This document shows positions 1-50,479 of a stretch of 50,479 nt of DNA, piece after piece. The stretch comes from Clostridia bacterium. GTDB taxonomy: Bacteria > Bacillota > Clostridia > UBA1212 > UBA1255. Position 1 is the stretch's first letter. Each line of letters starts with the position of its first letter. Made by a program: the position numbers and the translations under genes. The stretch lies in NCBI GenBank assembly GCA_017613535.1, contig JAGADO010000042.1:1-50479 (forward strand), in the 5' to 3' direction. Below the pieces are notes generated by a model. The model saw only the letters and a program-made list of their open reading frames with translations. It was not told the origin of the DNA and searched no databases.

Positions 1-306
1 AGCGGCTGCGGCAGCGCCAGCGCCTGCGCCTGCGGGCGCTAAAACAGCTGATTGCGCTGATGGCGCAGCAGCCGAAGCGGAGCCGGCGCCGGGCGTCCCG
101 GAGGCGTCCGTGGTCAGCGCGGAGCGCACGATAGGAACTACGTTATCGCCTACAAAGTCAATACTTGAATGAAGCACCTCGGTGCCTATGCCGTCGTTGT
201 CCGTCGGAACGGTCCTTCTTATGATCGTTGACTTTGCAACGATCGTCGGGGGCGGATTTTTTCTCGGTCTTCCTCTGCCGCGTTTTTCTGGAGATTGTGC
301 ATCCAT
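1..306 (-). CDS. Partial (3'-truncated by window edge) hypothetical protein with N-terminal AT-hook-like motif and Ala/Gly/Pro-rich low-complexity region
   Basis: Not in ORF track. ATG at 306 preceded by GGAGG; frame stays open to position 1: MDAQSPEKRGRGRPRKNPPPTIVAKSTIIRRTVPTDNDGIG...AGAGAGAAAAA. Starts 37 nt after the hisS stop. Confidence 0.7.
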   Translation of the reverse strand, partial: MDAQSPEKRGRGRPRKNPPPTIVAKSTIIRRTVPTDNDGIGTEVLHSSIDFVGDNVVPIVRSALTTDASGTPGAGSASAAAPSAQSAVLAPAGAGAGAAAAA

Positions 307-343
307 ATCTGTATTATGCCTCCCGTAATACATGATGTGAGTA

Positions 344-1693
344 TCACACTTTTTTTATCGTACGGGCGAATTCGGAAGCGCTTTCGTATGAGCGCTGCTC
401 GCCGGTGCGCATATCTTTAACAGTTATTATCCCTGAATCTCTCTCGTCTTCACCTATGACCACGGCGTAAGGTATACCGAGTTTGTCCGCGTACCCGAAC
501 TTTTTACCGAGCTTGCCCTCACCCATATATGTCTCACAGGGTATTCCTTCCGATCTGATCTTTTCGGCCGCGTCAAGCGTATAATCGAGCGTGTCTCCCA
601 TCGGTATGAGCAGCACCTCGGATGGTGTGGATCTGCCGTCGATACTTATAATTCCTGCCGCGTTAAGCTGATAGAACAGTCTCGACAGTCCGATGGATAT
701 TCCGACGCCGGGGAGTTTCTTTTTGGTGTAATTAGATGCCAGATCGTCGTACCTGCCGCCTGAGCATATCGATCCCAGTTCGGGATAATCGTTCAGTTTG
801 GTTTCGTAGACCGTTCCGGTATAATAATCGAGTCCGCGCGCTATTTTAAGATCGACGCAGAACCTCTTTTCGGGCACACCGAACTTTTTGATGTATGCGC
901 ATACTGTTTTGAGTTCCGAAAGTCCCTCGTCAAACGCGGCCGAACATCCTGCAAGTCCCATTTCGTCAAGCTTTTTGAAAACAGTCTCCGGTGCGCCGCA
1001 CACGGACGTGAGGGCAATTATTTTCCCGGCCGCTTCAGCGCTCACTCCCTGTGACACGAGTTCTTCGAGGACCTTATCGCCGCCGATCTTATCAAGTTTA
1101 TCTACCGCTCTTAGCGCCTCTGTCGGATCGTCGATCCCGAGCGACGAGAAGAAGCCGCCAAGGAGTTTGCGGTTATTGATCATAACGGTGAAATCGCCGA
1201 TATCGAGCGCACCGAATGTCGAATTTATGACGCTGACGAGCTCTGCCTCATTCAGCAGGCTGAGCGTTTCGTTTCCGATTATATCTATGTCGCACTGGTA
1301 AAATTCTCTGAATCTGCCTTTCTGAGGCCTTTCTCCCCTGTACACTTTTCCTATATGGTACCTGCGGAACGGGAATACGAGGCTGTCATAATGCTGTGCG
1401 ACGTATCTGGCGAGCGGCACAGTGAGGTCGAAGCGCATAGCCATGTCCGTGTCGCCTTTTTCAAAACGGTATACCTGTTTTGCTGTATCTCCCCCGCTTT
1501 TGGCGAGAAGGACCTGGGATTTTTCGAGCACGGGAGTATCGAGCGGTATGAATCCGTAGCTTTCGAATGAATATCGGATCGTATCAAGCATATGCGTAAA
1601 TAGCATCTGCTCTTTCGGAAGAAATTCCTGAAATCCGGCAAGAATCGAAGGTTCTACAATATTTCTGCCTTTGCTGGTTAAATCGTCTGCCAT
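344..1693 (-). CDS. hisS: Histidine--tRNA ligase
   Basis: Class IIa aaRS motifs MRFDLTVPLARY, YRGERPQKGRFREFYQCD, ARGLDYYTG, SGGRYDDL and a C-terminal anticodon-binding domain. Start moved to ATG 1693 (MADDL), which follows GGAGG. Confidence 0.97.
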   Translation of the reverse strand: MADDLTSKGRNIVEPSILAGFQEFLPKEQMLFTHMLDTIRYSFESYGFIPLDTPVLEKSQVLLAKSGGDTAKQVYRFEKGDTDMAMRFDLTVPLARYVAQHYDSLVFPFRRYHIGKVYRGERPQKGRFREFYQCDIDIIGNETLSLLNEAELVSVINSTFGALDIGDFTVMINNRKLLGGFFSSLGIDDPTEALRAVDKLDKIGGDKVLEELVSQGVSAEAAGKIIALTSVCGAPETVFKKLDEMGLAGCSAAFDEGLSELKTVCAYIKKFGVPEKRFCVDLKIARGLDYYTGTVYETKLNDYPELGSICSGGRYDDLASNYTKKKLPGVGISIGLSRLFYQLNAAGIISIDGRSTPSEVLLIPMGDTLDYTLDAAEKIRSEGIPCETYMGEGKLGKKFGYADKLGIPYAVVIGEDERDSGIITVKDMRTGEQRSYESASEFARTIKKV

Positions 1694-1739
1694 TTTTTCC
1701 TCCGTATATGCAAAAGGTCGTTTCTCAAGCACAACGTTT

Positions 1740-1810
1740 ATATTACAACATATCGGCCGCCGTTGTCAATAAATATTGCATTGCCACGCGCACCTTTTCT
1801 GTTTTATAAT
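1740..1810. promoter_or_regulatory. Back-to-back sigmaA-type promoters for hisS (-) and the 1880 lipoprotein gene (+)
   Basis: Minus strand: TTGACA-N18-TAATAT (1769..1740). Plus strand: TTGCCA-N18-TATAAT (1781..1810). Confidence 0.5.
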
Positions 1811-1879
1811 ATCTGCGTTGATGGCCGTAAACTGACCCGCCCGGCCTGACCGGACCGAAGAAAAGGAGTTGTCAGAAAT

Positions 1880-3733
1880 ATGATCAAATGCGACGTAAAA
1901 AGAACGAGATCTGCCGTTATTCTCTGTATGATTGCCGCTTTGCTGCTTTTAACTGCAGCTGCGTGTGATTCCCGACCGGCGGGTGATCCTTCCGAAACGG
2001 CGACAGAGGTTCCCGAAGTTACTCCCACCCCGCTTCCGGAAGATATCAGCGAGCAGACTGATTATGTAACTCAGACATGGATCGCCACCGACATTTCGTT
2101 TGAGACCGATCACGAGTATGAAACGCGCGAGCAGCTTTACGTAGAATTCTTTGCCGATTTCACGAACCGGGCTACAGGCACTGTGCTGTCGATCCCGGGT
2201 TTCTGGAACGGCGACAGCACTTTCGTAATAAGATTTGCACCTACTGAATACGGTATCTGGGATTTCAGAACACGCTGCGAAGGCGACGCGAGCCTTGACG
2301 GCCGTACAGGTACTGTCGCGGCGAACCCGTACCGCGGGGACCTCGATATATACAAACACGGTTTTGTTAAAACGAACGGCACGAAACATTTCGTGTATGC
2401 GGACGGCACTCCGTTCTTTTATCTCGGTGACACGCACTGGAACATGTATTCCGAGGAGATAAACCGGGGCGGACCTCACGCCGGAGACACGGGAGCCGAA
2501 TCGCACTTCAAATATATTGTCGACAAACGCGTCGAGCAGGGCTTTACGGTGTACCAGTCGGAGCCTATCGGAACGAAGGCGGACCTGACCGACGGATCTC
2601 TTGCCAACGCTGACGTTCGCGCTTTTGTGCGCAACGATGAGTATTATCAGTACATTGCCGAGAAAGGGCTCGTTCACGCCAACGCCGAGTTCTGCTTTGT
2701 CACGGATCTTACCGGCAAAGCTTTTAACAACGACGCATATCTCGAGGCGATCTCGCGCTACTGGGTGGCAAGGTACGGAGCTTACCCGGTCATGTGGACG
2801 CTTGCCCAGGAGTGCGATAACGACTACTATTACGAGGACAAACTTCAGAAATTGTATGATTACACGGAGAATCCGTGGGTGAAGATCGCTGAATATATTC
2901 ACAAATATGACGCGTACGGTCACCCGCTTTCAGGTCACCAGGAAAATACGGGCCATACGACCGTGACGGGTGCCGGTACGGGAGATAAAGTCAGCGGAAA
3001 CGGGCAGTCTGCGTTCCTTTCCGATGAAGTTACGCTCAGGACCGGTCACGACTGGTGGGCGGCTCAGTGGAGCCCGAAATTAACCGGACTGCCCGATAAG
3101 GATCTGGTCAAAGATTACTGGAACAGTTCTAAAGTTGCGGTGAATTATGAAGGTCGTTACTGCAATCTGTGGACAAAGGATTTCGGAGCGCGTGCCCAGT
3201 CGTGGATAGCGATGCTTTCCGGTTTCTCGGGTGTCGGTTACGGTGCTGCCGATATCTGGCTGTACCAGAGTTCGTACGACGTCAATACCACTTCGAAAGA
3301 CGGTATTGATATCATTACTCCCGAGGACAAGGCTGTCTGGTGGAGCAAGGCTGTCGAGTTCGAGTCTGCGTACCAGCAGGGCTACATGCGCCGTTTCTTT
3401 GAGCAGTTTAACTGGTGGGATCTCACGCCTGATTTCGGAGACGAAGTTTACTTCGTGCCTAAGAGCGAATCAACGCTGAGCGTTACCGCGGCGATCGGCA
3501 GCGAGCTTCGCGTCACTTACTTCTACTCCCTTAACACGGAGACAGGTACGGTCACAGGTCTTGACGGAAATTCCGTTTACGAGGCGAAATGGTTCAATCC
3601 GCGTACGAATGAGTACGTCGATCTGGGCACATTCAAAACTGACGAAAATGCAGGTACCGGAGCGGCTTCGTGGGATGCTCCCGAACGTACGGAAGAACTC
3701 GATTTCGTGCTTGTCGTAAAAAAGGCAGGCTGA
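1880..3733 (+). CDS. Lipoprotein, DUF5060/DUF4038-like (apiosidase/GH140-like fold) putative glycoside hydrolase with C-terminal beta domain
   Basis: Lipobox-like LLTAAAC; PGFWNGDSTFVIRFAPTEYGIW (DUF5060-like); YADGTPFFYLGDTHW, RYWVARYGAYPVMWTLAQE, VNYEGRY; C-terminal AKWFNPRT...DFVLVV. Confidence 0.75.
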   Translation: MIKCDVKRTRSAVILCMIAALLLLTAAACDSRPAGDPSETATEVPEVTPTPLPEDISEQTDYVTQTWIATDISFETDHEYETREQLYVEFFADFTNRATGTVLSIPGFWNGDSTFVIRFAPTEYGIWDFRTRCEGDASLDGRTGTVAANPYRGDLDIYKHGFVKTNGTKHFVYADGTPFFYLGDTHWNMYSEEINRGGPHAGDTGAESHFKYIVDKRVEQGFTVYQSEPIGTKADLTDGSLANADVRAFVRNDEYYQYIAEKGLVHANAEFCFVTDLTGKAFNNDAYLEAISRYWVARYGAYPVMWTLAQECDNDYYYEDKLQKLYDYTENPWVKIAEYIHKYDAYGHPLSGHQENTGHTTVTGAGTGDKVSGNGQSAFLSDEVTLRTGHDWWAAQWSPKLTGLPDKDLVKDYWNSSKVAVNYEGRYCNLWTKDFGARAQSWIAMLSGFSGVGYGAADIWLYQSSYDVNTTSKDGIDIITPEDKAVWWSKAVEFESAYQQGYMRRFFEQFNWWDLTPDFGDEVYFVPKSESTLSVTAAIGSELRVTYFYSLNTETGTVTGLDGNSVYEAKWFNPRTNEYVDLGTFKTDENAGTGAASWDAPERTEELDFVLVVKKAG

Positions 3734-3765
3734 CGGATCAAAATAAATCGAGATAATAGCTAAAC

Positions 3766-3796
3766 GAACCCGCCGGAGAGTCTCTCCGGCGGGTTC
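3766..3796. terminator. Strong hairpin between convergent genes, probable intrinsic terminator
   Basis: Perfect 15-bp inverted repeat GAACCCGCCGGAGAG-T-CTCTCCGGCGGGTTC. Confidence 0.75.
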
Positions 3797-3805
3797 TGTT
3801 CAGCT

Positions 3806-3885
3806 GGGATCGGGTACACAGCTGAAGCTATGTACCGCGATGGAAGTAAGGGATCGGGTACACAGCTGAAGCTCTGTACCGCGAT
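3806..3885. repeat. Two 36-bp direct repeats, each an imperfect hairpin (REP-like), separated by 8 bp
   Basis: GGGATCGGGTACACAGCTGAAGCT(A/C)TGTACCGCGAT at 3806-3841 and 3850-3885, one mismatch. Confidence 0.9.
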
Positions 3886-3896
3886 AGTTTTTTATT

Positions 3897-4859
3897 TTAG
3901 CTTTTCTTTTTCTTGGAAACGGCTACTGCGATGATGATGGCGGCGAGGATAGCGACGCCTGCTATTATTCCGATGATAAGGCCGGTATTGCCGGATTTCT
4001 TGTTATCGGTTTCTTTCTCGACGGGCTTATCGGTCGCGGGTTCAGGCTTATCGGTCGCAGCCTCGGGAGCCTTTGTCGCAGCGGGCTCTGTTACGACGGC
4101 TTCTTCCGTAGGGGCTTCGGTAGCAGCATTGGGATCTTCCGTAGGCGCTTCGGTAGGCTCGGGAGTCTTCCTGGCTTCATTGTCGTCATATATAGCAGGA
4201 TTGCGGAACTGAAGCGCAGTAAGCCCGACGCCGTAGTTGATCATATCGAAGCACCAGATCCATTCTCCGAACAGCTCGTCGTCAAGTGACGATGCCGGAA
4301 TGTACACAGGATCAGACTCGAACAGCGTCCATTCGTTAGCTGTGATCGTGATACTTTTCGGCTCGAATTTAGCCATATTGTTTCCGCCTGCGTCGAGGTT
4401 GAATATTCCGTCTCCGTCAGAAGCGATGTCATAAAGCTCAGCCCATGTTGACCCGGAGCCTTTCCAGTTATCGGCATCTGCGGCGCTGTACTGGAAACTT
4501 CCGGAATTGGGGTTGATGGCGCGAAGCAGCGAATCGCACGTGGACACTGCAGATTCATCATTGAAAACTCCGCGGATCTCAACAGAGAAAACGACCTCAA
4601 CATAATCTTTTCCCTCTGCTATTTTTTTGATGTCCTTGTATACGTAGATATAAGGTGAAAACCAGGATTCTCTCGCGACCGGAGTATAGGTCATTATCTT
4701 TACTCCGTCCTCTTCCGTCTCGGTAAGATCTCCGGCAAAGAAGGCCGCCTGCCAGGTACCCGTAAGATAATTCGTCTGTTCGTTGTCTGCGTACGCAGGG
4801 CAAACCAGAGCGAGCAGAAGAGCGGCGGAAATAATAACAGCAACTACTTTCTTTTTCAT
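3897..4859 (-). CDS. Secreted/surface hypothetical protein with Pro/Thr/Glu-rich stalk and C-terminal TM anchor
   Basis: Start moved to ATG 4859 (MKKKVV) after AGGAGG; signal peptide ending AYA; PTEAP/ATDKP linker; C-terminal GLIIGIIAGVAILAAIIIAVAV followed by SKKKKS. Confidence 0.85.
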   Translation of the reverse strand: MKKKVVAVIISAALLLALVCPAYADNEQTNYLTGTWQAAFFAGDLTETEEDGVKIMTYTPVARESWFSPYIYVYKDIKKIAEGKDYVEVVFSVEIRGVFNDESAVSTCDSLLRAINPNSGSFQYSAADADNWKGSGSTWAELYDIASDGDGIFNLDAGGNNMAKFEPKSITITANEWTLFESDPVYIPASSLDDELFGEWIWCFDMINYGVGLTALQFRNPAIYDDNEARKTPEPTEAPTEDPNAATEAPTEEAVVTEPAATKAPEAATDKPEPATDKPVEKETDNKKSGNTGLIIGIIAGVAILAAIIIAVAVSKKKKS

Positions 4860-4952
4860 GTTTGTTCCTCCTGTAAAGATTTGACTGCCGTCAATACAGC
4901 GTATCGACGCATCGGCATCTGCAGCATCCAGCCGCCGGTAAAGTCTGAGTTT

Positions 4953-4980
4953 ATTATAAGAATCGCACCGCAATTGTCAA
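4953..4980 (-). promoter_or_regulatory. sigmaA promoter for the 4859 gene
   Basis: Consensus TTGACA-N16-TATAAT on the minus strand. Confidence 0.65.
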
Positions 4981-5089
4981 TTAAAATTTGTATTCCGGCG
5001 TCATATCTGCTAAAATATCCCCATCGATGTCTCGCGTGCGAAACGCAGACAGAGCACTGTTTTATTAATACCTGCCGGAGGAATTATCA

Positions 5090-6112
5090 ATGAGCGATAA
5101 TGCAGCAACCGCGCCTGAAAAAGATACGCGGATCACAGATCTGATCGAAAAAATGCTTGTCCCTGAAGAGACGTACGAGACCGTTATGAACGAGCGCGTC
5201 ATCCCCTATCTGAATGAAAGAAAGATAGAAAAACAGCTGGCGGTATCCGGCGGCAAAAATCTTCATCTTATCAGGTACGCTTGCACTTCGGACAATGTCT
5301 CGGGTTCGGTGCTAATCGTTCACGGTTTTACGGAGACAACGGAGAAATACAGAGAGTTTGCGTATTATCTGCTTAATTTGGGGTATGACGTAGTCGTATA
5401 CGATCAGAGAGGGCACGGCTTCTCTGACAGAGATGTTGACGAAATGCAGCTCACACACATAGACAAATTTGAAACGTATGTTGACGACCTCGATGCCGTG
5501 GTCGAGGCCGAGCTGAAAGATAGTACAAAGCCTCTCTTCCTGTTTGCCCACTCGATGGGAGGCGCGGTTGCAGGCCTGTATCTCGAGAAGCACCCTGACG
5601 GACCGTTTTGCAAAGCGATATTGTCCTCACCTATGATCGCACCTGACCGCGGAGGGTTCCCGCTGTGGGTCTCGAAAGCCATGACGGGCACATTCGTGGC
5701 GTTTGGCCAGAAGAAGAAAAGACTTTTCCTTTCAAAAGCGCCTGAGGGCAGAGAAAAAGCGGAGGAAGCGGCTAATAATTCCGTTCCGAGATTTGAGTTT
5801 TATCAGGACGTAAAACAGAGCCGCCCTGAGTATTCGAACAACGGTCCTACGTACGGCTGGACGCTAGAATCGCTCAAAGTTACAAAGAAACTGCTAAAGA
5901 AGGGCGAACCGGAAAAGATAAGCATACCTGTCATGCTGTACGTTGCCGACGGCGATACGACGGTCATTAAAGAGGACATCGAACAGTTCGCAGAGCGCGT
6001 TCAGAACGGCGAGCTAAAGCGCGCCGTGAATTGCCGTCACGAGATCTATTACGGCCCGAATTATGTGCTGACAGATTACCTGTATAATATAGCGGAATTT
6101 CTGCAAAAATGA
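5090..6112 (+). CDS. Alpha/beta hydrolase, lysophospholipase L2 / monoglyceride lipase-like
   Basis: VHGFTE, YDQRGHGFS, nucleophile elbow AHSMGG, C-terminal RHEIY. Confidence 0.9.
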   Translation: MSDNAATAPEKDTRITDLIEKMLVPEETYETVMNERVIPYLNERKIEKQLAVSGGKNLHLIRYACTSDNVSGSVLIVHGFTETTEKYREFAYYLLNLGYDVVVYDQRGHGFSDRDVDEMQLTHIDKFETYVDDLDAVVEAELKDSTKPLFLFAHSMGGAVAGLYLEKHPDGPFCKAILSSPMIAPDRGGFPLWVSKAMTGTFVAFGQKKKRLFLSKAPEGREKAEEAANNSVPRFEFYQDVKQSRPEYSNNGPTYGWTLESLKVTKKLLKKGEPEKISIPVMLYVADGDTTVIKEDIEQFAERVQNGELKRAVNCRHEIYYGPNYVLTDYLYNIAEFLQK

Positions 6113-6117
6113 CTGAT

Positions 6118-7023
6118 TCAGGAGACTAAATACGCCTCATCGACGAGTTCTTTTATATACTTCAGGGCTCGTTCGATATTCTTTTTTCTGCTCATACGGC
6201 ACACGCACAATATCATGCTGCGCTCCTGCCCTTCTATCTCGTCGTTCAGCCACATCATTGACGTGTCCGAGAAATATCGTGCGCCCGCTTCGGTAAACTC
6301 GATACCGTAAATTCCCTCGGGGATCTTTTCCCCTTTGTACCTGTAATATTCAAGGTCCGCGAACGCAGGATCGTCAGAATTGCTCTCGATGAAATCGTCG
6401 AGTTGCATAAATACGTACTGGTCAAGATAAACGTCGAAATTATCTTTATCGATAAATATCATATCTATAGATCCGGCCGTGAACTGCGCCCTGAACGCGA
6501 CCGCTCCGTTTGCGGTCTCGCTGTCGTTTTCGGACGAATTAACCGTTACCGAGAAGAACGATACGCGCGGAGAATCGAACTGATCGCTTTTTTCTGCCAG
6601 TTCCTTCTCTACTACGCCGGGATTTATCGCGTAATATGCGCCAACAAATTTGATATACATATCGTCTTTCGTCGCATCTTTAACTTGGAAGAAGATGATC
6701 AATCCAAGTACTCCGGTTATGAGCACGGCAAATATGATGAACTTGTAATGATCGAGTCTTGCGGAAAGTTTATAAAAGAAGTTCCTGAATTTAAAAGGCA
6801 GCGGCGAAGTGGGATTCGGGTCGGAAAAATCATGCACGGTACCTACAATATTATCGTACGCCTGCGTGATCTTTTTATAGTATTCCATATCCTCATCGGT
6901 CGCGCCGTATTCGTCGGTGCGGCTCTTATATGCGCGCAGCATCGCTCCGTACTTGCGTTCGACTGTCTCCCTGTCAGTTCCTTCTTCCAGTCCGAGAACC
7001 TTATAATCTTCAGCGCTTCCCAT
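6118..7023 (-). CDS. Membrane protein with N-terminal J-domain-like helices (no HPD), one TM segment and an extracellular solute-binding-like domain
   Basis: YKVLGLEEGTDRETVERKY...ITQAYDNI resembles DnaJ helices; TM FIIFAVLITGVLGLIIFF; AGSIDMIFID...FMQLDDFI resembles solute-binding proteins. Tandem ATG ATG, so the start is 7026 or 7023. Confidence 0.65.
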   Translation of the reverse strand: MGSAEDYKVLGLEEGTDRETVERKYGAMLRAYKSRTDEYGATDEDMEYYKKITQAYDNIVGTVHDFSDPNPTSPLPFKFRNFFYKLSARLDHYKFIIFAVLITGVLGLIIFFQVKDATKDDMYIKFVGAYYAINPGVVEKELAEKSDQFDSPRVSFFSVTVNSSENDSETANGAVAFRAQFTAGSIDMIFIDKDNFDVYLDQYVFMQLDDFIESNSDDPAFADLEYYRYKGEKIPEGIYGIEFTEAGARYFSDTSMMWLNDEIEGQERSMILCVCRMSRKKNIERALKYIKELVDEAYLVS

Positions 7024-7259
7024 CAATCAGTTTCTCCAGTTTCAAAAAATACGAAATTTTCAGGCTCTTCCATATCGAACAGATCATCTCTGTATGCGGC
7101 CGAATTTACAGCTTCATTATTCGAATCGATCTCCTCATCGTACCCTCTCAGCGCGGCGAAAGGTGCAAACTGAGCGGCACGTTCAACCATCGTCATATGC
7201 TTTCTCGAAGCAGACACATGGTGCGGCATATCGATGATATCGTCATATTTTCCGCTCAT
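7023..7259 (-). CDS. Short YolD-like accessory protein of the Firmicutes Y-family polymerase cassette (N-terminal motif only)
   Basis: KYDDIIDMPHHVS..RKHMTMVERAAQFAPFAALRGY is the typical N-terminus of the small gene downstream of umuC-like genes; 4-nt overlap with the polymerase gene. Confidence 0.75.
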   Translation of the reverse strand: MSGKYDDIIDMPHHVSASRKHMTMVERAAQFAPFAALRGYDEEIDSNNEAVNSAAYRDDLFDMEEPENFVFFETGETD

Positions 7260-8797
7260 TCCCTGTGCCCTCCGACCTGCGCGTTTCGCGAAACAGCAGT
7301 AGCTCCTTCTTCGAGATTCATCCCGCGCAGCACGGCATTCTTTCCGAATCTCTTTTTAAGTCCGATAACCGCTTTCTGCACGCTGCGCTCTTTAATGAGT
7401 CTCTCTTCCGCCTCACGCTCTTTGCGCTCGTCCTCGGCCTCGTCAGAAAAAATGCTCAGCTGCTTTACCGCATTCTTTTCGCGGTTCCTTTTCTCCGCCG
7501 CGCCTGCGGGAATGACGTGGTTCGCGACAACGTACATCCTTCTGACGGTCAGTTCCGGGTCGGCGATTCTGTCGAACAGTTCGTTAACTGCCGACAGTAT
7601 TTTCTTGGATGAGTCGTAAAAACCTCCGAGGTTCTGCGAGCCGTGCGCGCTTTTAGGCACCTTCCTCCCGTAACGGTCGATCTCCGTATCTGTACCTGCG
7701 TCAGCAGCATCGTTCCCGGTTCCGGATCTGTATATATTTTCCGTGTCGTACCCTACAGTGAGCACGATCTGGTCGGTCCTGACGCGCTTCTCGACAAGGT
7801 CGATGGCGAGCGAATCGGCCATTTCGCGGGCAACAAGTTTCGCTTTTTCGAAGCAGTACGGCGTTGACAATACCTGTCCGACGCTCAGGCTCCTGTTTTC
7901 CGGCACGCATTCGTGAATATCTGCTATGGTGCACGGCTCCCAGCCCCACGCGTGATCGATCAGCAGTTCTGCCGCGACGCCGAACATATTATACAGCTTG
8001 TTTTCATTGTACACCGACATCCTGGCGACGTCTCCCATCGTATGCATTCCGGCCTTTTCTAGCCTTCCCGCATACCCCCTGCCGATCCTCCAGAAATCGG
8101 TGATAGGCGTATGGCTCCAGTATTTCTCCCTGTATGTGCGCTCGTCAAGGCTCGCGATCCTGACGCCGTTTTCGTCCGCTTCCATATGCTTGGCCTCTAT
8201 GTCCATCGCTATCTTCGCGAGATACAGATTCGTTCCGATCCCTGCGGTGGCGGCAATTCCTGTCTCGGCCTGTTCTTCGCGCACGAGCATGCGCGCAAAT
8301 TCATCCGCCCTCAGATGGTACAATTCCAGGTACGGCGTGGCGTCAATAAATACTTCGTCTACCGAGTATACGTGCATATCTTCCGGCGCGACGAATCTGA
8401 GGTAGATCCCGTATATTCTCGAGCTTACCTCCATATATCTTCTCATCCTCGGCCGCGCGACAGTAAAACCGAGCTCGAGCGTTTCATCCGATCTCAGCAT
8501 GCGGTCATCCGTAGCCACCCCGGTAAATGCCGCACTTTCACCGAACTTTTTCCGGAGCGCGGCAAGCCTTATCGCATTGATCTCCTTAACCTTTGCTTTG
8601 ACCTCGAACAGCCTCGGGCGTCCCGGAATACCGTGGCTCTTAAGCGCCGGAGAAACGGCAAGGCAGATAGTCTTGTCCGTCCTCGTCTCGTCTGCGACGA
8701 CAAGATACGACGACAGAGAATCTATGCCCCGGTCGACACACTCGACCGAAGCATAGAAAGACTTAAGATCTATTGCCACATATACTTTTCCGGACAT
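7256..8797 (-). CDS. Y-family error-prone DNA polymerase (ImpB/MucB/SamB, UmuC/UvrX-like)
   Basis: YVAIDLKSFYASVEC, ARPRMRRY, catalytic YSVDEVFID, GIGTNLYLAKIAMD, clamp-binding-like QLSIF, C-terminal RFGKNAVLRG...RNAQVGGH. Confidence 0.93.
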   Translation of the reverse strand: MSGKVYVAIDLKSFYASVECVDRGIDSLSSYLVVADETRTDKTICLAVSPALKSHGIPGRPRLFEVKAKVKEINAIRLAALRKKFGESAAFTGVATDDRMLRSDETLELGFTVARPRMRRYMEVSSRIYGIYLRFVAPEDMHVYSVDEVFIDATPYLELYHLRADEFARMLVREEQAETGIAATAGIGTNLYLAKIAMDIEAKHMEADENGVRIASLDERTYREKYWSHTPITDFWRIGRGYAGRLEKAGMHTMGDVARMSVYNENKLYNMFGVAAELLIDHAWGWEPCTIADIHECVPENRSLSVGQVLSTPYCFEKAKLVAREMADSLAIDLVEKRVRTDQIVLTVGYDTENIYRSGTGNDAADAGTDTEIDRYGRKVPKSAHGSQNLGGFYDSSKKILSAVNELFDRIADPELTVRRMYVVANHVIPAGAAEKRNREKNAVKQLSIFSDEAEDERKEREAEERLIKERSVQKAVIGLKKRFGKNAVLRGMNLEEGATAVSRNAQVGGHRE

Positions 8798-8809
8798 ATC
8801 TTCATCGGG

Positions 8810-9103
8810 TCATTTCTTATCTTTCATCCCGAAATCGCTGTTGGATTTTGAATACGGATTTACATTATTCTGCCTGATAAAAGGTCCGTCATGGTTCCTG
8901 TTTCCGAACGTGATGATGAGCGCGCTGATTAGAGCACTCAGGACCCAGATGCCGAGGCCTACGTAAAACAGCCAGAACGGATATCCTGCGGCGAAGTGTG
9001 CCACAAGAGCCGCGACGGTCGCCAGCGCCCACCCGGCGTGGTACAAAAGGCTTACGAGGAAGCAGACAATGAATCCTCCGAAGCCGCTGCCTTTTTCTTT
9101 CAT
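8810..9103 (-). CDS. Small hypothetical membrane protein (2-3 TM segments)
   Basis: AAGGAG RBS, hydrophobic stretches, tight 14- and 12-nt gaps to its neighbours. Confidence 0.75.
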   Translation of the reverse strand: MKEKGSGFGGFIVCFLVSLLYHAGWALATVAALVAHFAAGYPFWLFYVGLGIWVLSALISALIITFGNRNHDGPFIRQNNVNPYSKSNSDFGMKDKK

Positions 9104-9117
9104 CTAAAACACTCCTT

Positions 9118-10917
9118 TCACTGTGCCTGGGATACAGGCTCAAAATCGGCGGCACCGTGTTTGCACAGAGGACAGACGAAATCTTCGGGAAGTTCGTCGC
9201 CTTCGTACACGTAGCCGCATATCTTACATACGAACCCTTTCTTCGTCCCGGTATCGGGCTTGGGTTTAACGTTGTTCTGATAATAAGTATACGTCATCGT
9301 CTCGGTCCTGGATATGACGCGCGCTTCCGTGATCGAGCATATAAACAGGCCGTGCGTGCCCATGTCGATATACTGCTCGACCTTAAGAGACATAAACGAA
9401 TTTATGTACTGAGGCAGGAAACGAAGGCCGTTGTCCGAACGCATTTCGGCGACACCTTCGAATTTGTCCGCGTTGCGGCCACTCCTGAATCCGTAATTCT
9501 GGAAGACGGAGAACGGCGCGTCGGTGGACAGGCAGTTAACGTTCATTATACCGGTCTGCCTGATGATGTGGTGCGAGTAATTGTCCTTATTAATAGCCAC
9601 GGCGACGCGGTTGGGAGAACTGGTGAGCTGCGTGACGGTGTTCACGATAAGGCCGTTGTCCCTCGTACCGTCGTTAGAAGTCACGACGTACAAGCCGTAG
9701 CCGATATTGAACAGCGCCTTGAAGTCGTTCTTATTTACCGTTTCGCCGCGCTGAGCCATATATTCGATGCAGAGTTCATCCGCGAGCGCTTCTATCTGCT
9801 TCGAAGACTCTTCGCTCAGAGCGGATCTTACGTGTACCGTGTTCTCGGCAAATTTGATGTTCTTCCCCGTCGAGAGCATCTCTTTCATAACTTTCGCGGC
9901 CTGTGGAGCCCACGAGCCGTTCTCTATGAACGCAACGGTGCGGTTCGCAAAATTGCGTTCTTTCAGGTGGTCAATAAACGTGCGCATAAACGGGAAAATG
10001 TCCGCATTATACGTCGTGGTGGCAAGTACTATCTTTCCGTATCTGAACGCATCTTCCACCGCTTCCGCCATATCGTCCCTGGCAAGATCCGTCACGGACA
10101 CTTTCGGGCAGCCCTTCGCCTTAAGCTTATCAGCGAGCAGTTCAACAGCCTTTTTCGTATTTCCGTAAACCGACGTGTATGCGATGAAAATGCCGTCAGT
10201 CTCCACTCCGTACGAAGACCAGATGCTGTAGAGATTCAGGTAGTACGACAGATTCTCTTTAAGCACGGGACCGTGCAGAGGACAGATCGCCGCGACGTCG
10301 AGCGCCGAGAGTTTTTTCAGCACGGACGTAACCTGTGCGCCGTATTTTCCTACGATACCGAAGTAATACCTTCTGGCCTCGCACGCCCAGTCTTCCTCAA
10401 CGTCGAGCGCTCCGAATTTACCGAAAGCGTCAGCCGAGAAAAGGACCTTATCGCCGCTGTCGTAAGTCATTATAACTTCGGGCCAGTGGACCATCGGGGC
10501 CGTGTGGAAGCTCAGCAGACGCGTGCCGAGAGAAAGGCTGTCCCCCTCGCCCACTATAAGCCTTCTGTCGCTGAAATCGCTTCCGAAGAAATTCTGCATC
10601 ATGGCAAAAGCTTTCTGGGACGCCACTATGCGCGCCTGCGGAAACAGTTTCATAAAGGCGGCAATGTTTGCGGAGTGATCCGGTTCCATATGAGACACGA
10701 TCAGGAAATCGGGTCTGCGGCCGGCAAGCGTTTTCTGAAGATTATCCAGCCATTCGTGAGAAAAATTGCGGTCGACCGTGTCGAAAACCGCTATTTTTTC
10801 GTCAAATATGATGTAAGAGTTATACGCCATGCCGTTTGGCACGTCGTACTGTCCCTCAAAAAGGTCTATTCTGTGATCGTTTACTCCGATATATCTGATC
10901 GTGTCAGTTATAAACAT
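9118..10917 (-). CDS. fprA: Flavodiiron protein (FprA-type) fused to flavin reductase and C-terminal rubredoxin (class D architecture)
   Basis: Di-iron ligands SHMEPDHS, MVHWPE, FSADAFG, PLHGP; flavodoxin YTSVYGNT; flavin-reductase-like YGLYVVTS...GTHGLFI; rubredoxin CKICG...CPLC. Confidence 0.92.
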   Translation of the reverse strand: MFITDTIRYIGVNDHRIDLFEGQYDVPNGMAYNSYIIFDEKIAVFDTVDRNFSHEWLDNLQKTLAGRRPDFLIVSHMEPDHSANIAAFMKLFPQARIVASQKAFAMMQNFFGSDFSDRRLIVGEGDSLSLGTRLLSFHTAPMVHWPEVIMTYDSGDKVLFSADAFGKFGALDVEEDWACEARRYYFGIVGKYGAQVTSVLKKLSALDVAAICPLHGPVLKENLSYYLNLYSIWSSYGVETDGIFIAYTSVYGNTKKAVELLADKLKAKGCPKVSVTDLARDDMAEAVEDAFRYGKIVLATTTYNADIFPFMRTFIDHLKERNFANRTVAFIENGSWAPQAAKVMKEMLSTGKNIKFAENTVHVRSALSEESSKQIEALADELCIEYMAQRGETVNKNDFKALFNIGYGLYVVTSNDGTRDNGLIVNTVTQLTSSPNRVAVAINKDNYSHHIIRQTGIMNVNCLSTDAPFSVFQNYGFRSGRNADKFEGVAEMRSDNGLRFLPQYINSFMSLKVEQYIDMGTHGLFICSITEARVISRTETMTYTYYQNNVKPKPDTGTKKGFVCKICGYVYEGDELPEDFVCPLCKHGAADFEPVSQAQ

Positions 10918-10950
10918 TATGCGCTCCCCGTCCTTTACTGATCCGTTCTT

Positions 10951-11259
10951 TCAGTCAAACATTTTAAGCAGATCTGCTTTCGCCTTATACCCGAGAGACT
11001 TGGCCACGGCGCTTCCGTTCTTAAAGGCGAATACCGTAGGAATAGCCTCTATTCTGTATTGCATGGCAAGCTCGGGCTCGTCGTCAACATTTACTTTTCC
11101 TACTTTAATATCGCTTCTTTCTTCCGCTATCTCGGCAATGACCGGAGCGAGCATGCGGCAGGGTCCGCACCAAGATGCCCAGAAATCAACAAGCACCGGA
11201 ACGTCCGACTTTATGACTTCTTCCTCAAAATTGTTTTTCGTCAATGTTATTTCAGCCAT
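10951..11259 (-). CDS. trxA: Thioredoxin
   Basis: [15 protein letters not shown], 102 aa, GGAGG RBS. Confidence 0.97.
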
Positions 11260-11273
11260 TTTAAATTACCTCC

Positions 11274-11477
11274 TCAGTCATCAAGATGCTTGTAATAGAG
11301 CATGCAGTGGCAATATCCCTCAAACTCCGGATCTTTTATCTGATTCCGGAATTCCTCACACATGCACTTGTATTCGGGCGTGCGCTTCGTCCTGCAGGGA
11401 CAATATCCGCCCGTGCGTCTGAGCCCTTCTTTTACGGCTTCGACGACTTCTTTGTTTTCGTTAAGAGTTATGCGCAT
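11274..11477 (-). CDS. Ferredoxin:thioredoxin reductase catalytic-subunit-like small Fe-S protein
   Basis: Motifs YCPC, KCMC, YCHC-LY. Start moved to ATG 11477 (MRITLN), 4 nt after the dfx stop. Confidence 0.85.
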   Translation of the reverse strand: MRITLNENKEVVEAVKEGLRRTGGYCPCRTKRTPEYKCMCEEFRNQIKDPEFEGYCHCMLYYKHLDD

Positions 11478-11481
11478 ATCG

Positions 11482-11856
11482 TCACGCCTTCCAGAGTCCG
11501 TGGAGGTTGCAGTATTCATATACGGCAATGACCCGGTCTCCTTCGCAGATCCTGAAGCATACTTCGGGCTTCGATCCGGGCGTCAGGCGCTTGCGCTGAT
11601 TTCCGGCCTGCGTCTGAAGAGCCACCCACTCGATATAGTGCTCTTCGACCATAGGATGAGGAACCGAACCGATCTCTACGATGACTCTGTCTCCTTCCAC
11701 TCTGTATACCGGAACATGTTTTTCCTTTGAGGCGTCAACAGTACCGGGGACGATTTCCTTCATGGGCTTTCCGCAGCATACTACCGGGACGCCTGTGTCA
11801 TTGACTTTTGCGATGATCTGTCCGCAATTTTCGCACTGGTAAAATTTGAGTTCCAT
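11482..11856 (-). CDS. dfx: Desulfoferrodoxin (2Fe superoxide reductase)
   Basis: CENCG...VVCCG (desulforedoxin domain), EKHVP, HPMVEEHYI, YCNLHGLW. Confidence 0.95.
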   Translation of the reverse strand: MELKFYQCENCGQIIAKVNDTGVPVVCCGKPMKEIVPGTVDASKEKHVPVYRVEGDRVIVEIGSVPHPMVEEHYIEWVALQTQAGNQRKRLTPGSKPEVCFRICEGDRVIAVYEYCNLHGLWKA

Positions 11857-11987
11857 TTTTATTCCTCCTTTTAATGATCCGGCACTGAGCGCCGCATTTA
11901 GAACATACCTGCCTTTTGTCCGATTATACCATACCCTCGGATCAAATAAAAGTGAAACTTGCGCGTTTAAAAGACGCGGTCAGGCTC

Positions 11988-12016
11988 TTGACAACCGCCC
12001 AGTTTTTGTGTACGCT
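11988..12016 (+). promoter_or_regulatory. Putative sigmaA promoter for the DUF5107 gene
   Basis: TTGACA-N17-TACGCT, ending 38 nt upstream of ATG 12055. Confidence 0.45.
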
Positions 12017-12054
12017 TCGGCCATATGGATCCGGCACGAAAGGCGGTAATTTAA

Positions 12055-14178
12055 ATGTCCGTATACACAAGCACACTGACCCTCAAAGGAGCGCCTCCGG
12101 AAGGCCTTAACCCCCTTCCGCGTTTCAGAAGAGCGACCGGAATCTCCATCCACGAAACAAAGGGCGATTTCCCGCAGGAAGCCGCGGAAAACATAGGAGG
12201 ACAGACAAGGACGCTCCCGTACAGGATGCAGGACCGTTATCCGGCCGAACTCCGTACAGTAACGTTAAAGACAGTCGTGCTTGAAAACCGCTTTCTGAAA
12301 GCCGTGTTCACGCCAGAATACGGAGGAAAACTCTGGTCTCTTTACGATAAAGAAAACGGCAGGGAGCTGCTACTGGCAAACAGTATTTTAAGGCCGCGCA
12401 ACCTCGCGATCAGGAACGCATGGACCGCGGGCGGGATCGAGTGGAACTTCGGGTCTATGGGACACACTGTATTCTCGTGCGACGATGTTTTTGCCGCCGT
12501 TCTCAGGGACGGGGACGGAAATGAATTTCTCAGGATATACGAATTTGAACGATCCAAGGAATGCGTCTGGCAGGCTGATTTCCACCTCCCCGAAGATTCG
12601 CGCGTGCTGCTTTCGCACGTAAAGCTGACCAACCCCAATAATGAAGACTCGACCACATACTGGTGGACTAATATTGCCGTGCCGGAAGACGGACACACGC
12701 GCGTACTCTCATCGTCGCAGCACGTCATCGCATTGTGCGGCAGGACTCTCACGTACGAAAAACTCCCGTACCTCTCGGTCATGCCGGGCGATATGTCGTA
12801 CCCGGTCAATGCCACGCGCAGCTTCGATTACTTTTTCCAGCCCGAAAGCGACGTAAAAACAGCGTGGGAATGCGCCGTTGACAATGGCGGGTTCACGTTC
12901 TACGACCGTTCCACCGCGCCTCTCATCTACCACAAAATGTTCTGCTGGGGCAATCACTACGGCGGACAGCGCTGGCAGGATTACCTCTCCGAACCGGGGA
13001 AAGGATATTACATAGAGATACAGGCAGGCATTGCCCAGAGCCAGCTCCATGACAAGCTGTTTCCTGCCGGAGGCGTTTTTGAATGGACGCAATGTTTCGG
13101 CAGCACTATTGTCGACCCCGCAAAGATCCACGACGTCAGTCTCGATGAAGCGGACCGTTTCATGGACGTTGAGATCGAACGGCTGATCGGCGAAGAAGAA
13201 CTGCTCGCGTTCAACGAAAAATACAAAAAAGCCGCGGAGATCGTACCTGAAGAGCGGAACGTAGTACACGCCGCGTCGGGCTGGGGAGCACTCGAACTAA
13301 GGCGCGAAGCGAAGACAGGCGACAGCAGACTTCCCTCTTCGCTCTGTTTCCCAGAAAGCACACTCGGGAAAGAGCAGGAACAATGGCTCGAACTCCTCGA
13401 AAGCGGATTATTGACCGCGCCCGATCCCGGCGAGATACCGCCGTCATGGATGGTTTCGCAGAAATGGGCAGCACTGCTTGAAAAAAGCTTTGACCGTCCC
13501 GGCGGAAGGAACTGGTTCAGCCTTCTCCACTACGGAAATATGCTGTTCGAGTATATGCCCGATAACGTCGTTGCCGCCGTTTCAGCGAAATGGCCGTACA
13601 GCGAACGGAGCCGCTACGAATCAATGGCTGAAGATATGTGGAAAGAATCCGACATGCTTTGCCCGAACGTCTGGGCGAGGCGAAACCTGGCTTATCTTGA
13701 GTATCTGCGCGATAACGAGGACAAAGCTTTTGAGTATTACCGCTCCGTATTCGAACTTGAAGCGTCGCACTCCGATTTCGCGTTCTGCGCAGAATTTATG
13801 GGCTGGCTGAATCACAGCGGAAAATACGCCGAATCGTGGGCGCTTTACGGATCGATGCCGGACAATCTCCAGACCGAGGACAGAGTTGCGCTGTGCGCCG
13901 CCGGATGTGCGGTAAAGCTCGGCTACCTCGATTTCGCCGAAAAAGTGATCCTTGCGGAACACTCGACAATAAGGGAAGGCGAAAACAGCCTGACCGATAT
14001 GTGGTTCGAATTGTGCGCCAGAAAACGCGCTAAAGAAAACGGCTTAGATCCGGCGGCCGTCGATAAGGACACGCTGTCAAAGCTGAAAGAAGAAGCGGAG
14101 GATAATTGCCCCCCGCCCTATTCGATCGATTTCAGAATGAGTTACGACAAAAAAAGGCAGTACAGAGCATCCGAGTGA
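12055..14178 (+). CDS. DUF5107-like protein with C-terminal helical/TPR-like region
   Basis: LENRFLKAVFTPEYGGKLWSL, NLAIRNAWTAGGIEWN, YWWTNIAVP, YIEIQAG. Confidence 0.8.
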   Translation: MSVYTSTLTLKGAPPEGLNPLPRFRRATGISIHETKGDFPQEAAENIGGQTRTLPYRMQDRYPAELRTVTLKTVVLENRFLKAVFTPEYGGKLWSLYDKENGRELLLANSILRPRNLAIRNAWTAGGIEWNFGSMGHTVFSCDDVFAAVLRDGDGNEFLRIYEFERSKECVWQADFHLPEDSRVLLSHVKLTNPNNEDSTTYWWTNIAVPEDGHTRVLSSSQHVIALCGRTLTYEKLPYLSVMPGDMSYPVNATRSFDYFFQPESDVKTAWECAVDNGGFTFYDRSTAPLIYHKMFCWGNHYGGQRWQDYLSEPGKGYYIEIQAGIAQSQLHDKLFPAGGVFEWTQCFGSTIVDPAKIHDVSLDEADRFMDVEIERLIGEEELLAFNEKYKKAAEIVPEERNVVHAASGWGALELRREAKTGDSRLPSSLCFPESTLGKEQEQWLELLESGLLTAPDPGEIPPSWMVSQKWAALLEKSFDRPGGRNWFSLLHYGNMLFEYMPDNVVAAVSAKWPYSERSRYESMAEDMWKESDMLCPNVWARRNLAYLEYLRDNEDKAFEYYRSVFELEASHSDFAFCAEFMGWLNHSGKYAESWALYGSMPDNLQTEDRVALCAAGCAVKLGYLDFAEKVILAEHSTIREGENSLTDMWFELCARKRAKENGLDPAAVDKDTLSKLKEEAEDNCPPPYSIDFRMSYDKKRQYRASE

Positions 14179-14234
14179 CTGCTTCGGACCGCCTTGTGCA
14201 CATTCGTGCGCGACAGTTTACAATTCAGTTTTCA

Positions 14235-14921
14235 TCAGAGAGCTTCCGGATACTCGTTGCACAGCAGCCTGTACGGAGGCTCGTCTTCTTCTATCTCCGG
14301 AAAACGTCCGGCGGGAGGATCGAAGTGATTGTCCGTATTATCATCGTTGCACTGACTAACCTCTCCTAAAAGCACATCCCCGGTTCCCGCTTCGACCGAA
14401 AAGTCGTGATACAGACGCTGCTGAATGAAGATGCTTTCTCCTGGCGTCAGTCTCACCTGTGTCCCTGCCGGTACAGTATATGTACGGCCGTCTGTGTGAA
14501 CAGTGACGTCGGACTCGTAATCGATAGTTTCATCGGGGTGCGAATTGTATACGCGGATAAGGATATTGCCCCCGCCGCGGTTGATGATGTCCTCGGTCTT
14601 GAACCAGTGGAAGTGATTGAGCGAATACTGCCCTTCCTTCAGGAACAAAAGTTTCTCCGCATAAACCTTCGGGTATTTGTCAGGCATCAGTCGGTTTCCG
14701 TTTCTGATGGTTATGAGCGAAAATCCGACTTCGTCAAATTTTCCCAGGCCGTAGTCTGTTATATCCCATCCGAGCATGCAGTCGCGCACCTCGTCATATT
14801 CATGTCCTTTTGTTTTCCACTCTTCGGGCGTAAAGTTGCAGAAAGGCGGCAGCATAAAGCAATGCTTTTCGCACATTGCTTCGAGTTCTTTAAGTGCTTT
14901 GTTTATTTCGCTGCGTTTCAT
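14235..14921 (-). CDS. D-lyxose/D-mannose-family cupin sugar isomerase
   Basis: MKRSEIN, LGWDITDYG, YAEKLL, metal ligands HFHWFKTEDIINRGGG and LYHDF, GEVSQCNDDNTDN, RFPEIEEDEP. Confidence 0.9.
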   Translation of the reverse strand: MKRSEINKALKELEAMCEKHCFMLPPFCNFTPEEWKTKGHEYDEVRDCMLGWDITDYGLGKFDEVGFSLITIRNGNRLMPDKYPKVYAEKLLFLKEGQYSLNHFHWFKTEDIINRGGGNILIRVYNSHPDETIDYESDVTVHTDGRTYTVPAGTQVRLTPGESIFIQQRLYHDFSVEAGTGDVLLGEVSQCNDDNTDNHFDPPAGRFPEIEEDEPPYRLLCNEYPEAL

Positions 14922-14981
14922 ATTATCTCCTCCGTTCTGAAGCGCGTCTCCTTCGTGAGATGCTTTTTCTCAACCGCTGAA

Positions 14982-15011
14982 ATTATAACGCACACGGAGG
15001 CACGTTTGCAA
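14982..15011 (-). promoter_or_regulatory. Putative sigmaA promoter for the sugar isomerase
   Basis: TTGCAA-N18-TATAAT on the minus strand. Confidence 0.55.
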
Positions 15012-15069
15012 GAACCGGTAGAATATGGCTCTGCTCCCGAAATCGATTGATGATAACAAAGCTTGTGTA

Positions 15070-15420
15070 CGTCATAGAAAATGAACTGATCCCGCTGTTT
15101 TGCTATGACGGGAGCAGCGACACATCATCTAAAATGAACGAGACAGCCATCGAGGCAGCGCCGGCCTTGATGTATTCACATTTCCAGGATCGGGTTCTGC
15201 CTCTTCGATTGAAACACAGCCAAATATCATAGAAGGAAACAATCTTTTAAGATTCTCTATGACCTCAGGATGTTTCCAATACATTGAGCATACAAAAATG
15301 AGCTATTTCGTCATAGAGAAAACCCGGATATTATTTTTCTCTATGACGCGCATTGCCATCCGCCTCAAAAACGAGCGGCCCCATCATAGAGAAATTAAAC
15401 ATATCGCATTTCTCTATGAT
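15070..15420. repeat. Periodic array of palindromic units TCATAG(AGAA)...(TTCT)CTATGA
   Basis: TCATAG/CTATGA arm pairs span 15072-15108 (37 bp), 15227-15262, 15311-15346 and 15384-15419 (36 bp each). Interiors and inter-unit sequences differ. Possible degenerate unit near 15147. Confidence 0.88.
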
Positions 15421-15663
15421 TGATAGCGAAGCATTAGCATTAGCATTATCGCCGGCATCAGCGTCGGTATTTATGATCAGCATAATTTTACGATTTCGAG
15501 AGCAGAGGCCGGAATCAGGCTTTTACATACAAAATCGCAGCGGATCATATTGATTATTCATCAGATTTGTGGTATATCATAACCCGAAAGGCATAAAGTG
15601 CGGGACTGATCCCGCGCAAAGCATATATCGGTGCAGAAACCGATACCGGCAGGAAAACGAAAT

Positions 15664-18075
15664 ATGGACGAACAGAAAGAAAACGCGAAAAAAGATATAA
15701 AAGAAAAAGAAGAATCCTTAAGCCTTCCAACCGGAACGCCGGAAGACATCGTACTGACGCCCGAGAGCGGATTGACAGAACAGGAAGCAGCCGAAGCCAT
15801 GGCGGCAGGAGACGGAAACAAAGCCTCCGTCGAACCGGGAAAATCGGTCCTGCGCATCGTTGCCGATAACCTGTTCACTCTGTTCAATCTGCTCAACATA
15901 TTGCTGGCCATCGCGCTCGTAATTGTCGGAGCGTACAGAAATATGCTGTTCCTCGGCATTGTCATCAGCAACACCCTTATAGGAACGATACAGGAACTGC
16001 GCGCCAGAAAGACCGTAAAAAAACTCAAACTCCTGAGTGAATCACCAGTAAAGATCAAGCGCGGCGGCACCGTCGGAGAGTACCCCGCCGATGAAGCAGT
16101 TAAAGGCGATATCGTCATTCTGAAAGCAGGCGATCAGGTCCCGGCTGATGCTATAATGCGTTCCGGCGTCTGCTCCGCGAGCGAGGCTCTTCTGACAGGC
16201 GAACAGGACGCTGTCGAAAAGAAATACGGCGACTGGCTGTATTCAGGCAGTTTCCTGACATCCGGAGCGTGCGAGTGCCAGCTCGTGCATGTGGGTGATA
16301 ACAGCTACATCAACAGACTAAGCAGAAACGCTAAAAAGATCGTGCCTCCCAAATCTGCTCTGATGACCGATCTGCGCCGCATCGTGAGGATCGTAAGCGT
16401 GCTGCTCATACCAATCGGCATACTGCTGTTCTGCAAGCAGTTTTTCATGCTTCACTCTCCGCTGACCGAAGCGATACCTTCGACCGTCGCGGCAATGATC
16501 GGCATGATCCCCGAAGGGCTCGTGCTGCTGGCATCGGTAGCGCTGGCGGTAGGCGTTGTAAAGCTCGGTATGAGGAAAACGCTCGTGCAGGAATTGTACG
16601 GGATCGAAACGCTGGCAAGGATCGACACGCTCTGCCTGGATAAAACAGGCACGCTCACGACAGGGGCAATGTCATTGGCGGAACTGATCCCGCTCGACGC
16701 TGACGAAGAAGAACTGAGAAAAACGCTTGCAGACTTCCTCGGCGCCGTTGACAACACCGCTCCCACCCTTGCCGCGATCTGCCGCGAGATCGAGCCTGTG
16801 CCCAACACGCCGGAAGTACTTCTCCCCTTCTCGTCAGACCGCAAGAACACCGCCGTAACATTTCCGGGCGGAAGAACGATCGTGGTCGGAGCTCCCTCGT
16901 TTACGCTCGGAGAGTCGTACGCAGGACGGTACAAAGAGATAGTCCGGGAGAAGGCAGCCGCCGGTCTCAGAGTGCTCGCCATTGCCGAATGCGAAGGAAG
17001 CATCGAGGACGGTAAGATCCCTCCTGTCACAAGGATCCTCGGCTTATGCGTCATTTCAGACGAACTCAGAAAAGAAGCGCCTCAATGTCTCGAATATTTC
17101 AGGGAAGAGGGCGTCACGATAAAAGTGATTTCTGGAGACGATTCCGTAACGGTATCGTCTATAGCAGAATCCGCCGGTTTAACTGGAGCATCGTCGCACG
17201 CGGTAGATACTTCGCTTCTGAAAGACGAAGAACTTGAAGAAGCAGCGGAAAAATACATAGTTTTCGGACGTGTTACGCCGGAACGCAAGCGCATGCTGAT
17301 CGCGGCAATGAAAAAAGCCGGTCACAACGTCGCGATGACAGGCGACGGAGTAAACGACATACCCGCGATGAAAGTTGCCGACTGCTCGATCGCAATGGCG
17401 GGCGGCGCAGATGCGGCGAGACACACGGCTCAGCTGATACTGCTTGACAATAACTTCACTTCCCTGCCCGAAGTCGTTTCCGAAGGAAGACGAGTTATCA
17501 ACAACATTACCAGGACATCTTCTCTGTTCCTCGTTAAAACGATCTTCTCGTTCCTCCTGAGTCTTCTGATGCTGGTGCTCCCGGCGTCGTACCCGTTCCA
17601 GCCGATACAGCTGACTCTCGTATCTGCCGTTTCAATAGGCATACCCGGATTTTTCCTGGCGCTCGAGCCCAATAAGGTCCGCGTTAAGGGCAATTTCCTC
17701 AAAACCGTCTTTTCGAATGCTCTTCCCGGAGGTATCTGCGTGACGATAGCGGCTGCTCTGTCGGCGATGCTCAGTTCGGTCTGGTCTAAAGCTTCCTGCT
17801 CTACTATGGCCACCGTGGCAGCAGGTATCATCGGTCTGCTGATGCTTCTTAAAGTCTGCCTGCCGTTCACGAAACTCCGCCTGGCCGTATTCACATCGAT
17901 GTGCGTGCTGTTTGCCATTGCGCTCGCGTTTTTCGGCAGAATATTCTACCTGACACCGATCAGCGGAGGCCAGGTGGCAATACTTGCCGGGATCGCGCTG
18001 TTCGGTGCCGGAGTCATATTCGGGATCCGTTATTTATACCGCAAATTCAGGAAAGGCGGCGCCAGAAATCCCTGA
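15664..18075 (+). CDS. Cation-transporting P-type ATPase (CtpE-like)
   Basis: GMIPEGL, DKTGTLT, ISGD, MTGDGVND, LLTGEQ; multiple TM segments. Start moved to ATG 15664. Confidence 0.93.
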   Translation: MDEQKENAKKDIKEKEESLSLPTGTPEDIVLTPESGLTEQEAAEAMAAGDGNKASVEPGKSVLRIVADNLFTLFNLLNILLAIALVIVGAYRNMLFLGIVISNTLIGTIQELRARKTVKKLKLLSESPVKIKRGGTVGEYPADEAVKGDIVILKAGDQVPADAIMRSGVCSASEALLTGEQDAVEKKYGDWLYSGSFLTSGACECQLVHVGDNSYINRLSRNAKKIVPPKSALMTDLRRIVRIVSVLLIPIGILLFCKQFFMLHSPLTEAIPSTVAAMIGMIPEGLVLLASVALAVGVVKLGMRKTLVQELYGIETLARIDTLCLDKTGTLTTGAMSLAELIPLDADEEELRKTLADFLGAVDNTAPTLAAICREIEPVPNTPEVLLPFSSDRKNTAVTFPGGRTIVVGAPSFTLGESYAGRYKEIVREKAAAGLRVLAIAECEGSIEDGKIPPVTRILGLCVISDELRKEAPQCLEYFREEGVTIKVISGDDSVTVSSIAESAGLTGASSHAVDTSLLKDEELEEAAEKYIVFGRVTPERKRMLIAAMKKAGHNVAMTGDGVNDIPAMKVADCSIAMAGGADAARHTAQLILLDNNFTSLPEVVSEGRRVINNITRTSSLFLVKTIFSFLLSLLMLVLPASYPFQPIQLTLVSAVSIGIPGFFLALEPNKVRVKGNFLKTVFSNALPGGICVTIAAALSAMLSSVWSKASCSTMATVAAGIIGLLMLLKVCLPFTKLRLAVFTSMCVLFAIALAFFGRIFYLTPISGGQVAILAGIALFGAGVIFGIRYLYRKFRKGGARNP

Positions 18076-18982
18076 CTGCGCCTTCATATCTGGCATGATC
18101 TTTCAGGCAGGAAAGGCCGTGGGGAGCGCCTTCAACACTGACGAATTCGATCATTTCAGGATTCGCTTCGCATATCTTTTCACTCATTGAAAAAGGAACG
18201 AAATTATCGCCCGTACCGTGGATAAGCAGTATGGGCAGTTTCGTGTTTCTGACCGACTTTTCTGCAGAACTCGACAAAATCCTGAAATGGCCGAACAGGA
18301 ATGCGGAAACGGCAATGAGCGGCTTCACCGGCGCGGCAAACCAGAACATTCGCGAAGCTACCTCGGAAATGATACCGTACGGAGAAGAATACGGGCAGTC
18401 CGCAATTATACCGCGCACATTGTCCGCAAGGTCCAGATCCGAAGCCATAAGTACCGTTGCCGCCCCCATCGAAACACCTTCAATGAAAACCTTCGTATCG
18501 TTCCCGAAGCGTCCGATCACGTAATTGACCCAGCTTTTAACATCGTACCTCTCTTTCACCCCGAAGCAGATCGTATGTCCCTCCGACCTGCCGTGCGCGC
18601 GCTGATCTACGAGCAGCACGTTTCCGCCGGACGAGAGAGCCAGCTGAAGCCCTCCGCTGAAATCACGGATACCGTTTCCTCTGTAACCGTTGAACTGAAT
18701 ATGAAACGGAGCGCCTGGATCCTGCATATAGACCCTGCCGAACAGCGAAAGACCGTCGTACGACTTTATACGCACTTCCTCATACGGTATCTTCATGGCG
18801 CGATCAATAATATCGACCATCTCGTCGTGGTACGGGTCGTAGTCTTTACCTGTAAGTACCTCTCTCGAAATATCTTTGTCGTTTTTGTTGTAGAACGTGA
18901 AGAAATAGATCCACAGCGAAACTGCAAAAACGATGATCGCCAGGAATGCGAGCACGGCAAGTACGATGTATAAAGCGGTCAT
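18047..18982 (-). CDS. Membrane-anchored alpha/beta hydrolase (YqkD-like)
   Basis: N-terminal TM, DQRAHGRSEG, GVSMGAA, IHGTGDNFVP, GAPHG. Start at ATG 18982 after AGGAGG. Its 3' end overlaps the ATPase 3' end by 29 nt. Confidence 0.88.
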   Translation of the reverse strand: MTALYIVLAVLAFLAIIVFAVSLWIYFFTFYNKNDKDISREVLTGKDYDPYHDEMVDIIDRAMKIPYEEVRIKSYDGLSLFGRVYMQDPGAPFHIQFNGYRGNGIRDFSGGLQLALSSGGNVLLVDQRAHGRSEGHTICFGVKERYDVKSWVNYVIGRFGNDTKVFIEGVSMGAATVLMASDLDLADNVRGIIADCPYSSPYGIISEVASRMFWFAAPVKPLIAVSAFLFGHFRILSSSAEKSVRNTKLPILLIHGTGDNFVPFSMSEKICEANPEMIEFVSVEGAPHGLSCLKDHARYEGAVRDFWRRLS

Positions 18983-19039
18983 TTCGGTCCGGTACCTCCT
19001 TCGCTTTTGAGCGTTCAAACGTGTTTTACAGCGCTAAGG

Positions 19040-21043
19040 TCAATTCTTTTCAAAGAATATTATGTCGCACGATTCGGGCTCGGGGAGCCTGAAAGTATAT
19101 CCGTTTTTCAGCTTCGAGGCGCTGACAACGGCTTCGAACGTTCCGTCCGCGTTTCTGAGCGTGTATTTTCCGCTGCCAAGCCCGCATAGTCTGAGCGTCA
19201 TTTCCGACGTTTCCGATTCAGGCCCTCTGAATATCTGGATCGCACCGCTCTTCGTGGCGGGATCGTAATACTCCCACGCTCTCCACGCATCGGGAGACTT
19301 GCTGAATTCGGTCAGCGGGTAAAAGTCGGAATAGTAATATCTGGACAGTTCGCGCCATTCGGTCTCGGCCTGCTTTGCGAGCGCCCAGTTCGAATTATCG
19401 TCGTTGTAATTCACGCTGAGAATGAACCAGGGAGCCATTGACGACCTGTAATTGTAAATAGTTGCGGGAGCCGTCGAGTGAACTTCAAGCTTGAAATACG
19501 GTATCCAGCGCGAGAATTCAAGCATGCACGTCTGGCGCTCGTTGAAACCGTCGTCATTGCCGTCCCAGAAATCGCTTATGTGAAGCGGCACGCTTCTGCG
19601 CATCGTCTCGATATCGTTCCTGCCTCCTCCCGAAGCGCATGAATCGATCATCATAGAAGGATAGCGTTCGAGCAGCGAATCCCACATTTTGAGATAACCC
19701 TGAACGTACAGATTTTCGCGGTATCCGTCTTTAAACAGATCATCGGCGCCGCTCCAGACGGGGCCGGGATTTACGTTGAAATCCGAGCGGAACATATCGA
19801 TATTTCCGTCGTCAATAACTTTATATATCCTGTTCAGCAGCCACTCGAGGCATTCCGGATTACCGAGGTCGAACAGCTGTCCTTCCAGCCAAGATCCTGC
19901 CGCTGCGGTTCCCAGGAACCACTCTTTTTTAAACCCGGGCATATTCTCGATGAAGTCTTCTTTATTGCAGCGCATCACTTCCGCTTCGAACCAGAGCATC
20001 ACTTTACCGCCGTTGCCGTGCATCAGTTCGGATACTTCCGCGAACCTGTCCGGGAAGCGCCTCGTATCTACTTCGAGCGTGCCTGTCTCGGGCCACGAGC
20101 AGGATTCGCCCTTAGCATTCGTGTACCAGCCCGCGTCGATCCAGAGGTAGTCCAGATGGAGTCCGTTTGCGGTATAAGTGTTAATGAGTTTTTTGAACTG
20201 AGCAGTTGTCATTCCGGATGCGCCTGACGAAGCGCAGAATACGGGTTCGAACCTCTCCCCGTCCGGGTGGTACATATTGCAGTCCATAAACCAGTGGCGC
20301 CAGAGGTTCATGTTTTTATTCTCGTCGCGGCCGCTGTAATTGACCATAACGATGAGCGGCGTGCGTATGCGGTCTCCCGGGTCAAGGTACATGTCTACCC
20401 TGTTCTGCCCTGCTGTTACGCGCGTCGTGTCGCTGCCTCCCTTGAACGTTGCCTTCCAGCTTCCGGGCCAGCCGACGGCAATAAACGTGCCTCCGTTTCC
20501 GTATTCGAGGTTGAAGTACGGGAAGTCGCCGTGAGTCGGCCTGCCCGAATCAGTGCCCTTTATAACGGTATTTCCGGCCATCTTATATGCGTACGGAGCG
20601 TACATATCTCCGAGGTCGCCGTTCATGCCCTTTAGGATCTGGTTCCGGCCCTTCGCCTCCCAGTCGAGCGCCATCAGGTCGGAGAAATTATCCGTGACGG
20701 CCGTGCCGGTGTTTTCGAGCCAGATCGTCCATTCACATGCATCGTAGGCAGAGTACTCTTTTCCCTCCACCGTGAACAGGACGCCGCTCTTTTTATGCAG
20801 GAAAGAAGCTTTTATGTTTTTACCGTCAGCCGCGTCAGAAGTCTCGTATGAGACCTTTTCGAAACCGTCTCCGAAGCCTTTCGAAGCCTTTCCGTCGTAT
20901 TTGAAAGAGAACGGAAAAGATGCGGGATCTTCGAGCATTTTTGCGAGAGAAGGCCTGTTTTTATTCGAGCAGCTTGTAAGAGCAGGTATCATTGCAAGGA
21001 TCGCAAGGGCAAAAACAGGTACGATCAGCTTCCATTTTTTCAT
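19040..21043 (-). CDS. GH36-like alpha-galactosidase, lipoprotein
   Basis: WIDAGW, RSDFN (nucleophile Asp), IDSCASGGGRND, HISD (acid/base); lipobox ALTSC. Confidence 0.85.
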   Translation of the reverse strand: MKKWKLIVPVFALAILAMIPALTSCSNKNRPSLAKMLEDPASFPFSFKYDGKASKGFGDGFEKVSYETSDAADGKNIKASFLHKKSGVLFTVEGKEYSAYDACEWTIWLENTGTAVTDNFSDLMALDWEAKGRNQILKGMNGDLGDMYAPYAYKMAGNTVIKGTDSGRPTHGDFPYFNLEYGNGGTFIAVGWPGSWKATFKGGSDTTRVTAGQNRVDMYLDPGDRIRTPLIVMVNYSGRDENKNMNLWRHWFMDCNMYHPDGERFEPVFCASSGASGMTTAQFKKLINTYTANGLHLDYLWIDAGWYTNAKGESCSWPETGTLEVDTRRFPDRFAEVSELMHGNGGKVMLWFEAEVMRCNKEDFIENMPGFKKEWFLGTAAAGSWLEGQLFDLGNPECLEWLLNRIYKVIDDGNIDMFRSDFNVNPGPVWSGADDLFKDGYRENLYVQGYLKMWDSLLERYPSMMIDSCASGGGRNDIETMRRSVPLHISDFWDGNDDGFNERQTCMLEFSRWIPYFKLEVHSTAPATIYNYRSSMAPWFILSVNYNDDNSNWALAKQAETEWRELSRYYYSDFYPLTEFSKSPDAWRAWEYYDPATKSGAIQIFRGPESETSEMTLRLCGLGSGKYTLRNADGTFEAVVSASKLKNGYTFRLPEPESCDIIFFEKN

Positions 21044-22446
21044 GTCGCTACCTCCGCGCCGGTCCCGTGGGCAATATTATCCCCTTTCCCGGCATTTTTT
21101 TGTATTTTTTTATATACCACATTGAACGCGGTCATCTGGGCAATAAACGATACGACCCACGTTATTATATACGATGAGTAAAGAATTTCCAACGTGTGGA
21201 ATTCCGATATCGAGAAGACGGTATATATCCATACGATCCTAAGCACGCATACTCCGAGCACGGTTATGACCATCGGAACAAACGACGAGCCCATCCCGCG
21301 GAGCGCTCCTGTCGTGACGTCCATAAGCCCGCAAAGGAAGTACGGCAGGCAGATGAACGACAGGCGCGTAAGGCCGTATTTTATTGCTTCTTCGGAGTCA
21401 ACGATATATATCGACAGGAGCGGACGGCCGAGCAGGTATCCGGTCACGCCGAGCGTCAATCCGAATGCGGTCACGCAGCCGAGGCAGCAAAGCAGTATCT
21501 TTCGAACACGCCAGTTCTTGCCCGCGCCGATATTCTGACCGGCGAAGTTCAGCGCCGTCTGGTGGAAGGCGTTCATCGAAACGTAAACGAAGCCCTCGAT
21601 ATTTGCCGCGGAAGAATTGCCCGAAGAAACAGCGACAGAGTCAAAAGAATTGACCGAAGACTGGATTATGACGTTAGATATGTTGAACATCACGCTCTGG
21701 AAGCCGGCGGGCAGACCGATCTTCATTATGTTCAGGAGCGAGTCTTTGTAGATGCGCAGATCTTTTATGCGGAACCTGGCACGGTCGTCGCGCCTAGAGA
21801 GCGAAATAAGCACGAGAGAAGCGGCAATAGTCTGCGAAATGACCGTTGCCCACGCCACGCCGTCGACATCCATTCCGAACAGCAGCACGAACATCAGATT
21901 AAGCCCCACGTTCACGATACCGGCGATCGTCAGGAACATCAGCGGTCCTCTCGTGTCGCCCAGCGCTCTTAAAATAGCCGCGCCGTAATTATATACCATC
22001 GACGATATGATCCCGGCAAAATAGATCCGCATATATTTGGCTGACAGCGGCAGCACCTCGTACGGAGTGTCCATCATCTCGAGAAACTCTTCCGCGAGAG
22101 GTATCCCGATCGCCGTGAGTATCACGCCGCTGATAAGTGCGGTAAGTATCGCGGTATGCACGGCCCTGTGCATGCCTTCCCCGTCATCTGCGCCTTTTGC
22201 TTGAGCGACAGTAACGCCTGCCCCTACGGACAATCCTATGAACATATTGATTATCAGATTTATCAGCGCTCCGGTGCTTCCGACGGCGGCGACGCAAACG
22301 CTGCCCCTGAATCTTCCGACAACGACGAGATCCGCAGCGTTGAAAAGGAGCTGCAGTATTCCCGTAAATATGATCGGAAGCGTATACAGGATCACGTTCT
22401 TTAAGAGCGGACCCTCCGTCATATTGATGTCGGAGCGCTTTAACAT
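21040..22446 (-). CDS. MATE family efflux transporter
   Basis: MTEG...LQLLFNAADLVVVG, AILRALGDTRGP, NVGLNL, GVAWATVISQ; about 12 TM segments. Confidence 0.93.
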   Translation of the reverse strand: MLKRSDINMTEGPLLKNVILYTLPIIFTGILQLLFNAADLVVVGRFRGSVCVAAVGSTGALINLIINMFIGLSVGAGVTVAQAKGADDGEGMHRAVHTAILTALISGVILTAIGIPLAEEFLEMMDTPYEVLPLSAKYMRIYFAGIISSMVYNYGAAILRALGDTRGPLMFLTIAGIVNVGLNLMFVLLFGMDVDGVAWATVISQTIAASLVLISLSRRDDRARFRIKDLRIYKDSLLNIMKIGLPAGFQSVMFNISNVIIQSSVNSFDSVAVSSGNSSAANIEGFVYVSMNAFHQTALNFAGQNIGAGKNWRVRKILLCCLGCVTAFGLTLGVTGYLLGRPLLSIYIVDSEEAIKYGLTRLSFICLPYFLCGLMDVTTGALRGMGSSFVPMVITVLGVCVLRIVWIYTVFSISEFHTLEILYSSYIITWVVSFIAQMTAFNVVYKKIQKNAGKGDNIAHGTGAEVAT

Positions 22447-22456
22447 CAGATGCCTC

Positions 22457-24046
22457 TCATTGATCCGCTTTTAAAATAAACGCCGGCAGCGGAAGGCCGA
22501 ATGAATTCACAATATTTGCGTTTTCGGGATATCCCGGATGCGTGAAGGCGTAGCTCACGTAAGAGATCTTCAGGTCCTTCGCAGCTTCTCCGATGCTGAC
22601 GAACACAGTGTCTGGAGCTACTATCTCTGCTTTCACGCTATGCTGTTCCTCCTCGCCTTCGGGGACGAAACCGAATCCGGCAGGCTCGTCTCCCAGGCGC
22701 GTTTTGAGGCCTTCCCCGATGTTTTTAAATATGATTTCGTACCCGCCTTCGGTCTCCGTTAACAGTACTGGCGCGGGCGATTCGTATTCGGCCGGATCTG
22801 GCATTTTTCTGTCACCGCCGTACTCGTGAGCGTAGACCTGCATTGCCAGCCTGCGTCCGAGCTCGGCCTTGTGCGGAGAGTGCGCAAAATCAGAGTCGGA
22901 CGGGAGCGAACCGAGATCCATTGCCACAGCGATATAACTTCTGCGGATCTCTGAAACAGCGTCGAACTGCCTTGCGCGGACAATATGGAGGAACGGGAAA
23001 TATTGCCTGCCTTCGTCTCTGTACGAGCTCAGCTGCACGTTGTAGAACGGAAAATCGACCCCGAAAGTCGTGCGCTCGTCTTCAACGAACGCCGCCAGAT
23101 CCGAATCGTACGACCATGCCATCTCTTTCCAGATGCCTTCGCTCTCGCCCTGGAAGAACAGCTGTCCGCGGAACGGGAACGACGCAAACGGGCTGATCAG
23201 AGTGTTGTAATAACCTCCGACAGGCATATTAGCCCCGACCGTGTACCCGCGCTCGACCGAAAGGTCATAAGGCATCAGTTCGCGAATGCACGCTCCTCCT
23301 GCGCAGATCATTACCAGGCCGAGTGGAACATCGGTGTACCGGGTCAATTCTTTTGCGAAATAGTATCCCATCGCCGAAAACCCGAGCGATGCGCTGCGGC
23401 CGGGCCTTTTCCAGCTCCACGTCGGGACAATGATGTCGCGGCTCGGTTTTGCGCAGTTTTCCCTGAATTCAAACGCAGCTGCCTGGCTTTGATGGAACAG
23501 ACGGAAATTATCTTCTTCAGACATTTCGCCGAGAAGTTCCGGCGTATAGTTTATGCAGCTTTCAAGGTGGTATTCGGCATTCGACTGTCCGCCTATCATC
23601 CAGATGTCGCCGACGAGAATATCGCTGAAAATGTAGCTTCCGTACGAAGAACTGATGATCATCACCGAAGGCTCGCGTTCGGCCTCTCTGGGGCTGAATT
23701 CGAGCCTGAAACAGCCGTTATACCCCACCTCGGTCTCAGCGGTCTCCTTATATCTTCCGTACCATACGCCTTTGACTCTAAGACCTGCATGGCGCGAAAA
23801 GCCGAACACCGCACACGGGACTCTCCTCTGAAGCACCATATGAGACGAGAAGCAGCCGCTCACTTTGAAATCAGGGAGCGACTCTATGTCGAATAAAGGC
23901 TCCCGGGCCCATTCCGAATACTCCGGGCCTATGGCACCTTCCGCATCCGGAAGCGCCGGCGCGGCAATGTTATCATCGTGGTTTTCATTCGGGTTTTCAT
24001 TCGGGTTTTCATTCAGGTTTTCGTGTTTTCCGTTCGGTTCGTTCAT
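22457..24046 (-). CDS. Sialate O-acetylesterase (SASA/SGNH) family protein
   Basis: SSHMVLQR, DILVGDIWMIGGQSN, FFQGESE, FYNVQL, D-x-x-H in DFAHSPHK, NSFGLPLPAF. Confidence 0.88.
   Translation of the reverse strand: MNEPNGKHENLNENPNENPNENHDDNIAAPALPDAEGAIGPEYSEWAREPLFDIESLPDFKVSGCFSSHMVLQRRVPCAVFGFSRHAGLRVKGVWYGRYKETAETEVGYNGCFRLEFSPREAEREPSVMIISSSYGSYIFSDILVGDIWMIGGQSNAEYHLESCINYTPELLGEMSEEDNFRLFHQSQAAAFEFRENCAKPSRDIIVPTWSWKRPGRSASLGFSAMGYYFAKELTRYTDVPLGLVMICAGGACIRELMPYDLSVERGYTVGANMPVGGYYNTLISPFASFPFRGQLFFQGESEGIWKEMAWSYDSDLAAFVEDERTTFGVDFPFYNVQLSSYRDEGRQYFPFLHIVRARQFDAVSEIRRSYIAVAMDLGSLPSDSDFAHSPHKAELGRRLAMQVYAHEYGGDRKMPDPAEYESPAPVLLTETEGGYEIIFKNIGEGLKTRLGDEPAGFGFVPEGEEEQHSVKAEIVAPDTVFVSIGEAAKDLKISYVSYAFTHPGYPENANIVNSFGLPLPAFILKADQ
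23980..24022 (-). repeat. In-frame 12-bp tandem repeat (about 3.5 copies) encoding (N-E-N-P)n at the esterase N-terminus
   Basis: GGTTTTCATTC(G/A) repeated with period 12. Confidence 0.85.
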
Positions 24047-24059
24047 AATGATTTTCCCC

Positions 24060-24088
24060 TTGAATTTTATGATCGTATATGGTAGAAT
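24060..24088 (+). promoter_or_regulatory. sigmaA promoter of the tRNA
   Basis: TTGAAT-N17-TAGAAT with extended -10 TG, 11 nt upstream of the tRNA. Confidence 0.65.
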
Positions 24089-24099
24089 GCCTTTTGCAC

Positions 24100-24173
24100 G
24101 GGGACGTAGCTCAGTTGGTCAGAGCGTTCGGTTCACATCCGAGAGGTCATGGGTTCGAGCCCCCTCGCCCCCA
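24100..24173 (+). tRNA. tRNA-Val (anticodon CAC), CCA not encoded
   Basis: Cloverleaf: GGGGACG/CGCCCCC acceptor, GCTC/GAGC D-stem, TTCGG-TTCACAT-CCGAG anticodon arm, GGTTCGAGC T-loop region, discriminator A. Confidence 0.9.
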
Positions 24174-24176
24174 CTC

Positions 24177-24206
24177 AAACCGGTTACCGACCGGTTTATT
24201 TTTTTT
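24177..24206 (+). terminator. Intrinsic terminator after the tRNA
   Basis: AAACCGGT-TACCG-ACCGGTTT followed by a T-run. Confidence 0.75.
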
Positions 24207-24227
24207 AAATCCTGCGTTCCCGGAAGA

Positions 24228-24830
24228 TCATGACGGATACGCGTACTCCCCGAAGAAACTGATCAGCTCCAGTTCCGCGATCTCCGCGATATTCGTTCCT
24301 TCACCTGCGGCAAAACCGCTTATTACTATCTTTACGTACCTCGCGTCTGCGGGCGGAAATTCGAGGACCGGCACGCAGTCGGGCGCGTCAATATTATCGT
24401 ATTTTATTACTTTCGTATAGTCTTTTCCGTTGACGGAGCAGAGTACTTCAAAACATCTCGGGAACAGCCTGCCTGTATACGTCCCGTCCGAGGCCGGATA
24501 AGCGTCAAGCCTGCATACGCGGTAAACCGCTCCGAGGTCGGCAATGATCTCTCCCGTACTTCCCGCGCACTTAAGACGGCACGGAGAACTACGGTCTCCG
24601 TCGCTCAGCGCGGCAGTTTCCGCCCCCTCCGGCGACAATCCTTTAAGCGAAAAAGAGGCCCGCGGGGATATATTCCCCTCGAAAGCCTCTGTAGGCTGCG
24701 CAGGAGGCGCTGTACGGCCGTCACAGCCGGTGAAGCATAAGAGAGCAGTCAGGATCAGAAATGCCGTTAAAAGGCATTTAAACGCTGTTTTTACCGATCC
24801 GTCCGTATGCATTCTCATGCCGCTTTTCAC
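24228..24830 (-). CDS. Lipoprotein with F5/8 type C (discoidin/CBM32-like) domain
   Basis: Lipobox CFTGC; LSDGDR, IIADLGAVYRV, FPRCFEVLCSVNGKDY, ARYVKI, IAELE. Start codon uncertain. Confidence 0.75.
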   Translation of the reverse strand: MKSGMRMHTDGSVKTAFKCLLTAFLILTALLCFTGCDGRTAPPAQPTEAFEGNISPRASFSLKGLSPEGAETAALSDGDRSSPCRLKCAGSTGEIIADLGAVYRVCRLDAYPASDGTYTGRLFPRCFEVLCSVNGKDYTKVIKYDNIDAPDCVPVLEFPPADARYVKIVISGFAAGEGTNIAEIAELELISFFGEYAYPS

Positions 24831-24837
24831 CCTCCGG

Positions 24838-27516
24838 TCAAGTTTCGTTTTCGGCGCGTTTTTTAGCGATCCTTCTCTGGAATGCTTTTACGATCTCTAC
24901 TGCCGGGATCATCAGGAACGCAAGTCCGAGAGCGACCGAATATTCTGCGAAGCTGATTGAAGTGAAACCGAACGCGTTTCTGAGGAACGGCACGTAGATA
25001 ACGGCGGTCGTCAGCAGGAGCGAACCGACCGTAGAATAAATCAGGAATCTGTTGTGATTTCCCTTGAGCGCCATTCCGATGATCGATTTGCGCTGAGAGC
25101 GCATATTAAGCGAATGGAATATCTCCGCCATTGACATCGTCAGGAACGCCATCGTGATACCGTCGTCGCTCTGAAGGCTTGTCCACGTTCCGCCTTCCAT
25201 AAGGTGACCTACAAAGTACGCCGTAACGACGAGAAGCGTTACGAGCAGTCCCTGGTAGATGCAGTCTCCTCCGACTCCGCCTGCGAATATTCCGTCGCGG
25301 CTGCGGCGCGGAGGCCTTCTCATTATATCCTCCTCTGCCTTTTCGGTACTGAGGGCAAGCGCAGGGAAACAGTCGGTAACGAGGTTTATCCAGAGCAGAT
25401 GCACAGGTCTCAGGATCGTAAATCCGAAAAGGTTGGCAATAAATATCGCCGCGACTTCGCTTAAGTTCGAGCTGAGCAGGAACTGTATCGCCTTTCTGAT
25501 GTTATCGTATATCCTGCGTCCTTCTGCGACAGCGGTAACGATGGTAGCAAAGTTATCGTCCGCGAGCACCATATCGGCGACATTTTTAGTTACGTCCGTG
25601 CCCGTGATCCCCATTCCTACGCCTATATCAGCCGATTTGATCGAAGGAGCGTCGTTAACTCCGTCTCCGGTCATAGCGGTGATCATGCCGCGCTTTCTCC
25701 ATGCATTAACGATCCGCACTTTATGCTCGGGCTGCACTCTGGCGTAAACGCTGTACATACCAACTTTCTTTTCAAACTCTTCATCCGATATCTCGGAAAG
25801 CTGAGCACCCGTTATAGCACCGCGCTCATCGTGAAGTATTCCGAGTTCTTTAGCGATCGCAACAGCCGTGTCGAGGTGGTCGCCCGTGATCATTATCGGT
25901 CTTATTCCGGCGTTGTGGCACTCTTCTATGGATGCCTTCACCTCCGGCCTTACCGGGTCGATCATGCCTACGAGGCCGCAGAAGCACATATCTTTTTCGA
26001 CGATGTCCGAATCCTCTTTCTTGGGCATGCATTCCCACTCGCGCGTCGCAGCGGCAAGCACTCTGAGAGCTCTTTCAGCAAATGCGTGGTTCTGTTCGAG
26101 GATCTTTGCGCGCATCTCTTCATCCAGAGGCTGAACGGATCCGTCCTCCGCGAAGTAATACGAGCAGCGCTTGAGCAGTTCGTCCGGAGCGCCCTTGGTG
26201 CACTGAATGATCTTATCACCCTTCTTATGAAGCGTCGTCATCATCTTGCGCATCGAATCGAAAGGCACTTCTCCCACGCGCGGCTCTTCTTTTTCGATCT
26301 CGTATTTTTTAAGCCCCAGCCTGTTCGCGAAATCCACCAGAGCGTTTTCGGTAGGTTCTCCCTGTATGTTACCGTCCTCTTCGAGCACGCTGTCGCAGCA
26401 AAGTGCGAATATGACGGACAATTTTTCAGGCGCGATCCCCCAGCTGTCTACGACGGTCATCTTATTCTGCGTAAGCGTTCCGGTCTTATCGCTGCAGATG
26501 ATCTGAGCGCAGCCGAGCGTTTCGACGGCGGTCAATTTACGAATGATCGCGTTCTTCTTGGACATGTTCGTGACGCCGATCGACAGCGCGATCGTAACGA
26601 CTGCGACAAGTCCTTCTGGTATGGCCGCAACCGCAAGGCTGACCGCAAGCATGAACGTGTTAAGGAAGAACTTAAGATCGTGCTCCTGGCCGGTTATGAA
26701 CTGTCTTACTACGCCGAACAGGAATATAAATATACAGATTCCGATAACGAGTTTACTGAGTATTCCGCTAAGCTGGGCGAGCTTCTGCTGGAGGGGCGTT
26801 TTCGAATCTTTCGCGTCCTGAATGGCTGTGGCGATCTTTCCCATCTCGGTATCCATGCCGGTGTCCGTAACCACCATACTGCCTCTGCCGTACACGGCGA
26901 CGGAGCCCATATATGCCATATTATGTCTGTCTGCGAGTGGAATATCCGAAGCATCGCCGCGAAGCACCATAGCATCGGCATATTTATCTACCGGTACCGA
27001 TTCGCCCGTGAGCGAAGCTTCTTCTATTTTAAGACTGGCGCTTTCAAGTATTCTTCCGTCAGCAGGCACGGCGTCTCCCGCTTCGAGTATCACGACGTCT
27101 CCGGCGACAAGGTCTTCCGAGGGAATATGTACTACCCTTCCGTCGCGCTTCACCTTCGACGTGGCCGCGGACATTTTCTGCAGCGCTTCTATCGCTTTTT
27201 CCGCCTTGCTCTCCTGGACAACTCCAAGAACCGCATTGATTATTACGACTACGAGTATGATTATGACGTCGACCGGGAATTCATGCTCGAGTATAGATGT
27301 GACTGCAGATATGGCCGCGGCAACAATCAGTATTATGATCATCGGGTCTGCCATCTGTTTGAGCAGCCTTTTTATTACCGAATCTTTTTCCGGTTCTTTT
27401 AACTTATTCTTACCGTTCTTCAACAGTCTGGCTTCTGCCTCCGCACTGCTCAGTCCCGCGCGTCCGGTATCAAATTCTTTAAGGACTTTCTCGGATTCTT
27501 CCAGATAATATCTCAA
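24838..27516 (-). CDS. Calcium-translocating P-type ATPase (type IIA/B)
   Basis: LTGES, AAIPEGL, CSDKTGTLT, KGAPD, MITGD, TGDGVNDAP, LLWINLVTD; TTG start after AAAGGA. Confidence 0.95.
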   Translation of the reverse strand: MRYYLEESEKVLKEFDTGRAGLSSAEAEARLLKNGKNKLKEPEKDSVIKRLLKQMADPMIIILIVAAAISAVTSILEHEFPVDVIIILVVVIINAVLGVVQESKAEKAIEALQKMSAATSKVKRDGRVVHIPSEDLVAGDVVILEAGDAVPADGRILESASLKIEEASLTGESVPVDKYADAMVLRGDASDIPLADRHNMAYMGSVAVYGRGSMVVTDTGMDTEMGKIATAIQDAKDSKTPLQQKLAQLSGILSKLVIGICIFIFLFGVVRQFITGQEHDLKFFLNTFMLAVSLAVAAIPEGLVAVVTIALSIGVTNMSKKNAIIRKLTAVETLGCAQIICSDKTGTLTQNKMTVVDSWGIAPEKLSVIFALCCDSVLEEDGNIQGEPTENALVDFANRLGLKKYEIEKEEPRVGEVPFDSMRKMMTTLHKKGDKIIQCTKGAPDELLKRCSYYFAEDGSVQPLDEEMRAKILEQNHAFAERALRVLAAATREWECMPKKEDSDIVEKDMCFCGLVGMIDPVRPEVKASIEECHNAGIRPIMITGDHLDTAVAIAKELGILHDERGAITGAQLSEISDEEFEKKVGMYSVYARVQPEHKVRIVNAWRKRGMITAMTGDGVNDAPSIKSADIGVGMGITGTDVTKNVADMVLADDNFATIVTAVAEGRRIYDNIRKAIQFLLSSNLSEVAAIFIANLFGFTILRPVHLLWINLVTDCFPALALSTEKAEEDIMRRPPRRSRDGIFAGGVGGDCIYQGLLVTLLVVTAYFVGHLMEGGTWTSLQSDDGITMAFLTMSMAEIFHSLNMRSQRKSIIGMALKGNHNRFLIYSTVGSLLLTTAVIYVPFLRNAFGFTSISFAEYSVALGLAFLMIPAVEIVKAFQRRIAKKRAENET

Positions 27517-27567
27517 CGTGATCGATCCTTTCGTTTAACGCACTGCGTTTTTTGCGCTTACTGCCGT

Positions 27568-27596
27568 ATTCTATCACTTCCGGCGGAATTAAACAA
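27568..27596 (-). promoter_or_regulatory. Putative sigmaA promoter for the Ca-ATPase
   Basis: TTGTTT-N17-TAGAAT with extended -10 TG. Confidence 0.5.
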
Positions 27597-27829
27597 GCTG
27601 ATTTTTGCTTTTTTTGATGTTTCAGGGCGGTTTTTGGAAAGTCAAAGGGGATGTCGGGCGCATTTGAGGCTCGGATTTATGCGTTTTTTAACGTTTTAAA
27701 GGCCGTGCGCGGCAATTTCTGCGCAATTGTGCAGTTTTACGGGCGCGTTTTCTCTGCTTTTTGCGTGTGGATAAGCCTTTTTATGCGCTAAAACCGCCGT
27801 ACGTCTTCATATAATTGGTTGCAGGCATC

Positions 27830-27858
27830 AAAAAACGGCCACTTCAGGGCCGTTTTTT
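27830..27858. terminator. Bidirectional-type intrinsic terminator
   Basis: AAAAAACGGCC-ACTTCAG-GGCCGTTTTTT, about 150 nt downstream of the 28012 gene. Confidence 0.7.
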
Positions 27859-28011
27859 AACTGTTTTGCCTTCACAGCTGAGCAGAATTAGACTGCGGTT
27901 TGCAGCTATTGCTCCGGGTGATATAATTCCGGCATTAATACGCGCCGAAATCAAAAAAGCCGGAATTGGACAGTGTGTCCGGTATGATCCGGGCCTCATC
28001 CGGCCGTCAGA

Positions 28012-30018
28012 TCACTTTTCGATCAGTTCAGGACAAGGCTGGCCGTTCCTGTAGCATCTGATGTACTCGCAGAGCCACCTGTAATAAAGGTCTCCGTGGC
28101 CTCCCTCCATAGGCTCTATATCGCGGCTGTACTCCTGATTGAAATTGTCCGTGAAGATGTAGCCTACTCCGTCAACGTAGTACAGCTGGGCGCACCATTC
28201 GTTCCACCACGTTACCGTTACGATCTTGGGATGAACGGCGAAGACGTTCTTCCATTGACCGTTCCAGAACCGTCCTCCCTGCCTGCCGTGCGCCGTAGGC
28301 TGTGACATATATGTCTCCTGCGTCGCAACGTCCGCACACATATGCTCGGGATTCCCATCCGCGTCGTAAGAAACCGTTTTGCTGTTATCGATCTCGAGGT
28401 AGCTCCACTGGCCTTGTGCCGCACGTCCGCGAAGTCCGTACATGCTTCGCACGGTCAGATCTTTGTAAAGCTCTGTCTCGTCAAGCTGCCAGTCCATAAT
28501 GAACGGTTTACCGTCCCAGTATACGAAGCAGTCTTTCCATTTTTCGATGTCAAGGAAGTTTTCTTTCATATTTTGGAACATATTGTTGCTTCCCATCCAG
28601 AACACTACGTACGGCGTGCCTTTTCCTTCGGAGCGCATCTCCATGATCGTGTTGAGGAGAGCGGTGGTCGGCCCCTGTATGTACGAGACCCACGATCCCG
28701 ATCCGGGGTTATAGCCAGGAGCCGTGGCGTACGTATAGTCAAGAATTATGAAATCAACGCCGGCCTGGTACAGAAGTGTCATATTGTTGCGTATCGCGTC
28801 CGTATCTGTGCTGCGGTAATACCCCTGAGCAGGCTTGGACCAGTAGTGGAACGCCGTAACGGCATTGTGCTGATCATTTTTAGTTCCAAATCCGTACTCC
28901 GCCGAAAAGCCGTACTGTTCGGTGAGTTCGGCAACGTTCCTGGCATTCTCGATCTTGCCTGTTCCTTCGCCGTGGATAGCGTTGAACCACATCGTGTAGC
29001 ATATGCCGATAACGTCTTTTCTATCTGTAATATCGAGCCCGAGCGTATGGCCGTCGAGCGGTCTTGCCTCGATCTCCGTCAATGTTTTTTTCTTGCCTTT
29101 CGTGCAGCCAAGGATCTGAATATTGTCCATGCCTACCCCTCCCAGATGAGTGAAATACGAGAAATATTCTCCTTCGATGGCGTCCGGATCGCTCTCGCAT
29201 TCATATTTCTTAACGCCTTCTCCGTTGTATACCGTCATTTTTCCGTCTTCCTGAGCAACTTTAAGCACAAGCTGACCCTTCAGGTAAACAAATATGTCTT
29301 TGTTTTCGCACGCTACGATATCCGCGTGCGTTTCGCCCTGGATAAGGCTGCTATCGACTTTAACAGATACGTTGCCCGCCGGCCATGCCCACGTACCTGC
29401 AGCACCTCCGTATACTGTAACCGATGACGTCGTCGGATTGAAACTGATATAAATACCGTCGCCGGGATTGTCCGCAATGCTTCCCACGTTGTTCTTGAAA
29501 ACGCCTATCATCGCAGACATCCACGGTCCGCTGCCGTTCGATTTGAAGTGGCCGTCAAATGACAGCTGCGCCTGCACGAATTCTTCTCCGAGGCACTGAA
29601 TGAGCGGCGCCCAGGTCGTCCACCCTTCCGCGAAATGGTCTTCGGACGAGTCGGAATAGTTGATATATAGTACGCCGTCAACGACCGCCGATGTGCCTTC
29701 GTTCCTCAGTTCGGCATCGCCTCCGAGCGTCGGATCGCCGTCAGAAAAATCACTTTCAAGCAGCGCGATCACGCCTGTCGTCCCCTTCGAACAGATCGCT
29801 CCGTGCTCTCCTTCGAAAGAGTCGTAGAAAACCGTTTCCGTTTTCTTTATGTATTCGACGATTCCGTCGTTAAACGACACTTCCGGATCATCGGTCGGAT
29901 ATGAATACGAGTGATCTTCTTCGCGGTTATTTCCGTTGCAGCCTGCGAAAACGCACGTTACGGTCAAAATAGCAACAGCGAAAAGCATTGCCCTTATTAT
30001 TTTATTTTTTCCGGTCAA
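28012..30018 (-). CDS. Lipoprotein with beta-sandwich/lectin-like N-terminal region and GH99/GH71-like C-terminal TIM barrel
   Basis: Lipobox VFAGC; IGICYTMWF, YWSKPAQGYY, AGVDFIILD, DGKPF, VTWWNEW, RDIEPM, GDLYY; TTG start after GGAGG. Confidence 0.7.
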   Translation of the reverse strand: MTGKNKIIRAMLFAVAILTVTCVFAGCNGNNREEDHSYSYPTDDPEVSFNDGIVEYIKKTETVFYDSFEGEHGAICSKGTTGVIALLESDFSDGDPTLGGDAELRNEGTSAVVDGVLYINYSDSSEDHFAEGWTTWAPLIQCLGEEFVQAQLSFDGHFKSNGSGPWMSAMIGVFKNNVGSIADNPGDGIYISFNPTTSSVTVYGGAAGTWAWPAGNVSVKVDSSLIQGETHADIVACENKDIFVYLKGQLVLKVAQEDGKMTVYNGEGVKKYECESDPDAIEGEYFSYFTHLGGVGMDNIQILGCTKGKKKTLTEIEARPLDGHTLGLDITDRKDVIGICYTMWFNAIHGEGTGKIENARNVAELTEQYGFSAEYGFGTKNDQHNAVTAFHYWSKPAQGYYRSTDTDAIRNNMTLLYQAGVDFIILDYTYATAPGYNPGSGSWVSYIQGPTTALLNTIMEMRSEGKGTPYVVFWMGSNNMFQNMKENFLDIEKWKDCFVYWDGKPFIMDWQLDETELYKDLTVRSMYGLRGRAAQGQWSYLEIDNSKTVSYDADGNPEHMCADVATQETYMSQPTAHGRQGGRFWNGQWKNVFAVHPKIVTVTWWNEWCAQLYYVDGVGYIFTDNFNQEYSRDIEPMEGGHGDLYYRWLCEYIRCYRNGQPCPELIEK

Positions 30019-30179
30019 TCAAATACACCTCCGGCGCTCCGTTTCCGTGCGGGAGCAGGAGCAATTGCTGCTGTAAATTGTATCGTTTCGGGCCTGCCGT
30101 GTCAAGATTGCGCTGAAGCCCGGCTATGATCCCGGATCTTACGCTCCGAAAAAATATCGTTTTTCGTCAATAAAAAGAC

Positions 30180-30209
30180 TTGAATTTGCACACGTTTTCT
30201 TGGTAAAAT
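30180..30209 (+). promoter_or_regulatory. Putative sigmaA promoter for hpf
   Basis: TTGAAT-N18-TAAAAT with extended -10 TG. Confidence 0.5.
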
Positions 30210-30271
30210 ATAAGCAGATAAAGAGCTAATTAAAGGTTCGGAAATAAATGTTATAACCGGAGGGATCAAAC

Positions 30272-30814
30272 ATGTTAGTAAAACTTAACACAAAGGACGC
30301 GAATGTCACTGAAAGATCGCAAAAAAACATGGAGAAGAAACTTCAGAGCCGCTTCATCAGGTACTTCAAGGATGAGCCGGAGGATAAAACGACCCTCTGG
30401 GTGAAAATATCCGAGAAAAAGTACATAACCAAAGCGGAACTTACGATCTCATACCAGGGCTATCTGCTCCGCTCCGAAACCACCGATAACAAATCCGCAA
30501 TGGCTGCGCTGGATAAGGCGATCGACGTGCTTGAGCGCCAGATCGTTAAATGCAAGACGAAGCTTGCAAAAGGGCGCCATCAGACTATTACTCAGGATGT
30601 TGCGGAACCCGCAGTTGAGGAAGAGCCCGAGAATTACCCGATCGTTCGCGTAAAGACTTATGAGATGAAGCCGCTGACCGTTCAGGACGCCATCCTTAAT
30701 ATGAACATGCTCGGTCATAATTTCTTTATGTTCAAGAACAGCGAGACCGACAGGATCTGCACCGTCTACAGAAGGAACGACGGAGACTACGGTCTGATCG
30801 AAGCAGAGGAATAA
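30272..30814 (+). CDS. hpf: Ribosome hibernation promoting factor, long form
   Basis: AELTI...LRSE...AALDKAIDVLERQIVK.KTKL; C-terminal IVRVKTYEMKPLTVQDAILNMNMLGHNFFMFKN...VYRRNDGDYGLIE. Confidence 0.93.
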   Translation: MLVKLNTKDANVTERSQKNMEKKLQSRFIRYFKDEPEDKTTLWVKISEKKYITKAELTISYQGYLLRSETTDNKSAMAALDKAIDVLERQIVKCKTKLAKGRHQTITQDVAEPAVEEEPENYPIVRVKTYEMKPLTVQDAILNMNMLGHNFFMFKNSETDRICTVYRRNDGDYGLIEAEE

Positions 30815-30868
30815 TACAGAAAAGGCTGATCTGCGATTTAGATCTTTTCAATGATAAAACGATAAAAC

Positions 30869-30923
30869 AGGGGCTGTTAAAAGGCCGGAGTATCGTCCGG
30901 TGATTTAGCAGCCCCTTCTTTTT
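30869..30923 (+). terminator. Long hairpin terminator between convergent hpf and the 30974 gene
   Basis: AGGGGCTGTTAAA...TTTAGCAGCCCCT with inner CCGGA/TCCGG, followed by TCTTTTT. Confidence 0.7.
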
Positions 30924-30973
30924 TACTGATGATCAGCCTGAACCGATCATTGACCTTGTTTTACCCTGAATGA

Positions 30974-33900
30974 TCAGCCTCTGGTAAGGATGTCGAACGT
31001 GACGCCTCCGGTGGATGAATCAGACTCAAAGTCACCGTAATATTTGTGCGCGATATTTTCGTATTGTGCCGTGCACTGAAGATTCGAGAGAGTCAGAGCA
31101 TCGCTGCTAACGTTCTCGAACGTAACTTCGATCCTGACGTTCTCGGGAGAAAGCTGGTTCGAAAGCACATAGCGGTAAGGCGTGAGGCCTTCTCCGATAC
31201 CATAGCGCACTACCGAATCCTCGAGCAGGTATCCCCCGTTATATGCGCGGATAACGACCGCTCCGCCGCTGCTGCCGGAATATTCCGTTGAGAATGTCAG
31301 TTCGACCTGATCTCCGCAAAGCAGATCGGAAATATCATTGAAAACGTACCCCGTTTCAACGGACCCTTTGTAGCCTACCGTCTTGATCTCTACGTTCGCG
31401 TGGAACGGCACAAGATATACGGTGCCTTCCCATGCGCCTGTCTCGGTAATAGATTTCAGCAGGCCGGTATCGATCCCGCCGTTATCGGAAGGACGGCTCA
31501 TCTGAACGATATCAAACTTCAGATCACTGCCGTTGTCATACGATGCCATACCCTTGGTGATACCGGTATTGACCGTTCTGGGCTGATTCTCTTTCTGGAT
31601 CGTATCGATCGCGTTCTGCTCGGCAGACTTCGAATCCCTGTATTTCTTTGACGATGTGTCAAGCGGGATGATCATGTGGATCATGCGTACGCCGTGAGAA
31701 TACATATACCGGAGCTGGGCAAGGACCTCCCCGCGGTCTGTCGTGATCGAACCGTACTCGCCGAGAGTGATGTTATTGTGCCCCGCGTTGAAAGCAAGTT
31801 TGAGGAAGTTGTTGTTATCGCTGTACCACAAGCCGTACCTTGTCCCTCCGTATGCGGTTCCGCAGACCGTTACAGCTTCGAGCGGGGAAAGTCTGGTATT
31901 AGCTTCTCCGAGGAATCCGGATACGGCATCGCCTTCCGGGATCTGATGAGCGTTGATCGCTTCGGGCGGGAAGCCTGCCAGCAGAGCCTCGCGGTATGCT
32001 TCCATCAGCCGTTTGTTGATGATATATCTCGTGTACAGACACCACTGAGTGAAGAAATCGCTCTCGCCGTAAGTGTCCCATTCTCCCCTGCATAACGACG
32101 GATCGTCTCCGGCAAGCGGATAGTATCGCGGTGCGTCAAAATCGTCTTCGCTGCCAAAGCTCGTGCCGAAGCGTTTGTTGATGTTTTCGATGCTTCCGTA
32201 AAGGTCAAGCAGGTACTCTTTAAAGCCTGTGATCATATTGACGTTGTAGTCGCCAACCGATCCGGCAACGTTGATTTCCTGCTCATGTACCGGGGATACG
32301 GCGATCAGTTTTTCGGGCTCGGCTCTTTCACCTCTGAAATCTACAGAAAGGCCTCTTAAATACGAGCGCAGAGGAAGCACGCGCAGCTTGCTCATTTCTA
32401 TTATGCCGTCAGCGTACGTCCCGTTATAGAACGAACTGTCAAGTTCTACATAATCCGTAGTCGCGTTGTCCCTGCCTATCGAAAGGTACTTGATGTTTCC
32501 GTCTTTGTCCTTTACCTTGGACATTACGGTGGTGGCGCCGATCCTGTTCCAGCGATGGGTGAAACAGGGTTCCCACTCATGGTACCCGCTGTGGTACGCA
32601 TTGGAATCCCCGTATTTTACTCCGTACAGACGCATATACGTTTTTTCGGTGTTATTGAACTGCGAAGCGGCTTTTTCCGGATCCTTGAGCGAAGAAAGCA
32701 CAGGTGCGGCAAGGTCTGTTCTCACATGGTCGAACGTGCCTCGGTCAACGTATCCGTCGGGATTGTCCTTCGCGAACGTGGAATAAAATCTGTTCTCACG
32801 CCAGCCGACATTGACCTTTTCGCCCCCGGTGAGGTCAGCCGAATACGTGTAAATGTTCGAAAAAGTACCGTCTTTAATTGTCACATTAAATCCGTTGTCA
32901 AAAGCTGACGCGTAAACGCCTGTCGCGTCGCTTCCGAGATCGATCTGAAGAGGCTCGATGCAGTTCTTTACGGGATCGCAGATAAACGCTTTCTGAGCAT
33001 CGCCGTAATACATAACGACGGTATCGCTGTTATTGCCTTTTCTGAGCGAAAGTTCAAGTTCGGACTTGCTGTCCGGTCCGGTATATTCAAATTCGATCGT
33101 TTTAACGAGCGTCAGATCAGCAAACGAATAGATCTGCATCAGCGGCTTCGCGCCTGCTTTCTGGGAAGCGCTCATTACGGCAAGGTACTCGTCGGATCTG
33201 CCTTCGATAAACCGTCCGGAAGTGATCACGAACGGAGCAGCGATACCTTCGGGCTTTATAGCCGCGCGGATAACTCCGGTGGTGTCAAATATCCTTATGG
33301 TGTCTGCGCCTGTTCCTTTTGCGGAAAAAGCCGCGGCGGCAATAAGCGTTTCTTTCTTATCTCCTGCCGAATATGCTCCGGCGGCAACTCTCACACCTCC
33401 CCGTACGTCTGCCGGGAACGCGAGGAACTGAGCGGAAATGGCCTGCTGGCGGTTGAAAACTCTTACGAGCGTGTAGTTTCCGTCAGCTTTTCCCTGGCCG
33501 GCAACGATCGCCGGTCCTGCCGTTACGTTCGCGTCTCCCATCTGAGCGTAGTACAGGTTCGTCTGCAGCCCCAGGTTCAGATCCGGCGCGGTGTAGTAAA
33601 CCGTATTTGTACCGTTCGTGACCTTCGACGGAAGCGTTATCAGTGCATTAAGCTTGTCTTCGTCTTCTGCTCCCCTGAGTATGAGAGTCAGATATTCAAG
33701 CGTATAAATGTCGCTGAAAGTGTCCGGCTTTTTATCGGCCGCCGTTATGATCGCCATACGGTCGTCGTAAACTGTTACGTAAAGATCTGCGACTGAAGCG
33801 CCTTCGACGGCATCGATCCAGCCTTTCTGATCCTCTTTACCGAGCAGCGCGGCACACGCCGTCGCGTTAAGTCTGAGTTTACCGTCTTCTTCTTTAAGGA

Positions 33901-34195
33901 ATTCTTCTTCGGTCCCCATCAGGCCGGCGCGGTAATACGCAAGTTTTGTGTTTTTATACAGAGCCAGCACATTGTCCACCCCCAGGAGATTCGTTACCTG
34001 ACTGAATCCGGTATATCCGGCATAATTCGGAGCAGGCTGCGCCGCATAAGTTCCGGTCTTCTTCGTTTCCGGTATTTCAGTCGGATCTTTTTTATTGCAG
34101 CCTGATGCGCACATAACTAGCATCAGCAGCGCCAGCAGCATAGAAGCAGATCTGAGCGCAAATCTTTTTCCGGTGTTTTTTACGTCTGTTTTCAT
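30974..34195 (-). CDS. Large lipoprotein (1073 aa) with FG-GAP-like propeller motifs and a GH42-like (clan GH-A) region
   Basis: Lipobox CASGC; VRVF...FLAFPADVRGGVRVAAG...IRIF; FKEYLLDLYGSIENINKRFGTSF resembles GH42; candidate catalytic Glu in VHEQEI and LGEYG. Confidence 0.6.
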   Translation of the reverse strand: MKTDVKNTGKRFALRSASMLLALLMLVMCASGCNKKDPTEIPETKKTGTYAAQPAPNYAGYTGFSQVTNLLGVDNVLALYKNTKLAYYRAGLMGTEEEFLKEEDGKLRLNATACAALLGKEDQKGWIDAVEGASVADLYVTVYDDRMAIITAADKKPDTFSDIYTLEYLTLILRGAEDEDKLNALITLPSKVTNGTNTVYYTAPDLNLGLQTNLYYAQMGDANVTAGPAIVAGQGKADGNYTLVRVFNRQQAISAQFLAFPADVRGGVRVAAGAYSAGDKKETLIAAAAFSAKGTGADTIRIFDTTGVIRAAIKPEGIAAPFVITSGRFIEGRSDEYLAVMSASQKAGAKPLMQIYSFADLTLVKTIEFEYTGPDSKSELELSLRKGNNSDTVVMYYGDAQKAFICDPVKNCIEPLQIDLGSDATGVYASAFDNGFNVTIKDGTFSNIYTYSADLTGGEKVNVGWRENRFYSTFAKDNPDGYVDRGTFDHVRTDLAAPVLSSLKDPEKAASQFNNTEKTYMRLYGVKYGDSNAYHSGYHEWEPCFTHRWNRIGATTVMSKVKDKDGNIKYLSIGRDNATTDYVELDSSFYNGTYADGIIEMSKLRVLPLRSYLRGLSVDFRGERAEPEKLIAVSPVHEQEINVAGSVGDYNVNMITGFKEYLLDLYGSIENINKRFGTSFGSEDDFDAPRYYPLAGDDPSLCRGEWDTYGESDFFTQWCLYTRYIINKRLMEAYREALLAGFPPEAINAHQIPEGDAVSGFLGEANTRLSPLEAVTVCGTAYGGTRYGLWYSDNNNFLKLAFNAGHNNITLGEYGSITTDRGEVLAQLRYMYSHGVRMIHMIIPLDTSSKKYRDSKSAEQNAIDTIQKENQPRTVNTGITKGMASYDNGSDLKFDIVQMSRPSDNGGIDTGLLKSITETGAWEGTVYLVPFHANVEIKTVGYKGSVETGYVFNDISDLLCGDQVELTFSTEYSGSSGGAVVIRAYNGGYLLEDSVVRYGIGEGLTPYRYVLSNQLSPENVRIEVTFENVSSDALTLSNLQCTAQYENIAHKYYGDFESDSSTGGVTFDILTRG

Positions 34196-34233
34196 TATAC
34201 TGCACCTCGCGACCGTAAAGCCTGAAATTCGTT

Positions 34234-36045
34234 TTATTTTCTAATAGCGTTCTTATCGTGGCTGACCTTAAATCTCCGGATCTTGTTCGTAGATGTCTTC
34301 TCAAATTCCGTGTCGCGGAGTTCAAGACCGCAGATGCGTTTGTACGCAGGAAGGTCTTTATTTACGCGCTTTATTTCGCCCCAGATGTACCTGGCGGCAA
34401 TATCCTGAAGTTCCTTTTCGTCCGCGGCAGATTCTCCCGCTTCCTCTGCGGCGCTCTTCACGGCTTCGTAGTCAGGGAACACAGTCACGCAGACTTTTGT
34501 GTCTTCCTGATCGCCGTCGGAATTGTCGCCCCACACCATGCACTCTTTGATAAACCGGATATCCATAAGTTTATCCTCGAGTTCTTCGGGGAATATATTT
34601 TTTCCGGTGCTGGTGACGATTATGTTTTTAATGCGGCCGGTAATGTATACCCTGCCCTGTTCGTCCATCCTGCCCTGGTCTCCCGTGCGGAACCATCCGT
34701 CTTCCGTGAAAGCGGCGCGCGTCGCTTCGGGGTTGTTGTAATAGCCGAGCATGACGTTATCGCCTTTGGCCTGTATCTCGCCGCGGCCTTCCTCGTCCGG
34801 ATCAGCGATCCTGATCTGTATACCGGGCATAGCCGGTCCGACCGATTCGAATTCATTGCCGCTGTCACGGTTCACGCAAAGGATCGGGGATGTTTCGGTA
34901 AGGCCGTAACCCTGGCGGATCTTGAAGCCCATGCGGTCAAGGTTTTTACCGACTTCGGGCTTCATTGCCGCAGCTCCGGCCACAAGTAATTTTATGCGTC
35001 CGCCGATAGCTTCGTGCGCTGATTTGAAGAACGTTTTTCCTGCGTTGATGCCGAAATGTTTCAAAAATCCGGAAAGGCCGAGCAGGAATCTGAACATGAA
35101 CCATTTGAATTTAGACGCTTTCGCCTTATCCACGATTTTTTTGTACAGATTTTCGAGGATCAGAGGCACGAGCATCATCATCGTAGGTCTGTATTCGGCA
35201 ATATTTTTAGCGATATACCGGAGTCCGTCGCAGAATGCCACGCGGACGCCCATGCGGTACGAGACCAGGAAAGTGGTGGTGCATTCGTACGTGTGGTGTA
35301 TGGGCAATATCGACAGCATCGAGTCTTCGCACGTATGTTCGAGGCACTGCATCACGCTCGTCATGTCAGTCAATATATTTTTCTGCGAAAGCATTACGCC
35401 TTTCGACACGCCTGTCGTTCCGGACGTAAAGATAAGTACCGACATCGCTTCGGGGTCAATTACGATCTCGTCGTACTTAGTATCTCCCGCTTCCAGAAGC
35501 TCTCTGCCTTTCTTCATAAGGCTGTCAAAGCGCGTCAGTTTCGCTTCGCCTATCTGCTCTTCGGGCTCGTCGCCCTTATCCATAAGCACGCATAATTTAA
35601 CGTTCGGAAGCTCCGGGAGCGCATCTTTCAGCGCTTTAGCATATATTTTATCCGAAACGATTATGCAGCACGCTCCTGATTCGGACAGCACGTGGCAGAT
35701 CTCTTCCTTGTTAAGCTCCTTATCAACCGGCACGACGACGTCGCCAGAAGTTATTACGGAGAGGTAGCTGAGGCACCATTCGAATCTGTTTTCGCCCATA
35801 ACAGCGATGTGCGAACCGGCCGGGAAGAGATCCAGGAGCGCCGTGCCCAGGATCCTTGTCTCCTCTTTGAACCGCTTAAACGTCACATGATCATATTCAG
35901 CCGGTTCGTTTGCCGTCTCGCGCTTCGTTTTAACGATATACGCTTCCCTGTCGCCGTAATCGCGCACAGACTCATCGATCACTACACGAAAATCTCTCGG
36001 CACCGGGTCGAGAACCATATTAAAACCTTTTTTACTTTTTTTCAC
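34234..36045 (-). CDS. Long-chain fatty acid--CoA ligase (AMP-binding)
   Basis: IFTSGTTGVSKGVMLS, QGYGLTETSP, GWFRTGD, GRIKNIIV..GKNIFPEELE; GTG start after GGAGGAG. Confidence 0.92.
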   Translation of the reverse strand: MKKSKKGFNMVLDPVPRDFRVVIDESVRDYGDREAYIVKTKRETANEPAEYDHVTFKRFKEETRILGTALLDLFPAGSHIAVMGENRFEWCLSYLSVITSGDVVVPVDKELNKEEICHVLSESGACCIIVSDKIYAKALKDALPELPNVKLCVLMDKGDEPEEQIGEAKLTRFDSLMKKGRELLEAGDTKYDEIVIDPEAMSVLIFTSGTTGVSKGVMLSQKNILTDMTSVMQCLEHTCEDSMLSILPIHHTYECTTTFLVSYRMGVRVAFCDGLRYIAKNIAEYRPTMMMLVPLILENLYKKIVDKAKASKFKWFMFRFLLGLSGFLKHFGINAGKTFFKSAHEAIGGRIKLLVAGAAAMKPEVGKNLDRMGFKIRQGYGLTETSPILCVNRDSGNEFESVGPAMPGIQIRIADPDEEGRGEIQAKGDNVMLGYYNNPEATRAAFTEDGWFRTGDQGRMDEQGRVYITGRIKNIIVTSTGKNIFPEELEDKLMDIRFIKECMVWGDNSDGDQEDTKVCVTVFPDYEAVKSAAEEAGESAADEKELQDIAARYIWGEIKRVNKDLPAYKRICGLELRDTEFEKTSTNKIRRFKVSHDKNAIRK

Positions 36046-36103
36046 TTTTCTGCTCCTCCGGCCCGGTCGACCGGGCGGTCAATGCGGCGATCCTCGCCTG
36101 TTT

Positions 36104-37093
36104 TTATGCCATAAGGTTCCAGCTGAGCGTTCCGTCGGCGGTCAATTTCAGCACCAGCCCCATTTCTCCGTCCGGCGCGGTCTCCTCAGCCTTGTAATAA
36201 AGCCATATAATGCTGCCCTGCTCTTTTTCCGGAATATATTTGCCCTCGAGCGTCCAGCCTCCTCCGGAAAGCAGTTCGGCGTACGAATCAAGATCAGCTT
36301 CCAAAACGCGTATATACCATGAAGTCCATTCGCGTTTTCCCTCTGAGACCGCGGCAGAAAAACTGCCGGGAACGTAACGTCCGTAACTGAATAAAGGACA
36401 AAGTTCTTCCGGTATGTCATCGTACAATCCGTTATACTCGAGAAGGTCTGAATAACTGCTATCCATCATCGCGGTTATCCTGTATACCGCTTCTGCGTTA
36501 CCTTCCGGCCGCAAAAGCATCAGTTCCCGGAGTATAAGCGCATACGTACCGTATGTGATTTTATTGCCTGATAAAAGTCCGGATCCGGACCCGTCACCCG
36601 AACCGAAACCGGCCTGCGAAGCCAGAGCAGTGACAGAACTCTCTCCGCCTTCTTTTAATTCAGGACCGTACCCCAGCGCTTTTAAGCACATCGTGTATGC
36701 CTGTGTCGCACTGACCGCATCTCCCGAAGCAGCGGCTGCCCCTGACGCATCTTCAAAAAAGTCGACGGTTCCGGAGTAAGAGATGGTCCTGAAATAATCG
36801 GCGATACGCATTTCGTCTCCCGATCCGAGCAGTCTCTGAAGCGCAAGCACGGCGTCAAAACGGCTTATCTGGTCGTTGAGCGCGTCTCCCGATCCGGCGG
36901 GGAAAACGCCAAGCCTGACGAAGCAATCCAGCTCATCCTTTCCCGTGTTGGAATATACCTTTCTTCTTGTGCATCCGGTCAATGCAACAGCGATGCATAA
37001 AAGAAGCATGATCAGGAGCGCAGGACGCCTTTCAGCGCCTCTCCCGCCGCTTCCGTTCGCTTCTTTTTTTATGCATAAATTCGGCTTTTCCAT
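36104..37093 (-). CDS. Hypothetical lipoprotein with degenerate S-layer-homology-like N-terminal region
   Basis: Lipobox ALTGC; LGVF...ISRFDAVLALQRLLG and QAYTMCLKALGY resemble SLH-like repeats; start abuts the cysS stop. Confidence 0.6.
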   Translation of the reverse strand: MEKPNLCIKKEANGSGGRGAERRPALLIMLLLCIAVALTGCTRRKVYSNTGKDELDCFVRLGVFPAGSGDALNDQISRFDAVLALQRLLGSGDEMRIADYFRTISYSGTVDFFEDASGAAAASGDAVSATQAYTMCLKALGYGPELKEGGESSVTALASQAGFGSGDGSGSGLLSGNKITYGTYALILRELMLLRPEGNAEAVYRITAMMDSSYSDLLEYNGLYDDIPEELCPLFSYGRYVPGSFSAAVSEGKREWTSWYIRVLEADLDSYAELLSGGGWTLEGKYIPEKEQGSIIWLYYKAEETAPDGEMGLVLKLTADGTLSWNLMA

Positions 37094-38569
37094 TTATTCC
37101 AGTTCCTTCGTGATGACCGGACCGTCCTTCGTATCCGTCACTTTAAACCCGAGCCGGGCAATTTCCGCACGCAGCGCATCCGCGTCCGCGTAGCGTTTCT
37201 CTTTTTTAGCTTTCATGCGCTCATCGGACAGTGCGAGGATTTCTTCCGGGATATCCGAATTCTGAGCTTTCTGCTCTTCGATGCGCTCCTGTTCGCGCTT
37301 TTCGGCCGCTTTTTCCGTGCCCGCCTCGAGATCGAGACCAAGAATATCGTCGCACGAAACGACGAATTCATATATCTTGCGGTTCAGCGTCTTGTACCGG
37401 AGCGCCTTCCACACGACGCTTAAAGCAAGCGGGATATTGAGGTCATCCGTGATCGCATACCCGAATTCCTTCTTCCATGCATCGAGTACGTTCATGCCCG
37501 AATACCTTCCCTCGCCCGGTACGGTATCGGTGATCTCGGCATCCGGAGCGTTTTTATGCGCAAGCAGCGTGTCATAAAGCCTGGTAAGCGAGATCTGCGC
37601 GCCGTTCAGACCCTCCCATGTGAAATTCAGTTTATTCCTGTAGTGTCCGTTCAGGCAGAAATATCTGAAAGCGAGCGGAGAATAGCCGCGCTCGATAAGC
37701 GTGTCAACGGTGTAGGTATTGCCCAGACTCTTGGACATTTTTCCGCCGTCAACGAGCAGGAATTCGCCGTGCATCCAGTAATTCACCGTCTTTTTACCGA
37801 TGAGCGCTTCGGACTGGGCGATCTCATTCTCGTGGTGGATCGGTATGTGGTCGACTCCGCCTGTGTGTATGTCCAGAAGGTCTCCGAGGTATTCGCGCGA
37901 CATTTCGGAGCACTCGATATGCCAGCCGGGATAACCCATTCCCCAGGGGCTGGGCCACTGCATGATGTGCTCTTTAGGAGCTTTCTTCCACAGCGCGAAA
38001 TCGGCAGGGTTATGCTTCTCATCATTTACCGCCACACGCTCGCTGCCTCCGGCCAGCTGCTCGTCGAGCCTTGCCCGCGAAAGCTTTCCGTACCCGGGGA
38101 ATTTTGCAATGTCAAAATAAATACCGTCCGACGTTTCGTATCCGTATCCTTTTTCGCACAGCTGTACGACGTAATCGATCATGCCGTCAATGTGATCGGT
38201 GGCTTTAGCGATTATTTCGGGGCGGTCAATGTTCAGGCGCTCAAGGTCTTTAAAGAAAGCGGCGGCGTAGAACGCGGCGATCTCGTAAGGCGATTTCTGA
38301 GCCTTTCGCGCCGCCTTTTCCATCTTATCCTCTCCGTCATCCGCATCGGAAGTGAGGTGGCCAACGTCTGTCACGTTCATCACGTGCTTAAGTTTGTATC
38401 CCTCGTGCCTGAGAACGCGCCTGAGCGAATCCATGAACACGTACGTTCTCATATTACCTATGTGCGCAAAACTGTATACCGTAGGTCCGCACGAATAAAT
38501 TTTAACTTCATCGGGATCCTGCGGCACGAATACTTCTTTGCGTCTGGAAAGTGTATTATATATTCTCAT
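37094..38569 (-). CDS. cysS: Cysteine--tRNA ligase
   Basis: YSCGPTVY, HIGN, GYPGWHIECS, HHENEIAQ, KMSKS. Confidence 0.98.
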   Translation of the reverse strand: MRIYNTLSRRKEVFVPQDPDEVKIYSCGPTVYSFAHIGNMRTYVFMDSLRRVLRHEGYKLKHVMNVTDVGHLTSDADDGEDKMEKAARKAQKSPYEIAAFYAAAFFKDLERLNIDRPEIIAKATDHIDGMIDYVVQLCEKGYGYETSDGIYFDIAKFPGYGKLSRARLDEQLAGGSERVAVNDEKHNPADFALWKKAPKEHIMQWPSPWGMGYPGWHIECSEMSREYLGDLLDIHTGGVDHIPIHHENEIAQSEALIGKKTVNYWMHGEFLLVDGGKMSKSLGNTYTVDTLIERGYSPLAFRYFCLNGHYRNKLNFTWEGLNGAQISLTRLYDTLLAHKNAPDAEITDTVPGEGRYSGMNVLDAWKKEFGYAITDDLNIPLALSVVWKALRYKTLNRKIYEFVVSCDDILGLDLEAGTEKAAEKREQERIEEQKAQNSDIPEEILALSDERMKAKKEKRYADADALRAEIARLGFKVTDTKDGPVITKELE

Positions 38570-39207
38570 TTGTTTTTCTCCTCTTCATTAAGTCTGGCGG
38601 TGATGGCATCAAGCTGCGCTTTCAATTCTTCCAGTTCCTTCGCGAAAGGGTCTCCCGTGCGCTGCTCGAGCGATTCGGAAGGGACAACGCGCTCCCCGAG
38701 GACCTTTATGACCTGAGCCTTTACGCCCGTCACCGTAGTATCAGGCGGCACGTCCTCGACAACGACCGAACCGGCACCGATCATGGCATTGTCCCCGATC
38801 GTGACAGGACCGAGCACTTTCGATCCGGCTCCGATCAGGACGTTGTTCCCGACAGTCGGATGGCGCTTGCAATGCTTTACGTGGCCTGTTCCTCCCAGCG
38901 TCACCTGGTGGTATATCGTGCAGTTATTTCCCACGACGGCGGTCTCGCCTATCACGACACCGTGGCCGTGGTCAATAAACAGTTCTTCTCCTATAGTCGC
39001 GCCCGGGTGTATTTCTATCCCCGTGCGCCTGGTACAGATCTGCGATATCCAGCGGGCAATAAATTTGAGTTTGATCCTGTAAAATGCGCGTGCGACCTTA
39101 TGGTATATCAAAGCATGATATCCCGGATAAAGGAAAAATACCTCCAGCGCGTTGCGCGCCGCAGGGTCCCGCCGGGCGATCGATTTTGCATCTTTAATAA
39201 GTCCCAT
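38566..39207 (-). CDS. cysE: Serine O-acetyltransferase
   Basis: RDPAAR, YPGYHA, TGIEIHPGA, FIDHGHGVVIGET, VTLGGTG...KRHP; hexapeptide repeats; 4-nt overlap with cysS. Confidence 0.96.
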   Translation of the reverse strand: MGLIKDAKSIARRDPAARNALEVFFLYPGYHALIYHKVARAFYRIKLKFIARWISQICTRRTGIEIHPGATIGEELFIDHGHGVVIGETAVVGNNCTIYHQVTLGGTGHVKHCKRHPTVGNNVLIGAGSKVLGPVTIGDNAMIGAGSVVVEDVPPDTTVTGVKAQVIKVLGERVVPSESLEQRTGDPFAKELEELKAQLDAITARLNEEEKNK

Positions 39208-39300
39208 AAATAAATGTCCCGCTCCTTCCCGTTTCGTGCAGACCTGTGCGGAAGTCCGTAGGGTGTACCCGGCCGGACATCGGTCCGGTACACGTTTTGT

Positions 39301-39329
39301 ATTGTATCACAATCGGCAGATAAAGTGAA
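39301..39329 (-). promoter_or_regulatory. Putative sigmaA promoter of the cysE-cysS operon
   Basis: TTCACT-N17-TACAAT with extended -10 TG. Confidence 0.5.
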
Positions 39330-39365
39330 GTGCAAACGGTCTTCGTGGTCACGGACAAAATGTAA

Positions 39366-39392
39366 AAGGCATCCCGGGACCCGGGATGCCTT
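39366..39392 (-). terminator. Intrinsic terminator after the 39419 gene
   Basis: Perfect AAGGCATCCCGGG-A-CCCGGGATGCCTT; T-rich tail on the minus strand. Confidence 0.8.
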
Positions 39393-39418
39393 CTGCCGGG
39401 CTTAATTTAAAGCTATCG

Positions 39419-40852
39419 TTATGCTTTGCGCCCTTTCGAAGCGATTATTATGATCGCGGCAATGAGCAGGACTCCGGCGATACCACCTGCTATGCCTATT
39501 ATAGCGCCTTTGCTTATACCTTTCCCGGAAGGCGTTCCGGACTGAGAGCCCGATCCGTTCGAAGGATCACCGGAGGTCCTGAGCTGAACTTTAAACAGCT
39601 GAGTCGAAAGTGCTCCGTCGCACTCGCCTACACACAGATAGTACATGACGCCGCCGTCATCTTCCGTGAGACCGGAATTGAGCCAGAGCGTTTTACCTGA
39701 ACCTACCTGCTTTCCGACAGAACCATCTTTATCCGACTCGAACCACTTGTAATTAACTTCCTGATTCGCATTGACCGCCTCGACCTCTAAAGAGAAAGGC
39801 TCCCCTGCTTTTTCCGCGATGTATTCGGGCTGAGATACGGGCGCGATGCTGAATTTCCCGGTTTCGGCTGATTCTCCGGCAGAAACATTTACGGGAACGG
39901 CCACGGCGCAGCAGTCGTAGACCGCGGCAAGGCTTTTCTGTTCGATGCTGTAGATATTATTCGGGAAGATCTGGATCTTATCGGAGCCGGTCACGTCCAG
40001 ATAGCCCTGGCCCGTCCATGCGCGAAGCTTAAGCCCTTCGGCGTCGATATTATCACCGACGGTGTATTCCGTCCTGGCGGGCATATTCATCACTTCTACG
40101 CTCATCGTGTACGTGGGATCTGAATCCTGTTCTTCGATAACGAATCTGGTGAGACCGGTGAGGCTGCGGTTGGTTTTTCCGCCTGCCGTCTTCTCTACCA
40201 TGCACGTTACGAACACCGTTCCCGCCGTTCCGGTATCCATCACGAAAACTGTTGAGTCATAAGTATCCTCGTCCACTTTTATCGTGGTGATATCGTTCAC
40301 ATTCGTGGTGTACCACGTATAGTGATATTCAGCGCCCTCATCCTCCACGATCTTCATCGCGTATTTGCAAAGTTCACCCTGCGGAAAGATGAGATTGTGA
40401 AGAGAGATCTCGTTAGGATCGCAGATGTTTCCGCCGGATTCCACGTTAATGTACGAAAGAGCGGTGATCGCGATACCGTTGGCCCCGCGGACGATGCAGT
40501 ATATCTGGGAACCGTCGAGTGCCTTCTTAACCTCGCTCAGCTTAAGGTAAGAAATATTTTCGGCAGGAGTGAGTTCCGCGGACGTAAAGCAGTCGTACAC
40601 AGGCGAGCCGATCGTCTCAGGCGTAGCAAATACCGGGAAATCCTTCCCCTGGTACCTTATGAACCATTCGAACATCAGGTCGGAACCTTTAGCTTCCGTC
40701 ATGAAAGTGATATCGTGGCCCTCGGGCACCTGATAGTTACTCGGGCTTCTCCTCACGGAAGTTGCTTCGGGTTCCGCGTATACGGGAAGCGAGGCGGCGA
40801 TCATAAAAGCCGCGGTCAATAATACCGTAATAAGCACAAGAAATCTTTTCAT
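39419..40852 (-). CDS. Surface protein with Ig-like domains (incl. Big_3-like) and C-terminal TM anchor
   Basis: Signal peptide ending VYA; Ig-like FEWF...DGSQIYCIV and YKWF...DGGVMYYLC; MPARTEYTVGDNIDAEGLKL; C-terminal GAIIGIAGGIAGVLLIAAIIIIA followed by SKGRKA. Confidence 0.75.
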   Translation of the reverse strand: MKRFLVLITVLLTAAFMIAASLPVYAEPEATSVRRSPSNYQVPEGHDITFMTEAKGSDLMFEWFIRYQGKDFPVFATPETIGSPVYDCFTSAELTPAENISYLKLSEVKKALDGSQIYCIVRGANGIAITALSYINVESGGNICDPNEISLHNLIFPQGELCKYAMKIVEDEGAEYHYTWYTTNVNDITTIKVDEDTYDSTVFVMDTGTAGTVFVTCMVEKTAGGKTNRSLTGLTRFVIEEQDSDPTYTMSVEVMNMPARTEYTVGDNIDAEGLKLRAWTGQGYLDVTGSDKIQIFPNNIYSIEQKSLAAVYDCCAVAVPVNVSAGESAETGKFSIAPVSQPEYIAEKAGEPFSLEVEAVNANQEVNYKWFESDKDGSVGKQVGSGKTLWLNSGLTEDDGGVMYYLCVGECDGALSTQLFKVQLRTSGDPSNGSGSQSGTPSGKGISKGAIIGIAGGIAGVLLIAAIIIIASKGRKA

Positions 40853-40876
40853 TTTCTTCTCCTTTCGGGTCCGTTT

Positions 40877-41593
40877 TCAGATCACTGCGTCGGCAATGTA
40901 CGGTCTGTGATCCGAAACCACGCATGCGGGTATCTCCGCCCCTGTAACGCTTATATCCTTAGACGTAAATATGTAGTCGATCTTTCTGTCAGGCTTCCAC
41001 GACGGGAACGACAGCCCCGTATCCCATACGGAAAACGCGGCTGCGGTATCGAAGAGTTTCTCCCTGATCGGCTTAAGCAGCATATCGTCCGGCTTCACGT
41101 TGAAATCGCCCATAAGGATCGTCCTGCTCCCCGTAATAAGGCTTTCGACGGTCTTCACGGCATTCTCCTGCTCATCCGGGTTGAGTCCAAAGTGGCTTAC
41201 CAGCACAGTCAGTCCGCCGGGAACGTCGAGTTCGGCTTTAAGCACGCACCTTGTCTCGTAATACCCTTTATACATACGAGGTTCCGGATCGGGTATAAGA
41301 ATGGTCTGCGCGCTCAGGATCGGGTAGCGGGACAATAAAGCGTTGCCGTACGGTTCGGTCCCCCCGAACGATATCGCTTTAGCGAAATAGCCGTTGAATC
41401 CGGTCAGTTCCGCGAGCTTTCCCGTCTGGTCCGCGTACTCTTTTTCATCCGTGCCAAGGCTCCTTATCTCCTGAAGTCCGGCAATATCCGCGCCGAGATC
41501 CGCAACGACCTTTGCGAACGCTCCGAAATCGATACGGCCCGTCATGCAGTTCAGACAGTGCTGGGTATTGTAGCTCATTATCCGAAGTATCAT
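40877..41593 (-). CDS. Endonuclease/exonuclease/phosphatase family protein
   Basis: IMSYN, GLQE, YGNALLSRYP, LMGDFN, KIDYIF, SDHRP. Confidence 0.92.
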   Translation of the reverse strand: MILRIMSYNTQHCLNCMTGRIDFGAFAKVVADLGADIAGLQEIRSLGTDEKEYADQTGKLAELTGFNGYFAKAISFGGTEPYGNALLSRYPILSAQTILIPDPEPRMYKGYYETRCVLKAELDVPGGLTVLVSHFGLNPDEQENAVKTVESLITGSRTILMGDFNVKPDDMLLKPIREKLFDTAAAFSVWDTGLSFPSWKPDRKIDYIFTSKDISVTGAEIPACVVSDHRPYIADAVI

Positions 41594-41640
41594 ATCTGTC
41601 CTCCGGTCACGCGAAAAAAAAGCGTTTTCCGGCCGCCCCG

Positions 41641-42219
41641 TCAGTCTTCCGGTTTGGTCTCGAGCTTGAGCGGGAAATCTCCGAGATGGTTCAGTTTGAA
41701 GCCGTTCTTTTTATACTCCTCGTAATCGAACGCTTCGAGTTCGTCGATCGCGAGTTTGTGGAATTCGTAGAAATTATGCCACCACTCGTAGCCCGAACCG
41801 AGCGAAGCTCCGAGATATGCGTCGGCAATATCGCATCCCATCTGGGGAGCAACATAGAAAGCACCCATGGCAAGGACGTTAACGCCGTTGCCCGTGATGG
41901 CACGGAGCGCGGCCGGAACGCTCTCGACGACACCGGCGTGTACGTGCGGACATTTCGATGCCGCGATATGTATTCCCATTCCTGTGCCGCAGAACAGAAG
42001 AGCGCGCTCAAACTCGCCCTCGGCGATCATTGCCCCTGCCCTTAATCCGATGCGGTGGAACATAAGGTCCGTATCGGTATCGGGATCACTGTCAGCCTTA
42101 ACGCCGACGTCCGTGATTTTCCACCCCTTTGCCTTAAGATGGGCTACGACGGCTTCCTTCAGCGGGTATCCCGCAAAATCAGCGGCAACCAATAGGTACT
42201 TGTCTTTAATAGTCTTCAT
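41641..42219 (-). CDS. RpiB/LacA/LacB family sugar(-phosphate) isomerase, divergent
   Basis: AADFAGYPLKE, FCGTGMGIHIAASK, NGVNVLAMG. Confidence 0.85.
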   Translation of the reverse strand: MKTIKDKYLLVAADFAGYPLKEAVVAHLKAKGWKITDVGVKADSDPDTDTDLMFHRIGLRAGAMIAEGEFERALLFCGTGMGIHIAASKCPHVHAGVVESVPAALRAITGNGVNVLAMGAFYVAPQMGCDIADAYLGASLGSGYEWWHNFYEFHKLAIDELEAFDYEEYKKNGFKLNHLGDFPLKLETKPED

Positions 42220-42412
42220 TTACTGCAACCTCTTTCCGGTTTTAATTGTGTTTATTCTATCAATTTGCGCTTTCGGTGTCAAGGAGGAACAGATTTTTGC
42301 AATACTTCGGAGAATAGTATATAATTGCCTCCGGTCAACGTCCTGCGGGCGCTCCTGACACTTCTCCCGAAGCGGCTTTTGACCCAAAAAAACGGAACGG
42401 TCGGTCTTTATA

Positions 42413-44164
42413 ATGAGCGGGATCACTGCAAAAACGCCATGGGCTGCATATTTGGGAGAATTGCCTCTGACGCTCGATTATTTCGGCGGAACGATGTACG
42501 AAATGATCGTGAAGAGTGCGGAAAGAACGCCTGATGCCGTCGCGTTCGATTTTATGGGCAGGTCAACGACCTACAGGCGTATGACGGATAATATCGACCG
42601 GTGCGCGGAGGCTCTCATCTCCGCCGGCGCGACAGAGAACGACCGCATAACGATAGCTATGCCGAATTGCCCCCAGGCCATTTACGCGCTGTACGCGGTC
42701 AACAAAATCGGCGCCGTTGCCAACATGATCCATCCCCTTTCGGCCGAAAAAGAGATCGAATTTTACCTGAATACGGCTAACAGCACGATAGCCGTGACAC
42801 TTGACCAGTTCTGCGGAAAATTCGAGGCAGTACGCGTCGGCACGCCTCTTCAGAAACTGATCGTCAGTTCTATTGCAGACGAACTACCTCCGTTTAAGAA
42901 GGTCGCTTTTCGTGTTTCGACGGCCGGAAAGATAAAAAAGCCGCCGAAAGTTCCGCACATCATTAGCTGGAAGACGTTTATGCGCGATGCGGAAGCCGGA
43001 AATGCTAAAGCTCGTCCGGAAAGCTCAAAAGCGGTTCGTTCGGGAGATGATCCGGCGGTCATCCTGTATTCGGGAGGCACCACCGGAACGACGAAAGGCA
43101 TCGTGCTTACAAACAGAAATTTCAACGCTCTGGCCGCTCAGATAGAGGCAGTGAACCCGATGTACAGACTCGGAGATAAAATGCTTGCCGCTATGCCCCT
43201 GTTTCACGGTTTCGGTCTCGGCGTGTGCATACACTCGATGCTGGCAGGAGGAGGCAGATGCGTGCTTGTCCCGCGCTTCTCTCCTAAAAGCTACGGAAAA
43301 ATGATAGCGAAATACAAGTGCAATTTCATTGCCGGCGTGCCTACATTGTTCGAAGCGCTCCTCCGCCTGCCCGGTATGGAGAAGGAAGATATGAGCTCAC
43401 TGAAAGGCGTATTTTCCGGCGGCGATTCTCTTTCTGTCGAGCTCAAAAAAAAGCTGGATAAATATCTTAAGGACCACAAGGCGAACGTCAGCGTCAGAGA
43501 GGGGTACGGAACTACCGAGACCGTTACGGCATGCTGTCTGACTCCGCCTCACATGGCTAAAGAAGGCAGCATCGGTCTGCCATTCCCCGATACGTATATC
43601 AAGATCGTAAAGCCGGGTACGGATAAAGAACTTCCGTACGGTGAAGAAGGAGAGATACTGCTGGCCGGACCTACCGTAATGAAAGAGTATATGAATAACC
43701 CCGCCGAAACGGCCTCTACCCTGAGGCTCCACGAAGACGGGCTCACATGGGTATACACTGGCGATCTGGGAACGATGGACGAACAGGGATTCATTTATTT
43801 CCGCGGCCGGGCAAAGCGCATGATCGTGACGTCGGGGTACAACGTTTATCCGGGACAGCTCGAGAATATCTTTGACGCGCACCCGCTCGTGCAGATGAGC
43901 TGCGTTATCGGCGTGCCCGATCCTATAAAGATCCGCAAAGTCAAAGCATTCGTCAAGCTTCGCGCCGATGCTCCGGCGGACGACGAAACAAAGCAGAAAC
44001 TGATGGAATACTGCCGCAAAAACATTGCCCGTTACGCTATGCCTTACGATATAGAATTCAGGGACGATATGCCCAAAACGCTTGTCGGAAAAGTCGCGTA
44101 CCGCAAGCTCGAAGAAGAAGAGGAAGCCAGGCTCGCAAAAGAGCAGGCGAACACAGATAAATGA
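42413..44164 (+). CDS. AMP-dependent acyl-CoA synthetase (long-chain fatty acid--CoA ligase-like)
   Basis: LYSGGTTGTTKG, EGYGTTE, YTGDLG, GRAKRMIVTSGYNVYP, PKTLVGK. Confidence 0.92.
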   Translation: MSGITAKTPWAAYLGELPLTLDYFGGTMYEMIVKSAERTPDAVAFDFMGRSTTYRRMTDNIDRCAEALISAGATENDRITIAMPNCPQAIYALYAVNKIGAVANMIHPLSAEKEIEFYLNTANSTIAVTLDQFCGKFEAVRVGTPLQKLIVSSIADELPPFKKVAFRVSTAGKIKKPPKVPHIISWKTFMRDAEAGNAKARPESSKAVRSGDDPAVILYSGGTTGTTKGIVLTNRNFNALAAQIEAVNPMYRLGDKMLAAMPLFHGFGLGVCIHSMLAGGGRCVLVPRFSPKSYGKMIAKYKCNFIAGVPTLFEALLRLPGMEKEDMSSLKGVFSGGDSLSVELKKKLDKYLKDHKANVSVREGYGTTETVTACCLTPPHMAKEGSIGLPFPDTYIKIVKPGTDKELPYGEEGEILLAGPTVMKEYMNNPAETASTLRLHEDGLTWVYTGDLGTMDEQGFIYFRGRAKRMIVTSGYNVYPGQLENIFDAHPLVQMSCVIGVPDPIKIRKVKAFVKLRADAPADDETKQKLMEYCRKNIARYAMPYDIEFRDDMPKTLVGKVAYRKLEEEEEARLAKEQANTDK

Positions 44165-44820
44165 GACCGAGAAGTAAAAAGCATTTTGAAGAGAGATACG
44201 AAGCTGTCAGCCCGCTGCTCGTAAAAGAGCCCGAAACCGCGAAGGGCCGCTGGAGAGAACTGTTTCCGCAGACAGGCCTGGCCGAACGCGAAAAGGCAAA
44301 GCTCCGCCTCGAGATAGGCTGCGGAAAGGGCGCTTTTATAAGCGGCATGGCTTCAGCCGATCCCAATTCGTGTTTTGTGGCAATGGAAGTCGTTCCCACT
44401 GTCATTCTCATGGCCATGGAGAAAGTGTGGGGCGATCCCGTGCTTCGCGAACAGGACAACGTCCGTTTCATCTGCGGCGACGCCAGATCGGTCGGAGATT
44501 ACTTCGCCGAAAATGAAGTTGACGCCATCTACCTGAACTTCTCCGACCCCTGGCCGAGACCGAAACAGTTTAAAAGACGCCTTACTCACCCTCTGTTTCT
44601 CGAAACATACAAAAAGATCTTAAAGCCGGGAGGCGTCATCCGTCAGAAAACAGATAACGCCCCCCTGTTTGAATTTTCTCTTGAACAATTAAAAGCGTGC
44701 GGTTTCGATACGCGCGTGATCGAATCAGTCCCGCCTGACAATATCATAACCGAATACGAGTCGCGGTTCGTTGCCGAGGGGCTCCCCATCTACAGGCTCG
44801 AAGCCGTAAAACCCGTCTGA
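44161..44820 (+). CDS. trmB: tRNA (guanine-N7)-methyltransferase
   Basis: LEIGCGKG, IYLNFSDPWP...KRRLT, KTDN, TEYE. Confidence 0.95.
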   Translation: MRPRSKKHFEERYEAVSPLLVKEPETAKGRWRELFPQTGLAEREKAKLRLEIGCGKGAFISGMASADPNSCFVAMEVVPTVILMAMEKVWGDPVLREQDNVRFICGDARSVGDYFAENEVDAIYLNFSDPWPRPKQFKRRLTHPLFLETYKKILKPGGVIRQKTDNAPLFEFSLEQLKACGFDTRVIESVPPDNIITEYESRFVAEGLPIYRLEAVKPV

Positions 44821-44857
44821 ACCGGTCCGGACCGGTCCGCTATCCGTCGATCGCCTG

Positions 44858-47128
44858 TCACGATTTAGCGGCAATAAGGTTTCCGACCGCGGTCCTCAGT
44901 TCCGTAAACAGATCCGTATCGGTGCTGTATACGCCCAGAGACGTCGTGATCTGCTTGATGATCAGGTCGGACGTTCCCTCCCCGTAAAGGCTGTCCAGCA
45001 GCGTGAAGTAATCGTAGTCCTCCACTCCGTCGCGCACTGACTCGAGTCTGAGTGAGCCGATCGGTCCCGGATAACCGTCGGAGCCGTATTTATCGATGTA
45101 CTCCTGAAGTGCACCGCCTGGATAGATAAGTACGCCGTTTCCGTACGTGTCAACGACCGTGCCGCTTACCTGGTGCTCGTACTTCTTTGTCCACGTCTTG
45201 GAATTCTCCCAGTCATTGACCATGTAGTACAGGAAACCGTCAATATCGTACAGCTTCTGCTGCCAGAACAGCAGTCTGTGCTTGACCGACTCGTCGTTGA
45301 TCGAAAGCGTTATCTCGGGGTTGTGCGGGAAGCGCGTGATGTACCACCAGACCTCGTCTCCCTCAGCCTGCTGAGCGGCCATGCGGTCCTTGAACACTCC
45401 GTACTGCTTTTCGTACGTTGCGCCGTAATAGTTCGTGTACAGGTTTTTGGTGTACGCCTTATCCGCCTGAGTGTTGAAGAAATAAGTCTTCGGGCACCAG
45501 ACGTTGACGTCGTTTTCGAGGTATTTGAAGAAGTCTACGCCGCTCGAAACGTTCGTGTTGTAGTGCATCGGGATGATCAGTTTGTGCGCGCCGAAAATCT
45601 CGGTATAGATCGAGTTATAGTGCTTGATCTTGTTCATCGCGGCCGCCGAGAGCGGTTCGTCGCCCTCGTTCGGATAGAAGTACGCTTTATCGAGCCACTC
45701 CTGCTTTTTGGAAACGACGTTGTACGCCGCTTCGACGTACGCGCGCAGGTACGTATCATTCTGCGTAGCATCCGGGTGGATCTTCCAGCAAAGCGTATAT
45801 GCGGTCATACGCGGATCGTCAAGGTACTGTTCTACCCTGCTGTCCCAGAACTGGCCGCGCTTGGCGTACGGGAGAGTGTAGCAGCACATTTTGTTCTCTA
45901 AAAGATACTCGTAATACAGCGCGTAAAGGTCGTCCTCGAGACCGTCCTGAGTGGTGCCTTCGCGGTTCGCACCGACGATCACGGCCCATTCGTTTAAGTC
46001 GGTGAGCGTCTTGCAGCTGGACGTTACGGGCAGTGCGAAATTCCAGACGTACGCGTAAACGGAAGCCTTTTTGATCTCGTTGCCGCCTGCGTCCTTCAGC
46101 GTGATAACGGCCGAATACTGGCCCGCCGGAGTATCAGACTGCGATATGACCTTGATGATAAACATCTGGCTCTTGTTCGCCTTGAGGTCAAACTCATGCT
46201 CGAGCACAGGTATCGGGTCGGCAACGGTCTTCCCGTCTACTCCGTCGAAATACCAGCCGTAGCAGATCTCGCTCTCCAGAACGTTGCCCGAACCGTCTTT
46301 AAACGGCGATACTTCGAGCGTTATGCCGCTCTTCGCGGCTTTAGATGCGACCATAAAGTGGCAGCCTTCGATCTCGTTTTTAGCGAGTTTGATCTGGTAC
46401 GCTTTGAACTCCGTGGGAGTCGTGCTGTCGGCGGGAGTGTTGTTATACGAATGGTCAAACCATACGGTGATGTCGTTGTCTTCATCTGCTGCGGTCAGTG
46501 CTGAATTGTTTATAGCGGGGACAACATTCGTCGCAGATGTGAGCAGGTTTTCGGCTCTGGCCTGGTCCGCGTCTGATAGTTTATTCGGGTCAACGGCAGG
46601 TGTCGCAGTGGGTTTTTCCGTCGTTGTCGCTGTAGGTGCTTTCGTTGGAGTAGGCGCAGGCGTCGGAGTCGCTGTCGGAGCTTTCGTAGGTGTAGGCGCA
46701 GGCGTGGCCGTAGGCGTCGCTGTCGGGGCTTTCGTAGGCGTCGCTCCTGGAGTAGGATCAGGTTCGGACGTAGGAGGCACCGGCGTTTCTGAAGGGACTT
46801 CCGAAGGCGCTGCCGTTCCTGTAACTGCCGTGGGCCTGTCTGTTTCGGGCACGTCGGTCGCAGGTATATCTGTCGGGTTCCCGGCGGGCTCCGTCTGGCC
46901 TTCTGTCGCAGTCACTTCGGGCGCATCGGTAACAGCATCTGTCGCGGGAGCGTCTGTGCCCGGCACGTCTGTCGGCAGGTCGATGACAACGTCGGTTTTC
47001 TCCGGATCGGGTCCGGTCTGGCCGGAAGTACAGCCGGAAGAAAGCATCAGGGCCGCGGCGATCAATACTATCGCCGTCAGCAGGCCTGTTATCCTTAAAA
47101 CTTTTCTGGTGCGCAACTTCATTTGCAT
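44858..47128 (-). CDS. Lipoprotein with long Pro/Thr/Ala linker and DUF4091 / GH123-like catalytic region
   Basis: Lipobox LSSGC; PT repeats; LAKNEIEG, YFYPNEGDEP, WWY, WQQKLYDIDGFLYY, GNGVLIYPG, SLRLESVRDGVEDYDYF (DUF4091-like). Confidence 0.75.
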   Translation of the reverse strand: MQMKLRTRKVLRITGLLTAIVLIAAALMLSSGCTSGQTGPDPEKTDVVIDLPTDVPGTDAPATDAVTDAPEVTATEGQTEPAGNPTDIPATDVPETDRPTAVTGTAAPSEVPSETPVPPTSEPDPTPGATPTKAPTATPTATPAPTPTKAPTATPTPAPTPTKAPTATTTEKPTATPAVDPNKLSDADQARAENLLTSATNVVPAINNSALTAADEDNDITVWFDHSYNNTPADSTTPTEFKAYQIKLAKNEIEGCHFMVASKAAKSGITLEVSPFKDGSGNVLESEICYGWYFDGVDGKTVADPIPVLEHEFDLKANKSQMFIIKVISQSDTPAGQYSAVITLKDAGGNEIKKASVYAYVWNFALPVTSSCKTLTDLNEWAVIVGANREGTTQDGLEDDLYALYYEYLLENKMCCYTLPYAKRGQFWDSRVEQYLDDPRMTAYTLCWKIHPDATQNDTYLRAYVEAAYNVVSKKQEWLDKAYFYPNEGDEPLSAAAMNKIKHYNSIYTEIFGAHKLIIPMHYNTNVSSGVDFFKYLENDVNVWCPKTYFFNTQADKAYTKNLYTNYYGATYEKQYGVFKDRMAAQQAEGDEVWWYITRFPHNPEITLSINDESVKHRLLFWQQKLYDIDGFLYYMVNDWENSKTWTKKYEHQVSGTVVDTYGNGVLIYPGGALQEYIDKYGSDGYPGPIGSLRLESVRDGVEDYDYFTLLDSLYGEGTSDLIIKQITTSLGVYSTDTDLFTELRTAVGNLIAAKS
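46600..46760 (-). repeat. Degenerate in-frame tandem repeats encoding the (TPTKAPTATP) linker
   Basis: Repeated GTCGCTGT(C/A)GG(A/T/G)GCTTTCGT units; boundaries approximate. Confidence 0.7.
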
Positions 47129-47135
47129 TGCCCTC

Positions 47136-49316
47136 TCAATTCGTTAAAGTAAACGATTTCACATATATCGTATCGCCCGCGGTGCAGGCATCGAAATAGT
47201 CAAAGCGGATGCGGTTGACCTTTCCGGTCCAGAATGACAGATCAGACAGTTCGACTCTTACTGTCTCGACTTTCCCCGTCCTTTTCAGCGTCACGCGGGT
47301 GCGTTCGGAACCGTCGGGAGTCGTTTTACTGCCGGTGCAGAGGAACAGGTCGCACTCGTACGTGCTGCGGCTCGCGCTGTTAGGAATCATATACTCGATC
47401 ACTATCGCCGAATAATCTTCAGCCCGAACATTTCCGGAGCCGTAATCGAGCATGACCTGCGGGTCGTGGGCCTCGGTAACGGTGATCTTAAGCGCCTGAT
47501 TTGCATTGTCGTAATTTGCGCTCGTATTGAACAGATTCGCGATCTGCGCGCCGTTGCTGAACACGGACGGATAATCATCGGAAAGTGCGTAATTTGTCGT
47601 ATTAACGCGCATGGAGCTGTAGTTTTTGTGAAGCGATGCGTTATCGGCAAAATCCTTGTTCGCCGTAAATACGGAGCGTATCTCTTCCGTCGAACCGGCT
47701 GTGATCAGGTAGCTGTATTCGATCGGAACGAACGACGTCATTCTGAGCGTCACAAGCGGGGCAACGTAGTTCGTAGGATCTTCGAGAGGCGATTTCGTGC
47801 CGTTGTAATTATACCTTCCGGCGTAAAGCATATCGATATTCGGGACGTACAAACCGAGCCCGAAATCATCCGCGGTCGATACCCACGCGCACCACGTCTC
47901 CGTATTCTTTTCATTGACGAAAAACCGGCACTCATCGGCGTAGCGCGAATCGCCCCAGAAATTGAGGTGTTTGCGTTCGGAAAGCTCTCCTCCGGTCCAG
48001 CCGTCCGCCCCGCTGTACCATACGAAACGATCAAGGTAGCTGACGGTGTAGAATGCGGGCAGTTCCTGGTGCGAGTATCCGTGCTGCCATCCCGAGAAGT
48101 CAACGAAGCGGTTATCAACGCGGATAAATTCTTCCGTGAGCGTATATGTGTTTTCCATGTAGCTCGGCGTGATCTGACCGTTCAGAGACCAGTCCTGCGG
48201 CTGCGATTTGATGTATACAGAATTCAACTTGACTTCAACGTCGATCAGACGGCTTGAATTACCGTATTTGTCGCCGCCCTGGACCGGGTTATACACCCAT
48301 TTCGACCCGTTGAACTCGCCGGGAGTGTATTCCTTGTTCCCCGACGTGCCGTAGTACGACTGCTGTATAAGGCGGCCAGTATCGTGGCGGTTAACAAGGT
48401 TTCCTAGCCCTGATACAGTGCAGTTTTTGTCTTCGATGTAGTTCAGTCCTCCGCCCCACGACAGCTGTATGCCGATCTTGAAGCGGTCGTTTTCAAGATA
48501 GTACAGTTTTGAATCGTAAACGTCGATCCTCTCCGTTTTCACATCGAAGAGCGTGAATCCGGCTTCATCTCCGCCAAGTACGTTGAGCGTGATCGTGCTG
48601 ATATTTTTAGCTGCCGCCCCGCTCAGGTACGAAGAGATGAGACCGCGGAAAACGACTTTGCTGCCTGCTTCGAGGTAGAAATAGTCGCTTTTTTCTTTGC
48701 CGGACTGTACGTATTTGACGTAAACTTTCAGAGGCGAATCGGATGAATACTTTATCGTCAGGCGGTTGAATTCGTTTTTAAACGCACCGTTTTCGAACTT
48801 TAATACCGCGCCGTTTCCGACCCTGTACCCCGTTGAATCGATCTTTCTGAAGTCAAGGCTGTATTCATCTCCGCTTTCGGTCACGAGCGTGTCGGGCGGT
48901 ACCGGCGTTCCTGTCGGAGCGGGAGAAGGCGTGGGCGAAGGTGTCGCAGACGGGGCGGGAGAAGCAGTTTTAACGGGCGTTACGGCCGGTGTAGCGGTCG
49001 GAGGAGGCGTCGGCGTGCCGGTCGCAGGCAAAGGCGTTTCGGTCGCCTGCTGCGTGGCTTCCGTCGCGGGCTGATGAGTTTCGGTCGCTGGCAGCTGCGT
49101 TTCGGCAGCCTGCTGAGTAGCTTCGGTCGCGGGCAAATTCGTCTCAGCCGCCGGCTGAGGCGTGTTCTGTTCAGTGGTCATTGTGGCAGGCACCTCCGTT
49201 GACAATGTCGCCGGTGCTTCCGCATCCGGTGCGCATGATGAAAACAATAAAGACACCGCCAGCACAAACGCCGCGGCACATGCCGTTAATACTGCTTTTG
49301 ATCTGCGCTTTTCCAT
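47136..49316 (-). CDS. Lipoprotein with Pro/Thr/Gln-rich linker, uncharacterised beta-rich core domain and C-terminal CBM-like domain
   Basis: Start moved to ATG 49316 after AAGGAG; lipobox LFSSC; PATE repeats; core with WGGG, NRHDTGRLIQQSYYG, YNPVQGGD, QELPA; C-terminal WTGKVNRIRFD. Confidence 0.7.
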   Translation of the reverse strand: MEKRRSKAVLTACAAAFVLAVSLLFSSCAPDAEAPATLSTEVPATMTTEQNTPQPAAETNLPATEATQQAAETQLPATETHQPATEATQQATETPLPATGTPTPPPTATPAVTPVKTASPAPSATPSPTPSPAPTGTPVPPDTLVTESGDEYSLDFRKIDSTGYRVGNGAVLKFENGAFKNEFNRLTIKYSSDSPLKVYVKYVQSGKEKSDYFYLEAGSKVVFRGLISSYLSGAAAKNISTITLNVLGGDEAGFTLFDVKTERIDVYDSKLYYLENDRFKIGIQLSWGGGLNYIEDKNCTVSGLGNLVNRHDTGRLIQQSYYGTSGNKEYTPGEFNGSKWVYNPVQGGDKYGNSSRLIDVEVKLNSVYIKSQPQDWSLNGQITPSYMENTYTLTEEFIRVDNRFVDFSGWQHGYSHQELPAFYTVSYLDRFVWYSGADGWTGGELSERKHLNFWGDSRYADECRFFVNEKNTETWCAWVSTADDFGLGLYVPNIDMLYAGRYNYNGTKSPLEDPTNYVAPLVTLRMTSFVPIEYSYLITAGSTEEIRSVFTANKDFADNASLHKNYSSMRVNTTNYALSDDYPSVFSNGAQIANLFNTSANYDNANQALKITVTEAHDPQVMLDYGSGNVRAEDYSAIVIEYMIPNSASRSTYECDLFLCTGSKTTPDGSERTRVTLKRTGKVETVRVELSDLSFWTGKVNRIRFDYFDACTAGDTIYVKSFTLTN

Positions 49317-49463
49317 ACGGAAACTCACTCTCCTTACGGACGAAATTATAATTAACAGCCTCTGATATGTCAAATTCCGCGCCTGCCGGATCGCTCCGCC
49401 GCCGTGCCGCAGAAAAACCGCAAAAAATAATTTCAAAAAAGTAAAAAAAGCAGGATTTTCCTG

Positions 49464-49492
49464 TTGTCCCCGCGCTCAAAATATGATACAAT
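49464..49492 (+). promoter_or_regulatory. Putative sigmaA promoter for murA
   Basis: TTGTCC-N17-TACAAT with extended -10 TG. Confidence 0.55.
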
Positions 49493-49601
49493 TCATAACG
49501 TATCGAAGGTCGCGGCCTGTCCTTACTGCAGAGCTACGTGATCAGTACACAAATGCAAATGATAAAACCCTCCCGCGGGGACTATTGAAAGGTGATCTTA
49601 A

Positions 49602-50479
49602 TTGGATAAATTTGTAATCGAAGGCGGCGTTCCGCTTCACGGTGACGTACTTGTCAGCGGCAGTAAAAATGCGGCGGTCGGAATATTGCCCGCGGTCCTG
49701 CTTGCAGATACACCCTGCACCATAGAAAATCTGCCCGATATAGTTGACGTCAGGCTGATGATAGAAATACTCGAAAAGATCGGAGTTGACTGCGTCTGGA
49801 TCGATCCCGAAACCGTAAGGCTTGATCCTAGAAGCGTAAGTTCATCGTCCGCTTTATACGACGTTGTCAGTAAACTCAGAGGTTCGTACTATCTTATGGG
49901 AGCGCTCCTCGGAAGATTCGGACAGATGGAAGTGTCCCTCCCCGGCGGGTGTAATCTCGGCGCGCGTCCGATAGACCAGCATCTTAAAGGTTTTCAGGCT
50001 CTCGGAGTGGATATCAACACTCAGTTCGGTGCGGTAAAAGGAGTCGCTAAGGACGAGTCTGGCAAGCTCATAGGCGCAAATATCTATCTCGATATTGCTT
50101 CCGTCGGTGCCACCATAAACCTAATGCTGGCGTCGGTCAAGGCAGTCGGCCAGACCGTTATCGAAAACTGTGCTAAAGAACCGCACGTCGTTGACGTCGC
50201 AAACTTTCTCAACGCTATGGGAGCTAACGTCCGCGGCGCAGGTACTGACATAATAAAGATCAGCGGTGTCCCATCCCTTCACGGAGGCATCAGCTACTCT
50301 ATAATTCCCGACCAGATCGAAGCGGGCACGTTTATGGTTGCTGCGGCTGTCACGGGCGGGGATGTTACCGTAAAAAACCTCATTCCGAGGCACCAGGAAT
50401 CGCTCACTGCCAAACTCGAAGAGATGAATGTCGGAGTCGAAGAAGGCGAAGACTGGATAAGGATCTTCAAAAAAGGCGA
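49602..50479 (+). CDS. murA: UDP-N-acetylglucosamine 1-carboxyvinyltransferase (partial, runs off window)
   Basis: Not in ORF track. TTG start after AAAGGTG: MDKFVIEGGVPLHGDVLVSGSKNAA...LRGSYYLMGALLGRFG...LPGGCNLGARPIDQHLKG...SVGATIN...AKEP...IIPDQIEAGT. Confidence 0.96.
   Translation, partial: MDKFVIEGGVPLHGDVLVSGSKNAAVGILPAVLLADTPCTIENLPDIVDVRLMIEILEKIGVDCVWIDPETVRLDPRSVSSSSALYDVVSKLRGSYYLMGALLGRFGQMEVSLPGGCNLGARPIDQHLKGFQALGVDINTQFGAVKGVAKDESGKLIGANIYLDIASVGATINLMLASVKAVGQTVIENCAKEPHVVDVANFLNAMGANVRGAGTDIIKISGVPSLHGGISYSIIPDQIEAGTFMVAAAVTGGDVTVKNLIPRHQESLTAKLEEMNVGVEEGEDWIRIFKKG

Follow-up and report, generated by a model that had tools for sequence, protein, structure and literature searches.

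The window, as we call the whole stretch of 50,479 bases analysed here, contains two genes transcribed back to back, one for a protein of the D-lyxose isomerase family and one for a P-type ATPase, and a group of palindromes lies between them (Table 1). A pattern search for TCATAG-N20-30-CTATGA gives four matches, all of them within 15072-15419 and nowhere else in the window. The number expected is 0.02, and none of 100 shuffled sequences gave four. This bears out the four units of the form TCATAG-N24/25-CTATGA described in an earlier note on this DNA. The note had also placed the array between two promoter-like sites, and not over them, and had seen no cas, integrase or transposase gene adjacent to it; both observations hold. 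In an Rfam 15 scan, the sole match in the window is a tRNA (24100-24173).

Table 1. Features of the intergenic insert and of the genes on either side, in window positions.
Feature	Position	Strand	Details
D-lyxose isomerase family gene	14235-14921	-	PF07385, 1.9e-97
Promoter-like site, D-lyxose isomerase family gene	14982..15011	-	TTGCAA-18-TATAAT, 10/12; called by consensus match only; immediately beyond the insert on its left side
Whole inserted block	15026..15516	.	491 bp, non-coding; element plus presumably one copy of the target duplication
Left terminal inverted repeat	15027..15045	+	GGCTCTGCTCCCGAAATCG; type 2, ISL3-like
Unit 1	15070..15110	.	class A hairpin; 37-nt exact core 15072-15108; TCATAGAAAA / TTTTGCTATGA, one bulge
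Decayed "head module"	15111..15185	.	in other copies, located after the terminal class A unit; contains the weak hairpin ~15148-15172
Unit 2	15226..15263	.	class B hairpin; exact core 15227-15262; degenerate left arm (TCATAGAAGG vs TTCTCTATGA)
Spacer motif copy 1	15293..15303	+	CAAAAATGAGC; copy of the genome-wide AAAATGAGCG(A)
Unit 3	15309..15348	.	class B hairpin; exact core 15311-15346; perfect 14-bp stem (CGTCATAGAGAAAA), 12-nt loop
Spacer motif copy 2	15366..15376	+	CAAAAACGAGC; same motif as 15293..15303
Unit 4	15383..15420	.	class B hairpin; exact core 15384-15419; perfect 13-bp stem, 12-nt loop
Right terminal inverted repeat	15491..15509	-	reverse complement GGC-CTCTGCTCTCGAAATCG
Promoter-like site, P-type ATPase gene	15522..15551	+	TTTACA-18-CATATT, 9/12; called by consensus match only; immediately beyond the insert on its right side
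P-type ATPase gene	15631-18075	+	PF00122, PF00702

The four units start 155, 84 and 73 nt apart. Folded as single-stranded DNA, unit 3 reaches -12.5 kcal/mol (z -7.9) and unit 4 reaches -9.3 kcal/mol (z -6.2). The bulged unit 1 has a z of -3.6, and the fold of unit 2 is weak (z -1.1), being equalled by 26 of 200 shuffles. A regular period of about 75, 80, 84 and 73 bp had been proposed, in which a weaker hairpin near 15147 took the place of a missing unit. The period stands for units 2 to 4 (84 and 73 nt), but the missing slot does not: the weaker hairpin has a z of -1.66, 13 of 200 shuffles fold equally well, and the stretch is by homology a head module. Because 15111-15185 is such a module, and not a decayed unit, only units 2 to 4 are periodic.

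The hairpins belong to a family that is dispersed over the window's own genome (G000; 2.66 Mb in 177 contigs, 82% complete). The genome has 44 exact units, against one for the reversed control pattern, and requiring at least nine of the ten arm pairs gives 47 units in 23 clusters. The clusters are intergenic, with the sole exception of a doubtful 123-aa frame at contig C81. By rough ORF calls, 11 of the 23 lie between divergently transcribed genes, six are in tandem and two in convergent settings, and four are unclear or at contig ends. The units fall into two classes. Class A (TCATAGCAAA; (C)GTCATAGCAAA-N17-TTTGCTATGAC(G)) is 37 nt long and repeats with an exact period of 85 bp. Its spacers, which are conserved between loci, include another hairpin that is GC-rich, and its arrays contain units in both orientations. 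Class B (TCATAGAGAAA-N14-TTTCTCTATGA) is 36 nt long, has AT-rich loops and a period of 73 or 84 bp, and is present at about six loci, of which the arrays at C9 and C65 are flanked by inverted heptamer arrays.

The sequence CAAAAA(T/C)GAGC, first noticed in two spacers of the window, is indeed present in both, but it is not specific to the array and belongs to the genome-wide motif AAAATGAGCG(A). The loops of class A, the spacers of class B and the ends of other repeats all contain this motif. In class B, it lies just 5' of the next hairpin and makes up conserved columns of the spacer. In G000 there are 73 copies of AAATGAGCG and 45 of the 10-mer AAATGAGCGA, against three to five for permuted 10-mers.

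The window copy is assembled from modules of the genome-wide family, a single class A unit coming first and three class B units after it. More than 15 loci have class A head modules that match the segment 15026-15185, within which 15062-15185 aligns at 70-77% to C41, C61, C66, C131 and C113. Unit 1 has 75-88% identity to units at C19, C61, C131, C113 and C41, and its loop is homologous to that of the first unit of class A arrays elsewhere. The segment 15179-15445 matches the class B arrays at C15, C9, C113 and C65. Contig C15 has the same combination of class A and class B as the window, with the class B part inverted.

With repeats of 36 nt, spacers of 37 or 48 nt and stable hairpins, the geometry of the array resembles that of a CRISPR, and one could imagine a transcript that is cut into unit-length hairpin RNAs acting in trans. 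We regard such a processed array as extremely improbable. Its "repeats" are not identical direct repeats, since the inverted arms alone are common to the units, and the spacers are copied between loci and are not unique acquisitions. A search of G000 (82% complete) for Cas1 found none. A comparison of cores and spacers with phage and plasmid sequences had been proposed, and 15026-15516 has no match in 50,697 phage and 72,556 plasmid records. Furthermore, no Rfam 15 family matches the hairpin arrays in the window or at five other array loci, where the best match, bglG-cis-reg, scores 29 bits against a gathering score of 80.

The array lies inside a block bounded by inverted repeats. The inverted repeats of the window copy are 19 nt long, and over 17 nt the left one is 94% complementary to 15491-15507. 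Their motif, which we call type 2, also bounds class A arrays at C125:149-397 and C125:7512-7597, and it matches the end of an ISL3 element in the congeneric genome G001 (locus L163) at 21 of 27 aligned columns. A second and commoner end motif, type 1 (GCTCTTTTCCTKATTCCGTGAA), has about 45-51 copies in G000. The terminal inverted repeats of the array-bearing elements begin with GGCTCT. The modules of the region around a four-unit array, C131:10097-10793, recur one by one across the genome, and the region has inverted ends of ~58 nt. When ends facing each other are paired, the flanking 8-mers match at seven or more of eight positions in 7 of 13 pairs, against 2 of 156 cross-paired controls, and three pairs have perfect 8-bp target duplications (CAAGCAGG at C41, TTTCGTAT at C18 and CGGCTGAG at C131). 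At the window copy, the best match between flanking 8-mers is 5/8, a value also reached by 31 of the 156 control pairings, and there is no convincing target duplication. The type 1 elements differ in their number of 85-bp units: none at C18:43477-43785, one at C41, C66, C70 and C113:25507, two at C98 and four at C131. The transposed unit thus contains the array as a variable-number tandem repeat.

We scanned metagenomes with the type 1 end motif and obtained 50 loci, among them a complete insertion sequence (L183). Its transposase of 414 aa matches Zn_ribbon_ISL3, HTH_Tnp_ISL3 and DDE_Tnp_ISL3 (1.1e-63) and starts 51 nt inside the end motif. The left end of L183, GGCTCTTTTCCTGATTCCGTGAAAA, contains the searched motif (match over 22 bases), and the right end matches 20/25. 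As this locus was found by searching with the motif itself, the independent part of the result is the adjoining ISL3 transposase. Within the genus, a clear match to the ISL3 transposase was found in G001 alone; there was no match to PF01610 in G000 (82% complete) or in G004, and thus no partner enzyme is seen in the window's host. Insertion sequences are often left unassembled in genomes of this kind.

Two other candidates were considered in the search for a partner and set aside. At C18:9087-10471, two type 1 end motifs flank an ORF of 287 aa. On visual inspection, it resembles a lipoprotein, with a signal-peptide-like start followed by Cys, and not a transposase. In L180, an IS256/Mutator-type transposase lies at a distance of 254 nt from a type 1 motif and was read as a separate insertion.

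Not all arrays have such ends. The class B arrays at C9, C65, C113:292, C86 and C135 have neither a type 1 nor a type 2 end within 900 nt, which means that the hairpins also occur outside demonstrable ISL3-type MITEs.

We compared the window with contigs of four public runs. Runs X2 and X3, probably from the window's source study, contain units 2-4 without differences. A contig of run X4, from another study (record 29, 235 nt, depth 4), follows 14820-15025 with 17 differences and then joins 15517, skipping 491 nt. The joint has 31 letters on its shorter side. The length skipped differs by no more than 1 nt from the distance between the outer ends plus 8 bp, and the limits of the block fall within 1-7 nt of the inverted repeats, which had been found independently. 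This empty site is a single short contig of low depth, placed at a likeness threshold of 88% and with a type of joint that is prone to artefact, so that it gives moderate support to the presence or absence of the block as a whole. The congeners G006, G003 and G004 have other arrangements beside the lyxose isomerase gene and no such array; their intergenic regions are too diverged or rearranged to define an empty site (the genes have 73-80% identity). A 26-nt word from the flank (15000-15025) had no match in the JGI metagenomes.

These comparisons bear on the idea that the palindromes are operators, to which a dimeric regulator of the divergent lyxose isomerase and ATPase promoters would bind. 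The array lies exactly between the two promoter-like sites, both arms are conserved in sequence beyond mere pairing, and the 11 clusters between divergent genes would fit this role. However, the same units stand beside unrelated genes at the 22 other clusters, and their half-sites are separated by 12-17 variable bases, with no fixed operator geometry. Since the block is absent from the X4 contig and from the congeners, both genes do without it. The array neighbours include lyxose isomerase, P-type ATPase, DUF4838, Trp/Tyr-tRNA synthetase, rhamnosidase, RF3 and a HIGH nucleotidyltransferase. They are unrelated to one another. An operator array is therefore very unlikely.

We assign next to no probability to an integron-like array, in which the hairpins would be attC-like sites of a tyrosine recombinase. 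Conservation limited to the arms, possible folding as single-stranded DNA and arrangement in arrays are features that would fit such sites. Against this, spacers of 37-48 nt are too short for cassette genes, the three Phage_integrase matches of G000 are on C156 and C27, contigs without arrays, and the array-bearing units show 8-bp duplications of the transposition type.

The hairpin family is dispersed and intergenic, and its arrays travel in units that are bounded by inverted repeats and flanked by 8-bp duplications. We consider it likely that the four palindromes of the window are a hairpin minisatellite inside a non-coding, non-autonomous MITE of ~483 bp, which has ISL3-type ends and was inserted between back-to-back promoters. 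An ISL3-family DDE transposase would move such an element in trans through its GGCTCT... ends. The array might grow and shrink by slipped-strand or unequal recombination between the 73/85-bp units. The (C)GTCATAG...CTATGAC(G) arms may be kept because the hairpin or cruciform, or a protein that reads the arms, matters for the propagation or stability of the element. Any local effect would be no more than incidental and would concern the two promoters, which the insert would have pushed ~490 bp apart.

The array is thus an ordinary kind of bacterial repeat, a BOX- or BrickBuilt-like MITE, and not a new system. The earlier note had proposed a CRISPR-like, self-standing and undescribed system; what lies in the window is one copy of a dispersed family of REP/MITE type, inside an element bounded by inverted repeats. 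Membership in a REP or MITE family had been named there as an outcome that would speak against the proposal, and this is largely what we found: the repeat family is dispersed, and the array is one of its copies. The candidate system gives way to a documented ISL3-type MITE with a hairpin minisatellite, in an uncultured gut bacterium. The result is a repeat family defined by its sequence, with two hairpin classes, two end types and the recurring AAAATGAGCG, which could be masked or annotated in genomes of rumen and gut Clostridia. Since several arrays are at contig ends, the family probably breaks assemblies of these genomes.

The family is confined to few lineages. In 41 related genomes, the count of units rises above that of the control (0-7) in just two, G000 (44 units) and G004 (31). 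The pattern search proposed for the whole genome and its relatives thus succeeded in these two and gave nothing above control in the others. G002 has three units, equal to its control count, and two of these are orthologous to a G000 array. In a second species, the same 8-bp arm core is kept, with no relationship in the loops and spacers. A scan of one genome per species returned at least 110 stretches; among the matches listed, almost all are single, chance-like and in unrelated taxa, and the multi-unit loci are only L034, L038, L052, L064 and L076. These five add no further genome, because their unit sequences had already been seen in the genus. Viral contigs gave five single-unit matches and no arrays. 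Among the listed matches of a literature search with the four arm strings, the hairpin family did not appear; these matches look like unrelated uses of the strings, such as primers.

The earlier reading that conservation is confined to the arms, and that these look like recognised sites, was correct. The arms are conserved in sequence, beyond mere pairing. Positions -1 to 9 pair, and pairing falls to chance level past position 10. Covariation of the outer bases, which had also been described, is weak: 91% of them are paired, against 83% with shuffled partners (43 of the 44 exact units have enough flank). At position -1 of these 43 units, the pairs are G-C in 37, A-T in two and G-T in two, and two are unpaired. 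The only clear symmetric change is the switch between classes, at arm positions 7-8, where C-G/A-T becomes A-T/G-C (95% paired, against 58-60% when shuffled). Whole-unit HMM alignments place the arms far above loops and spacers, even if they inflate arm conservation somewhat, because the HMM also scores the arms. In class A (21 full-length units), conservation is 0.976-0.992 in the arm columns, 0.717 in the loop and 0.799 in the spacer. In class B (10 HMM hits, some of which are two readings of one unit), it is 0.86-0.99 in the arms, 0.50 in the loop and 0.59 in the spacer.

The MITE model leaves the 98-99% conservation of the internal arms unexplained, since a MITE needs only its ends to move. 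Such a constraint is not what one would expect of a sequence that a MITE merely carries along. The (C)GTCATAG...CTATGAC(G) hairpin might be the cis-site of a protein specific for this structure or sequence, which would bind or nick DNA or RNA and would maintain and amplify the 73/85-bp units. We hold this reading tentatively, as rather unlikely. Its main support is the contrast between arms at 98-99% and loops and spacers at 50-80%, together with the arm core kept in the second species. It would amount to a REP/BIME-like system of gut Clostridia that rides in ISL3-type MITEs and in heptamer-array elements, a possibility to which we give the same low probability. The constraint on the arms is the feature of wider interest: if a protein reads them, REP-like biology extends to Clostridia.

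In another reading, the hairpins themselves would be the mobile or amplified entities, read in single-stranded form by a RAYT-type Y1 (HUH) transposase, the MITEs and other repeats being places where they accumulate. The palindromes of 36-37 nt form intergenic clusters, their stems are conserved and their loops variable, and class A arrays mix both orientations, as BIMEs do. Arm conservation is far above the needs of a passenger, some arrays lack ISL3-type ends, and G000 encodes three Y1_Tnp (PF01797) proteins of ~276-303 aa. Yet none of seven Y1 loci (three in G000 and one each in G004, G002, G003 and G006) has a TCATAG...CTATGA hairpin; all that they show is two isolated CTATGA hexamers. Six of the eight genomes of the genus have Y1 genes, among them G001, G003 and G006, where hairpins are not above control, whereas arrays are present in two or three. 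In the passages of PMC3733652 that define them, CGTC-tagged REPs have an unpaired GTAG/CGTC tag, stems of 8-9 bp and loops of 4-5 nt. The units studied here also begin with CGTC, but the CG pairs with the far end, the stems are 10-14 bp and the loops 12-17 nt. Moreover, class A arrays have demonstrably moved as units with inverted repeats and target duplications. We therefore judge mobility of the hairpins by themselves distinctly unlikely, and return to the ISL3-type MITE when comparing the array with known systems.

Among described repeats, BOX of Streptococcus pneumoniae (boxA-boxB(n)-boxC) is, in the relevant passages of PMC3049150, similarly modular, non-coding and intergenic. In both BOX and the family studied here, tandem internal modules in variable number lie between end modules that have inverted repeats and target duplications, stem-loops are predicted, length varies among copies or strains, and the elements are often nested with other repeats. 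This likeness concerns architecture and not homology, and no sequence relationship is expected. In the same passages, boxB is 45 nt long and conserved over its full length; in the 73/85-bp units described here, conservation is confined to the inverted arms. In addition, the ends are ISL3-like and the host is an uncultured lineage of gut or rumen Clostridia. BrickBuilt of Porphyromonas gingivalis, as presented in parts of PMC4596501, is also a minisatellite in a MITE, with a leader and a tail that carry small inverted-repeat ends. Both families have tens of copies and a limited host range, and BrickBuilt copies are always intergenic. According to the same parts of that source, the BrickBuilt repeat is a 23-nt unit with no spacers and no variable-loop hairpin, it belongs to another phylum, and promoter activity was demonstrated for it.

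REPs and BIMEs resemble the family in being short, clustered, intergenic palindromes with conserved stems, in both orientations and specific to species (passages of PMC3733652 and PMC2817692). Judged by the same passages, the differences are that the family has ~45 copies and not hundreds, is enriched between divergent genes and not downstream of genes, and shows no RAYT linkage. In mobility, the closest relatives are ISL3 elements. Published ISL3 ends start with GGCTCTTCG and come with 8-bp duplications (Table 3 of PMC6305408), and an ISL3-derived MITE has been described in Microcystis aeruginosa in a passage of PMC11448079. Ends that begin with GGCTCT and direct target duplications of 8 bp are shared by the ISL3 elements of these passages and the family described here. 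The passages on ISL3-derived MITEs in PMC11448079 and PMC6305408 do not mention internal hairpin arrays, which are present here. A further difference is that the window copy has no clear duplication and that the search of the G000 assembly for an ISL3 transposase found none. The family would be closest to BOX and BrickBuilt in architecture and to ISL3-derived MITEs in mobility, and its ends and duplications would class it as an ISL3-type MITE.

The two-unit array of class B TCATAG hairpins (TCATAG-N-CTATGA palindromes with a 73/84-bp period) on contig C65 of the window's own genome, G000, can be aligned together with its downstream DUF4838 gene to a locus of the congeneric genome G002, with 90.9% identity over 1,632 nt. 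The lyxose isomerase genes of the same two species are just 73–80% identical, and this difference in sequence identity suggests either a recent transfer of the block or its unusual conservation. The likeness ends at a run of heptamers. Such runs of 7-nt words (GGCAAGT and GGCAAAT types) border the class B arrays on contigs C9 and C65, and on C65 those on the two sides of the array are inverted relative to each other. Comparable runs, made of different words, adjoin arrays in a congener.

The motif AAAATGAGCG(A) is over-represented across G000, where the 9-mer occurs 73 times and the 10-mer 45 times, versus 3–5 times for permuted 10-mers. Several distinct repeat modules contain it, among them the subterminal stretch of type 1 ends, the commoner ISL3-like terminal inverted repeats of array-bearing MITEs. 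Two facing type 1 end motifs alone form minimal palindromes of 40–50 bp at two sites of G000. Both have the look of solo end pairs or of elements that have lost their interior, and at neither site is a target duplication clear (4/8 positions match). A type 1 end motif also lies 254 nt from an IS256/Mutator-family transposase on a metagenome contig, where the transposase is probably an unrelated insertion adjoining or within a MITE. The 11-mer ACTGATCCCGC, present in the loop of unit 1 of the window array, has an exact second copy immediately upstream of the ATPase start codon, which may be due to chance or be a piece of another class A loop. Elsewhere in G000, a putative tRNA-like 3' part, seen by eye, immediately precedes a two-unit class A array (85-bp period).

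Three ORFs of G000 (~276–303 aa) carry Y1_Tnp (PF01797) at the N-terminus, followed by a long C-terminal extension, and similar genes occur in 6 of the 8 genomes of the genus. The TCATAG hairpins show no linkage to any of these three ORFs. The copy on C164 has long hairpins of short G-rich repeated words on both flanks.

Coordinates of the arrays, element ends, genes and motifs
Feature	Location	Details
Array–DUF4838 block	L220:1379-3001 (G000 C65:17878-19500)	aligned to L139:1413-3037 (G002)
Heptamer runs, C65	L220:1369-1436, 1671-1726	G000
Heptamer-flanked class B array, C9	L221:290-420	G000
Heptamer runs, congener	L022 ~1085-1125; L052 ~455-510	
Type 1 end-pair palindromes	C80:6340-6389; C169:8992-9031	G000
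IS256/Mutator transposase	L180:56-1297	PF00872, 4.3e-114
Y1_Tnp ORF loci	L016 (C164:3057-6392), L017, L018	G000
tRNA-like 3' part (putative)	C81:6250-6330	G000
AAAATGAGCG(A)	window 15293-15303, 15366-15376	
ACTGATCCCGC	window 15085-15095, 15605-15615	unit 1 loop; ATPase leader
GC-rich hairpin array	L022:900-1070	G004; GGAGGCCGCAAT...ATTGCGGCCTCC, then T-run

Upstream of its own lyxose isomerase gene, the congeneric genome G004 has three tandem copies of a GC-rich hairpin, followed by an (AAACTTA)n run. These hairpins are unlike the TCATAG type: at the corresponding locus, the congener carries a separate family of hairpin arrays.
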